A stretch of 64,000 nucleotides of DNA from Eledone cirrhosa (lineage: Eukaryota), in the NCBI GenBank assembly GCA_964016885.1, contig OZ024740.1, forward strand, positions 116,312,001 through 116,376,000, read 5' to 3'. Positions 1 to 64,000 of the stretch are shown here, one piece after another. The notes beneath the pieces are model-generated. The model was not told the origin of the DNA. It ran no database searches and saw nothing but the letters and a program-made list of their open reading frames with translations. Each line of letters starts with the position of its first letter. The first letter of the stretch is position 1. A program made the translations under genes and the position numbers.

Positions 1-304
1 TCCAAAGTACCAGTCAAGTAGTGGAGTCAATTTAATCACCTTTCCCCTCCTGATAAATTGCTAGCCTTATGACTAAATAAGAATCATTAATTTTATAACT
101 TTTATCAGTCAAATTCTCCATCCTTCCGCTAATCCCAAATATGTCATGCTATCATTAATCAATTCACTGCCTGGGCGTATGTAGTTTTTACTGGAAAACA
201 TTAATTCAAGGCTTGCTAACTAGATGTTGTTAAAAGAAATCCCAATATACAACTGAGCCACAAGTTTAAATAATTAAATGCTAAAGTATTCAAATGGGAA
301 GTCA

Positions 305-504
305 NNNNNNNNNNNNNNNNNNNNNNNNNNNNNNNNNNNNNNNNNNNNNNNNNNNNNNNNNNNNNNNNNNNNNNNNNNNNNNNNNNNNNNNNNNNNNNNN
401 NNNNNNNNNNNNNNNNNNNNNNNNNNNNNNNNNNNNNNNNNNNNNNNNNNNNNNNNNNNNNNNNNNNNNNNNNNNNNNNNNNNNNNNNNNNNNNNNNNNN
501 NNNN
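305..504. other. Assembly gap (200 N)
   Basis: Run of N. Confidence 0.99.
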
Positions 505-1306
505 AACTTATAAACATATCTAGACCTCTACAGACTAGCTAGAAACAACAGTCAACTCTTCTTAAAGTCACACATTATTGTCTTAAACGAATGAGGCATT
601 ATAGAATGATGTAATAGATACATTATCACACGCATGAATGAATGGTTAAGAAGTCCACTTCACCACCATAAGGTCCCGGGTTCTTGGGCAAGTGTTTTTT
701 TTTTGTTTTACCATAGTCCCGGGTTGGTTCAAGCTTTGTAAGAAAATCGAGAGCGAAATCGTCTGAAGCGAGTCAGACGGACTGTACCTGTAATTCAAAG
801 GTCCCGTTTTGTCATACATTGTGCCATGTTGATTCCTCTCGGGAATTACTTTAAGAGTACACGTGTTTGTGGAATATTCAGCAATCAACGTTAATCCACA
901 AGTTGGACGTTGAGTTGGTCGAACAATTGAATTATCATCATTATATATATGTATATAATATATATATATATAATGATAATTGTTTCTACTTTTGGCACAA
1001 GGCCAGCAATTACCCAGTACATTACTGGTACTTTATTTTATCGACCCCGTAAGGAGAAAAGGCAAAGTTAACCTCGGCGGGATTTGAACTCAGACTGTAA
1101 AGGGACGTAACTATGCTAGAAAGCATGGCGTCCAACACTCTACCGATACTGCCAAATGATAATGATGACATGTTGAGAGATCCTATCCTCTTTGCTGAAG
1201 GTCGCAGACCATTGACAATTGCACCAATGCCCATCTATATGTTGCTGTATGTCCATGATTTTCATCGGGAAAAAAGTGACATTAGTGGGTCCCGAATCCT
1301 TTTCCG

Positions 1307-1892
<586 letters not shown>

Positions 1893-2203
1893 TTCGTTTC
1901 TGAATTTATTTAGCAAGATTCTTTATCTGAAAACGTGTGTTGAAACCGATATTGTTATACTTTGGGAGGGTCATGTTGCCAATAAGAAACACACGCACCA
2001 GTTGCTTTCACTTCAATTTATTATAATAAATTTATAAATTTGGGAATTTATAAATTTCCGGTTGGTTGGTTGGTTGGATGGTTCCACAACCAGATGGTTG
2101 TTTATATATTGTCAAAGTTCTTTCGTCACACATTCTGTGACCTCTTCAAAATGGTGTAGGACAGAACAAAAGAGAGGCACAAAAACAAAGAAAAGAATCC
2201 CCA

Positions 2204-2246
2204 GTCACTGAAGAGGTCTCAGAATATGTGACGAAAGAACTTTGAC
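2204..2246 (+). ncRNA. Minimal type-I hammerhead ribozyme, family B
   Basis: GUCA-CUGAAGA-G-GUCUC agaauau GUGAC-GAAA-GAAC-UU-UGAC; inside palindrome 1949-2148/2209-2400. Confidence 0.7.
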
Positions 2247-2396
2247 AATATATAAACAACCATCTGTTTGTGGAACCAACCAACTAACCGGAAATTTATA
2301 AATTCCTAAATTTATAAATTTATTATAATAAATTGAAGTGAAAGCAACTGGTGCGTGTGTTTCTTATTGGCAACATGACCCTCCCAAAGTATAACA

Positions 2397-2428
<32 letters not shown>

Positions 2429-2543
2429 GTATGTATATATATATATGTATATATATATGTATGTATATATATATATGTATGTATAGATATATATGTATGT
2501 ATATATATATATGTATGTATAGATATATATATGTATCTATATA

Positions 2544-2575
<32 letters not shown>

Positions 2576-2665
2576 AATATGTATATATATATATGTATAT
2601 ATATATGTATGTATATATATATGTATGTATATATATATACATACATATATATATATATACATACA

Positions 2666-3060
2666 TGACCCCTTAGCCTTTGTCAAGGCAGAATTCTATG
2701 AGAAGGAAAACTCTGATATAACACCTGCAACTCTGATGGTATCCAATGATGTTGACTTGTTCTTCTTTTTGGTAAATATCATCTTGGTTAAGAGAGTGGG
2801 ACTGGCTTTGTGCAGTGCCTTTGCTCTCTATAAAAGCTTCACGGCACAGGCATATCTGGAGATCTCTCTGCACTTGTCGTCACATGGTACCATGGGCCCA
2901 GCACTATGTGTCAATATTTGTCACAGGTGTAGTGTTTGTACCAGAGTTTTCAAGTCGCTGGCTGGACTAAAAAGTCACACTCGTTCAGCGCATCGGTAGG
3001 AGTTCTCCTAAATAGATATAAGGTAGTGGCCGTACTCGAAAACGAGTTGGCAGCTACCAT
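2666..3060 (+). mobile_element. Non-autonomous RTE-derived element
   Basis: Ends in an RTE-type C2H2 remnant CSVCTRVFKSLAGLKSHTRSAHR*, a short 3' UTR and an (ATGT)-like tail; homologous to 59361-59884 (-). Confidence 0.6.
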
Positions 3061-3073
3061 GTATATATATGTA

Positions 3074-3123
<50 letters not shown>

Positions 3124-3369
3124 GAAATGTTAGCCTGATAATGGGGTTTAGAACCCTCAGATAAATGGAAAAAGATGAGTATTGATGTACATTTTTTCCA
3201 TTTATCTGAGGGTTCTAAACCCCATTATCAGGCTAACATTTCTTTAGTTAAAAATACGGTGAAAGCTATTCTATTTTCTAATTTGAAACCTGCTCACTGT
3301 TTCAAAACATACTTACTCGTCATATATATATATATCTATATATATATATATGTATACATACACACAAAA

Positions 3370-3400
<31 letters not shown>

Positions 3401-3596
3401 TATATATATATATATGTTTCTTTGTATGAAATCCTGATGCCTACACTCTATCAATGTATTGAGTACCTTTTTTAATAGAGGTTAGCCCCCTCCCCCAAGA
3501 CAACTCGGTAATCTCCATAAATATCTAATCATATATTAAACACACACACACATATATATATACATACACACACATACATATATATACATACGCACA

Positions 3597-3631
<35 letters not shown>

Positions 3632-3632
3632 G

Positions 3633-3705
<73 letters not shown>

Positions 3706-3761
3706 TTAATATAGATGAGATTCTATAGGACTAGAACTGTTTCATTCATTAGAAATCATCA

Positions 3762-3814
3762 GAGATTCCTGATGATTTCTAATGAATGAAACAGTTCTAG
3801 TCCTGTAGAATCTC
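3762..3814 (+). ncRNA. Hammerhead ribozyme, family A
   Basis: GAGAUUC-CUGAUGA-uUUC uaau GAAu-GAAA-CAG uucuaguc CUG-UA-GAAUCUC; 7-bp stem I; palindrome 3702-3829. Confidence 0.8.
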
Positions 3815-3896
3815 ATCTATATTAAAACTTTTATACTCTGCTATGTATTGAGTACCTTACTTACTGTGGTTACCTCCGATTCAACCCGGAATAACG

Positions 3897-3931
<35 letters not shown>

Positions 3932-4034
3932 ATGTATATATATATATCGGTGTGTGTATGTATATATATATACATATATATATGTATATATATATATATA
4001 TGTGTGCGTGTGTGTGTATATATATATATGTGTG

Positions 4035-4093
<59 letters not shown>

Positions 4094-4365
4094 ATGTATA
4101 TATATATATATATATATATATTCTTTGCTATCCGTTGATCAGTACTAAAAGGCGAATTGAACGAAGCCTTAATTTAAATTGCAGTTTCGTCTATCTTTTA
4201 AATATATATTAGACTATAGTCACTTCTAATAAAATCTCCAGTGATGATTTCAAACTTTCTGAACAACTGAGTAAACGAAAGCTGTGTGCTTGTGTGCGTG
4301 CAATAGATATACACACACATTATATATACATAATGTGTGTTTATGCAATAGATATACACACACCT

Positions 4366-4397
<32 letters not shown>

Positions 4398-4465
4398 CGT
4401 GCAATAGATATAAACACACACACATATATATATATATGTGTGTATATCAATTGAACATATATATA

Positions 4466-4530
<65 letters not shown>

Positions 4531-4740
4531 AATATATATACACACATATATTCGCCGAAAATAAGTGACATAGTCACTACTTTAAAACTAAATGTTTTTA
4601 ATGAAACATACGGTATATTGCCAAATACACTATACATACATACATGGCATGGTCAGTTGACCGGCTACTGCCCACAACAAGACAACCCGTCTAACCCATG
4701 CTAGCGTGGAAGAACGGACGTAAAACGGTGATGATGATGA

Positions 4741-4809
<69 letters not shown>

Positions 4810-6365
4810 TATATATATATATATATAGTGGAAGACCGAAACGTGAAAATCAGAGAACACCAATGAAGAGCATCACTTTCAAATAAATATATTTCTATAA
4901 TATGTAGTAGGTACCTTTTCTCCCGCTTTAATCTTCATATGTATGTCGTTATTGAATGGTATTGAACGAACCGATGACTTTGTGGCGACAACTACCTGGA
5001 CTTCATTTTTTTGCTGCTCCAGTAGCTTTAATCATGCTAACAAGTGCAACATCAATGGGGGACGTCCTTTATGAACAGATATCATTTAGACTTTTCTACA
5101 TCCCTGTGACCCTGACCCGCATCAAGAGGTTAACAAAAGGGGACTCCATTGTATAGGTAGACAGTTACTTTTATTCTATGGAATGTGAGCTAGCTTCTTA
5201 AGCTCTGCCTCAACTTTCCGATAGTTTTAATGTTTAAATGTCATTTAGTGTTCCATCCCATCATTCACCTTCCCAACCTTTTTCTTTCCCCACAAAATTT
5301 ATGAGGGATGATGTTGTCAGGTTGATTATTTCGGGGTATAAAAAAGGGACTCCAGACTGCAATGAAAGGATGCTGACTTCGTGACACTTTATTTAACTTT
5401 TAACAAATAATTTCCAATCATAAATATTTTCATTGAAAAATAGCTAAATTATCTTAATTTTTCTAACTCTCTCGACATAGGTTGTTGATGTTTTTGTTTA
5501 ACACAAAGTTTTGTTTAGCCTTAATCGAAAAGACAGATCAAAAGTATTGCAGCTACGACCATCCTGTCTTTTTTTTTTTTACTCTGATGTTGGATTCCCC
5601 GTCGGTTTCGACGACGACCATTCAGTTTTTCGATCAACCGAACGTCCAACTCGTGAATTAACATACAAGGAGTTGAGTATTTCACAGACACGTGTACTCT
5701 TAACATAATTCCCAAACTAAATACACACTATTAACAAGGTTGTATGTTTCAATTACATGTACAATCCATCAGACAAGCTTCTATAGTTTCCATTTTCCCA
5801 ATTTTCCTCAAAAGATTTCGTTCGACTCAAGGTTATGGTAAAGATGCTATGCAGTGAAATTGAACAAGGGAACTCATGAATACGAAGCGAACTTCTTAAC
5901 CACTCAGCCATGTCTACATCTACATATATGTTATATGTACTTTTTTTTATCAATTAATATCTTTGAAAGTTTTCTGAAAGATTCCAACTAATATTGGTGA
6001 TTGGGGTATTCATGCGAGGACGGTTTCCTCATTGGATGTTACGGCCCATAGTATGAATTGAGCTCAATATTGCAAGATATGGCTATATATTATTTAATTA
6101 TGACTAACCTTTTTGGTTAATTCTACCCAAGGTAACATTTAGTTCAACAGACCGAGTTATCTTTTAATTTGACCAGTGGTATGATGCGGATCATTGTTCT
6201 CTCTCCCTCTCTCTTCATATACATACATACATTGTTCTCTCTCTCCCTCTCTCTTCATACATACATACATTGTCCTTCTTTCAATCAATATGTTTTCTCA
6301 TAAAAATATAATTTCACGTGAATGAAAAGCTGAATTGCTTTTCTTTTATCTAACAGGGGTTATTA

Positions 6366-6423
<58 letters not shown>

Positions 6424-7139
6424 TTAGATAGTGCGTGTGTATGTGAGCACTTGTGAATGTTTGTTTATGTATGTGTATGTGGTGATTGATAAAATTGGAG
6501 AGGACAATAAATTAACTTTTCTCCCTCAGGAATTTTTCAGTAAATCTCACAGATAACAAGTATCTTATGAATAAATTCAAACGACCAATCAATATATCTT
6601 ATGTATTGAATATCGATGATTAAGAACGCCATTCAGAAGAAAAAATGTCCACTATAAGTGTATCTTTCCTTCTGAATAAATTCCAATATTAAAAGCCTTA
6701 GTATGTTTCCTTCTCAATAATTTACAGATGATTAAATATCAAATATTGACTGGTCGTTCTCTTTTTTATGTCTGTTGTCCTCAGTCCCCGGTGTGCAGTT
6801 TTCATTGACTAAATCGGAAGTATTTGTCATAAAGAAGAAGGATCCCAGTGAAGTGAAATAGTTGATACAGCAGGTATCACTGGCTGTTCTTCGTAGCAAT
6901 GTTTTTTACGCTCTTGTCCGCAGAGTACAGCTAAGATATACTCTCCAGCCAATAATATCCAGCCTCATCCCCATTTTCCCCTGCCTCATTTTATGTTGTC
7001 TTCTGTCTTGTCACTCTGTAAGTTGCAGTCTTAAAAAGTAAATCATCCACACAAATAAAGAAATACAGATGTATAAATAGTTTTGGTATCTTTGCTTCTG
7101 AATAAACTTTTATACAAATATATGTACTCAAAACTTTGG

Positions 7140-7501
7140 TTTCTTTCCTTCTCTGTTGTCGCAGCATGGCCTAATGGTTAAGGAATTCGCTTTACAATCA
7201 TTAAGTTCCGAGTTCGATTCTCCTGGTGGCATATTGAGCAAGTGATATTTACCTTAGTTTCGGGTCGACCCATGGATTATGGGTGAAACTAGATGGACAA
7301 CAACTGTTAGGAAACATGTCGGATGAACTCTACCTGTAATTCTAAGGCCCTTCTCATTCACTGTGTCACGCTAAATCTCAACGAGAATTACGTTAAGGGT
7401 ACACGTGTCTGGAGAATACTTAACCACTGAAACGTTTATTTCACGAGCAGGCTGTTCCGTTAATTGATCAACTGGGATACTCATCGTCTAAATCGACGGA
7501 G
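7140..7501 (+). mobile_element. tRNA-derived SINE family 2 (CORE-like); copies ~632-930, 5590-5930(-), 13400-13700, 37700-38300(-), 40690-41065, 41995-42342, 48575-48810
   Basis: tggcctaatggttaag/gagttcgattc head; shared ctgtgtcacgctgaatctc..gttaagggtacacgtgtc..cgagcaggctgttccgtt body. Confidence 0.7.
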
Positions 7502-9716
7502 AAGTATCCCATTGGACGTCTCTCTTTCTTAATAAATTCCGATATATAAGTACTAATGACTTACGCATCTTTCTTCCTCAATAAATTCCTATACAAATAA
7601 CTATTATATCAATGTATATAACTCAATATCAATACAATGTAGTATAGGACATTTTTCTTGAAATATCACGAGGTTATAGAGATGCAGCATGGCCAACTCA
7701 GCTTTTAATATCTTGAATTCAATCAAATTAAACAGCTAATGAACGAGCCTCTGTGTAGTCACTCGACATGCAAGAAATAGTAGCTAAATTTACCTCAACT
7801 CTCACGTAGCTATCTTTAAAAAGAAGAACATATTGGATGATGCAATCCCGGAAACACTAAAATAAGTGGACACCCGTCGGTCTCATGATGAGTATTCCAA
7901 ATGTTCGGTCAACCAAATGGCATACCCGTTAAAATAACGTGCAAGTGGCTGGGCATTTCATAGATACGTATATACTCCTAACATAATGTTTTGTGATTTT
8001 GACACAGCATGTATCAAAGTTGGCTTTTGGAATTACAGGTGTTCTAGAAACTTTATGTCTAGATAAAAGAATGAATTCTCGTGGCTGGAACTCTTTCCTT
8101 CACAAAAAATTATTTGATAAACATAAAGACCTACATATCATTGAAAACAGTTTAGAATTTGCTCATAACTCATGTTGATGGTCGTGTTCAGATTCTACAA
8201 AAGCTAAATATTAATTTAGGAAACGAAAATCCCCTGGGTTGCATTTTTGTTTGCTTTAGATATGACCTGAAATAATGTGATCCACAAGAGGGAAATAATC
8301 TTTTTTCCATACATTTTAGTTTGGCAGCGTGTGGACTAGTGATTAGGATATTGAACTCATGAACATAAGGTCGTGGGTTCAGATACTTGACTGGGTAGTG
8401 TGTTGTGTTCTTCAGCACAACTCTTCATTTTACGTTGCTTTTCATGATAAGACAAGAGGCCCTATCATTAAAAGAAAAGAGAAACCTATAAGATACAACC
8501 CCTTAGAAAGCCGACTTAGCTTGCATAAGTTGAGCTGCAACAACATAATATGAGGGTGTTAATAAACAAAAACGTCCACCAATCAAAAGGATATTAATTC
8601 GGTGGTTTTCAAGATACCCAACAAACATTCCTCCCACTGCAATCACAGGTTTTCTCAATTTCTTCCCATTTTAAATTGTCATTTAATAATTTTTCAGTCG
8701 AAAAACTCAATAATTGTATAATTCCAAAAATTGTTAATTCGTGATCTCCCTTACAGCTAGATATATTGGTATTTCATTTGACATATATAAAATGTAACCT
8801 ATTCTTTCCCAGTTTCGATTCTTCCCCAATCCCCTCTCCCCAGGATAAGTTTTTTCCACTAGTGTTTTAAATTCTTCCCCTGAACATTAGCTATTTCCTG
8901 TTTGAGAATCACTGCACTGACAGAAATAAGCTATGTATTGTTTTACGTTCGAAACAATAAAATCTCGCTGATTATGTGGTTATGCAAGACAGACTGTTTA
9001 TTGCTAATGTTTGTAGTTCAGCCAAACAGTAGATCAGGCTATCGTTTTGTCGTTACAGACATTATATTGTTTCCGGTTTTGAATCACATATTGAAGACAA
9101 ATTACTATGACAACATATAATTTAGCGGATCAAAGTAAGTTAACATCAGGTTGTATACACGAACCCCCGTAATAGCAACGTATCAAATGTTGAAACCATT
9201 CTATATAGTAATATTAGTTCATCTTCTTTCGTCTGTGCATGACTCTTACCTTTTTTTTTATTCGTGTCTCAATAATACAAAGATTTTATTTGTTTACTTT
9301 TTTTGATTCTTCTGTTCTCGAGATGTGACTTACACTGGGTATTTCTGTTAACAAATACAGAAGATATATACCCAGCTATTGTATTTCTTTGTAGTGGTGG
9401 TGGCTAGGGAAGACTTGAAGGATTGTATTTACGCTGTATATTTTCTAACACGGAAGGGGTTTTTTTTATACACGTGCGTTTGTATATATATATGTATATA
9501 TGTGCATGCATATGTACAAATATTCATATGTATGTACATATGTATATGTATGTATATATGTATATATATATAGAAGTACACATAGATACATACATACATA
9601 TATATATATATTAAAATATATTAAAATAACAGATTAAAGTTTAAGCAAAGAATCGCTGTTTTCACTCTTAACGGGATCTTCTGAAACTAACCATTACTAT
9701 ATATATATATAGAAAT

Positions 9717-9768
9717 GACTTCTACAGGACTAGAACTGTTTCATTTATATGAAATCATCAGGAATGTC
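9717..9768 (-). ncRNA. Hammerhead ribozyme, family A
   Basis: Minus strand GAC(a)UUC-CUGAUGA-uuucauauaaau-GAAA-CAG..CUG-UA-GAAGUC. Confidence 0.7.
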
Positions 9769-10076
9769 CTGATCTACATACCTATCTGGAGAATCTACAT
9801 ATATATATGTGTATGTAGAGGTGTGCGAGCAATGTGACAGCATGCTACTACGTCCGTCTCTGGGTCAAAAACATAGCACACACTTTTTCCTCTCTCTTTT
9901 TTCTTTGCTTGGTTCCTTAAAGATTACCGTCATTCCGTTGGTATAATCTATTACGCAATTTACACCTGATGAGGTCACCGGGTTTTTACGCAACCTAGTA
10001 TACACACACATCAGCCGTTAATATGCATAAGGAAAGTATATACTTTCAAACGTTCAATCGATTGACAGGAAGGTAT

Positions 10077-10111
10077 ACGGTGCTGATGACAGCTAGAAAC
10101 TAGTTCATCGT
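10077..10111 (+). ncRNA. Decayed family E hammerhead (stem II partly deleted) in element ~10011-10370
   Basis: ACGGUG-CUGAUGA-cagcua-GAAA-CUAG-UU-CAUCGU; flanks homologous to the 55330-55783 monomer. Confidence 0.6.
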
Positions 10112-11075
10112 TCCTTTGTCAATGTTGAACAAAAGAGCAACGATGGTTGCCGAACACTGTAGGCTTAATTCGGGCTGTTTGTTTACTAACAAACCGAACA
10201 TTATAATAAATGTTCGGCAAACCCATACGTACATATGTATATGTGTACATGTATGTATGTATATACATACTGCTGTACGTCTGTATACATATATGTATGT
10301 ACGTATACATACTTATATTTAAGTATCAGCCGTACTAAGAGTGAGAAATGAAATTTCAATTTTTCCATTTATATATATATATATATATATATATAGGTTA
10401 TAAAGGCCAAACAAACTGAGATGGCAGTCAAGGTTGATGGCTTCTTGACCGCCATCTCAGTTTGTTTGGCCTTTATAACCTATGTTTATTGTTCTGGTCT
10501 TTATTTGGTCCATGGAGCGCTTGCTAGCATAACTCGGATATTGAGTTTCGCTTTGTTTCCGACCACAGCCGAAATTCGATCTTGCTGAAATTATATTTGT
10601 ATATATATATATATATATCCAGAGCCTTCTCACCCCTGTTGGAGAAACCAACCCCTCCCTGGTTGACCTCCACTGTCAGAGGTGTAGCCGTACTCAACAC
10701 GCTTGGCCAATTGCGGGTTGGTGAGGCTATTCAACCGATAGTTAGGATGGATATCCGTTGAATCTGAGGAGTTTATCCGCCCTTTTAATAACTCCTGTTT
10801 TGGGGCTGTTGGGATTGCGCTTACCTTCCTCAGCAGACCAGTGTCTAGCGGGGGAGTCGGTTTAGTTACGACTGATCGACCGTGCGCGCGCGCGAGAGAG
10901 AGAGAGAGAGAGCGAGAGAGAGTGTGTGCCATGAACAGGCGCCTCTTTCCATTGTTTTCCGTTTCCAAGAGTACTTTACCTGATTCTCTCAACTTCTATT
11001 TACAGCGATCGACTATTGTTATAGTCCTTTACGTTGTATCGACGACTACAAGGTACACACACACACACACACACA

Positions 11076-11126
<51 letters not shown>

Positions 11127-13904
11127 AATCAGAACCCTGACGGCTGAGCTCCGGCCTTTCCAACAGCTAGATCCGAACTAGCCGTAACGGCCGGAGCTCA
11201 GCCGTCGGGGTCCTGACTCTTTTCCTATTACCCACTCTACTATCTTAAGTATCGAGTACTCTGGTGCGTTATGGTCAACCTGGTTCCTTATCACACTTTC
11301 TTTGTTATGTATATATATATATATATAGAGAGAGACATACATACCCGCTGAAAATATTTTGCTGGTATAATTATATTTCGGGTAAAATGTTATCAAGATA
11401 GCATTTCTTTTCGATTATGCAAGACGTAAATGTAACTATACATTTCTTCAGTGGAGCTATTGACTTTTGATATGTTATATTCAGATTAAGACTATCACTT
11501 TCATAGTCGGTGTTTTATGTTGGAACATGATACTCGCAGCCTTTACAGAATCATGTTACTACGTACATTGTACTCCCCGCAGCAGTTTTAGCTTAATTCG
11601 TTCACCAACTATGAACCATGTCCTAATGAGTGTCCCATTGTAAATAAACCGTGACCTAATTAATGTAGCGTGTCTTAATTAATGTACCATTCTACATGAA
11701 CTGTGATCTAATTAATGTACTAGTCTAAATGGCTCGTGTGAAATGAAATTTACAATTCACATATATGCAGGGTTAAATTGCCTTCTACGAGGCTTAATGA
11801 TAGTAGCCCTAGACTTATCATCTAAAGTAACGTGAAAAAAAAGCACCTTTCTCAAGAACACAGCACGCCGCTTGGTCGAAGAATCGAAATTCATTTCATG
11901 TTGCTTTTCATGAGAGGACTGGGGCTACTCACGAAAAACCTCCTATGAAATGCAGCCTTGTAGAAGGCTAATTAAACTTGCATACGTGGGCGGTATAAAT
12001 TTAAGTTGCTTTTTTCTTCTTTTGGTGGGGTGGAGGTGGGGTGGTATTTTATGCTCACTATCCTGTAGATCTATCTCCAATGAACGACTGCTTGATAAAC
12101 TAAATCTGCTGAGGTAAACTTTCAGCCATCATTCGATGTATCGGACCCACCCAGCAAAAATAATGATTTCTACTATAGGCACAAGACCAAAGATTTGGTG
12201 GGGAGGGGGAAAGTCGATTAAATCGATCCCAGTGGTGCTTTATTTTATCGACTCCGTAACATGAAAGGCAAAACTAACCTCTGAATAAAAAGGGCCATAA
12301 ATCTATGCTACAAATCATGGTGTCTGACACTCTACCGATACTGCCAATCCAGCAAAAAGAGTTGTTTCTACTTTTGGCACAAGGTCAGAAATTATCAGTA
12401 CATTACTGGTACTTTATTTTATCGACCCCGTAAGGATGAAAGGAAAAGTTAACTCGACGGGATTTGAACTCAGACCATAAAGGGACGTAACTATTCTGGA
12501 AAGCATGGTGTCTGACCCTCTACCGATACTGCCAAAAAATAGTGTATTTTTAATTTGTTTCTCGACTGGGAGAGAAGCTAACATTTTCCCAAAGACGAGT
12601 TGGAAATATTTTAGCGATATCTCCCTCTGCATAGGAATTATACTGTGCCAGTGATATCCTGGAAATTCCTCTCCACGCAGATTCCTTCGGAAATATTCCT
12701 ATCGTATTGTCAGCAATACTCTTAGAACTTCCTCTGCACGCAGTGTCCTTGTCTAAAAAAATAAGTTTCTGAATGAAATTCTTTCGATACCAACTTAGTT
12801 AAAACCGGTTCTGTTTCTAGAAAACAAAACCACCCATTTTAAAAGGTTCCTATTTAACTTAAAATCTTTCAATATAATTTTATACAAGAATTACGTGTTA
12901 AATTATTATCATAGTAATGGAATAATTAACAATTTTAGTAAATCTGCCAATATTATTCATTAAATAATTTCAATAAAGTGTAATTCATTAGAAATACTAT
13001 CACGAAAGGGTTAAGTCTGACATTAAAAAATCATATTTTATGAGTAGAGATTGTATAGGTATTAAAAAAATCGTAATAATGAGAATTTTTTTAGTTCTTC
13101 TGTACTGTCCCTTGATAGATGTTGTTTCATGGTCCCGGCAGATAGCGGGGGAAATGTACTGAAAACATGCGACTAAAGAAATAACCATACCGTCTGGATA
13201 ATATCAAATATATTTGCAACGGAAATCTAGTATTTATTTTACCTAAACCACACGTACATCCTACTTCTTGGAATGCTAATATTATTTATTAAAAGATCTC
13301 TTAATTTTATCTAAATTTAAGATTTTTTACATTTCAACAGCTTATATTACTAAACAAATGACCTGTAATTTCTGTTCAAGTCTATTCATTTTTAATGAAA
13401 GCGTTAGGCTTGGGTGTTAGGATGGTCGGTTCACGATCGCAAGGTCATGGCTTCAATTACCAGCGGCTCGTTGTATCTTTAAGCAAGACAGTTTATTTCA
13501 TGCTGCTTATGTCCACTCAGATGAGTTTTACCTGTAATTCAAAGGGTCAACCTTATCACATACTGTGTCACGCTAAATCTTTTTAAGCACTGCATTAAGT
13601 ACGCGTGTGTTTATTGAGATGCTCAGCCGCTTGCACGTTAATATGATGAGGAGGCTGGAATAACAGAGACACTCATTGTCGGCACCAATTGAGATCTAGA
13701 TGACATATTTATTACTAATACTAAACTAAACGCTACTAACAGACTTGATATAATATACCAAGAAATAATAATTTATCAAAGTTACCGTTTACTGATGTTA
13801 GCAATCATTGTTTAAATAATTCTGGTCTCAAATAGTAAGTTGACAACACGAACCGAGAGACAGCACTTTTTTTATGTCTGCATAATTCGGTGTTGAAATG
13901 AAAA

Positions 13905-14335
13905 TGAAACTTAAAGCTCACACATATGCAGGTTTATTAGCTGGCATATAACGAGGTTGCATCTCATAGGAGGTTTATCATGTTTTAATGATACGAGACC
14001 CAGCCCTATCACACTTATGTAGGTTAAGTTGGCCTGCTTCGCGGTTGTATGCCGCAGGAAGATTCTTGAGTGTTGTAATCATAGAGGCATCAGTTCCATT
14101 ACGTTGCTGTTGTTACAGTTCACACTTATGTAGGTTGGTTTAGCTGGCCTCTTACGAATTTGCAGCTCACAGGAGTTTTCTTGGCTGTTTATGATAGGGT
14201 TTCTAGTCTTATCAAATTATGATGTTGTTACAGCTTACACTTATGTATCTGGCTTCTTACGAGGTTGTATCTCAGTTTTCTGGACTGTGTTAATGATAGG
14301 GTCCCCAGTCTTATCATGTTATGATGTTGTTATCG
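13905..14335 (-). repeat. ~110-bp diverged tandem repeat derived from a SINE tail; related units 11740-11990, 14940-15130
   Basis: Recurrent cacacttatgtagg..ctggcctcttacgaggttg..taatgatagggt..cagtcttatca; reverse complement of the tail of the SINE at ~8325-8555. Confidence 0.65.
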
Positions 14336-17300
14336 TTTTTCTCGGTGTATCCCGCTCCCTTAGAGTGTTGTTGTTTTTTCCTTGCACTGACTCAAAAGAC
14401 TTAGGCTCTTGTGGCCAGTACAAGAAATCATTATTATTAGGTCCACTTCCACCTAATAGAGCCCAAGTACTCCCAGCTTTTAGGAAAAGACAGCTACCGT
14501 TGAACAGCTATTCCAAGAGCTGTCAACATCCCCAAAATAAATGTGTTTCATTGTCCTCCTTAAGGGAAAGAGATACACTAAGGTTAATATAGAAGATATT
14601 CCTAGAAAGAAAACCAACGTGACCAGTCATTCGTAAAGAACGTTTTCCTTATATTGTTTGTATCAGTTACAGAATAGTGGTATTTGATCAATCTGAGTCC
14701 AAGGATGGACGCCTGACATCTACAGTGTTGTCAGGTGCTAAAACCGCTCCATCTGTGTTTTATTTTAATTCGATCCTTAAATGGATGTTGCTGTTGATGT
14801 TGTTGCTGCTGCTGACAGGTTCCACCTGTAAACTGACACCGTTTCTTTCCCTGTACGTTTTTGTCTTCTGTTTCAGTATTTGTTTACTTGTTTATTATTT
14901 ATTTACTTTTATTTAATCTTCTGCTCTTTACATTTTCTGGAATTGAAACTTAAAGTTCACATCAATGCAGGTTTTGCTGGCCTCTTACGAGGCTGCATTT
15001 CATAAGATTTTTATCGGTTTTAATGATACGGTTTCCAGTCTTATCATGTTGTTACAGCTCACATAGGTTTAACTGGCCTCGTACGAGGTTTATCGGGTGT
15101 CTTAATAATGGAAAACCCAGTCCAATTAGGAAAAGCAACGTGAAATGAAACGTCTTACTCAGGAATAACGCACCACAAGGTCCAGGAATTGTATCCACGA
15201 TCTCATAATTATGGTTCTGATACCCTAATCACTTGGCCCTACGTCATCATATATTGTAGATCTATTAAATAATTTACTGATGTCTTAGCAGTGATTATTT
15301 TGATATCATAAGACATGGTATCCTATAACCTTCATTGCATGTTTAAATTAATATACACATACATTTTCTTCCCTATATATTTGGCCGCATTCGAAGTGTA
15401 GTCAACTGAGGAGATCTAATAAGAAAGAATGTGTTCATTGCTTTCAATAAGCTGGCTTAAAGACGAGGTGCACTTCCACAGATTTGTCTTTAATTGTTCC
15501 AAAAGACTTACATCAGCTATGGTTAAAGGAGATATTTCTCTTGCTTGCTTCTCATCACCTAAACATCTCTAAAGGGAGTTTCGGAACTTGAAATCGCTGG
15601 TATCGGCTCGTCTCATTGAAGCTCTTTACCTCCAGCCATATTCAGACAGTATAAAGTCTATGTGTATGTATAAACGTCATGCAGAGTGCTCACTTCTAAC
15701 CTTCGTTTACACACACACTACTTTCATGTTAGCAGTGTCTATTTTTGCTGCTATATTGTACTCTAGAACGTATAGATTATAGTACTGATTATAGTATAGA
15801 TTATAGTAATGCATATGGAAACCGATTAAAATTGATTAGATACATGGAACAGTCATAAAAACTGTTTTAAGTTTTCATATACAATTTTAATTTGAACGAA
15901 AAAAGATGAATCAGCTGGTCTAGTTCACTTTCATATTGTGAACAGGCGTGTGACGCACTGGATTTATCTGTTCCTTTCCCGCGTTCTCTGTTTCAGTGGC
16001 CAGGCACATTCTTTTATAAGCTCTGTCTTGGTTGAGAGAGCATCCCCTCCTGCTATATATCAACCAGAGATCCCCCAACTCCACCATTGAAGGCACATAA
16101 ACACTCCCTTTTTTATTTGCAATACAAAGATTTGTTACTTTCCTTCCAGCTTTTATGATACTTTGATAAATTCTTTGGGTAAGAAGTTATTCCCTTTCCC
16201 GACATACCTCCTCTCACAGATTTTCCCTTGTTCATATTGAGGAGATCCTTATTACCCAGGGAATTTGTGAAAGATAATATATTGTTGGTGTTTGTTTTGA
16301 TGTTCCCATTCCTGTTCGCATTGTTTATACTGTCTCTTCATTTAATCTAATTTTTTTTCAAGACAATTCTTCTTTGTATTTTCCATTGTTCAAATGGAAG
16401 TGTTCATGCTTGTTTAATTACTACAGTGTCTGTTTTGTTTTGTTTTGTTTTTAGCTTCTTTCGTGTTTGAAAACAATTGGCGCGGGAAGTACGCATTTGT
16501 TTATAATATTGAGATCTCTGCTAACACTACGTTAGCAGTACCACTTCCTACTACTTTACATGTTGACTCACGAGTAACAATGGCTACCGTGGAAATATAT
16601 CTGAGTTAGAGTTATTCGTTTGCGTCAGTTTATCCGTTCGTGTATGGATTGGATAAAGCCTGGAGCTTTTTATAGGCGTTAAGTAACTAAGTATAAAAGA
16701 TGCACTCAGTTACTCACAGGGCTTCCACGCCAGCTGCCCCTGGTACTGATTTTCAATTGAGCGACTTGGAGTAACAAGACATGAAGTGTTTTGGTCAAGA
16801 ACACAACTTGACATCTGGGCTAGAAATAGAATCCACTACCTTATGATTGTGAGCTCAATGCCCTAATCACTAGAACAAAATGTGTATTGTGGAGATTTTG
16901 TGTGTCTACCACGTTTATCTTGGAATGGACAAAATACAGCTTGTTTTGTACTCTTATGTTGTAATATCTTCAAACATTCCTTCTGATTCAACATAGATTG
17001 TAGATGGTTGCAGTTAAATAAGCAAATATGTCCAACAGTTGCCATCCTTTGGGATAATATTGACATGGTTTATAAATAAAAAGCAGAACTGCCCAAAATA
17101 AGGTTAATAACCGACACATGCAAAACAGAAAATAATTATATGTCTGATGTTCCTTAAGACGCCGAAAAGGCAGACTCGTTAGAACATCGCATAGATTGAT
17201 CCGGCTTATTCATTCCGACTCTCAGCGTTCTGAGATCAAATACCACCGAGGTCAACTTTGCCTTTCATCCTTTCGAAATCGATAAAGAGTGTGTATCCAA

Positions 17301-17596
17301 TACTCGAGTCCATTTTTATACCCCTCTCACCTCCCCTTTTTACACATGCTTTCCGTTATAAGAAATCGAGTGTTCAGATCTAGAGAGCGATGAGCTCTGC
17401 TAGGTCTAAAATACCCAAGATACACCGTATATCATGACGTCAGCCCCTATGACTCCGTTGCTATTTCACACTTTTGATACCAAACCTCCTGGGACTGCAG
17501 TTGGTTCTACTACAAAGCTGTTTGTTGTTTTAGCATGGATATTTATCTACAAACCTTCCGTCATTATTTTATGTAAAACAATTATTTTATGTAAAA

Positions 17597-17784
17597 GGGC
17601 GGTGGATTGGCAGTATCGGTAGAGGGTCGGACGCCATGCTTTGATGCATAGAGTTACCTCCTTTTATGATCTGAGTTCAAATCCCGCCGAGGTTAACTTT
17701 GCCTTTCATCATAACTGGGTCGATAAAATAAAGTACCAGTAATGCACTTGGATAATTGCTGGCCTTGTGGCAAAAGTAGAAACA
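17597..17784 (+). mobile_element. tRNA-derived SINE family 1 (Meta-domain-like core), with TSD
   Basis: A/B-box-like head (tggcagtatcgg; gagttcaaatcc), core gcctttcatcc..gggtcgataaaataaagtaccag, TSD attattttatgtaaaa at 17581 and 17785. Confidence 0.8.
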
Positions 17785-18644
17785 ATTATTTTATGTAAAA
17801 ACCTTTATTAAGTTATATTCCAAAACACTACTTTAATGCTGAGAAAGTTAGTTATATTACTAAATCTCTTCAAATTCTTGATTTTCAAACTTATTCGAAA
17901 ATCATAGGCAGTATTTTTCATTTGAAATATGGTAATGAATAAGTTAAATTTTAGTGACATATTTGCAGTTTTAATTATAAATTAAATATATATTTAATTA
18001 CCATGTACAATTTATACAGTTAATTATATTGATGTTTTCGTAAGACCAATCTAGACGTGAACCTAAAAAACGTTTACATGATTTGGTTTCATGTTACAGA
18101 TTTTATATTTATGTAACTTATATATATATGTAAATCATATTAGTTTTTAAAATAAACACATATATATTCATATATTTAATATATAAATACATAGAACCAC
18201 ATGTGCATACATTTTTATATATAAACACACATTTATTCACATATTTAAAATATAATTTCACATACACCGATGCAACCATATACACACAGACACGTATGTA
18301 AAATATAAAGACACCGCATTCATACTCACATATTTAACATAAATATACACACAAATGCACATATATCAAAGTATATATACATATGCTCATATTTAAAATA
18401 TAAAAACATATGCACATACTTAATACATGAATGCACACATAAACCTATGCACATATTTAAAATATAAATACACACATGTGCAGATACATACGTATACATA
18501 CACACATACATAACAAACAGTTATGCTTTACGCATAGAAGACTTTCAAACCGCAAGTATGTTTTCTATTCAGTGAGCCATTGTATATAAACAGTGAATAG
18601 AATTGTAACTACACACACATATGCACACACATACATTCATATAT

Positions 18645-18742
<98 letters not shown>

Positions 18743-19711
18743 CACCAGTTGGTGGTACTGCAGGTGATACCTGTTTCAGTACTTGATGCTTATACGGGAA
18801 TTGGATACTCAGTATTAAAAGTGTGGTTTAACACTGACATCTGTTTGTCATTGCCGTAATATGCAGAGTATTTATATTATATATTCCTAAAGCTATATAG
18901 TTACGAATATGTGTTCCATAGATTGCACACTTTTCACTATATAACTGTTCATCAACAGTAGAAACGTGTGTAATCTATGGAACACAATATTTATAATTAT
19001 ATAACTATGGGAATATATATTTATGTACCCATTACTGACTGGACATTAGTCTATCTCTCTATGACACAAGCTTGGGAAGAGTGTTTTGTCGAAGACCAGC
19101 AGTCGCTCTTTCATGTCGGTCAACCTTTCCACGACACATTTTTTACCCAAAGGGAAGGCAAATACTGATACAGCTTGGCACCAGTGTCGTCGAGACACAT
19201 CTTGTTTCCAACTGAGTAGACTGGAACTAAATGAAATCAATTGTGTTGCTCAAAGTGACAACACGGCGCCCCGTCCGGGAATCGAACTCACCCTTACGAT
19301 TTTGATCCCAGTACTCTACCCACTAAGCCACATGCCTTCCCATAGGGAGCTAATATTTGCCACCCCCCCCCCCCCCCACCTTACCTGACACCATTTCTTT
19401 CTAATACTGTTGAGACTCTCACCACGCACCCCGATATTTTGACCCAGTCCTAATTACAAACTTGACCTTCACATCACCATCTACATTAAAGTTGACATCG
19501 TATATTCTTCCCCCCACCCCCCCAAAATATATATTTCACAAGATATCATTGACATGACCTCCACATTTACCATTGGTTTCGTTTAACTCGTAATTTTCAA
19601 AATACATTTAAAATATCATAATCGCAAGAAAGGAGAGGGAAACGGAAAGAAAAAACGAAAGAAAATGTAGGACAGAAAATGGGAAGAGGGCAAAGACTAC
19701 ACCCTTGCCTG

Positions 19712-19788
<77 letters not shown>

Positions 19789-19828
19789 ATATTAAATAAA
19801 TGGAAACTATATTTTTAAAACCATATTT

Positions 19829-19889
19829 ATTTTATTATATATATTTCAAGGGTACCAAGACACATTGGTGCGCTTTCATCAGATACAAT
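19829..19889 (-). ncRNA. Hammerhead ribozyme, family G-like
   Basis: Minus strand AUUGUAU-CUGAUGA-AAG..ACCAA uguguc UUGGU..CUU-GAAA-UAUAUA-UA-AUAAAAU. Confidence 0.6.
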
Positions 19890-20646
19890 ACAAAGTTTGT
19901 TTTATAACTTATATATATATATATATATATATATGAATGTATGTATTTGGCAATATAGTATATTAAATTAACTTATGAGAGAGGTGGGGATGGGGGTGGG
20001 TTATTTGGAAGCTATCGTAATAAAAATTCACGTTCGACAGAAACATCTTCAGAAAACTTCTACAGTGCAATGGATTGTGAAATTAGCATCTTCTTTGTAT
20101 CCTACTCATTAAATTTATTATTACAATATTTCTGATTAGTTTTATATTAAAGGGGGCAATTTGCAGTCATTAATACGTAGAATTAAATCCCTTGTTAATA
20201 TCTCGGGTGAAATCCTATTGAGTTCAACTTCATCTTGCATTCTTTCGGGGTAGATAAATAAAGTGCCGGTCCAGGATCGGTGGATTAGCGGAATTGTTAA
20301 AGAGGTGAACGTGATCAGGTTCCGTGCATTCTGAGTTCAAATCTCACCTTTTGACACAAGAAGAGTATTACACCTAAGAAAGGAGCTCAGTAATAGCATG
20401 GTTGATGCAGGGAGTGTCACTGGCTTACCTCCACCATGTTGTTCGCGGTGTGGAGCTGAGATATAGAGTCCATTTTTGCTCCATAGAGGAGAACAGAGTA
20501 GACAGACGCGTTATAGCTACAGAGCTTTTTCTTCCGGGAGATAGAGCAGTAGAACCAAAGGGGCTTCCGCGGGGAGCGCATGACCCTGGCGGCCAGACCA
20601 CATATAGGGTTGAACTCAGTGGTCAGGTTTCCATATATAGATATAT

Positions 20647-20730
<84 letters not shown>

Positions 20731-21429
20731 TAAAATAACAGATTAAAGTTTAAGCAAAGAATCGCTGCTTTCACCCTTAACGGGATCTTCTGAAACTAAA
20801 AAAGTCAATCTGTAAACGCAGAAGTGGATATTTCAAAAAACGTTGCAACCGGGGGGAAGACAGGAAGACGATACTTTGGTTCGTGGAAACCTTCCCTTCA
20901 CAAAACATACAGGTAATATATACTTACCTATGCAAATAAGTAATGGTATAAACATAACATATACTTAGCTACCACATAAAGACGTAAAATATCTACGTAT
21001 AGATCGTACTATCCGTTAGTTACACTGGGAGATCCTAACTAGGGCTAGATTGTATAACGGAAATAAAAGACCATGTGACCTTTGCGCCGCTGAGGCCCTG
21101 GAAATACTCTACGCCACAGACCACATCTTAAACAAAAAATCTGAGGCAATTTCAGCTTGTAAACATAAATTGCACTAAACTTTCCTGTATTACAGCCCAC
21201 ATTATACCCTAACGGATAGTACGATCTATACGTGGATATTTTACGTCTTTATGTGGTAGCTAAGTATATGTTATGTTTATACCATTACTTATTTGCATAG
21301 GTAAGTATATATTACCTGTATGTTTTATGAAGGGAACGTTTCCACGAACCAAAGTATCGTCTTCCTGTCTTCCTCCGGTTGCAACGTTTTTTGAAATATC
21401 CACTTCTGCGTTTACAGATTGACTTTGTT

Positions 21430-21480
21430 AGTTTCAGAAGATCCCGTTAAGGGTGAAAGCAGCGATTCTTTGCTTAAACT
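21430..21480 (+). ncRNA. Hammerhead-like motif, family C (CAGAAGA core variant); mirror copy 20747-20797 (-), decayed copy 9638-9688 (-)
   Basis: AGUUU-CAGAAGA-uCCC guuaa GGGu-GAAA-GCA...UGC-UU-AAACU. Confidence 0.6.
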
Positions 21481-21587
21481 TTAATCTGTTATTTTAATAA
21501 ATATTTGCTCTACGGTTCTTATATATTTGATATATATTTATCCTTATCGAGCCCTCTTTGGATTTTAGTCTTCAAATTTATTATTAT

Positions 21588-21652
<65 letters not shown>

Positions 21653-22024
21653 TATTGGTGCTCTGAAATAGCGATGTATACATGGATGTATGTACATGGA
21701 TGTATCTACAGTATATTTGGCAATATACTGTATGTTTAATTAAAAACATTTAGAAGACCATTCGCTATGAGTTTTAAAGTAGTGACTATGTCACTTACTT
21801 ATTCTCGGCAAATAACAACAGAGAGTGACCGACAGACAGTCTGTTTCTCGCTTGTGAGCGTTTCAAGACCACACACTCAGTTGCCTTTGCCGAGAATTAT
21901 AGAGGCTGGATTCTTATAGAATTCCATGCTGGACCGGCAATCGCTCTGTATAATCAGCTCCTGATTATTACAGGAATTCTATAAGAATCCAGCCTCTATA
22001 ATTCTCGGCAAGGCAACTAAGTGT

Positions 22025-22070
22025 GTAGTCTTGATAAACACTCACAAGTTTGAAACAGACTGTCGGCTGC
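22025..22070 (+). ncRNA. Hammerhead ribozyme, family D (U3-A8 variant)
   Basis: GUAGUC-UUGAUAA-acACU caca AGUuu-GAAA-CAGACUG-UC-GGCUGC. Confidence 0.65.
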
Positions 22071-22233
22071 TCTCTGTTGGTATTTGCCGAAAATAAGTAA
22101 GTGCTTAAAGTCAGTACTTTAAAACTCATAGCGAATGGTCTTCTAAATTTTTTTAATTAAACATACAGTATATTGCCAAATATACTGTACATACATCCAT
22201 GTATACATCGCTATTTCAGAGCACCAATACTGT

Positions 22234-22410
22234 GGAAGCCCCTTTGGTTCTACTGCTCTATCTCCCGGAAGAAAAAGCTCTGTAGCTATAACGCGTCTGT
22301 CTACTCTGTTCTCCTCTATGGAGCAAAAATGGACTCTATATCTCAGCTCCACACCGCGAACAACATGGTGGAGGTAAGCCAGTGACACTCCCTGCATCAA
22401 CCATGCTATT
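22234..22410 (+). mobile_element. RTE reverse-transcriptase fragment (mirrored at ~20392-20568)
   Basis: LW..SISRKKKLCSYNASVYSVLLYG resembles the RTE RT C-terminal motif. Confidence 0.55.
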
Positions 22411-25400
22411 ACTGAGCTCCTTTCTTAGGTGTAATACTCTTCTTGTGTCAAAAGGTGAGATTTGAACTCAGAATGCACGGAACCTGATCACGTTCACCTC
22501 TTTAACAATTCCGCTAATCCACCGATCCTGGACCGGCACTTTATTTATCTACCCCGAAAGAATGTAAGGTGAAGTTGAACTCAATAGGATTTGACCCGAG
22601 ATATTAACAAGGGATTTAATTCTACGTATTAATGACTGCAAATTGCCCCCTTTAATATAAAACTAATCAGAAATATTGTAATAATAAATTTAATGAGTAG
22701 GATACAAAGAAGATGCTAATTTCACAATCCATTGCACTGTAGAAGTTTTCTGAAGATGTTTCTGTCGAACGTGAATTTTTATTGCGATAGCTTCCAAATA
22801 CCCCACCCCCACCCCCACCTCTCTCATAAGTTAATTTCTATCCAGCAAGTGTTTAGCTGTCGTAACGTTTGACACTTCCCGACCTGGCTATTTCATTGTA
22901 AAAGAAAAGACGCTGTTCATTAGATCTGATGTTCCATTGGTCCTTCCATTGCGTCACTACTTTTCTAGGGGGAGAAGACGGCGTTTGAACTCGGGACGTA
23001 CAGAACCAGATCAGATATTGCAAAGTGCCCCGTCCACCTCGTTAGCAATTTCAGCGACCCCACTCCTAGACTAGTACTTTATTAATCTATACAAAGTGAA
23101 TAAAAGGCAAAGTTCACTTTCTGTGGGATTTGAACTCGGAGCGCTGTGAGCCGGATCAGACATTTCATCAGCAACCCCATTCGCCGCTTATTTGACTTAG
23201 ATATGAGGAATAACTTTCGATCAGCGAGGAAAAGAACATTAAGAACTTTAAAGCTGAGAAGTTCTATGGTCGAACACACTGCTGGGAGATGGGATTCGAT
23301 CTTAACTTCAGTTGGCAGTCCTATATTCTGCAGGTTTTTAACTTCTTGCAGAAATATGTCTTTAAAGTTTTAAATAATTTACACTGAGTGGTGAAAATAC
23401 AAAGTAGAAACATTGATATAATCAGATTATATATACAAATATATGTACATATCCGCTATTAAACGCCCGGATATGCACATAATTATGTAATATATATTAG
23501 TTCACCATTTCCCGTGTGTCTAGAAATCAGGAAGCAATTGGAATTCCGTTATTTTCCGTTTTCAATTATAATTCGTGGCTTCTACAGTTACCTCTGTTAC
23601 TCGGATTTGGTTAGTCACGTGCCATCTTCACTCAGACACACCCGGCACACTCGTTTCTCCTCCTTCCATCGCCTATATTGACTACTTCCTTTACTTCCAA
23701 ACTAACCAATATGTCGAAATCTTCTTCCCCATTCCCTACTCCCTCTGGAATTACCACTCTGCCATGAAGTTGTTTAAAACAACCACAAATTCAGAATTAA
23801 CCTCATTGGTCTCAGAGGTCCCGTGAGGGCCAAAGGAATAGCACCATCCTCTATAATAATCCAATAAAAATATCAATTAATTGTTGTTTAGACTCTAGTT
23901 AGCCCCTGGGTGAGCAAACGTACGATAGAAAGTGTTTCCAGCCACAACAACCCCACCCTTTTCTCTGATATTACATATCTTAGGCTACACTATCGAAATT
24001 TGAAAAAAAGTGTTGTAATGTTGTAATTTGAAAGGCATTTCGGTACTATTTCTTGCAGGACGAGTTACCCTATAGCCTCGCTAAATGTCAATAAGTAATT
24101 AGATGTTGTATTACCCTTCATAATGACATTATGGTGAAATATTTCATCTTCCTCATTATACACCACACACAAAATAATCTCATCCGTAATGCAGTCGTAC
24201 TTTTGGGATGGTGTAAACAGTCGGATCTTAAACTAATATCAGGTACCCATATATATGGTGTCTGCCGTTGGAATCTTGATTGACTGACAATATCCACGTC
24301 AGACGTCTATGATTTGTGTGCATATGTGGCCTCTATTGGTGATGCTGTAGCTTCACTCTCTGGAGCCAACTCTGAGCTAACTCTGAGCCAACTCTGAGCT
24401 AACATCTGGCTCTTGCATATATTGTGTCTCGTGACTGGCTGATTATATTTGCACCATATCTGCACGCTATGCATTGGTGACCTCTGCCCGCGGTGCTGTG
24501 GATTCTTTGGTTGGAGTCGACTTAGCTGATCCTAGGTTAAACACCAACAAAAGTAAATGTGTGAGTAATCTACCGAGTGATGAGATCGATGACTTTATGG
24601 ATGAGAGCGGATCGGGGTAGAAATATTTGGTACCGTTTTGGAAAGGCTTTTGTTGTGAGATTTATTATTATTATGATGATGTTTTAAGGGCGGTTGATTG
24701 GCAGTATCAATAGAGCGTCGGAAAACGTGGTATAGAATTACGATCCTTTACTTTCTGAGTTCAAATCCCGCCGAGGTTAGCTTTACCTTTCATCCTTACG
24801 GGGTCGACAAAATAAAGTACTTTTAATACACTGGCGTCAATTTAATTGACTATCCCCTTTCCTTGAAATTGTTGGCCTTATGCTGAAGCTAGAAATAATT
24901 ATGATGACGTTTCGTTAGAGCATCAGAGAAATACTTTGCAATATTTACTCCAGCTCTTTACTTTCAGATTTCAAATCCAGATGAGGTAAACTTTTCCTTT
25001 CATCTTTCTAGGATTGATAAAATAAAATACCAGATTACTGAAAAAATAAAATACCAGATCTATACTGAGATTTATTTATTCAACTTTCACCTTTTCTACA
25101 AAACCCTTGCTTTGTGCATGAATCAGAAATAATGATGATGATGTTGAATATGCCGATTGGTCAATACTTTTCTCCTTAAATACGACGTACACCTAGATAT
25201 ATATTTAATCAATTATTTTATAATGTGGTACTTTACTGTTTAGGCTATTGCTATTGTGCTTTGATATTTACTGTGATTATAGATTTCATTTTTGAAAATA
25301 ACGATTGAACATAAAATATATTTTCTCTGTTGATACTATTGATACTATATATATATTAGAAAGTGAGTTTTTTTTTACAAAATGAAAAAAAAACCGAGGT

Positions 25401-25525
25401 GTCCTACACGAGTGAAAGTATAAGGAAAAAAGATGAAATCGAAAATGCAACTGGAGTCTTTTTTTATAAAAATATATATTTATTTGGTTCCTTTACCGGT
25501 TTCGCAGTTCTTCTGCTTTTCAAAA

Positions 25526-25566
<41 letters not shown>

Positions 25567-25611
25567 AAGGCTTCTACAGGACTAGAACTGTTTCATTCGG
25601 GTGAAATCGTC

Positions 25612-25664
25612 AGGCTTCCTGATGATTTCTCCCGTATGAAACAGTTCTAGTCCTGTAGAAGCCT
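25612..25664 (+). ncRNA. Hammerhead ribozyme, family A
   Basis: AGGCUUC-CUGAUGA...GAAA-CAG..CUG-UA-GAAGCCU; stem I covaries with the 3762 copy. Confidence 0.8.
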
Positions 25665-25744
25665 TTCTATATTAAATATTTATACTCTGCTTTGTATTGA
25701 GTACCTTACTTACTGTAGTTACCCCCGATTGAATCCGGGATAAA

Positions 25745-25805
<61 letters not shown>

Positions 25806-26928
25806 AATTTCTAGCAATATTTTCATTTAGGGTTAATACAATCTGTCATTTTTTTGTGATATTGTCAACTCTAGGTACAGCCACTGGCAAAATTTCATCT
25901 GTCATTCAGAAATATAATTTGTACCTGACACTGAAATAGTCATTTAATCTTAGTGTAGTTGCTACACCCAAGACTACACCTAAGAGAAGTGGTAGAAGTC
26001 ATGTAGCAATTGTAAGTTTCTGTTAACAACTCCTAGTTTAAATACATGAAAATGGTAGATTAATTTAAACGTTTTATCTAGTGACATATCAACCAAGATG
26101 TTGCCAATACTGTTCTAGATTCTGTCCAACAATAACCAATGTTTAATCTTTGTTATTTACTTAAGCTACCCTGAATATTATAACTTGTATTATATTTTAA
26201 TCCATATCAGTCCTTTTTTGTTATTTAGTTTGTTTCAGCCATTATAGTTAGATCACGTCTTTACCTACCTACATCCCTATTAGCTCTGTTGCTTTGCTCC
26301 TTTAGTTCCTTGGTGTGTTTATTCGATCACAGCTGCTGCAACCAATTTCTATAAGTCTTTATGTCGTTTGGTGCAGTGATTGATGTAAGGAAAGGCGTAT
26401 GACATAGTGGTTACAATATTTAACACGGGATCATAAGGTCATGGGTTTGATTCCTGCACAGGGCGTTGGGTTCTTGAACAAAATACTTCGTTTCCCATTA
26501 TTGTTCAATCTATTAGAAGTTGCGACCGGCAGATAGTATCAGCAATAGAAAAACTAATGGAAATATTGCTTTTGTTGTCTGATCTGACGATCAGCTACAT
26601 TTTTCTTTGCTTAATGTTAGTCTCTAGGCCTACGGCGATGAATTGGCAGAATAGTTAGAACGGAGGATAGAATTCTTCGCGGTATCCACTCCGTATCTCT
26701 ACGGTCTGAATTCAAATCTCGTCGAAGTCAACTTGCTTTTTATCTTTCCTAAATCGATAAACTAATGTACTGTCAAGCAGCGAGATCTATATAATCTAAA
26801 TTCCCTTTCGCCTCACAGAGGCGTGGAATTTTACAGAATTTAAAATTTCTTTGTACGGAATTATTATATCAACCTACGCCTCTACTTTTCGTTCGTGAGC
26901 CTGTAGACGATATATATATATATATATC

Positions 26929-27011
<83 letters not shown>

Positions 27012-27043
27012 AGATCAAAAGATGGTTAAAGGAGTTCCATATA

Positions 27044-27110
27044 TTTTATTATGCGCATTTCAAAAACAAACATCATCAAGCAATAATATTTGTGTTTTCA
27101 TCAGATAAAA
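27044..27110 (-). ncRNA. Hammerhead ribozyme, family G
   Basis: Minus strand UUUUAU-CUGAUGA-long stem II-GAAA-UGCGCA-UA-AUAAAA; palindromic AUGCGCAU; inside palindrome 27005-27066/27173-27234. Confidence 0.75.
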
Positions 27111-27318
27111 CAGGAGAACATGATATGAAGGCTAAAAAACACTTGTGGATAGTGCAGTTTTAAATCAACATTTTTTTGAAATGCGCATAATAAAATATAT
27201 GGAACTCCTTCAACCATCTTTTGATCTTATATTATGCATACTCCAGTCCCACAAACTGTAGAGTGCTTCTTATCCGATATCTGCATTGCTTTATTGTACT
27301 ACAATAAAACTCACCTCC

Positions 27319-27391
<73 letters not shown>

Positions 27392-28080
27392 CGGAGGAGT
27401 TGTGGTAAGGAACCAGATGGACCATAACGCACCAGAGTACTCATTACTTAGGGTAGTAGAGTGGGTAATAGGAAATATATATATATATAAACTGTATATA
27501 CATATGTATGAGGGTGTGTGTGTGCGTCTGTGCGTTCACATCAATAAGAGTACAATGAATCCCGTCGATTCAATCTTCATCCAAGCTACTACAGCGTGTT
27601 TAAGTACACATGAATATGACTGTGCATACAGGTAAACCCCAGCGTTAAGAGTTCGGAGGAACATGGTAAGACCAGTGTGAATAAAGTACTTAGATTATTA
27701 ATAGTGAATATGAACATGTCTTATTAAGACAGCGAATCCAACCAATGGGTTTTGTTTTTGTCCAGAACACGAAACAAAGCGTTATTATATAACGACATAT
27801 AAATAGATTCAGTGATGAAAGACAAAATAGAACATACCAAGATTTGAACTTAGACCAGGAACATATATTCAAGGATCTATCAACTCCGACATATCTATTT
27901 GCAGACTCTATTTATGTCATTATATATATTTCGAGGATGCAAATTTTTATGTATAACATAAAGCGAAATATATAGAAAATGTATAATTTTTTCCTGATAT
28001 CCTGGTAGACAAACGAGCTGGACAGATAGGTGACCAATATATATATATTTAAGGGAGAGAGGTTAGTATGTATACGTATT

Positions 28081-28116
<36 letters not shown>

Positions 28117-28289
28117 AAAACAATTGCGTAACACATTATAGAAAATAGCAAATACTTCTATAAACGAATTAAATATTTATACATTCTCTACAATAACATT
28201 GGGTATATAATCCCCACCCCCTGGTGACAACATATGGCACTGTCAAATGATGTTTCAATCATTTTAGAACAGAACAAAGCTGAATATAT

Positions 28290-28295
28290 ATGTAA

Positions 28296-28387
<92 letters not shown>

Positions 28388-28397
28388 ATATGTATAC

Positions 28398-28435
<38 letters not shown>

Positions 28436-28436
28436 C

Positions 28437-28482
<46 letters not shown>

Positions 28483-28483
28483 C

Positions 28484-28532
<49 letters not shown>

Positions 28533-28552
28533 ACGTATATATATACATATAC

Positions 28553-28605
<53 letters not shown>

Positions 28606-28625
28606 ACGTATATATATACATATAC

Positions 28626-28666
<41 letters not shown>

Positions 28667-28686
28667 ACGTATATATATATATATAC

Positions 28687-28722
<36 letters not shown>

Positions 28723-28780
28723 GTATATATATATACGTATATATATATGTGTCTGTATATATATATATATATATATATAT
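28290..28780. repeat. Compound microsatellite with periodic TACGTA/GATACGTA interruptions
   Basis: Direct reading. Confidence 0.95.
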
Positions 28781-30076
28781 GTGCGTGTGGGGGGGGGGGT
28801 ATATATGGGTGTATACATATGAATATATATTGGGATATTAATTATATTCATGTCCCTATGGCTTTTTTATGTAATTCATATGTACTAATTGTTGTTGCCG
28901 CTATTATTGGTATTAAGGGTGGTGTATTGTTAGAGCATGCTTTGTGGCATTTAGCTACGATTCTTGACGTTCGGAGTTCAAATCCCTCCGAAATAAAATT
29001 TGTCTTTGACCTTTCCGGGAGTGATAAAAATAAAGTACCAGTGAAGTACTGGGTTCGATAGAACTGACTTCGCCTTACCTCAAAATTGTTGGTTTTGTGT
29101 CTAAATTAGAAATCATTGTTATCAGTTAATCAAGGATAGTGGATTGGCAGTATCGGTAGAGCGTCGGTCAATATACCTTGTGACAAACAGTTACGGCCTT
29201 TGCGTTCTGATTTCAAATTCCGCCGAGGTTAGCTTTGCCTTTCATCCTTACGGGCTCGATAAAATAAAGTACCAGTGATGCACTGGGGGCGTCGATTTAA
29301 TGTGGCACTGAGAATTGAACTTATGACCGTACGCTTGTGAGTCGAACACCTTAACCAGTAAGTCACGTGCCTTCACATTAACTAATGTTTAAACAATTTA
29401 ACTGACAGCGTATGCCTGGTGTTGCTGACTTCACATAAGATGAATGGGGGCATAACTACCTTCTACGGCGTGATTGTCGTGGTGGCGGCGGTGGCGATGG
29501 TGGTACCAGTGGGGATGATGGTGTGTGCCATATTGGTGGTGATGATGATGATAAGGATAATAATGAGAATTGTGAGGCTGGTGGTGATGATATTGTTATT
29601 GATGATTACGAGGGGGAGGAGGAAAATAAAATATTTATATTACAGAACTCCTGTGTTTCCAAAATACTGTACAGATGTTATGAATATATCTAAGATATTT
29701 CTGAGCAAATCTAAATGTGTACGACCTTGTTGTAATGTGTGTATGCATATACTTGAATGCGCTGAAAATTTCTCGGCTGAACCCATTTCCCACAGCTCTT
29801 GAACAGGCTGTCTATATATATATATATATATATATAGGAAAACGTATGACCCCGACGGCAGAGCACAAGCCGTTTCGGCGGCTATTTCTGGACTAAATTA
29901 GAATTTTTAGCATGGTAAATCAATAGCCGAACTTGTCAAGGGGTACTTCCTTATATGGGAAGATTGTAGTTGTTGAGAGGATTGGTTAAAATTTGTTGTA
30001 AACACAAATAAGTCTATTATGGCATTTGTACTCTGGTGCGTTATGGTCCATCTGGTTCCTTACCACAATTCCTTCG

Positions 30077-30118
<42 letters not shown>

Positions 30119-30673
30119 GTGTCTGTGTCTATGTGTCAGTACGCACTGGTGTGTATATATACGTATAAACCGTAGTGATTTCCAGAATTTGATTGAGAAG
30201 ATAAGACTGTCCGTCTTTCCGTTGTTTTTTCATTGTCTTTGTCCTGTGCGCCCCCTATATTGAATATATATATATATATATACATAAATGTGTGTGTGTA
30301 TGTGCCTGTTTATTCATATGTATATGTTTGTGTGTGTATGGGAGAGAGGGAGAGAGAGAGAGAGGGAGAGAGTGAGAATTTGCCAACGATTCATGCTTTT
30401 TAAATTACATAATAGAAAAAAAATTGGAAATACTTTTCTAAAATCAAATTACTGAAAATGTTTCTTAATGTTACAAGGCGGATCTTCCAAAATAGCACAA
30501 TATAAATATTCATTTAAAATGTATTTATATAATGAAACACTATAGTTTATATAACACACTGTTAAATATATGGTTGAAGTAATAGGAGTGATTCACTTGA
30601 CATGAACGGGATTTGAACTCAGAATACATAGATCCTGAACGAATCTTGCAAAATATTGTATCCGACACTCAAA

Positions 30674-30889
30674 AGATTCCATTGATTCGTCGCCTTATTA
30701 ATAATTATTCCCGGATAAAAGGTGATGCCGGATTATCAGTTACCGGAAAATCGGTGTCGTACTTGTATCTGAATTAAAAATCAAATGCACGAACCTTTTG
30801 GTTATTGTAACTGTTATGTACATAATTCCTATAAAAAAAGTCCATCCATACTATAGGAGACAAGGAAAGATGTAACCCATTCAACACCA
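30674..30889 (-). repeat. Inverted duplicate of exon B 3' part, its donor site and downstream intron (34578-34789)
   Basis: Reverse complement aligns with ~15 mismatches and one 4-nt insertion by manual count. Confidence 0.93.
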
Positions 30890-31037
30890 ACAGAAAGGAA
30901 TTCCTTTCTTTTGAAAGGAGGTGCTAACTGGAAAATATCGTAAATTATATGGTAAAATTGTGAACTGTTGTTTTGTTTGTTTTTTTACTTTATTCTACTT
31001 TAGTTTTCATATACATTTAATCCTTTTTGTTTTACAG

Positions 31038-31243
31038 TATGTACCATGAACGGTCCTCTTGGGATGTCTACTGGTACCATCAAAGACTTCCAAATCAAAA
31101 GTTCCAACAGCTATCCACAAGTCTGGGACAAATTTTGCCATGAAAAATATGCACGAGTGTTCATGCCGAACAAATATGGTTGGTGTGCTAAATATAAGTC
31201 ACCATCAGAATGGTTGATGGTTGATCTTGGTGTTGCTGCAAAG
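31038..31243 (+). CDS. Exon A: start of discoidin domain 1
   Basis: tttacag|TA TGT ACC ATG...GCA AAG|gtattt; CTMNGPLGMSTGTIKDFQIKSS...GWCAKYKSPSEWLMVDLG, typical FA58C N-terminus. Confidence 0.93.
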
Positions 31244-32914
31244 GTATTTCAATTTATGATTCAATATTTTTTATAACATAATGTAACCCATAAAATAAAA
31301 CGCTTATGATTTTCAAATATTTTGATAATCAAGAAATTGAAGCGACTTAGTAATATAACTTTTTTAATATTAAGCTAAGTTTCTTGGAGCACAGTTGCGA
31401 AAGGTTTTAAGATAAAATTATAATTGAAGGGTTTTAGATAGATATAAACATTTTAAGACAAATAGTTTTGAATCGCAAAACAATGGGCGGTTTTATGTGG
31501 TTTGATATCAGAAAGGTTAAGTTGGTGTTTGGAGCATAACTTAACAAAAGTTCTTGCATAGGATTATAATTGTTTCTACTTTTTGGCACAAGGCCAACAA
31601 TTATCCCAGTGCATTACTGGTACTTTATTCTATCGACCCCGTAAGGATGAAAGGCAAAGTCAACCTCGGCGGGATTTGAACTCAGATCGTAAAGGGACGT
31701 AACTATGCTGGAAAGCATGGCGTCCGACCCTCTACCGATACTGCCAATCCAGTCATAATGAAAGGTGATTAGATAAGTATAAACAAGTATATAAGTATAA
31801 ACATGTTAAAGCGAATCATTTTGTATCATAGAACCAGAAACGGTTTCATATTAAAAGGGTTAAATCATAGTTCTTTTTTTTTTTTTGTTTTGTTTTTTTG
31901 ACGATGGGCGTATTTACATTAATGTACGGTCGTGTAAATCAAATAGGGTTTCTTTTGCAAATTCTACATCTGTGTGCTTGTCATCTACCGAGTCTAGGGG
32001 CCGATGCTAATCTATGTATGCTGTAATTGTGTTTGTAGGAGCCAATTCGGGAACCAATAATGATGTGAAGACGCCTTGGTTCGCTATAGGAATTTTTTTC
32101 TTAATAGCTCCTTCTAAATAACTCATTATTGTAGTAAGGACCTGCATAGGTGAATATCTGTCTATTGAAAGTCAGGTTGTTTGAAATTGAACAATGATTG
32201 TTGTAACCTTTATAACGACAGCATCGTCAGTGACTGATAATAATGGTGATAAAGGAATGAGAAAAAATGACAAAATATATAACTACCTAATATATTAACT
32301 TGATTCTTAATTTTATTTTTGAATCCACGTGTTATAGTGTTCTACTTAGTGTTTTTACCAGGGACGGAACTTCGGTGTTCTAGCTCCTTAGACAAGCCCA
32401 TCAAGGTGCGGGTCCTTCTCCCAAATAAACTAATTACAATTTACAGTTTGGTTAGCTGACGAATATAGGTTTTGATACTTCTTGCTCCGACCAAACTAAA
32501 AAATTGTATAAGCCTGCATTTTCTATTACACGATCCACACACTCCCACGCCAGATATTATCACAGCGCTGATACGCAACAAAGATGTTTGTGATTTATTT
32601 ATTGATCGAAAGAAATTATTATATATTAGATTTAATTATACAAATTTGTATAAAACTGTGAATCTTTAATGCTCAGTAACGTGCCTCTCAGTGTGGTTCA
32701 GCAATTCGCTTCTTTGTTGTCTGTGCCCTAGGCGGCAGACAAGTCAGCCTTAATGGCAGAGCCAACGCTGTTCCTATATATAAAATTTATTAATTATGAA
32801 GAGCTGAAATTTCACAAGTCACTACTCAGTTCTGAATAAATATTTTCCACTCTATTTAACCGATTTCGGTACATTTTTCGCCCATTTGTATATACAGCGT
32901 GTATCTTTTTCTCC

Positions 32915-32973
<59 letters not shown>

Positions 32974-33949
32974 GCATGAGTGTGTGTATATAGACATATA
33001 TTCTAGTAAAGGATGTATAACATACGATTTGGGGACGTGAAAAATCACAAATAATTAGTGAAATAATTAAATATGAATTAATTAAAGGAGTGAAATTTGT
33101 CGATAACATACTTCAAAGCTTGGTAGAATATAGTAATTAAACTTATAAATGAACTTGCTTGACGGAAATGCTAAAGTTAAATATTACACTAAGTACATTA
33201 CTGTTCAAATATAGGTAGGATGGTGCAGTTGACATCCGGACTTGCTACTCTTTAGTATCCGGTTTTGGGGCACAACAAAATATCGGTCAACCGTGCTATA
33301 TAGGACTTCAGTGTCGTTAAAATATTCACCCATAATACAGTGAACCATTTGGCAAAGAACATTGGTAACAATGTGGTTATATATTTTTTTTTTAATCAAT
33401 TGGTAACGAATAAAATCATGACTGAACAATGTCTATACAAAAATTACAAATCAAAAACTAAGGTTATGAAAGATCCATTCGATTCGTTCATGCGAATTCT
33501 GTGTACACGCAATTTAGTGTATTACTTGGCTAGCTTCATATTTATTTGGCTTCACTTTATAAATGGTGTTTGTCCTGTAAGCATTTATTTTGTGCCCCTC
33601 GATAATTAAGTGATTGTTAAATAAGTTTACACACTTAAATAAATGATGTGCATTAAAAAAGACAAAATACGTTAAGAAAACGATAAATCGAAAGCGAATT
33701 TTTTCTTTCACTTTAATCATTCTTGTATTTACTGTACAATTATAATATTGTTTTTATTATAGGCCGTTAATTTTATTTATAATTTGTATTATATATTTTT
33801 ACAAGAACGCTTTGGGTGTAAATATTTGGTTTATATATACTTATATATTAATTGATGTGGTAACGAATAGTGGCATAGAACGAATTAGATTCGTGTTGTG
33901 TGCAACACACAACAAACAAATGCAAGATGGTGTAGGACAGAACAAATTA

Positions 33950-33992
33950 GTCACTGAGGAGGTCACAGAATATGTGACGAAAGAGCTTTGAC
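33950..33992 (+). ncRNA. Minimal hammerhead ribozyme, family B
   Basis: GUCA-CUGAGGA-G-GUCAC agaauau GUGAC-GAAA-GAGC-UU-UGAC. Confidence 0.75.
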
Positions 33993-34082
33993 AATAAATA
34001 AACAACCATCGGGTTATTAAACTAACCAGCCGGAAATTTATGATAAATTGAAGTGTATTTTTATTGGCAGCATGATCCCTCC

Positions 34083-34126
<44 letters not shown>

Positions 34127-34169
34127 AAATGGCGGGTGGGAGCGGCCACAGTCATTTTTGTGTAATAAT

Positions 34170-34357
34170 TGTTTCTACTTTAGGCACAAGGCCAGCAATT
34201 ACCCAGTGCATTACTGGTACTTTATTTTATCGACCCCGTAAGGATGAAAGGCAAAGTCAACTTCGGTGGGATTTGAACTCAGATCGTAAAGGGACGTAAC
34301 TATGCTGGAAAGCATGGTGTCCGACCCTCTACCGATACTGCCAATCCACCGCCCTTG
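34170..34357 (-). mobile_element. SINE family 1, with TSD gtgtaataat
   Basis: Reverse complement of the family consensus; TSD at 34160 and 34358. Confidence 0.8.
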
Positions 34358-34545
34358 GTGTAATAATAAAAGGCAATTGTCCGCTATATGATAGGTGTGT
34401 GGTTGGATTCCTTGGGGTAGTACTGTCCACTTTTTTCTGTCTCCAGGTGTATTTTACTTATTCTATTATTATTCATTGTTCATCTGCTTTGTAGCGGCTT
34501 TTGAAAAAGCAAACATATTTTATGTATATATGTGTTTCTTTCTAG

Positions 34546-34668
34546 GTAACTGGAGTTATGACCCAAGGGCGTGGTGATGGTACTGAATGGGTTACATCTT
34601 TCCTTGTCTCCTATAGTATGGACTCTTTTGATTGGAATTATGTACATGACAGTTACAATAACCAAAAG
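34546..34668 (+). CDS. Exon B: discoidin domain 1 middle
   Basis: ttctag|GTA ACT GGA...CAA AAG|gttcgt; VTGVMTQGRGDGTEWVTSFLVSYSMDSFDWNYVHDSYNNQK (TQGR..WVTSF motif). Confidence 0.93.
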
Positions 34669-34703
34669 GTTCGTGCAGTTGATTTTCAATTCAGATACAA
34701 GTA

Positions 34704-35265
34704 CGACACCGATTTTCCGGCAACTGATAATCCGGCATCACCTTTTATCGGGGTATAATTATGAATAAGACGACGAATCAACAGAATCTATCGAAGTCAA
34801 TAAATAAGTACCAGCTGAATACTGGACTCGATTTTCTCTCACCCCACTTTTTCCTCACTCCCCTCTATCCCTTCCACTCTGTCTTCTCTCTCCTCTATGT
34901 TTCTCCTCTCTTCTCCTCCCCTCCCAATCTCACTCTCTCCCTCTCTCTCTCTGAGAGTAATCAACTGTGTTTCGACCTGAGAGGGATATATTCCATCAAG
35001 TTTTAAATTCCGAAGACGGCGTTCCTACGATTCCATCCAGAGTTCAGCGCCGATGGATGAATAAAAAAAATAATTATGAGTACTTATTTGAATTCCTTGC
35101 AGCTCGCCAATTATATCTAAGATCATGATATGAGTGTGTGATCTGAGATATAATTTTAAACATTGAGGAATAGACAGTTTTTACGCCTACATTATATATT
35201 TCTGGTGAATTATTATATTGTCTGGTAAAATGGATAATCCGGCGGGTGTCGGAAAATCGGTGTCG
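34704..35265. mobile_element. Tc1/mariner (pogo/Tigger-like) MITE
   Basis: TA|CGACACCGATTTTCCGGCA ... TGTCGGAAAATCGGTGTCG|TA: 19-bp TIR with 1 mismatch, TA flanks. Confidence 0.7.
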
Positions 35266-35919
35266 TAGCTTTATTTAAATTTTGAGTGATTTTTTTAGCA
35301 GAGTCCGCTCTGTGATAAACAGCCAGACAAGTTTCTGGTTGTAGGTGAAGTTAATACATTGATGTTTTGCTCCTTAATACTGCAATCAGTGAGTCTAATC
35401 TCAGCGAGCTTTAATAAAGGTCCCGAGCGCTGTCCCCCTTTCTCTGACCAAGAAATAGAGCAAAAAAAAAAAAAATGGAATTATTTGTAGAAATGTAATT
35501 AGAAGACATATTTTCTATAATTAATACTAATTTGTTTTGAATATTTTGTTAAAAGATATGTGTTTTTAGACATTCTATGATAAATTTAATGGGATGTAAC
35601 CCAATTCTTTTACAAGCCATGCTGAGAATAGCTAAACAAATGTAAATACATTTCTCTATTCTCTTCGTACAAAAAAGAATATAGTAATTGCTTTTCCCGT
35701 TCCATAGAGTTATTGGGACTCCATCAAAAGACAATACCTCTAACCTCTAATGATAGTAGATCGCTATTCAAGTCTACAAAACAACTGAAATGGTCAGTCT
35801 ATTTTACATAACAGACATTTGTTAGATATATATGATTAGTTAAGCAATAAAATCTGTTTATTGATTTGTTGGTTTGATTATTTTTTTTATTGTTTTAATG
35901 ATTTATCTATTGTGTTTAG

Positions 35920-36058
35920 GTGTTCGAAGGCAATATTGATTCGTATTCTGTGAGGCACTCCTATTTCGATCAACCGATATTGGCCCGTTACATCAAATTC
36001 CACACTGTCAGCTGGAATAAACACCCTAGCATGCGTGTGGAGATACTGGGATGTCAAT
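35920..36058 (+). CDS. Exon C: discoidin domain 1 end
   Basis: tttag|GTG TTC GAA GGC AAT...CAA T|gtaagt; VFEGNIDSYSVRHSYFDQPILARYIKFHTVSWNKHPSMRVEILGCQ. Confidence 0.93.
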
Positions 36059-36559
36059 GTAAGTTAACAAATATTTTTTAGTACTGCTATTATATTACAA
36101 AATACGATTGGCAGCATCGGTAGAGAATCGGACAACATGCTTTGTGGCATAGAATTACGACCCTTTACGTTATGAGTTCAAATCTCGCTGAGGTTAGCTT
36201 TGCCCTACATCCTTAAGCGGTCGATAAAATAAAGTATCAGTAACACACTGTGGTTACTGATACTTTAATTGACTTCCATCGCCCCTAAAATCACTGACAT
36301 TGTGCCTAAATCAGAAACTATTATTATTTTATCCCAAAATTAAATCCTGATTAATTGTTATTGTGAAGATGGGAGAGTAATTATTTGTATTGTCCAGTTC
36401 CATCTTCTTCCATCTTAGTAACTCAATGACTATTCTATTGTTTATATATATATATGGTGAGTGCTCCAATTATTCGATTAGCGGAGCAGCCTGCTCGCGA
36501 AATTGAGTTTCACTCACAAGGCATGAGTCGGTGGGAAGCTATAGTAAATGACACGTTAA

Positions 36560-37560
36560 TTGACTGAAAGATAAATAAAATAGGTTGTTTATGTACAGAT
36601 GGGTGGCATAACTGTTAATAGAATATGGGCAGGAGAGATGACAGTCGACTTGTGTTGCATTGGTACAATCTGATAAGGAATTTCTAATGCAAGAGGTGAG
36701 CTATGAGAAGAGGCATTAAGTGAGCAGCTTGCCTGAAGATCTTTGCATTAGATACGCCCCAATCATTTGTTGATGTCAAGAGCTATATGAAAACTAATCT
36801 TTCCTGAGAATCGAGCTCTCTGTAGAACAAGTTAGTTTGGCATAATAAACCGAGAAGTAAGATAACACTGAGTGTCTTCATGATATTTAATTTAAAAAAT
36901 TATTAAATTCAATACGTTTATACAGATTAAGCAATCTATCCAGATGTCTGATATTTTTGTCGTAATGGTACAGACCTACACCGCAGAAAATTAAGGAGTG
37001 AAATCTTTTTAGAATAGTTGGTGAGAAAAGATTTTAATAATAAAATTAAACATAAAAAAAGCATTAGGTGAGCATCTTGCCTGAAGATCTTCGCATTAGA
37101 CACGTTCCTAGGATTTGTTGATGTCAAGAGCTGTAACAACTCTGAACTCTCTTGAGATCAGGCTCTCTGTAGGTGAACGAGTTAGTTTAGCCTCATAAAC
37201 CCAGAAGTGGGATAATACTCGGAGAATATAATATTGAAAAACTTGAAAGGAATATGAGAAACAGAAGAGAAGTAAAATAGGGAAAGGAGATTTTTAAAAA
37301 AACAGATTTAGACAGTGTTTCCTCAGAGATAGATAAAGCAGATCAAAGGAGAAAAGAAGAAAGACTAAAAGAAAAGGTGAAGTAAAAGCGAAGCAGATTT
37401 TTTGTCAAGTACAGAGGCTGTTGGCGTAACTGTGATGGGATTATAAAGGCTTAAACAAAAGAGGAAAATAGAACCAGATGAGATAAAAATAGTTTTGAGT
37501 GAACTGGATAGGGAAGTAGGAGAGGAAGTGAATCTACGAGCAGACTCAAAGAACACGCTT
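36560..37560 (-). mobile_element. Decayed CR1-like LINE RT fragment with internal duplication
   Basis: Minus strand IALDINK.. resembles ALDISKAFD; the segment occurs twice (~36712 and ~37060). Confidence 0.4.
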
Positions 37561-38467
37561 GGATTTATATTTTTTCATAAATATATTTCCCTTTCCATTA
37601 CCTCATTTGATATAAGTTTAGAACCAGTAATATGAGACTAATAGACACTGATAGACACATTTGACTGGTTTCTTAAAAGTATGTGATGATGAGGGTAATG
37701 GATCCTCCATTGGTTTCAACGATGAGCATACATATGTTCGTTCAACTGAACGTACTACTCGTTAAATTAACATAATCGTGACTCAGTATTCTGCAGACAT
37801 GTGTACTCGTAACGTAATTCTTAAACCGAATCAACGTAAGATAATATGTGACAAAGCTGGACCTTTTGATGACAGGTATAATCAATCTGATAGGCCTCCG
37901 TAGTTTCTTTACTCAATTTAACTCATGAAGCTATGGCAAAAGATATTTGTTCATGGTGCCATGCGTTGATAATGAACTCTCGACCTCATGGTTACGAAGC
38001 CTACGTGATAATAACATTATCACTCGACAAGTGTTCCAGATGTTTGATCAACTGAATGGCTTGTTTGTTATATTAACATGTAACTGGCTGAGTACTCCAC
38101 TGAAACATCTAACCCCAGCCTCATTCTCAGGCTGGTCATATGAATCTCAGACACAGCCATCCAACCGGCTCCCAAATAGTGTATGTCTACTAAATTTCAT
38201 GTGCACGGTTTTGGATTGACCCGAGGCTGTGGTAAAATACATTTTCCCGAAATGTCACGCAGTGGAATCGAACTCGGCTCATTTTGATTGAAATGCTACA
38301 TTCACTTTATAATGCAATGGAAAAAAGTTTAAGCTAACAAAATACAGTTCTTAAAAATAAAGATTCAACATTTAAATCTCTTGCTGTGGGGCTGTATCAG
38401 TGATCAGGTCACAAATAGTCCGGTAAAAATGTTGAAACTAAGAAATAAATGTAAAGCGAAGTTAACA

Positions 38468-38561
<94 letters not shown>

Positions 38562-38565
38562 GTGC

Positions 38566-38605
<40 letters not shown>

Positions 38606-38695
38606 CTAAAATAACTCTTCTACGACATCATTTCTGAATTAAAAATAGATTGATAAATTCATAAGAAATAATTATTTTTTTCTGTTATTTTCTAG

Positions 38696-38836
38696 TATGT
38701 AAAGAACCAATTGGTCTTCCACCATACGGTAAGATGAGTGCATCTTCCAATTTGTCGTTCAGAAGGAAGAGTTCTTGTCAACCTGAAGATGGAAATATTC
38801 TTAGTAACAAGGCTTGGTGTTCCAGGAAACAAGACA
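38696..38836 (+). CDS. Exon D: discoidin domain 2 start
   Basis: ttctag|TA TGT AAA...GAC A|gtaagt; LCKEPIGLPPYGKMSASSNLSFRRKSSCQPEDGNILSNKAWCSRKQD. Confidence 0.9.
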
Positions 38837-40020
38837 GTAAGTTGGTATATTCTTTTGTGGAAAAATTGAGAAAGGAGAGAGAACTGTAACGTGGTTTCTC
38901 GACCTGTAGAAATAGCAGCTAAATCTTCTCGCAATCATAACAAAATGTCTTAGAAAAGGAGGCATTGGATAATGTGATACCAAGTGTACTGTGCCAGAGA
39001 AAAATGGGATGGTCATGGCTAGAACACCTTTGATCAAAACTGACCAGGACGAATTGGCAGAAGCATGAGAGCGTTGGTGAAAATGGATTGAACCTTCCGT
39101 AGTCGATAGATAAAGTGCAGCGGATTGGTCAAGTCTTTAGAGTGTAGGATAAAATGTCTTTCAGTATTTATTCTGACTATTTGGGTTTTGAGTTCATATC
39201 CCATCTACTTGTGTGGTAGATTTAATCCATTTCCTGGTTTAACACCATCACTTGGCTCATCGGTGACCTTAGCAAAGTCTACTTTATTTATTGTAAACAT
39301 TCGAGCCGAGTCTCCAGTTTTAAATTATTTCCCTTCCTTCCTCCCACCCTCACCTGCCTTGGAGATCCCTGAAATGGACCAGTAGAACTGCCTTTCCTCC
39401 TGAATGATTAAAACAATAACAGCAACAGAAACAACAAACAAAACTTTTAAACCTTTCGTTACATTATTTCTAATGGAATATGTTGCCTATAATTTTCAAA
39501 TAATTTTGAAAATTCTAAAAATTGGAGGGGTTTAGTAATAGAGTTAACATTTTTATTATTTATGTGGAGCATAGCTTAACAAAATTAAAATTAAAATGGG
39601 AGGTTTTATATAAATATAGTCAGTTTAAATCAATCAGTTTTGTATCATAGAACCAAGGGTAGTTTCAGGCGATTTGGTATCAAGAGTTAAACTCTCACCA
39701 GAAACTAGACTTATTTGAGTTATATATATATCATTGATGTAAGCATGTATCTGGTAACGACTGAAAGAAATATATGTTATAAGAAAGACGAATCCATAAG
39801 GCTGTGGGTTCGATTCGTGGACTCAACGATGCGGTGTGTTCTTGAGCAAGAAGCTCCATTTCACGTTGCTTTTCATATAACTGAGACCCCCTATCATTAA
39901 AACACCAGAGAAATCTCCTATGAGATGCAGCTTCCTCTCACCATTCTCACTTTATTTCTATCTTAAATGTTAAACTGATTGGTAAATTAATTACCATTTT
40001 TTATTGTTTTTTCTTAATAG

Positions 40021-40193
40021 AAAAGCAATGGCTGCAGATCGATATTGGCCCACCGACTTTAATCACAGCCATTATTATCAGGGGCAGAGCGGACACCAGG
40101 AGGAAACACTGGGTTACCAAGTTCAATGTAACCTACAGCAATGATACTGAAATATGGTATGGCTACCGAGACGCTCTTCATTTAGCCAGCAAG
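40021..40193 (+). CDS. Exon E: discoidin domain 2 middle
   Basis: taatag|AA AAG CAA TGG...AGC AAG|gtaatt; KQWLQIDIGPPTLITAIIIRGRADTRRKHWVTKFNVTYSNDTEIWYGYRDALHLASK. Confidence 0.92.
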
Positions 40194-41413
40194 GTAATTC
40201 ACACTTACTTTAATAATACACAGAAATAAATTAAACATTTAATCTATGTATAATTTATATATTCATTAAAAAATCTCATCTAACGTATTCAATCAAATAT
40301 CAGACAAAAAGAAAATAATTTACCAGCAAATAATTTCAAGAAAGAACATTATTATCTACATATTAATTTAATGGAAAAGGAAAGGGCATTTAACTCCTGG
40401 TGGAGTTGTATGGTTGCACGGCGTGTCTAAGACATTTTGAACTTGGTGGAGCCCATCACCTTCCAGGTCTGAACGTAGCCGATTTCTTCGAGAGAAGGGG
40501 AGAGAGAGAAAACAAATTAATAAAGAGAAATAAAGGAGGACTCGACCCCAGTACTATATTGGTACTTTATTTATCGACCTCGGTTAAAGGGCAACGTTGA
40601 CTGTGACGAGATTTGAACTCAGAGTGCAGTAGGCCAGAGTAAATAACGAAGCTCTTAATCCAAAGCCGTCGTGATTTTGTAATATAGAGCTGAATACATA
40701 AGATGTTTTGCTTCTCAATTATGAACTCCCGAGTTCGATTCCACTTTGGGATATCTTGGGCAAGTGTCTTGTACCATAGCCGCGAGACAACCCAGACCAT
40801 GAATGAAATTATACAGAAGAAAATGATCGGCTGTCATACACTGTGTCATGCTGAATCTCCCCGAGAATCACATTGAGGGTAAATGTGTCTGTGGAATACT
40901 CAACCACGTACCTGTGATTCAATAACCAGCTTTGTCCCAAACTATGTCACGCTGGTATGTTTAGAGTGTGACTGTGGAACATTCAGCCACTTAACACGTT
41001 GATTTAACGACTAGATCGTTTCGTTGATCGATCGACTGGAATAGTTATCATTAAAACCGATGGACGTTCGTTTACTTTTTAGACCTGTTAACCTCATAGT
41101 TGAAAAGGAAATATTTATATCTGTATTAAGCTTCAATCAGTCTTATCTCCAATCGAAACATAGTGTAGATGTAAATATCGAAAAGTATTCGTTTCTAATT
41201 ATGATGCTTAATAGATCGATATTTGATATTAATGTTATCTATTGAAATTATATTTTATATTATTTAAAATGATTGATATTCAATAATTAAGAATTTTAAA
41301 AGTTATTTGTTTGTATATGGGTTTATAACACACACACACACTCCTCTCTCTCTCTCTATATATATATATATATCTAACTCTCTCTCTATCTATCTATCTT
41401 TTTCTTTCTCTCT

Positions 41414-41458
<45 letters not shown>

Positions 41459-43812
41459 TCGCTCTCCCTCTCTCTCTCCCTCTCGCTCTCCCTCTCTCTC
41501 TCCCACACACACATACAAAACGATAGACAGACAGAATTATAGATATAATTTTTTTTATCAGAAATGTCTGAAACTGCTGATTATACCGATCTGAAAAGTT
41601 CCAGATATTTACACAACCAATAATATCACACTTAAGAGACCAAATATATTATTTCATTGCTGTCATCGGTGGTGATTTCTTCTGAATATCTTACATACGT
41701 CCGAAAGCCCACGGACTACAGATTTCACGCGGATCCAATAGCAGATCCCAACAAGCATAGATCTGAAAGTCTATGGACTACAAGTGTGGTAAGCCACACT
41801 TAGTAGCTACTTCCAACTTACATACGTCCGAAAGTCAACGGTCTACAGATGAGGAAAGCCACTCCCTTATAGCAGCAAGCCTGCAGCGGCTTCTTTCTCT
41901 TACAGCTTTACAATGGTTTTCCTCTAACAACCGTAATGAAAAACGATATAGTCTACGATCAGCGAAAGAACGGCAATTTATATCAGCCTAAAGAAAGCAG
42001 TATGACCAAATGCTTAAGAAGTTTGTTTCGCAATTAGCTCCTCAGTTCGATCTCAGTGTGTAGCATCGTAGGCAAAGTCATTTACTATAGCCGGTGGTTG
42101 ACTTATGCCTTGTGAATAAATTTAGGTAGACGGAAACTGTTTGGAAGCCCGCCAGATGGTCTGTACCAGCAAATCCTAGAATCCACCTTGTTACACTGTG
42201 TCACACTGAATCTCTTTGCGAATTATGTTAAGGGTACACGTGCCTATGGCATGATCAGCCACTTCACTTACACATTATTTCATGAGCAGGCAGTTCCGTT
42301 GATCGAACAATTGGAATGTTAATCGTCGAAATCGACGGAGGTCCATATTATTAGCATGATATCAAAAACAACTATATGATATCAAGTTCTGATATTTTTT
42401 GACAATGTTTCTACAATACTTAGGTCTGTCCATTCTTAGATTATTTAATACAGCAATATCCTGTTTTATGATGCGACCGTTCTAACGATTTCGGAAATAT
42501 ACTTGTTTTTCTAAACAAAAGATCTAGAAAGATTTTATTAACAAAATAAATATATGAAATCATAACCATTTATATTTATTTTGTTTCACAGTAGAAATAT
42601 GCTTTCGAAGGTCTTTACGGTATTTTGAGATGAGGTTGAATTCAACCATTTTCGCTGTCTTTACCGCCTGTCACTGCTCACTTAAACTTCTGGTGTAGCC
42701 GGGATAAAACTGTGTCAGGCACAGCCTATTTGATTAAAGACAGAGGCAAGGTGAAAGTTTACAAACTGGGTTCATCATCAGATGAACCACCTCCGTTTTG
42801 AAGACTTACTTCACAATACATATTACAACAACAAAAATAATAGTAACAACAGACATACCAACCTCTAAAAACCTAAACGGGGAGACCCGTGGAAAGAAGT
42901 GTCCTAAAAGGGGGAGATATGAGGCAAAATAGGGACATTTTACATAATGAAAGCTATACCCATTTTCACAAGAGAAAATATCTCTCATCCAACACAAAGG
43001 CTATTGCAAATCTCCTCGTTGGACAGGGAGAGTTGACACATCTGTAATAAGAATATCATCATCGGCCAGGACTTCCACCAAATGCTCTTTCGATTGCATA
43101 TAGAACCTCCGTCACTGTGAAAAACAGATATGTCAACTTCCACCTCATCCGTTGCTTGAAAAATACGTCGGGCAAAGAGGTACTCACTTCTGTGATATAA
43201 CACTCCCATGTTTTTTATTTTCCTTTGTCTAGTGTAACCGATGTTTAATGTTTATATTCGACTTGCAACGCTAGTAAAGAGCGCAAGCTGCTGCTATTAT
43301 TCTTGCGTGTTTTTGTTATTATCTTTTAGGTTTGTGCTTTCACCAATTTGTTTTCTTTTGTACTTATCAAATTATAGTTGTATTTATAACCGTTTCTAAT
43401 TAACACTTAGCGTCCTATACCACATGAATCTGCATTGAAATGCATTCTTTAAAAAAATACCAAACAATCCAATGACGGAATCATAGAAAAAACTAGTCCT
43501 TACTTTAAAACTTCAGATTTTCATAATGATCAATCCACTAGCAAAGATACTAAACGCAATTGAATTAATAAACCACACGAAACCACATTAACAAAAACAT
43601 TCTTAAAAAATACAGCACTACGATTGCATCACATAAAAATTGAAGTATTTATGTTAAAACTCAAATAACCACAACAGTTTGTCCACTAGCAAAATTTCTA
43701 TAAACATTTTAATTTGGAAACCCGTTTTTAGGCAGCTTCTGCTAAATGAATACAAAACGTTAAGAGTTAAATGCTATTTTTCCTGTTTATCTTTTTTATT
43801 ATTTGTTTTGGA

Positions 43813-44030
43813 GGGCGGTGGATTGGCAGTATCGGTAGAAGGTCGGACGCCATGCTTTGCAGCATTGAGTTACGGCCCTTTATGATCTGAGTTCAAATCC
43901 TGCCGAGGTTAACTTTGCCTTTCATCCTTACGGGGTCGATAAAATAAAGTACCAGTCCCGCACTGGGGTCGATTTAATCGACTTTCTCCTCCCCCAAAAT
44001 TGCTGGCCTTGTGCCAATATAAGAAACCAT
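43813..44030 (+). mobile_element. SINE family 1; further copies ~981-1156(-), 12170-12535(-, two), 24688-24897, 28915-29300, 31571-31752(-), 36107-36320, 40530-40680(-)
   Basis: Same head, core and tail (tgctggccttgtgcc..agaaac). Confidence 0.8.
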
Positions 44031-45315
44031 TATTTGTTTTTGTACTTTCAAAGTTTTTTAGATGTATTGTGGAGGTTTTAAACTTCCAATAACCCAGATG
44101 TGGCCATATACAGCTACAAATAAAAAACAAAAATGAATGTTTTAAAAAAATATGTGTACACAATATAAAAATCTCTAAAGAGGAACTGGAACTGTCTTTT
44201 CAACTGCAGGTTAAAGTGGTAGACATTCGAGTATTCTGATGCATTCTTTCATAAAATAAGCTCCCCACCACCACAAAAAACGCTCTTTTTTTATCAAGTA
44301 ATCCTAGAAACACAATTTCTAAGTGGAGTTCACAACGTGAACTTCCACAACGAAAAACAACAATAATAATTATACCATCAACAAAAGCATTAACAGCAAC
44401 AATATTATGTTTGATATTAATAATGATAAGAATATTATTATTAATATTAATAATAAGGACAAGGCTACAAATTTTAAGGAATGGGCATTCTATGAAATCG
44501 ACTACAATACTTAGCCAGTACTTTATTTTATCGCCTCCGGAAAATGAGAGGCAAATCTGGCTTCGACGCGATTAACAATAATCGTAACAAGAACAATAAC
44601 AATAATAATTTCTAAAATGGCTACAGTGGCTAAAATGGCTAAAATGGCTACAGTGTCACAGATTTTGAGGGTAGGGGGTAATCGGTAAAATCGTTTATTT
44701 TATCGATCTCGAAAAAAATGAAAGGCAGATCTGGCTTCCATGGAATTGACAATAATAATAATGATGATAATAATAATAATGATAATAATAATATAATAAT
44801 GCCTTCTCATCTTTAATGATGGTAATAATAACAATAATAATAACTTACATCTTAAAAACAATAATCCTAAATTTATTTCATGTTCTATGATTGTGCTTTG
44901 AATTTGTTATTTTTTTTTTATTTTTGTTAGTAATTGTCTTGATTATGATTGCAGTGTATAACCACGGTGATATCGTGTGCTGATATCTTTTTACTCCACT
45001 TCATTGCTGCCAGAGTGTCATCATCTAACAGATTTTCTCTTCTTTCTACTTTTCCTACTACTATTGCTACTATTATTACTACTACTACTACTACTGAAAC
45101 CTCTCTATATGTGCTTCCAACGAATGCCGCCAGCGTAGCATCTGCGGACACAATGCTCTTTAACACACAACACTGAATAACAACCGAGCTTATTGCATAA
45201 AATATATTGGTATCATTTATAGGATGATATCACTATGGTAGTAATAAAACGTCGAACAAATGTAATAATATGATTGGGAAAAGACATTTATTTTATATGG
45301 ATACAACTACACACG

Positions 45316-45400
<85 letters not shown>

Positions 45401-45636
45401 CTTCTAAAGGACTAGAACTGTTTCTGAGCTGTGGTCTCCTCCCGATACCCATCGGGACTTCACTTATTTATATATTTATATACATGTTGAGTATTTCTGA
45501 AGAAAAAGCAAAGGGAAAAAGAGTGCTCTGTGTATAATACAGAGCTATTTAATTAGAAAGTAAACAACACAATATAACTACTCCATTACTAACCAAAGGT
45601 TTTAGGACCCTAGACATTATTAACATACGTCTAGTT

Positions 45637-45707
45637 CTCTCATCTGATGAGCGAACTAGACGTATGTTAATATTGTCTAGAGTCCTGAAACATTGGGTAA
45701 TGGCGAG
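45637..45707 (+). ncRNA. Hammerhead ribozyme, family H
   Basis: CUCUCAU-CUGAUGA-..CUAGAC..GUCUAG..-GAAA-C auugg G-UA-AUGGCGAG; palindrome ~45550-45733. Confidence 0.55.
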
Positions 45708-47229
45708 TTACTGTATTGTTTACTTTCTAATTATATATATATACCCGTATGTAGTTGACGGACGAGAAAAAAGAGTACAGAATTCCGAAATGGAATTTAA
45801 ATATTCATTTATTATAGCTAAGTAGTGAGTCCAGTGTCAATAAGTGGAGCTCCAGGGTAACAAGACTTACTACTTAGACATTAAATATATATATATATAT
45901 AAAGAGAGAACGAGAAAATAAGGGACAGATTTATAGACAAATAGATAGATATTACACCATTGATCATCGAATATTAATTTTATGGATGCATGAACGTGTA
46001 CAAATCTGTTTCATCTATCGAAAATACAAAGTACATTATTCAACACAGTATGGAACAACAGTATCAGATCGATGATAATTGATAATAAATAATGAGGTAA
46101 ACAAATATCTGTTGAGAGTTTGATTGCAATAAGCTCGGAGTTTCCTCTGTATCAATCTGGGTTAATTTCTTTGACCTTCTGTATCTATTTTCTTTAATTC
46201 TCTTTCATTCAACTTCTCCTTATTTTTTCTAGAATCAGTGGTATTGGAATTCAGAGAGCCATAATGATGAAGGACTGGTAAGGTCTAACTTCGGCGCTGA
46301 TAGCTTTTCATGCTGGATTGGTCAATAGAAAGGATTGCAGTAGAGCATTTGATAACCTTTAGGTCCTCATTGCTCTTTGCACTTCCTCTTAGATTAGTTG
46401 TAAATAATCTCCTCTGCACATGTATGCGCAATGCGGTGTTAAACTACATCATTTGAAATATGTATAGCCAATTTTGCTTATGTGGAATTTTCATAACCAC
46501 GCAAAGAAAGATAATCCAGTGGCTAAGAAATAGGAGCATGCCCAATCTAAGTGTTATAGAATATAATGATGATGCAATGAAAAATAAAAAAGATAATATA
46601 CACAGTATATATTACCTTTTATGAGAATTATTTATCAAGAGACATTTCTGTTCAGCTGAGCCACGTTTAAATTTTCTTTATTTGGCTTTCTAATGCAGTA
46701 TTTGATGCAAGTTTTGTAAGCCAAACTTTGCATTAAATGGACACCGTCCCAGATTCATAGGAGAATCAAAATGATAAATTACATCGTTCTTATCTCTTTC
46801 TCAAAAGCATGTTTGTCTGCAACTGAAAAGAGTTGAGACTATAAATCAAGACTGATAATATTCAGTTTATTGCTTATGTAACCACTGCTCTACTATGATG
46901 GTGCAACACCACCTGGTTAGGTAGAGGTTCTAACGCCTGGAAACATTATAAACAATATATGTAATAAGATTGTTAATTATAATGAATTATCAGTTGAAAT
47001 CAGACTTGATGATGAAAAGTAATGTTAATGATGAAGATGCGACTACTGTTGGTAATTGGGTAACAGTAATGATGACGACGATGAAATGAAATCACCAACA
47101 ACAACGCTATATAAAATAACAAATGAGAATAACTGTATCTATTGATCAATCCGAACACCACGTTATTGCATGGATCTCCTGGAACCATTGTTTCATCTGT
47201 TTCTTATTCATAGTTTCCTGCCTATTTTA

Positions 47230-47960
47230 ACCTCTTAATTGCATGGGTTATCGATCTTGTTAACAAGTTAAAACTGATTTGCTAATAAGGAACTACTTAT
47301 CTAATGATTTCCAAAGCTTCTTTACATCTGTAACTATTTCTAAATTGTTTTTCCCTAAATCTTTCACATTTCAACTGTAATTAATTATTTCAAAACCAAA
47401 ATCTTCATCAAAACTATTCATCTTTCATTCCCTACTTACTAACGGACTATTTTCTGTTCAATAACAAATCCATGTCAACTGATTAGTCACTTACATTCTA
47501 AATTACCTTTTCAAGTCTAATTAATATTCTTCAATTGCAGGAGTCTAGCAATCAGCAATAATTTATTAAAATCTTGAAAGATATTGTTTTCTTTTCGTGA
47601 GTTTCTAATCTTCTCGAATTATTTCATGTTTTCGTCAACAATAGCAGCATCAGAAAATACACCAATTCTTCAATAACTAATGACCTCCAATAAAGTTTAT
47701 ATGAGACCCATCTGCTTTCACATATACAACGTTGATGCTGTTGCTCACATAAGCATTCTAGACCATATCCAGAAAAAAACCTACTCGGCTAATCAGTTTA
47801 GAGTAACTCTCCAGCTTCTGACTTACTGACATACTGTCACCCATTTCTGCCTTTTCTACCACAACTACTACTCTGAGCTTGCTGAACTCATGCTACCTTC
47901 ATTTAGGCACTCGTGTTTTATTCGACTCTTCTCTTATCACCCACGTTGTATCAAGCCCAT
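47230..47960 (+). mobile_element. Highly decayed CR1-like LINE ORF2 3' fragment
   Basis: Broken frames read MRP..HI..LDHIQKK..LQLL..CLFYHNY.SELAELMLP..HP, resembling the CR1 ORF2 C-terminus. Confidence 0.5.
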
Positions 47961-48818
47961 CATACATCTCAATAACCCCTATACCTAGTTCTTTATTCTC
48001 ATAACGTTGATCATCTCAGACACCCTCCCTCCTAAAAGATTAAATCTGCGATAATTTATATAACGCATCCTGAGCATCGACCTCTCCTGTCTCTCCCGTG
48101 GAGAACATGTGCACTGTCTCTTCCTCAAGATGTACCATATAAAGATGTACCATGGGCAGTAGATGATCTTCAGAGAAGAAACCCTCTCTCCCCATGCAAG
48201 TGAGTTGACTCTCAACTCCTTATACTTTAAGGGGACCAGACCGCATACAGGTCATGACTCCTGGGTACCCTTCTGCTGACGTTTTGTGTGTAGGGCTATT
48301 AAACCGTACGGAGGTTGTTTTTATTCCTCCTTCAACATATCCAGCTGGAATTCTTTTCGGTTGTTTCTGCTGTTGCTTTTTAGGCATTGATCCTCGTCGT
48401 ATGTATCTATAGATAATAATTTGGGTTCCATATTGAAATATATTTATGTTTGAATAAATGCACATAGATTATATATCCCTTTAATCTTGTATTCTCCCCG
48501 TTCTCATAAATATACCATAAAGTATGTAAACACAGTTATATTTATATATAGAATATATGAATGGATGTTAGTGAAGACGTGTGGTTTAGTGGTTATGCCT
48601 TTTGCAAAACACATTATTTCACGTTGTTCCAGCCAACTCAGCTGGCAAAATTGAGTTGTACCAGTAATTCAAAGTGGTAGGCTTGTCACACACTCTGTCA
48701 CGCTGAATCACTCCGAGAACTAAGTTAAGAGTGTACATATCTGTTGAATGTTCAACTACTGACACACTGATTTCACAGAACAACTGGATCACTTGTTGGA
48801 ATCTACGAAGGCCCATCG

Positions 48819-48855
<37 letters not shown>

Positions 48856-49926
48856 TATATATTCATATATAGAATATCATATTTCGAAATCCATGTATAT
48901 TGCGGAGTGTGTCGTATATTGACAATCTTTCAAAGGTCTCTATACGGGCTATGTTACGGAATGCCATAGGTAACAGGACCACCTACTGAGAAATATAAAG
49001 TAAACATTTAACTCTTTTGATATGTCGGCTAAAACCGACTCTAATTTTAAATATTTAAATGAAAATATTCTGTTATAATTATATATATAAAGAGTAGAGC
49101 CGACCATCAGATAGGACCAAGCAAACAATGTTTCCATCGTAGTTACTATCTGTCGGTCGAAACTCCAAGCAAAAGAAAGTGGAATTTGAACTCAGAATGC
49201 ACAGACACGGATCAGATATCTACGTAATAAGAATTCCACTAAACCACCTCTCCTTGACTTGTACTTATCGTAAGAACTATATGTTAAGTTAATATATTAG
49301 GAATGAGATTAATAATGTTAGTAAATATTTCAAAATTTTTATTCATTATTTGAAATCGATCGTTCCTATTTAAATTAAAATCTTCTAACATAATTTTATA
49401 TAGGAACCATATGCAAAGCAATTATCTTGATAATGAAATAATTAATTATTTTAGTGAATCTCTCAAATTTCTATATTAATTAATTGAAATAGATCCAACA
49501 CAATTCTATACAAGAACCATCTGTTACGTTACTGTCATAGCAACGAAATAATTAATAAGTTTAGTAAATCTCACAAAAATTATTCATGAATTAAATAAAA
49601 TAGAGTGTATTTCATTATCACTACGGTCATGAAAGAGTTAATTGTAGAAGTTTGCGAAAAGAAAAGAATATTTTACTCAAAATAAACCTGCTGGTAGCAT
49701 CCTGCTTAATCCTTATTAAAACAAGTAGTTGACAAACCTGATCCTCCTTTTGAACCTCTGTTACTAAATACTACCAAAATGCAGGCAGTGTATGGCCTTA
49801 AATGCGCCAAAGGCAAGAATTCAGTAAGACTGAAATATGAAATATGGTGGGAGATCAAAGATGGCGTGATCAAATGTCTGGTGTGTATCGATCTCATTAT
49901 TAAATCTGACTAATTTTCCTTTACAG

Positions 49927-50071
49927 TTGTTCAGAGGAAATGATGACAAACATCTGAAACGGATCCATTACCTTAATTCACCGTTTGTTGCCCGTTACAT
50001 CCGTATTCATCCCGTGGAATGGCACCAAAAAATTGGAATGAGATTCGGGCTACTTGGTTGCCCATATACTG
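49927..50071 (+). CDS. Exon F: discoidin domain 2 end
   Basis: ttacag|TTG TTC AGA GGA AAT...ACT G|gtataa; LFRGNDDKHLKRIHYLNSPFVARYIRIHPVEWHQKIGMRFGLLGCPYT. Confidence 0.92.
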
Positions 50072-50847
50072 GTATAATCTCCCTCAATTCATTTCTCTTA
50101 CATTATATTTCTTTTGTATTTTACATATTTCACAAAGGCAGTCGGTTTGGTGGAGTCGTTGGAGTGTTAGATATTTTTTCTAGGTTCTGAAATCAAATCC
50201 TGCCAAGATCTACTTTTTTTTTTCATCCTTTCGGAGTCGATAAAGAAAATAAAGGCCCAGTGCTGGTGCAGACCTATTTTTCTTCCAGTTGTCACGTCAT
50301 GAATATACAGTAGAATCAAAGGAATCAAAGGAGGGGGTTGGGATCGAGAGGGTGTCTGTTGCTGTTCGCAATTGCATGAGCATCTAACTCCCTTAACGAA
50401 ATCATGGCACATGCTACCACGCCATACTTGGTTGCTAGTGATGGGTGTAGTTAGTTATTACACGATACATGTAAGACAATACATGTGTATCATCGGTAGC
50501 AGCGGCATCATCATTATTTTATCTTTGCCTTCCGTGCTCCAATGGACTGGACAGAGTGTCATGGTCCTTGTCTAGACTTGCTCATACATTTCTTATTTGA
50601 CATACTTTCTGGAGATGAATACTCTTCCTAACCCCAACCACTTAACAGAGTGTACCAGGTGCATTTTACTGTAGTACCCAAACTAGACAGTCTGTCATAT
50701 GATTTGCCACACTGAAGATTTCTACCCATAATTCTATATTTGTGTAATTTACATGTAGTATATATTTTTAATCCAACACTGTAACGCGTTTTTACGGAAT
50801 AAGGATTGTAAAAGTCTGTGTCTATTTGTAGGGAGGTGGGTGTGAAT

Positions 50848-50878
<31 letters not shown>

Positions 50879-51176
50879 CGAGTGCGTGGTGGTGGTAGCA
50901 GAAACGCCTAAAATATTTTTTTAAATCCAGGACGATTATAAAATTTGTGCATATATATTTATAATGGTTCCAACAATAGATTTAAGGCATCCCGTGTAGC
51001 TCTGTGTCAACAACACGTAATTCAAAGTAATAAAAGTAAATGTATTTGTTGCGAGAAAAATGAAAAATCATGAATGCTTGTTATACAAGAGTAATTTATT
51101 TATTAATATATTCCTATGTATTTACACACACACTCCCTCTCTCTCGCTCTCTCACGCACACACACAAACATACGTA

Positions 51177-51272
<96 letters not shown>

Positions 51273-51495
51273 CTTATAAATAGATGCGTGGTTCGATTCA
51301 CACAGGTGGTTATATCAACTTTATTCCATCTCCAGAGACACATACACGACTTATTCGCCTATTGTTTATAGTTCACCTTCACTGCACCGGTTTTTCATAA
51401 AGCAAATGTATTTTCTTACACGCACACACACACACAAATATATATGTAAGTATATATATGAAACAAAAACAAAGAGCGCTTACATCATCAATTAA

Positions 51496-51559
51496 TCTTT
51501 ATTTGCTGACAGTGTTTCGTCCTTGCATAATTGCAGGACTCATCAGAGCGTTATAAAGA
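51496..51559 (-). ncRNA. Near-canonical hammerhead ribozyme, family I
   Basis: Minus strand UCUUUAU aac GCU-CUGAUGA-GUCCUGCA auua UGCAaGGAC-GAAA-C acu G-UC-AGC aa AUAAAGA; GUC triplet, G10.1-C11.1, bulged stem I. Confidence 0.8.
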
Positions 51560-51726
51560 GGAATTAGATCAATAGTATAAACTCTACCGACCTATATCAC
51601 AAGAACGATCCATATGTAGCACTGAGGACTAAGAAGAGTGGGGTGCTTAGACGACGCATATATGTATGTATTTATGTATGTATTTATGTATGTATATATA
51701 TTCATTTTTCTTCTTCCTTTTTTCAG

Positions 51727-51774
51727 GCCTTTGTACCACTGGTTTTATGAGAGTCAATGATGCAGCACCATGTG
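51727..51774 (+). CDS. Exon G: 48-nt Cys linker micro-exon
   Basis: Long polypyrimidine tract then tttcag|GC CTT TGT...TGT G|gtaaga; GLCTTGFMRVNDAAPC; symmetric phase 1-1. Confidence 0.8.
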
Positions 51775-52055
51775 GTAAGATATTTATATTAATGTTCATT
51801 ATATTTGTACTGTAATAATAATGTCTGTAACGTTTGGACTGTAATAAACCTATTCACAAAAACATCGTTAAATCCATACAGTCTACCATTTAATTGATAG
51901 ATTACAGTTTAATATATTTCCATAAAACATCTGTAGGTTGTGAAAATCAAGGGGAGGAAAATGTTAAGGAGAATATTGTGTATGGGTGTTTTATCTTTCA
52001 AACCATGTTCTCTCCCCCCTCTCTCTCCCTTTCATACCTACACATTTATACACAT

Positions 52056-52131
<76 letters not shown>

Positions 52132-53062
52132 TTGTAATAAATCAAAACAAGCAAAAAGAAAATACTACCAGAAAACAACACGTTACACTAATGGTATATT
52201 GGTATGAGCTTACAAGAAGTTGGAAAATAACATTGACCTTTCGGATGCCGGTCCTTCGTCAGACGGTAAACAGAGAGTAAGAGAAGGTGTGTTTTAGAGA
52301 GGGAAGACAAACGAAGGGGGGGGGGAGAAAAAGAACAGAGAGAAAAACACACGTGTATGTAATTTTCAGCTATAACCCGGGCCGGCCCTACCATTAAGAT
52401 CAATTAGGTAGCAGCCTATGGTACAGACCTCAGTGAGGCGCTTTACATAACCTTAAAAGATCGCAGAATTATACTAATTTGTGTAATTAAATTAAATATA
52501 TAATAATTACCTACGATCAATAGATAAATCGCTAACATCAACGTTGTATAAAATCATCAAAATTGATAGAGTGGGTCGTATGTTGTCATGTGATTTGGCG
52601 TGGGTGAGTGTGAAGAGTGTAGTGGAAAATACAGGCGAGTAATTATTTTATTAATGTGTATATGAATATACAGCTTCGTCAACTTTCTAAACTACGTGCT
52701 GAAATTATTTTAATGGAGAGCATAGGTGCATAGCTGAGATGATTGGGCGCATAGCTAGAAGTTGATGCATGTTTTAGGGCTTGCCCTTGGCACTAAATAC
52801 CCGGGTGGCGGCCCCGTGATCACCATATTGCTGATGGCCTTAAAATAGAATTCCATCATTCAAAACTTTCAATTTCCTTTTTGATCTTGACCCGAATAAT
52901 CTTTTCTCACGCGTATATAGAACTAATCAGAAATATTTGGAGTAGGAAATGTACATTGTAGAGTTACCCTGAGATGTAAAATACTGAGTCACCGACTGTG
53001 GCCATAATGATCCGGCTTCGTTACATTTCTTTCATGCTGTCTCTCTTTCTGTTATATTTCAG

Positions 53063-53302
53063 TGGAAAATCTGGCTTTTAAAAAGGAAAGTTGGATCAAC
53101 AGTAAACGCCATATTAAAAGACATATAAGGCATCAAGATAAAGATGGACCAGCATCTAGAGCCGTAGATGGAAAGACTAAATCTGTACTCCCTGAATGTA
53201 CAACACTAGATAATTTGTATGGAGAAAATCCAGTTTGGATGGTCGACCTCGGGCCTAAAACCAATGTATCAGGTGCTATTATTTACACATGGCAAAACAG
53301 AG
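53063..53302 (+). CDS. Exon H: F-type lectin-like domain N-half
   Basis: tttcag|TG GAA AAT CTG GCT...AGA G|gtaaga; ENLAFKK...ASRAVDG...CTTLDNLYGENPVWMVDLG...IIYTWQNR. Confidence 0.9.
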
Positions 53303-53525
53303 GTAAGATATAATTGATATAATTATCTACTTTAAATGATATATGTGACCCTTGTCAACATGTTGTCCCGTCTAATGTGTATCTTTAGTAATAACCAGGA
53401 TGCACCTTTGTATATACTCTTGTACTGACTGAATCCATTTAAGGCGATGCCCCAGAATGACCATTGTCTAATGATGAAAACGTATAAAAGAATAAGAGAA
53501 TATCTTTATAAATGTCATTGAACCA

Positions 53526-53596
<71 letters not shown>

Positions 53597-53652
53597 GTAA
53601 GTATGTATGTATACGTACATACATATATGTATACAGACGTACAGTAGCATGC

Positions 53653-53683
<31 letters not shown>

Positions 53684-53855
53684 CGGGTACACATACATAT
53701 ATGCACGCATCAGTTTAGCGGACGCTTATTATAACGCCGCTTTGTTCGTTTGTAAACAAACTGAACAGCCTGAATTTATGCCATACGGTGTTAAGGCATA
53801 ATTTTCATAAGGAAAGTATATACTTTCGAACGTTCAACTATCTGGCAGATGGGTA

Positions 53856-53900
53856 AACGGTGCTGATGATAGCTAACAAGCTTGAAACTAGTACATCGTT
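53856..53900 (+). ncRNA. Minimal hammerhead ribozyme, family E
   Basis: AACGGUG-CUGAUGA-uAGCU aaca AGCUu-GAAA-CUAG-UA-CAUCGUU; palindromic loop III (ACUAGU). Confidence 0.85.
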
Positions 53901-54049
53901 CCTGTGTCAGTGTTGAACAAAAAGGTGACGTGGTTGCCTTAACACCGTATGGCATAAATTCAGGCTGTTCAGTTTGTTTACAAACGAACAAAGCGGCGTT
54001 ATAATAAGCGTCCGCTAAACTGATGCGTGCATATATGTATGTGTACCTG

Positions 54050-54080
<31 letters not shown>

Positions 54081-54209
54081 GCATGCTACTGTACGTCTGT
54101 ATATATATATGTATGTACGTATACATACATACTTACATTTAAGTAAGTGCCATACTAAGAGTGAGAAATGAAATTTCGTTTTCATTTTTTTCAACTTATA
54201 TATATATAT

Positions 54210-54304
<95 letters not shown>

Positions 54305-54307
<3 letters not shown>

Positions 54308-54381
54308 GGTATCCCAAAAATGTATACACACTTTCATTAGAATGCTATTGAAGTGGGTATACATTTTGGGAGCACACCCTG
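54305..54381. mobile_element. 77-bp Tc1/mariner-type MITE
   Basis: TA|CAGGGTATCCCAAAAATGTATAC..GTATACATTTTGGGAGCACACCCTG|TA. Confidence 0.7.
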
Positions 54382-54784
54382 TATATATGAATCAAGTATG
54401 TTTAGATGACAGCGAGCGGATTTTGAAAATTGAAATAGAAGGGCATATAACAGTGCATATAAGCAGGAAAAATGGAGATAAGCATACGCGGAGGTCGAAC
54501 CCCACACCTTGTTTTTGCCGGAGAAGTATGCTACCGTTTACTCGAGCGTGTCATTAATCGGTCTTCTGTCGCTAACAATTAATGAACTTCGGTTTAAGCA
54601 GCATTAAACACTCCACGTCAGTATTCATTTCCTAGTATGATATGGGATAATGTAGGTCATTGTATGATGAAGTATTGGTATAATAATAAAATAGAAGGCA
54701 GTAGGGGTTTACTTCAGCACATTACATATATTATACATTGTATAAGTGTGATATGGTGACGTAAAACCTATTTCCTTCGATCTC

Positions 54785-54851
<67 letters not shown>

Positions 54852-55073
54852 GTAAGTATGTATGTATGTATACGTACATACATATATGTATACAGACGTA
54901 CAGTAGTATGTATATATATACATACATGCACACATATATATATGCACGTATCGCTTTACCGAACATTTATTATAATGCTCGGTTTGTTTGTTTGTAAACA
55001 AACAAACAGCCCGAATTACGCCGTACAGTGTTTAGGCAACCACGTCATCTTTTTGTTCAACACTGACACAGGA

Positions 55074-55116
55074 ACGATGTACTAGTTTCAAGCTTATTAG
55101 CTATCGTCAGCATCGT
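55074..55116 (-). ncRNA. Minimal hammerhead ribozyme, family E
   Basis: Minus strand ACGAUG-CUGACGA-uAGCU aaua AGCUu-GAAA-CUAG-UA-CAUCGU. Confidence 0.85.
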
Positions 55117-55459
55117 ATACCTTCCTGCCAGATGGTTGAACGTCTGAAAGTATATACTTTCCTTATGCATATTAACGGCTGAGCAGCCTAATTTGCATAT
55201 CGAGTGAGTTCAGTCGGCCGGGCACACCAAAAACAATAAATGAAATAGAATGAAACGAAATTTCATTTCTCACTCTTAGTACGGCACTTACTTAAATGTA
55301 AATATGTATGTATGAAACTAGTACATCGTATTCCATTTATCGTTTTCGGTGTGCCCGGCCGACTGAACTCACTCGATATGCAAATTAGGCTTCTCAGCCG
55401 TTAATATGCATAAGGAAAATATATACTTTCAGACGTTCAACCATCTGGCAGGAAGGTAT

Positions 55460-55502
55460 ACGATGCTGACGATAGCTAGTAAGCTTGAAACTAGTACATC
55501 GT
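55460..55502 (+). ncRNA. Minimal hammerhead ribozyme, family E
   Basis: ACGAUG-CUGACGA-uAGCU agua AGCUu-GAAA-CUAG-UA-CAUCGU. Confidence 0.85.
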
Positions 55503-55778
55503 TCCTGTGTCAGTGTTGAACAAAAAGGTGACGTGGTTGCCTAAACACTGTACGGCGAAATTCGGGCTGTTTGTTTGTTTACAAACAAACAAACCGACCA
55601 TTATAATAAATGTTCGGTAAACCGATACGTGCATATATATATGTGTGCATGTATGTATATATTTATACATACTACTGTACGTCTGTATACATATATGTAT
55701 GTACGTATACATACATACTTACATTTAAGTAAGTGCCGTACTAAGAGTGAGAAATGAAATTTCGTTTCATTCTATTCC

Positions 55779-55855
<77 letters not shown>

Positions 55856-56091
55856 AGTATGCATGTATACGTACATACATATATGTATACAGACGTACAG
55901 TAGCATGCACATATATATATATATATACATATATATATACATATGCATACAGGTACACATACATATATGCACGTATCAGTTTAGCGGCGCTAACGTCGCT
56001 TTGTTCGTTTGTAAACAAACTGAACAGCCTGAATTTATGCCATACGGTGTTAAGGCAACCACGTCACCTTTTTGTTCAACACTGACACAGG

Positions 56092-56136
56092 AACGATGTA
56101 CTAGTTTCAAGCTTGTTAGCTATCATCAGCACCGTT
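56092..56136 (-). ncRNA. Minimal hammerhead ribozyme, family E
   Basis: Reverse complement of the 53856 motif. Confidence 0.85.
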
Positions 56137-56376
56137 TACCCATCTGCCAGATAGTTGAACGTTCGAAAGTATATACTTTCCTTATGAAAATTAACGGCTG
56201 AGCAGCCTAATTTGCATATTGAGTGAGTTAAATCGGTCAGGCATACCGAAAACGATAAATTGAAACAAAATGAAAACGAAATTTCATTTCTCACTCTTAG
56301 TATGGCACTTACTTAAATGTAAGTATGCATGTATACGTACATACATATATGTATACAGACGTACAGTAGCATGCAC

Positions 56377-56407
<31 letters not shown>

Positions 56408-56484
56408 CATATGCATACAGGTACACATACATATATGCACGTATCAGTTTCGGATTTTAATCTTCACATTTATTATTATTACCA

Positions 56485-57750
<1,266 letters not shown>

Positions 57751-58090
57751 GCGCATGAATTAGTGGTTAGAGCATTGGGCTTGCAATCGAAAGGTTGCGT
57801 GTTCAATTTTCGGACCGGGTGATGTGTTGTTTCCTTGAGCAAGACACTTTATTTCACGTTGCTCCAGTTTACTCAGCTGTGGAAATGAGATGCGACGTCG
57901 CTCGTGCCAAGCTGTATCGGCCATTGCCTTTCCCTTGGACCTCATCGGTGGCGTGGAGAGGAGAGACTGGTATGCATGGGTGACTATCGGTCTTCCACAA
58001 ACAACCTTGCCTGGACTGGACTTGTGCCTCGGAGGAAAACTTTCTAGGTGCAAATCCCATGCTCATTCGTGACCGAAGGGGTCTTTACCC
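57751..58090 (+). mobile_element. tRNA-derived SINE family 3; copy ~19058-19338(-)
   Basis: tagtggttag head, ccttgagcaagacactttatttcacgttgctccagt, gccaagctgtatc..gcctttcccttgg body. Confidence 0.65.
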
Positions 58091-58346
58091 TTTTGTACGT
58101 ATACACTTACAACCATATATATATATGGTTGTAAGTGTGAAGAACAAACAGACAAAATTTACCTAATTTTTCCTCGTAGTCCCGAAAGAATTAGATGAAT
58201 AAATAATCAGTTAATCAGACCTATATGTAATCATAAGTGTGAAAAAAAAAAAAATAAAATCTACATATTATTCATCGAGCAAAACTGGTACTGGATAGAC
58301 ACCACTCATATATATGTGATAATACTTATGTATCTATATGTATATG

Positions 58347-58391
<45 letters not shown>

Positions 58392-58576
58392 AGAAAGGGT
58401 TGGTAAGATACCAGGTGGACCATAACGCACCAGAGTACTCGATACTTGGGGTAGTAGCGTGAGTGGGTAATATGAAAAGACTGGTGGCTTAGTTCGGATC
58501 TAGCTGTCGAAACGGCTAGAGCTCAGACGTCGGGGTCCTGAATCTTTTCATATATATATATATATATATATAGGTT

Positions 58577-58897
<321 letters not shown>

Positions 58898-59360
58898 GTT
58901 AAGGTTTTTATGATAATCTTCAATGATGAATGTATTATACATGTGAAAAGAATTTGACGGTACTATCATCAAACCGGACTGTATACCGGACAACTTCACA
59001 GAACCACAATACTAAGACAACCTGACAGATACTTAATATGAAATTTTGTGCAAATAAATGTGTTAGTGGATTAAACTCTTCCTACTGTCATATCATATGA
59101 GAATCTAGAAAAAGGGGGCAATCACTTAACCACCATCCGATAAGTCACCGCAATACTGTCAACACAGCCTAGTCTTACACTGGCTACTTTCATGCTGACT
59201 GTGATGACAATAGTTAAATGGAACTTAATATAACGGTTATGGTGTTTATGATAAATTTAAACTTAAATAATACATACACATATACCTACATACATACATA
59301 CATGCATGCATACACACTCACACATATGCATACATTCATACATACGTACATATATGCATG

Positions 59361-59884
59361 ATGGCTGCCCCCTCGTTATCGAGTATGGCTATTGCACGAT
59401 ATACCATTATTAATAATTATTAATTAATTCTATCGTGCAATGCCTGTGCGTGAAGATATTTTTTTAAGTGAGGAAAGACTGTGCACTGAGCCAATCCCAC
59501 TCTCTGAGCGACAGTAGCTATAACCCGAAAAGAAGAAAAGATGAACATCATCGGTAACTACTGAGCCGCAGGTTTTATATCGGAGTTATCCCAGTTTCCT
59601 GAGTTGCCTTCTCCTAGAAGTATGCCCTGACAAAGGCTAGGGGTCGTTCACTCCCAGTGGTTTAACCGCGCGGTACATATTTACACTTTCAGATGGCCGT
59701 TGACTTTTATGAGTTCTTCCGCCCTTTGTCAGGTTTTGTTTTTTGTCCTGCGGGGTGTCCTAAAATCACCCTCCTCACCAAGTAAACTTGGTGGGGTTGC
59801 CGGTTTAGTCGCCGACGACCCGACCATGCGACAGGTTGTACTGGGTTACATGTTATCAGTAGCACTCAAGTGTGACCCGACAAG
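59361..59884 (-). mobile_element. RTE-derived non-autonomous element (same family as 2666-3060)
   Basis: Shared gacccctagcctttgtca..ggagaagg..ctccgatataa and gccatactcgataacgag..gcagc segments. Confidence 0.55.
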
Positions 59885-59909
59885 ACATATATGCATACAT
59901 ACATACATA

Positions 59910-61308
59910 AATACAATGTGTTTGCTGTGCCTGTCCTAACACCAACGTTTGGAATACTCAATTGGCCGATAGACGAAATCCGAGCAATTGATGTTAGAAC
60001 TCGAAAAATACTAAACAATACCGGAAACTTCCACATAAACAGTGACATAGACCGCCTTTACTTGAAACGTAAGCAGGGAGGCAGAGGCCTAACATCAGTC
60101 CAGACAGCATTTGTGTGTCGCATCATTTCCCTCCGACAACATTTACGAACCTCGAAGCGTAGGAGCCCATCTATCGAGGAACTCTATCTGCATGAAACAG
60201 ATAGATCGTGAGAGTTGGGAAGGAACTCCTTGAAAGATATTCCCTGCATGATAATCAAAAACTCACACCCAGGGAAATTGCCCAGAGTCCCGCACTGAAT
60301 CCATGGATAAAAATCTGCATGCTTATCAGCAAAAGATCATGCATGGAAGCTCCAGAGTGAGAATAATATATATAAGCAAAATAGTCTGTTATATTGGCTC
60401 CCACTTTGAAGGATACGCTTTTGCAATCCAAGAGCAGGAAATCAACACGAAATACCCGACTCACAAAGCACCTAGATGTGACATCAAGTGCAGACTCTGC
60501 AGAATTAACATCGAAGATGTCAACCATGTCATAAGCAGCTGTTCAAAGATGTCATCGCGGTACTATCTACCTATAAGGCATGATGTAGAGGCCAAAACAC
60601 TGTACAATGCAATCCGTAGAAAGGATAGCCCTGACAATAAACACATTAAAAGCTACAGCAATGTGGAAGACATACATATACGTAATATGAAAATGTACTG
60701 GTGGAATGCTCCAGTAAAACCCCAATAAAATGCAGGCATAACAGACCAGATATAATGATATGGGACAAGGAAAAGAAGGTATGCACAGTAGTGGAAATTA
60801 GCTGCCCAGCAGATGCCAATATAATATCAAAGATTAGCGAAACGGAGAATATCTATGCAGAACTAATGAGAAATCTGCACTATACTCTGATTATACTCTG
60901 ACTATGCCTGTGATTATTGGGGCACTGGGGTATGTTAGTAACTGCCTCAATACAAATCTTGAGAAGCTGGGCTTCACAGAAATAGAAAGAACACGACTAG
61001 TTAGGAAATTACGAGTGCAATCCATACATGGAACAGTAAAAATATGTAAAACATTTCGAAAATGCTCCATCTAATTTACACTTGTACAGATACAAAGTAT
61101 ATGCACATGCGCAAATGCGCACATACAACTCAAAACATCCACATCCACACTTACAATAACATCTATACCTGCACACACATGCATGCATGCATGCAGACAT
61201 ATCTACCTAGTTGATGCTGTGTAAATTCCAATGAGAGAGTATTGTGTCTATGTTAGAAACCGGCTCTCTCTATTGGCAAAAATTAGTGAAATTATAAAAC
61301 CAGAAGAA
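59910..61308 (+). mobile_element. 5'-truncated, frameshifted non-LTR retrotransposon, R4/Dong-like (restriction-like endonuclease)
   Basis: RT C-terminus FAVPVL..RLYLKRKQGGRGL; CCHC knuckle CRLC..EDVNHVISSC..RHD; PD-(D/E)xK-like RPDIMIWD..VEISCP; PVIIGALG; flanked by (CATA)n. Confidence 0.85.
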
Positions 61309-61506
61309 CATACATACATACATACATACATACATACATACATACATACAAACACATTCACATATATATATATGTATACACATACATACATGCTTACGAA
61401 TATATATAACTACATACAGGTTTGTATATATATGTGTGAGTGTATGCATATCAGTGTGTGTGTGTGTACAATTTCAAATTAAAATTTCTCTATTTTTTCT
61501 TTCTAG

Positions 61507-61781
61507 ATGGAGTTCAAGTCCAACCGAACATGAATAGTTTGGAAAAAATTATCGTTTATGTTCACGATAGACTTAAAGACTCTGATGATGACCAGTACGC
61601 ACCAGACAATATGTGTGGATATGTTTCTGCATTGAACGATGCTATTTTCCAACCGAAGCTTCATGTACAGTGTATTCGTTCTTTGAGTGGGCGGTATCTA
61701 TCAATTGAAGCTTGGGGCAAGAGTTATACGTTTAACAAACTTTTTAGTGCCACTTTCTGTGAAGTACAAGTTTACGCATAA
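61507..61781 (+). CDS. Exon I (terminal): F-type lectin-like domain C-half
   Basis: ttctag|AT GGA GTT...; LEKIIVYV...CGYV...QCIRSLSGRYLSI...FCEVQVYA*; GRY and CEVQVY are typical of the FTP/fucolectin fold. Confidence 0.9.
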
Positions 61782-62313
61782 ACCTCTAATACATGCAGGA
61801 AGTGAACGATTATTCTTAAATCAATTGAGATCTGACATTTGTCTTAGCTCACCCCCAACAAGTGGAAAAAAAACAAGAGAAAGTGAGTGATAAAAACAAT
61901 GAGCCGTAAAACAAAACAAAATATATATATATATAGCCGGTTGTACCACATTTAGCACCATGTTAAAATATTTCTACTGTTGTGAAAGTCATATACGAAA
62001 CTCATACATTACTTTTATGCATAGATACAAACTGTATTGCATGTATATATGCACGTTCATACGAGTAAACGAATTGGGGAAAAACGGGAGAAATGTTGCT
62101 GGAATTTCGAAATATAGGTGGGATTAATATCCCTATGGATCATTTTACTATGAATTAAACTAATACCACTATGAAATTTATAGTTGGGACATTTTACAGA
62201 GAAGGACATTTTTATCAAGATGGAAGGTTCTAGTACAAAGTTCAATAACAATATGGATTATTATACTCAGCAAAAGAATAATAATCACAAGGGAGCTGTT
62301 TACAAAATGAATC

Positions 62314-62319
62314 AATAAA
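62314..62319 (+). promoter_or_regulatory. Candidate polyadenylation signal
   Basis: AATAAA ~530 nt after the stop codon; unverified in AT-rich DNA. Confidence 0.25.
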
Positions 62320-62711
62320 GTAATAATCTCGAAGGAACGTTTTTCTGAGAAGTAGATTTTATCCAGACGATATAAGTTTACAGATGATCGTCAACGAAAG
62401 ACGAAACCAGCAACAGAACTCAATTATATTTTCCACTTGTTTACTGTTATAAAAGGTGTCTCCACATAAAAATAATTTAAAATATTTGGTTACATGTAAT
62501 CATATTTACAAAAAAAATGTTAAGCACAGCAAAAATGTTTTGTAAATGTTCAGTACAATTTTCGCCAAATATTTTGAACAATTCTACATTTAACATTAAT
62601 ATGCTTTTAAACTAGATTTTGTTTTGTTTTACTTTACCAGTATATATATATGTAAATATTTGTTTGTTTGTGTGTATGTATGTATAAACATATATACATG
62701 TGTATAAATAT

Positions 62712-62779
<68 letters not shown>

Positions 62780-63292
62780 TATTTGTATTTATATATATAT
62801 ATTTATATATATATATGCTATTTGATATATATATATATATTTATATATATATGTATATATATATATATATGTATTTATATTTATGTATATATATATATAC
62901 ATATATATGTATATATATATATATGTATATATATATTTATGTATATATATATGCATATATGTATACATATATGTATGTAAATTTATGTATATATATGTAT
63001 GTGTGTGTGTGTACCCAAAGCCAGAAATGTTTACTCAACAAACCTAAACGGTACATAAAGAACGATTGAAAAAAACACGAAATAACAAAATATAATTCTT
63101 CAAAAGAAGTGTTTCTTACGAATTTCGACATCAGAAGTCTTTTCTATAAGTACTTTAATAGTAAATAATTGTTACTTTTGATCTTCATATTAATGATACA
63201 TATTAATGATATTCGAATACCTTATTCAGTGTTTATATACTCACAAAGCAAATCATAAAATACTGATTATATATATATGTATATATATATAT

Positions 63293-63340
63293 AAAGTATT
63301 TAAAAGCACTGTTTACAATGTCTAAGGTACTATACATAAA

Positions 63341-63410
<70 letters not shown>

Positions 63411-63439
63411 ATTTAAAAGCACTATTTACAATGTCTAGG

Positions 63440-63513
<74 letters not shown>

Positions 63514-63550
63514 ATTTAAAAGCAGTATTTTCAATGTCTAGAGTGCTATA
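63293..63550 (+). repeat. Three ~42-bp units separated by (TA)n
   Basis: aaagtatttaaaagcact.tttacaatgtcta.ggtactata at 63293, 63406, 63509. Confidence 0.85.
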
Positions 63551-63754
63551 TATATATATATATATAACAAAGGAAATGTGGTAAGGAACTAGATGGACCA
63601 TAACGCACCAGAGTACTCAATACTTAGGGTAGTAGAGTGGGAAATAGGAAAAAGTATGACCCCGACGGCAGAGCTCAAGCCGTTTCGACGGCTATTTCTG
63701 GACTGAAATAGCCGTCGAAACGGCTTGAGATCTGCCGTCGGGGTCATACTTTTT

Positions 63755-63801
<47 letters not shown>

Positions 63802-63919
63802 GCGTATGCTGTGTATGTGTATATGTGTGTATGTAAGAAAATCAAACGCATAAATGTCTTCAGTCCAGTCGATTTTGCTAACCTCATTGGCAATATAAAA
63901 TGTGTGTATAGGGAGTATT

Positions 63920-63974
<55 letters not shown>

Positions 63975-64000
63975 ATGTATATATATATATATATATATAT

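Follow-up and report, generated by a model that had tools for sequence, protein, structure and literature searches.

A partial inverted copy of a lactadherin-like gene exon in Eledone cirrhosa: most likely a neutral repair scar and possibly an incidental ADAR substrate

Editing-complementary sequences (ECSs), as exemplified by the intronic ECS of GRIA2 Q/R, are in their classical form conserved and site-selective, while reverse-complementary intronic matches flank exons that give rise to circRNAs. For coleoid cephalopods the origin and adaptive value of recoding sites are disputed, with PMC6881472 arguing for a non-adaptive, harm-permitting model, and editing in Octopus is described as mostly intronic or located in 3'UTRs and as seldom altering splice sites, with circRNAs being low (PMC9699675). 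Inverted duplicates of exons are in turn known from DNA repair: an inverted exon duplication in CHM was assigned to FoSTeS/MMBIR (PMC8756506), and the polymerase theta inserts described for C. elegans are mostly shorter than 25 bp and derived from the immediate flank, 2-3% being taken from more than 1 kb away (PMC5068794).

The locus considered here lies in a stretch of 64,000 nucleotides of E. cirrhosa (GCA_964016885.1, contig OZ024740.1, positions 116,312,001 to 116,376,000, forward strand), referred to as the window, and belongs to a lactadherin-like gene which is single-copy and encodes two F5/8C domains. Its relevant parts are as follows.

30674..30892, minus strand: inverted copy, antisense to the lactadherin-like gene and within its 52-kb upstream intron
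31038..31243, plus strand: exon A, 206 nt, phase 1-0, where F5/8 type C domain 1 begins
34546..34668, plus strand: exon B, 123 nt, phase 0-0, central part of F5/8C domain 1
34575..34789, plus strand: source arm, template of the inverted copy, from the BLASTN match
35920..36058, plus strand: exon C, from protein mapping and a spliced contig

The protein P0001 maps onto the window exon by exon, and exon A shares 93% identity with Octopus sinensis XP_029636990.1. A preliminary description of this DNA had argued from phase that an upstream exon is required, which would place the copy inside the pre-mRNA; a coding exon was indeed found by homology at window positions -21256..-21092 (G000:C1, ~116290745-116290909), ending in phase 1 and thus matching the phase that exon A needs. 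The intron between this exon and exon A measures 52,129 nt and contains the inverted copy. Moreover, a spliced contig carries 195 nt of upstream sequence that falls outside 30450-31034, and from the homology and these 195 unplaced nucleotides the copy probably belongs to the same pre-mRNA as exon B.

BLASTN within the window aligned 30674-30892 with 34789-34575 at 199 of 219 identical columns (90.9%, E=1e-82), the differences being 16 substitutions and one 4-nt insertion located on the copy side; identity without gap columns amounts to 199/215 (92.6%), in agreement with the ~92% counted previously. The source comprises the 3' 94 nt of exon B, the AAG/GTTCGT donor and 121 nt of intron, the intronic part of the copy reaches into an old MITE, whose left end it includes, and the copy ends 145 nt before the exon A acceptor (31038), close to the ~150 nt first given. 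A genome search with 34547-34800 returned nine matches, namely exon B, the inverted copy and seven dispersed loci of ~80% identity restricted to the MITE end, leaving a single extra copy of the exon-B 3' segment in the genome. A paralog or processed pseudogene as origin of the copy was ruled out because the gene is single-copy and the copy includes intron.

It is barely credible that the copy is an assembly artefact, since the arms differ by the 16 substitutions and the insertion, and the copy preserves an ancestral Val codon discussed below. Furthermore, a 602-nt contig of run X1 covers 30854-31455 (copy end, right junction and exon A) with 0 differences, and the X1 contigs break at 30854 and 34613, within a 34-bp stretch common to both arms, as expected if both arms exist. 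What speaks for an artefact is that X1 is possibly the assembly's own sample and that the RAD run X6 is almost without depth at the copy.

Both junctions of the copy, as well as the intronic end of its source, are associated with repeats or short sequence features.

30590..30679, plus strand: old dispersed repeat remnant, truncated where the inverted copy starts
30674..30679, no strand assigned: 6-nt microhomology AGATTC, where the repeat remnant equals the reverse complement of source 34784-34789
30892..30909, no strand assigned: perfect 18-bp palindrome adjoining the right junction of the copy
34698..35271 (approximate ends), no strand assigned: old MITE-like element with 18-bp inverted termini

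The inverted termini of the MITE (34702-34719 and 35250-35267) and the dispersed matches, four of seven of which also match its right part, confirm the earlier suggestion that the copy partly includes such an element, only the first ~90 nt of which are present in the copy. The element is considered old because its exact 20-nt terminus pattern occurs at one place in the genome and no full-length family member was found among the 40 scored of 278 candidates. Rfam returned ten matches on 29000-37000, all far under gathering scores and on simple repeats, with none on the arms. The dispersed repeat remnant is probably SINE-like, and no continuation of its family was found past the inverted copy; of the 14 other family copies displayed, 2 have AAAGATTCTG at the microhomology site, most of the rest carrying a close variant. 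No clear microhomology was found at the right junction, which instead adjoins the palindrome; 46 comparable palindromes are present in 699 kb of unmasked sequence, so that the chance of one near either junction, calculated post hoc, is about 0.5%. It was also observed that 30919-30933 weakly resembles the start of exon B, a similarity too weak for use.

A nearby, unique template and a 6-nt microhomology at the left junction are features of templated insertions, and the copy is, most likely, a repair scar that is neutral and lineage-specific, and possibly an incidental ADAR substrate: it probably arose as a one-off DNA-repair insertion which has since drifted neutrally, its role in ADAR editing being at most that of a chance pairing partner not under selection. 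Under this scenario, a DNA end broken or stalled within the old repeat upstream of exon A would have used the AGATTC microhomology to prime at 34784-34789 of the opposite strand, after which ~215 nt would have been copied backwards, encompassing first the MITE end, then the donor and then exon B. Rejoining would have involved the fold-back palindrome and loss of the repeat tail, the whole corresponding to a putative FoSTeS/MMBIR-type templated insertion. The earlier proposal of a local inverted duplication that postdates the MITE insertion is supported. An inversion with staggered breaks was ruled out, as exon A, located between the arms, keeps the orientation of the gene.

Sampling of 904 kb yielded six low-copy inverted clusters, the inverted exon-B copy included. 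When the five others were tested genome-wide, three proved to be locus-specific, two of them lying less than 4 kb apart, and the remaining two were dropped as transposon families; besides the exon-B copy, the same 0.9 Mb thus holds two or three inverted duplicates that are locus-specific, one of them in the same intron. All verified background events are located in a 504-kb block around the window, with 0 in four other 100-kb blocks, and the rate may therefore be regional. The gene span contains 53 inverted pairs, 14 of them within 5 kb, and two other folded pairs are stronger than that of the copy (-1152 and -497 versus -316 kcal/mol); among the 14 close pairs, coding sequence is touched by the exon-B pair alone. 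On the assumption of 150,000 exons of 170 nt, the number of exon-overlapping inverted duplicates per genome is roughly estimated at 116-174 (95% range about 14-510), which makes a single case not surprising.

The two arms have changed to a similar extent in their exon part (7/94) and their intron part (9/121; Fisher p=1.0), so the copy appears to decay at about the neutral rate. Five of the seven exon-part changes, together with the 4-nt insertion, were assigned to the copy, because at the five residues concerned the orthologs agree with the exon; the intron part would predict 3.5 copy-side changes (P>=5 = 0.27). Slow decay, wobble pairs or compensatory changes indicative of selection for pairing were not found in this single pair, a comparison of low power, and only one of the 16 mismatches preserves pairing as G-U. 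Of the nine transition mismatches, eight are A·C and one is G·U, against a background of 285:269 (post hoc p=0.04), and another inverted pair in the gene displays 13:4; five of the eight A·C adenosines reside on the intronic copy, two in intron B-C and only one in the exon.

The single exonic adenosine belongs to the following codon.

34582..34584, plus strand: Thr codon ACT, for which the copy retains GTT (Val)

Val occupies this codon in 15/15 coleoid proteins carrying the motif, and the A34582·C mismatch thus exists because the exon changed Val to Thr. The preliminary description correctly placed A34582 opposite a C; it omitted that C34583 in turn faces an A, so that the two form a 2x2 loop, with a helix end about 7 nt away. 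Its assignment of the downstream codons to a perfect helix holds, 34649-34677 being a perfect 29-bp helix.

A more far-reaching interpretation would be that the repair accident created a functional de novo ECS which recodes exon B, and hence discoidin domain 1, in neural tissue, and which may have shielded the G-to-A change and permitted fixation of Val>Thr. In its favour are the location of the copy in the pre-mRNA, the duplex predicted at -316 kcal/mol (37 C) with perfect exon stretches of 34 bp and 29 bp, the 8:1 A·C skew, the UAC context of A34582 opposite C (coleoid edited adenosines being enriched at A·C mismatches according to PMC8891338), and the fact that both non-synonymous changes on the exon lineage lie inside the duplex. 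Nevertheless, it is judged unlikely: editing of A34582 would yield Ala and not restore the ancestral Val, at a position where 11 different residues occur across 70 orthologs; the exon holds one of the eight A·C adenosines and there is no sign of conserved pairing; the spliced contig carries A, not G, throughout exon B; and the context of coleoid editing is estimated at +/-100-200 nt, in a structural study that by its own statement left introns largely out of account (PMC8891338). Under the repair-scar explanation, the prediction is low-level editing spread across many adenosines and not aimed at A34582; the exon part of the duplex contains 24 paired adenosines, of which 20 are non-synonymous.

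Folding thus supports the earlier prediction that the pre-mRNA can form a duplex, which pairs the donor of exon B and leaves its acceptor free, and which would be expected only in transcripts that retain the upstream intron when exon B is made. The arms are 3,683 nt apart, one on each side of exon A; were intron A-B removed first, the loop would be reduced to ~380 nt and pairing would be favoured. It is conceivable, and distinctly unlikely, that the copy is wholly inert, no measurable duplex ever forming because splicing of the upstream intron comes first or each arm folds locally, which represents the zero-editing end of the repair-scar explanation. The distance between the arms across exon A agrees with this, as does the absence of X4 depth in 30828-31016, though such a hole proves nothing; against it, local folding of either arm is unremarkable (z=-0.51 and -0.80), leaving little to compete with the duplex. 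On the presence of the copy in another organism, run X5 covers exon B, with a depth of 3.1 in 30828-31016 and only 7.4 over exon A, relative to 14-18 for its single-copy contigs.

As to RNA, X4 contig 9 (2,581 nt, depth 127) joins A-B-C normally with no letter changed, among the 40 of 426 differences and 15 of 3,581 joints listed, and it alone supplies the X4 depth at 34569, 34602, 34614, 34623 and 34656; read placement on the stretch is dominated by two dispersed-repeat copies inside it. The proposed comparison of RNA for A>G changes or skipping of exons A and B accordingly returned a normal, unchanged main spliced contig, in which no exonised copy was seen either, minority forms being dropped from contigs. 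The Shoshan 2021 supplement (PMC8382921; 64,827 characters in a file that may not include per-site editing tables) gave 0 matches for lactadherin, MFGM, EDIL3 and MFGE8.

These data also bear on the duplex as a splice switch, in which hiding of the donor would lead to in-frame skipping of exon B (41 aa) or to a back-spliced A-B circle of 329 nt. The arms flank A-B much as reverse-complementary matches flank circRNA exons. A perfect helix encloses the donor, which is off consensus (GTTCGT), exon B is frame-symmetric, and in CHM a similar copy was proposed to cause exon skipping (PMC8756506). The duplex covers a splice site, as in CHM, yet the exon is not skipped in the main mRNA, the A-B-C contig being the only one at the five exon-B positions displayed. 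Skipping would remove PF00754 positions 47-89, and a protein devoid of exon B occurs in none of the 66 measurable relatives, all of which retain its span (none with fewer than 40 residues). A switch of this kind is therefore very unlikely, and neither a selected ECS nor a splice switch, as envisaged in the preliminary description, is supported by the even decay of the arms, the single G-U pair and the unchanged contig.

The locus offers a natural test of recoding-site birth, as the partner strand is of known origin and roughly known age. If the ECS reading were true, coleoid recoding sites would here have arisen from duplication of the exon itself, in an event that can be traced and dated, and each genome might hold around a hundred loci of this kind; if nothing is edited, the copy is an ordinary repair scar. 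The size of the class would allow genome-wide testing of exon-overlapping inverted duplicates. No coleoid ECS derived from exon self-duplication was found in the literature searched, mostly at listing level and with thin coverage of subscription papers.

Among described systems, the CHM exon 12 intragenic inverted duplication likewise consists of an exon plus flank inserted in inverted orientation into an intron close by in the same gene, with junction microhomology and a predicted pre-mRNA hairpin, as here (PMC8756506). It differs in being new, 1,752 bp long, comprising a whole exon, with a 274-nt loop, exon skipping and a pathogenic effect, whereas the octopus copy is 219 bp, 9% diverged and covers a partial exon, with a 3.7-kb loop across another exon and normal splicing present. 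FoSTeS/MMBIR and polymerase theta inserts share with it the microhomology priming, nearby template, deletion plus insertion and fold-back scar (PMC8756506, PMC5068794); compared with the mostly short and local inserts of polymerase theta in C. elegans, MMBIR-type switching would better account for 215 bp taken from a site 3.9 kb distant. With regard to the host gene, lophotrochozoan lactadherin-like proteins share the domain pair (PF00754 x2), and in exon B Thr is found here in place of the coleoid Val. Inverted-repeat editing substrates and inducers (PMC4053975, PMC5625713) likewise form a pre-mRNA duplex, here a predicted one between exon and intron and in a lineage of very high ADAR activity. 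Compared to a classical ECS, the copy is without conserved pairing and would form a long, near-perfect duplex of the kind associated with unselective hyper-editing.

The antisense copy of part of exon B that the preliminary description had placed upstream of exon A is real and was correctly described, since positions 30674-30892 are identical in 199 of 219 columns to the reverse complement of 34575-34789, the arms differing by 16 substitutions and one 4-nt insertion, located in the copy. The copy ends 145 nt before exon A. A genome-wide search with the exon B/copy region recovered the exon part at two places only (exon B and the copy) and seven further matches to the MITE end alone; that the copy is an artefact is hardly credible.

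30674-30892, minus strand: inverted copy of the 3' 94 nt of exon B, its donor and 121 nt of the adjoining intron
31038-31243: exon A, first F5/8 type C domain of a lactadherin-like protein
34546-34668: exon B, same domain
35920-36058: exon C, same domain

The lactadherin-like gene is present as a single copy. Exon A is 93% identical to the Octopus sinensis protein, which makes the host an octopod. The preceding coding exon lies 21 kb ahead of the window and ends in the phase needed by exon A, and the intron between them (52,129 nt) contains the copy. A contig of sequencing run X4 (2,581 nt, depth 127) carries exons A, B and C successively with no other letters, indicating that the gene is expressed and normally spliced, and its 195 nt upstream of exon A do not fall within 30450-31034. 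Given this in-phase upstream exon and the position of these 195 nt outside 30450-31034, the copy very likely belongs to the pre-mRNA. Elsewhere in this gene, the 45-nt in-frame exon 46233-46277 (NQWYWNSESHNDEGL) occurs in some isoforms of Octopus and other coleoid proteins and is missing from others, with longer inserts at its place in some bivalve isoforms, and looks like a conserved alternative exon within F5/8C domain 2.

At the five exon-B positions listed, X4 depth derives wholly from the unedited, B-including contig. Its inclusion of exon B argues against the copy being a splice or circle switch; such a switch is highly improbable. In Octopus vulgaris, editing falls mostly in introns and 3'UTRs, with splice sites rarely altered and circRNAs low (PMC9699675). 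No protein lacking exon B occurred among 66 measurable relatives, all from other species. The contig comparison covers the 40 difference rows (of 426) and 15 joints (of 3,581) that were listed; because contigs retain majority letters and neither library type nor tissue of X4 is on record, minor or neural-specific editing or skipping of exon B may be compatible with it.

The proposed role as an editing-complementary sequence (ECS) was not borne out. Conserved pairing between copy and exon B was not found: divergence is 7/94 sites in the exon part vs 9/121 in the intron part (p=1.0), and a G-U wobble accounts for only one of the 16 mismatches. Octopod orthologs share the residues of exon B that five of the exon-part changes would alter, so these five are assigned to the copy, vs 3.5 expected at the intron rate. 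One result leans toward kept pairing: 8 of 9 transitions give A·C, whereas the other 52 inverted pairs of the gene have a ratio of 285:269 (p=0.04, computed post hoc), the eight adenosines lying in the copy (five), intron B-C (two) and the exon (one); another inverted pair of the gene is skewed 13:4. The copy resembles a potential ADAR substrate formed between exon and intron, with putative editing, yet does not pass as an ECS, and a functional recoding ECS, against which the unedited exon B of X4 also speaks, is unlikely.

The preliminary description had also placed A34582 opposite a C, which was confirmed, and proposed Thr>Ala if it is edited. The copy reads GTT (Val) where exon B has ACT (Thr, 34582-34584), and Val occupies this position in all 15 coleoid proteins that carry the motif, a few of them unnamed and placed in coleoids by similarity; judged from these sequences, the mismatch is a by-product of a subsequent exon substitution. 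Among 70 orthologs (11 proteins without the motif excluded), 11 residues occur here. In the predicted fold A34582 lies unpaired in a 2x2 loop close to where the helix ends; its editing would yield Ala, not Val. The same fold pairs 24 of the exon arm's 27 adenosines, of which 20 would recode, so scattered editing is predicted if the duplex forms. A wholly inert copy is marginally less probable than a functional ECS. Hyper-editing usually targets long near-perfect duplexes, and these are unusually frequent in Octopus (PMC5625713).

The background was sampled over 904 kb, made up of a 504-kb block centred on the window and four arbitrary 100-kb blocks. Local inverted duplicates (arms ≥100 bp long, ≥85% identical and within 10 kb, without distant matches) form six clusters there, the exon B copy included. 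Genome searches identified three of the other five as locus-specific and two as transposon families, which were dropped. All three lie in the window's block, two of them at most 4 kb apart and one in the 52,129-nt intron. If 0.9 Mb holds two or three such events, and with assumed values for exon number and exon size, a genome would contain some 116-174 that overlap an exon (range about 14-510). Of the 53 inverted pairs in the gene span, 14 have arms within 5 kb; the exon B pair has the fourth-highest score and is the sole coding-sequence pair among the 14. The inverted copy is probably ordinary.

Other repeated structures were observed:

19965-20568 / 22234-22837, 52-kb intron: locus-specific 604-bp inverted arms, 99% identical, with no other full-length copy in the genome; two more inverted pairs, 20633-21649 and 21651-22231, nested between; non-coding, predicted duplex -1152 kcal/mol; probably a recent complex template-switch event and a stronger ADAR candidate than the exon B copy
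25548-25684 and 26999-27240: small local inverted duplications beside TA microsatellites (67-bp arms, 3-nt gap; 68-bp arms, 106-nt gap)
31566-31751 and 34165-34348, intron A-B: a dispersed repeat of very high abundance, present as two direct copies with 96% identity, each predicted to pair with inverted copies 29131-29287 and 36106-36250 (-194 to -226 kcal/mol)
53530-56450, intron after exon 53063-53301: dense tangle of one repeat, direct and inverted, with more copies near 10011-10395
L057:5887-6581 and L057:7846-~10000 (sampled block, G000:C1:116561887-116566193): locus-specific inverted duplicates, 87% and 92%, at most 4 kb apart, possibly from one complex event
L065:3920-4093 (sampled block, G000:C2:150053920): one 174-bp unit from a young and abundant repeat family (94-98%) often forming close inverted pairs genome-wide, likely a foldback or MITE-type element

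Of a MITE-like element bounded by 18-bp inverted ends, the copy contains just the left ~90 nt, and its proposed postdating of the MITE insertion therefore holds. In a second organism, that of run X5, exon B and the MITE end are about 88% identical to those of the window. Among the six sites listed within the arm, where X5 depth is low, exon and copy agree against X5 at five and the copy equals X5 at one, which hints at insertion after the split. On its left, the copy begins within an old dispersed repeat, with AGATTC (6 nt) common to this repeat and to the source end read as its reverse complement, and the repeat's tail was looked for beyond the copy and not found; on its right, it adjoins a perfect 18-bp palindrome, of which 46 occur in 699 kb (~0.5% chance near a junction, post hoc). 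Microhomology, missing tail and palindrome together fit a template-switch insertion with deletion.

We consider it probable that a neutral DNA-repair insertion created the inverted copy in the long upstream intron; in transcripts still retaining that intron it may pair with exon B, and the duplex would give low, unselective editing without function. No similar coleoid case was found in the literature searched, on which per-site editing tables in supplements could bear. The locus is of interest chiefly because it offers a test of whether duplexes that arise by chance give rise to recoding in coleoids. For its origin, the closest precedent is the inverted duplication of exon 12 in human CHM, with microhomologies of 8 and 4 bp (PMC8756506).
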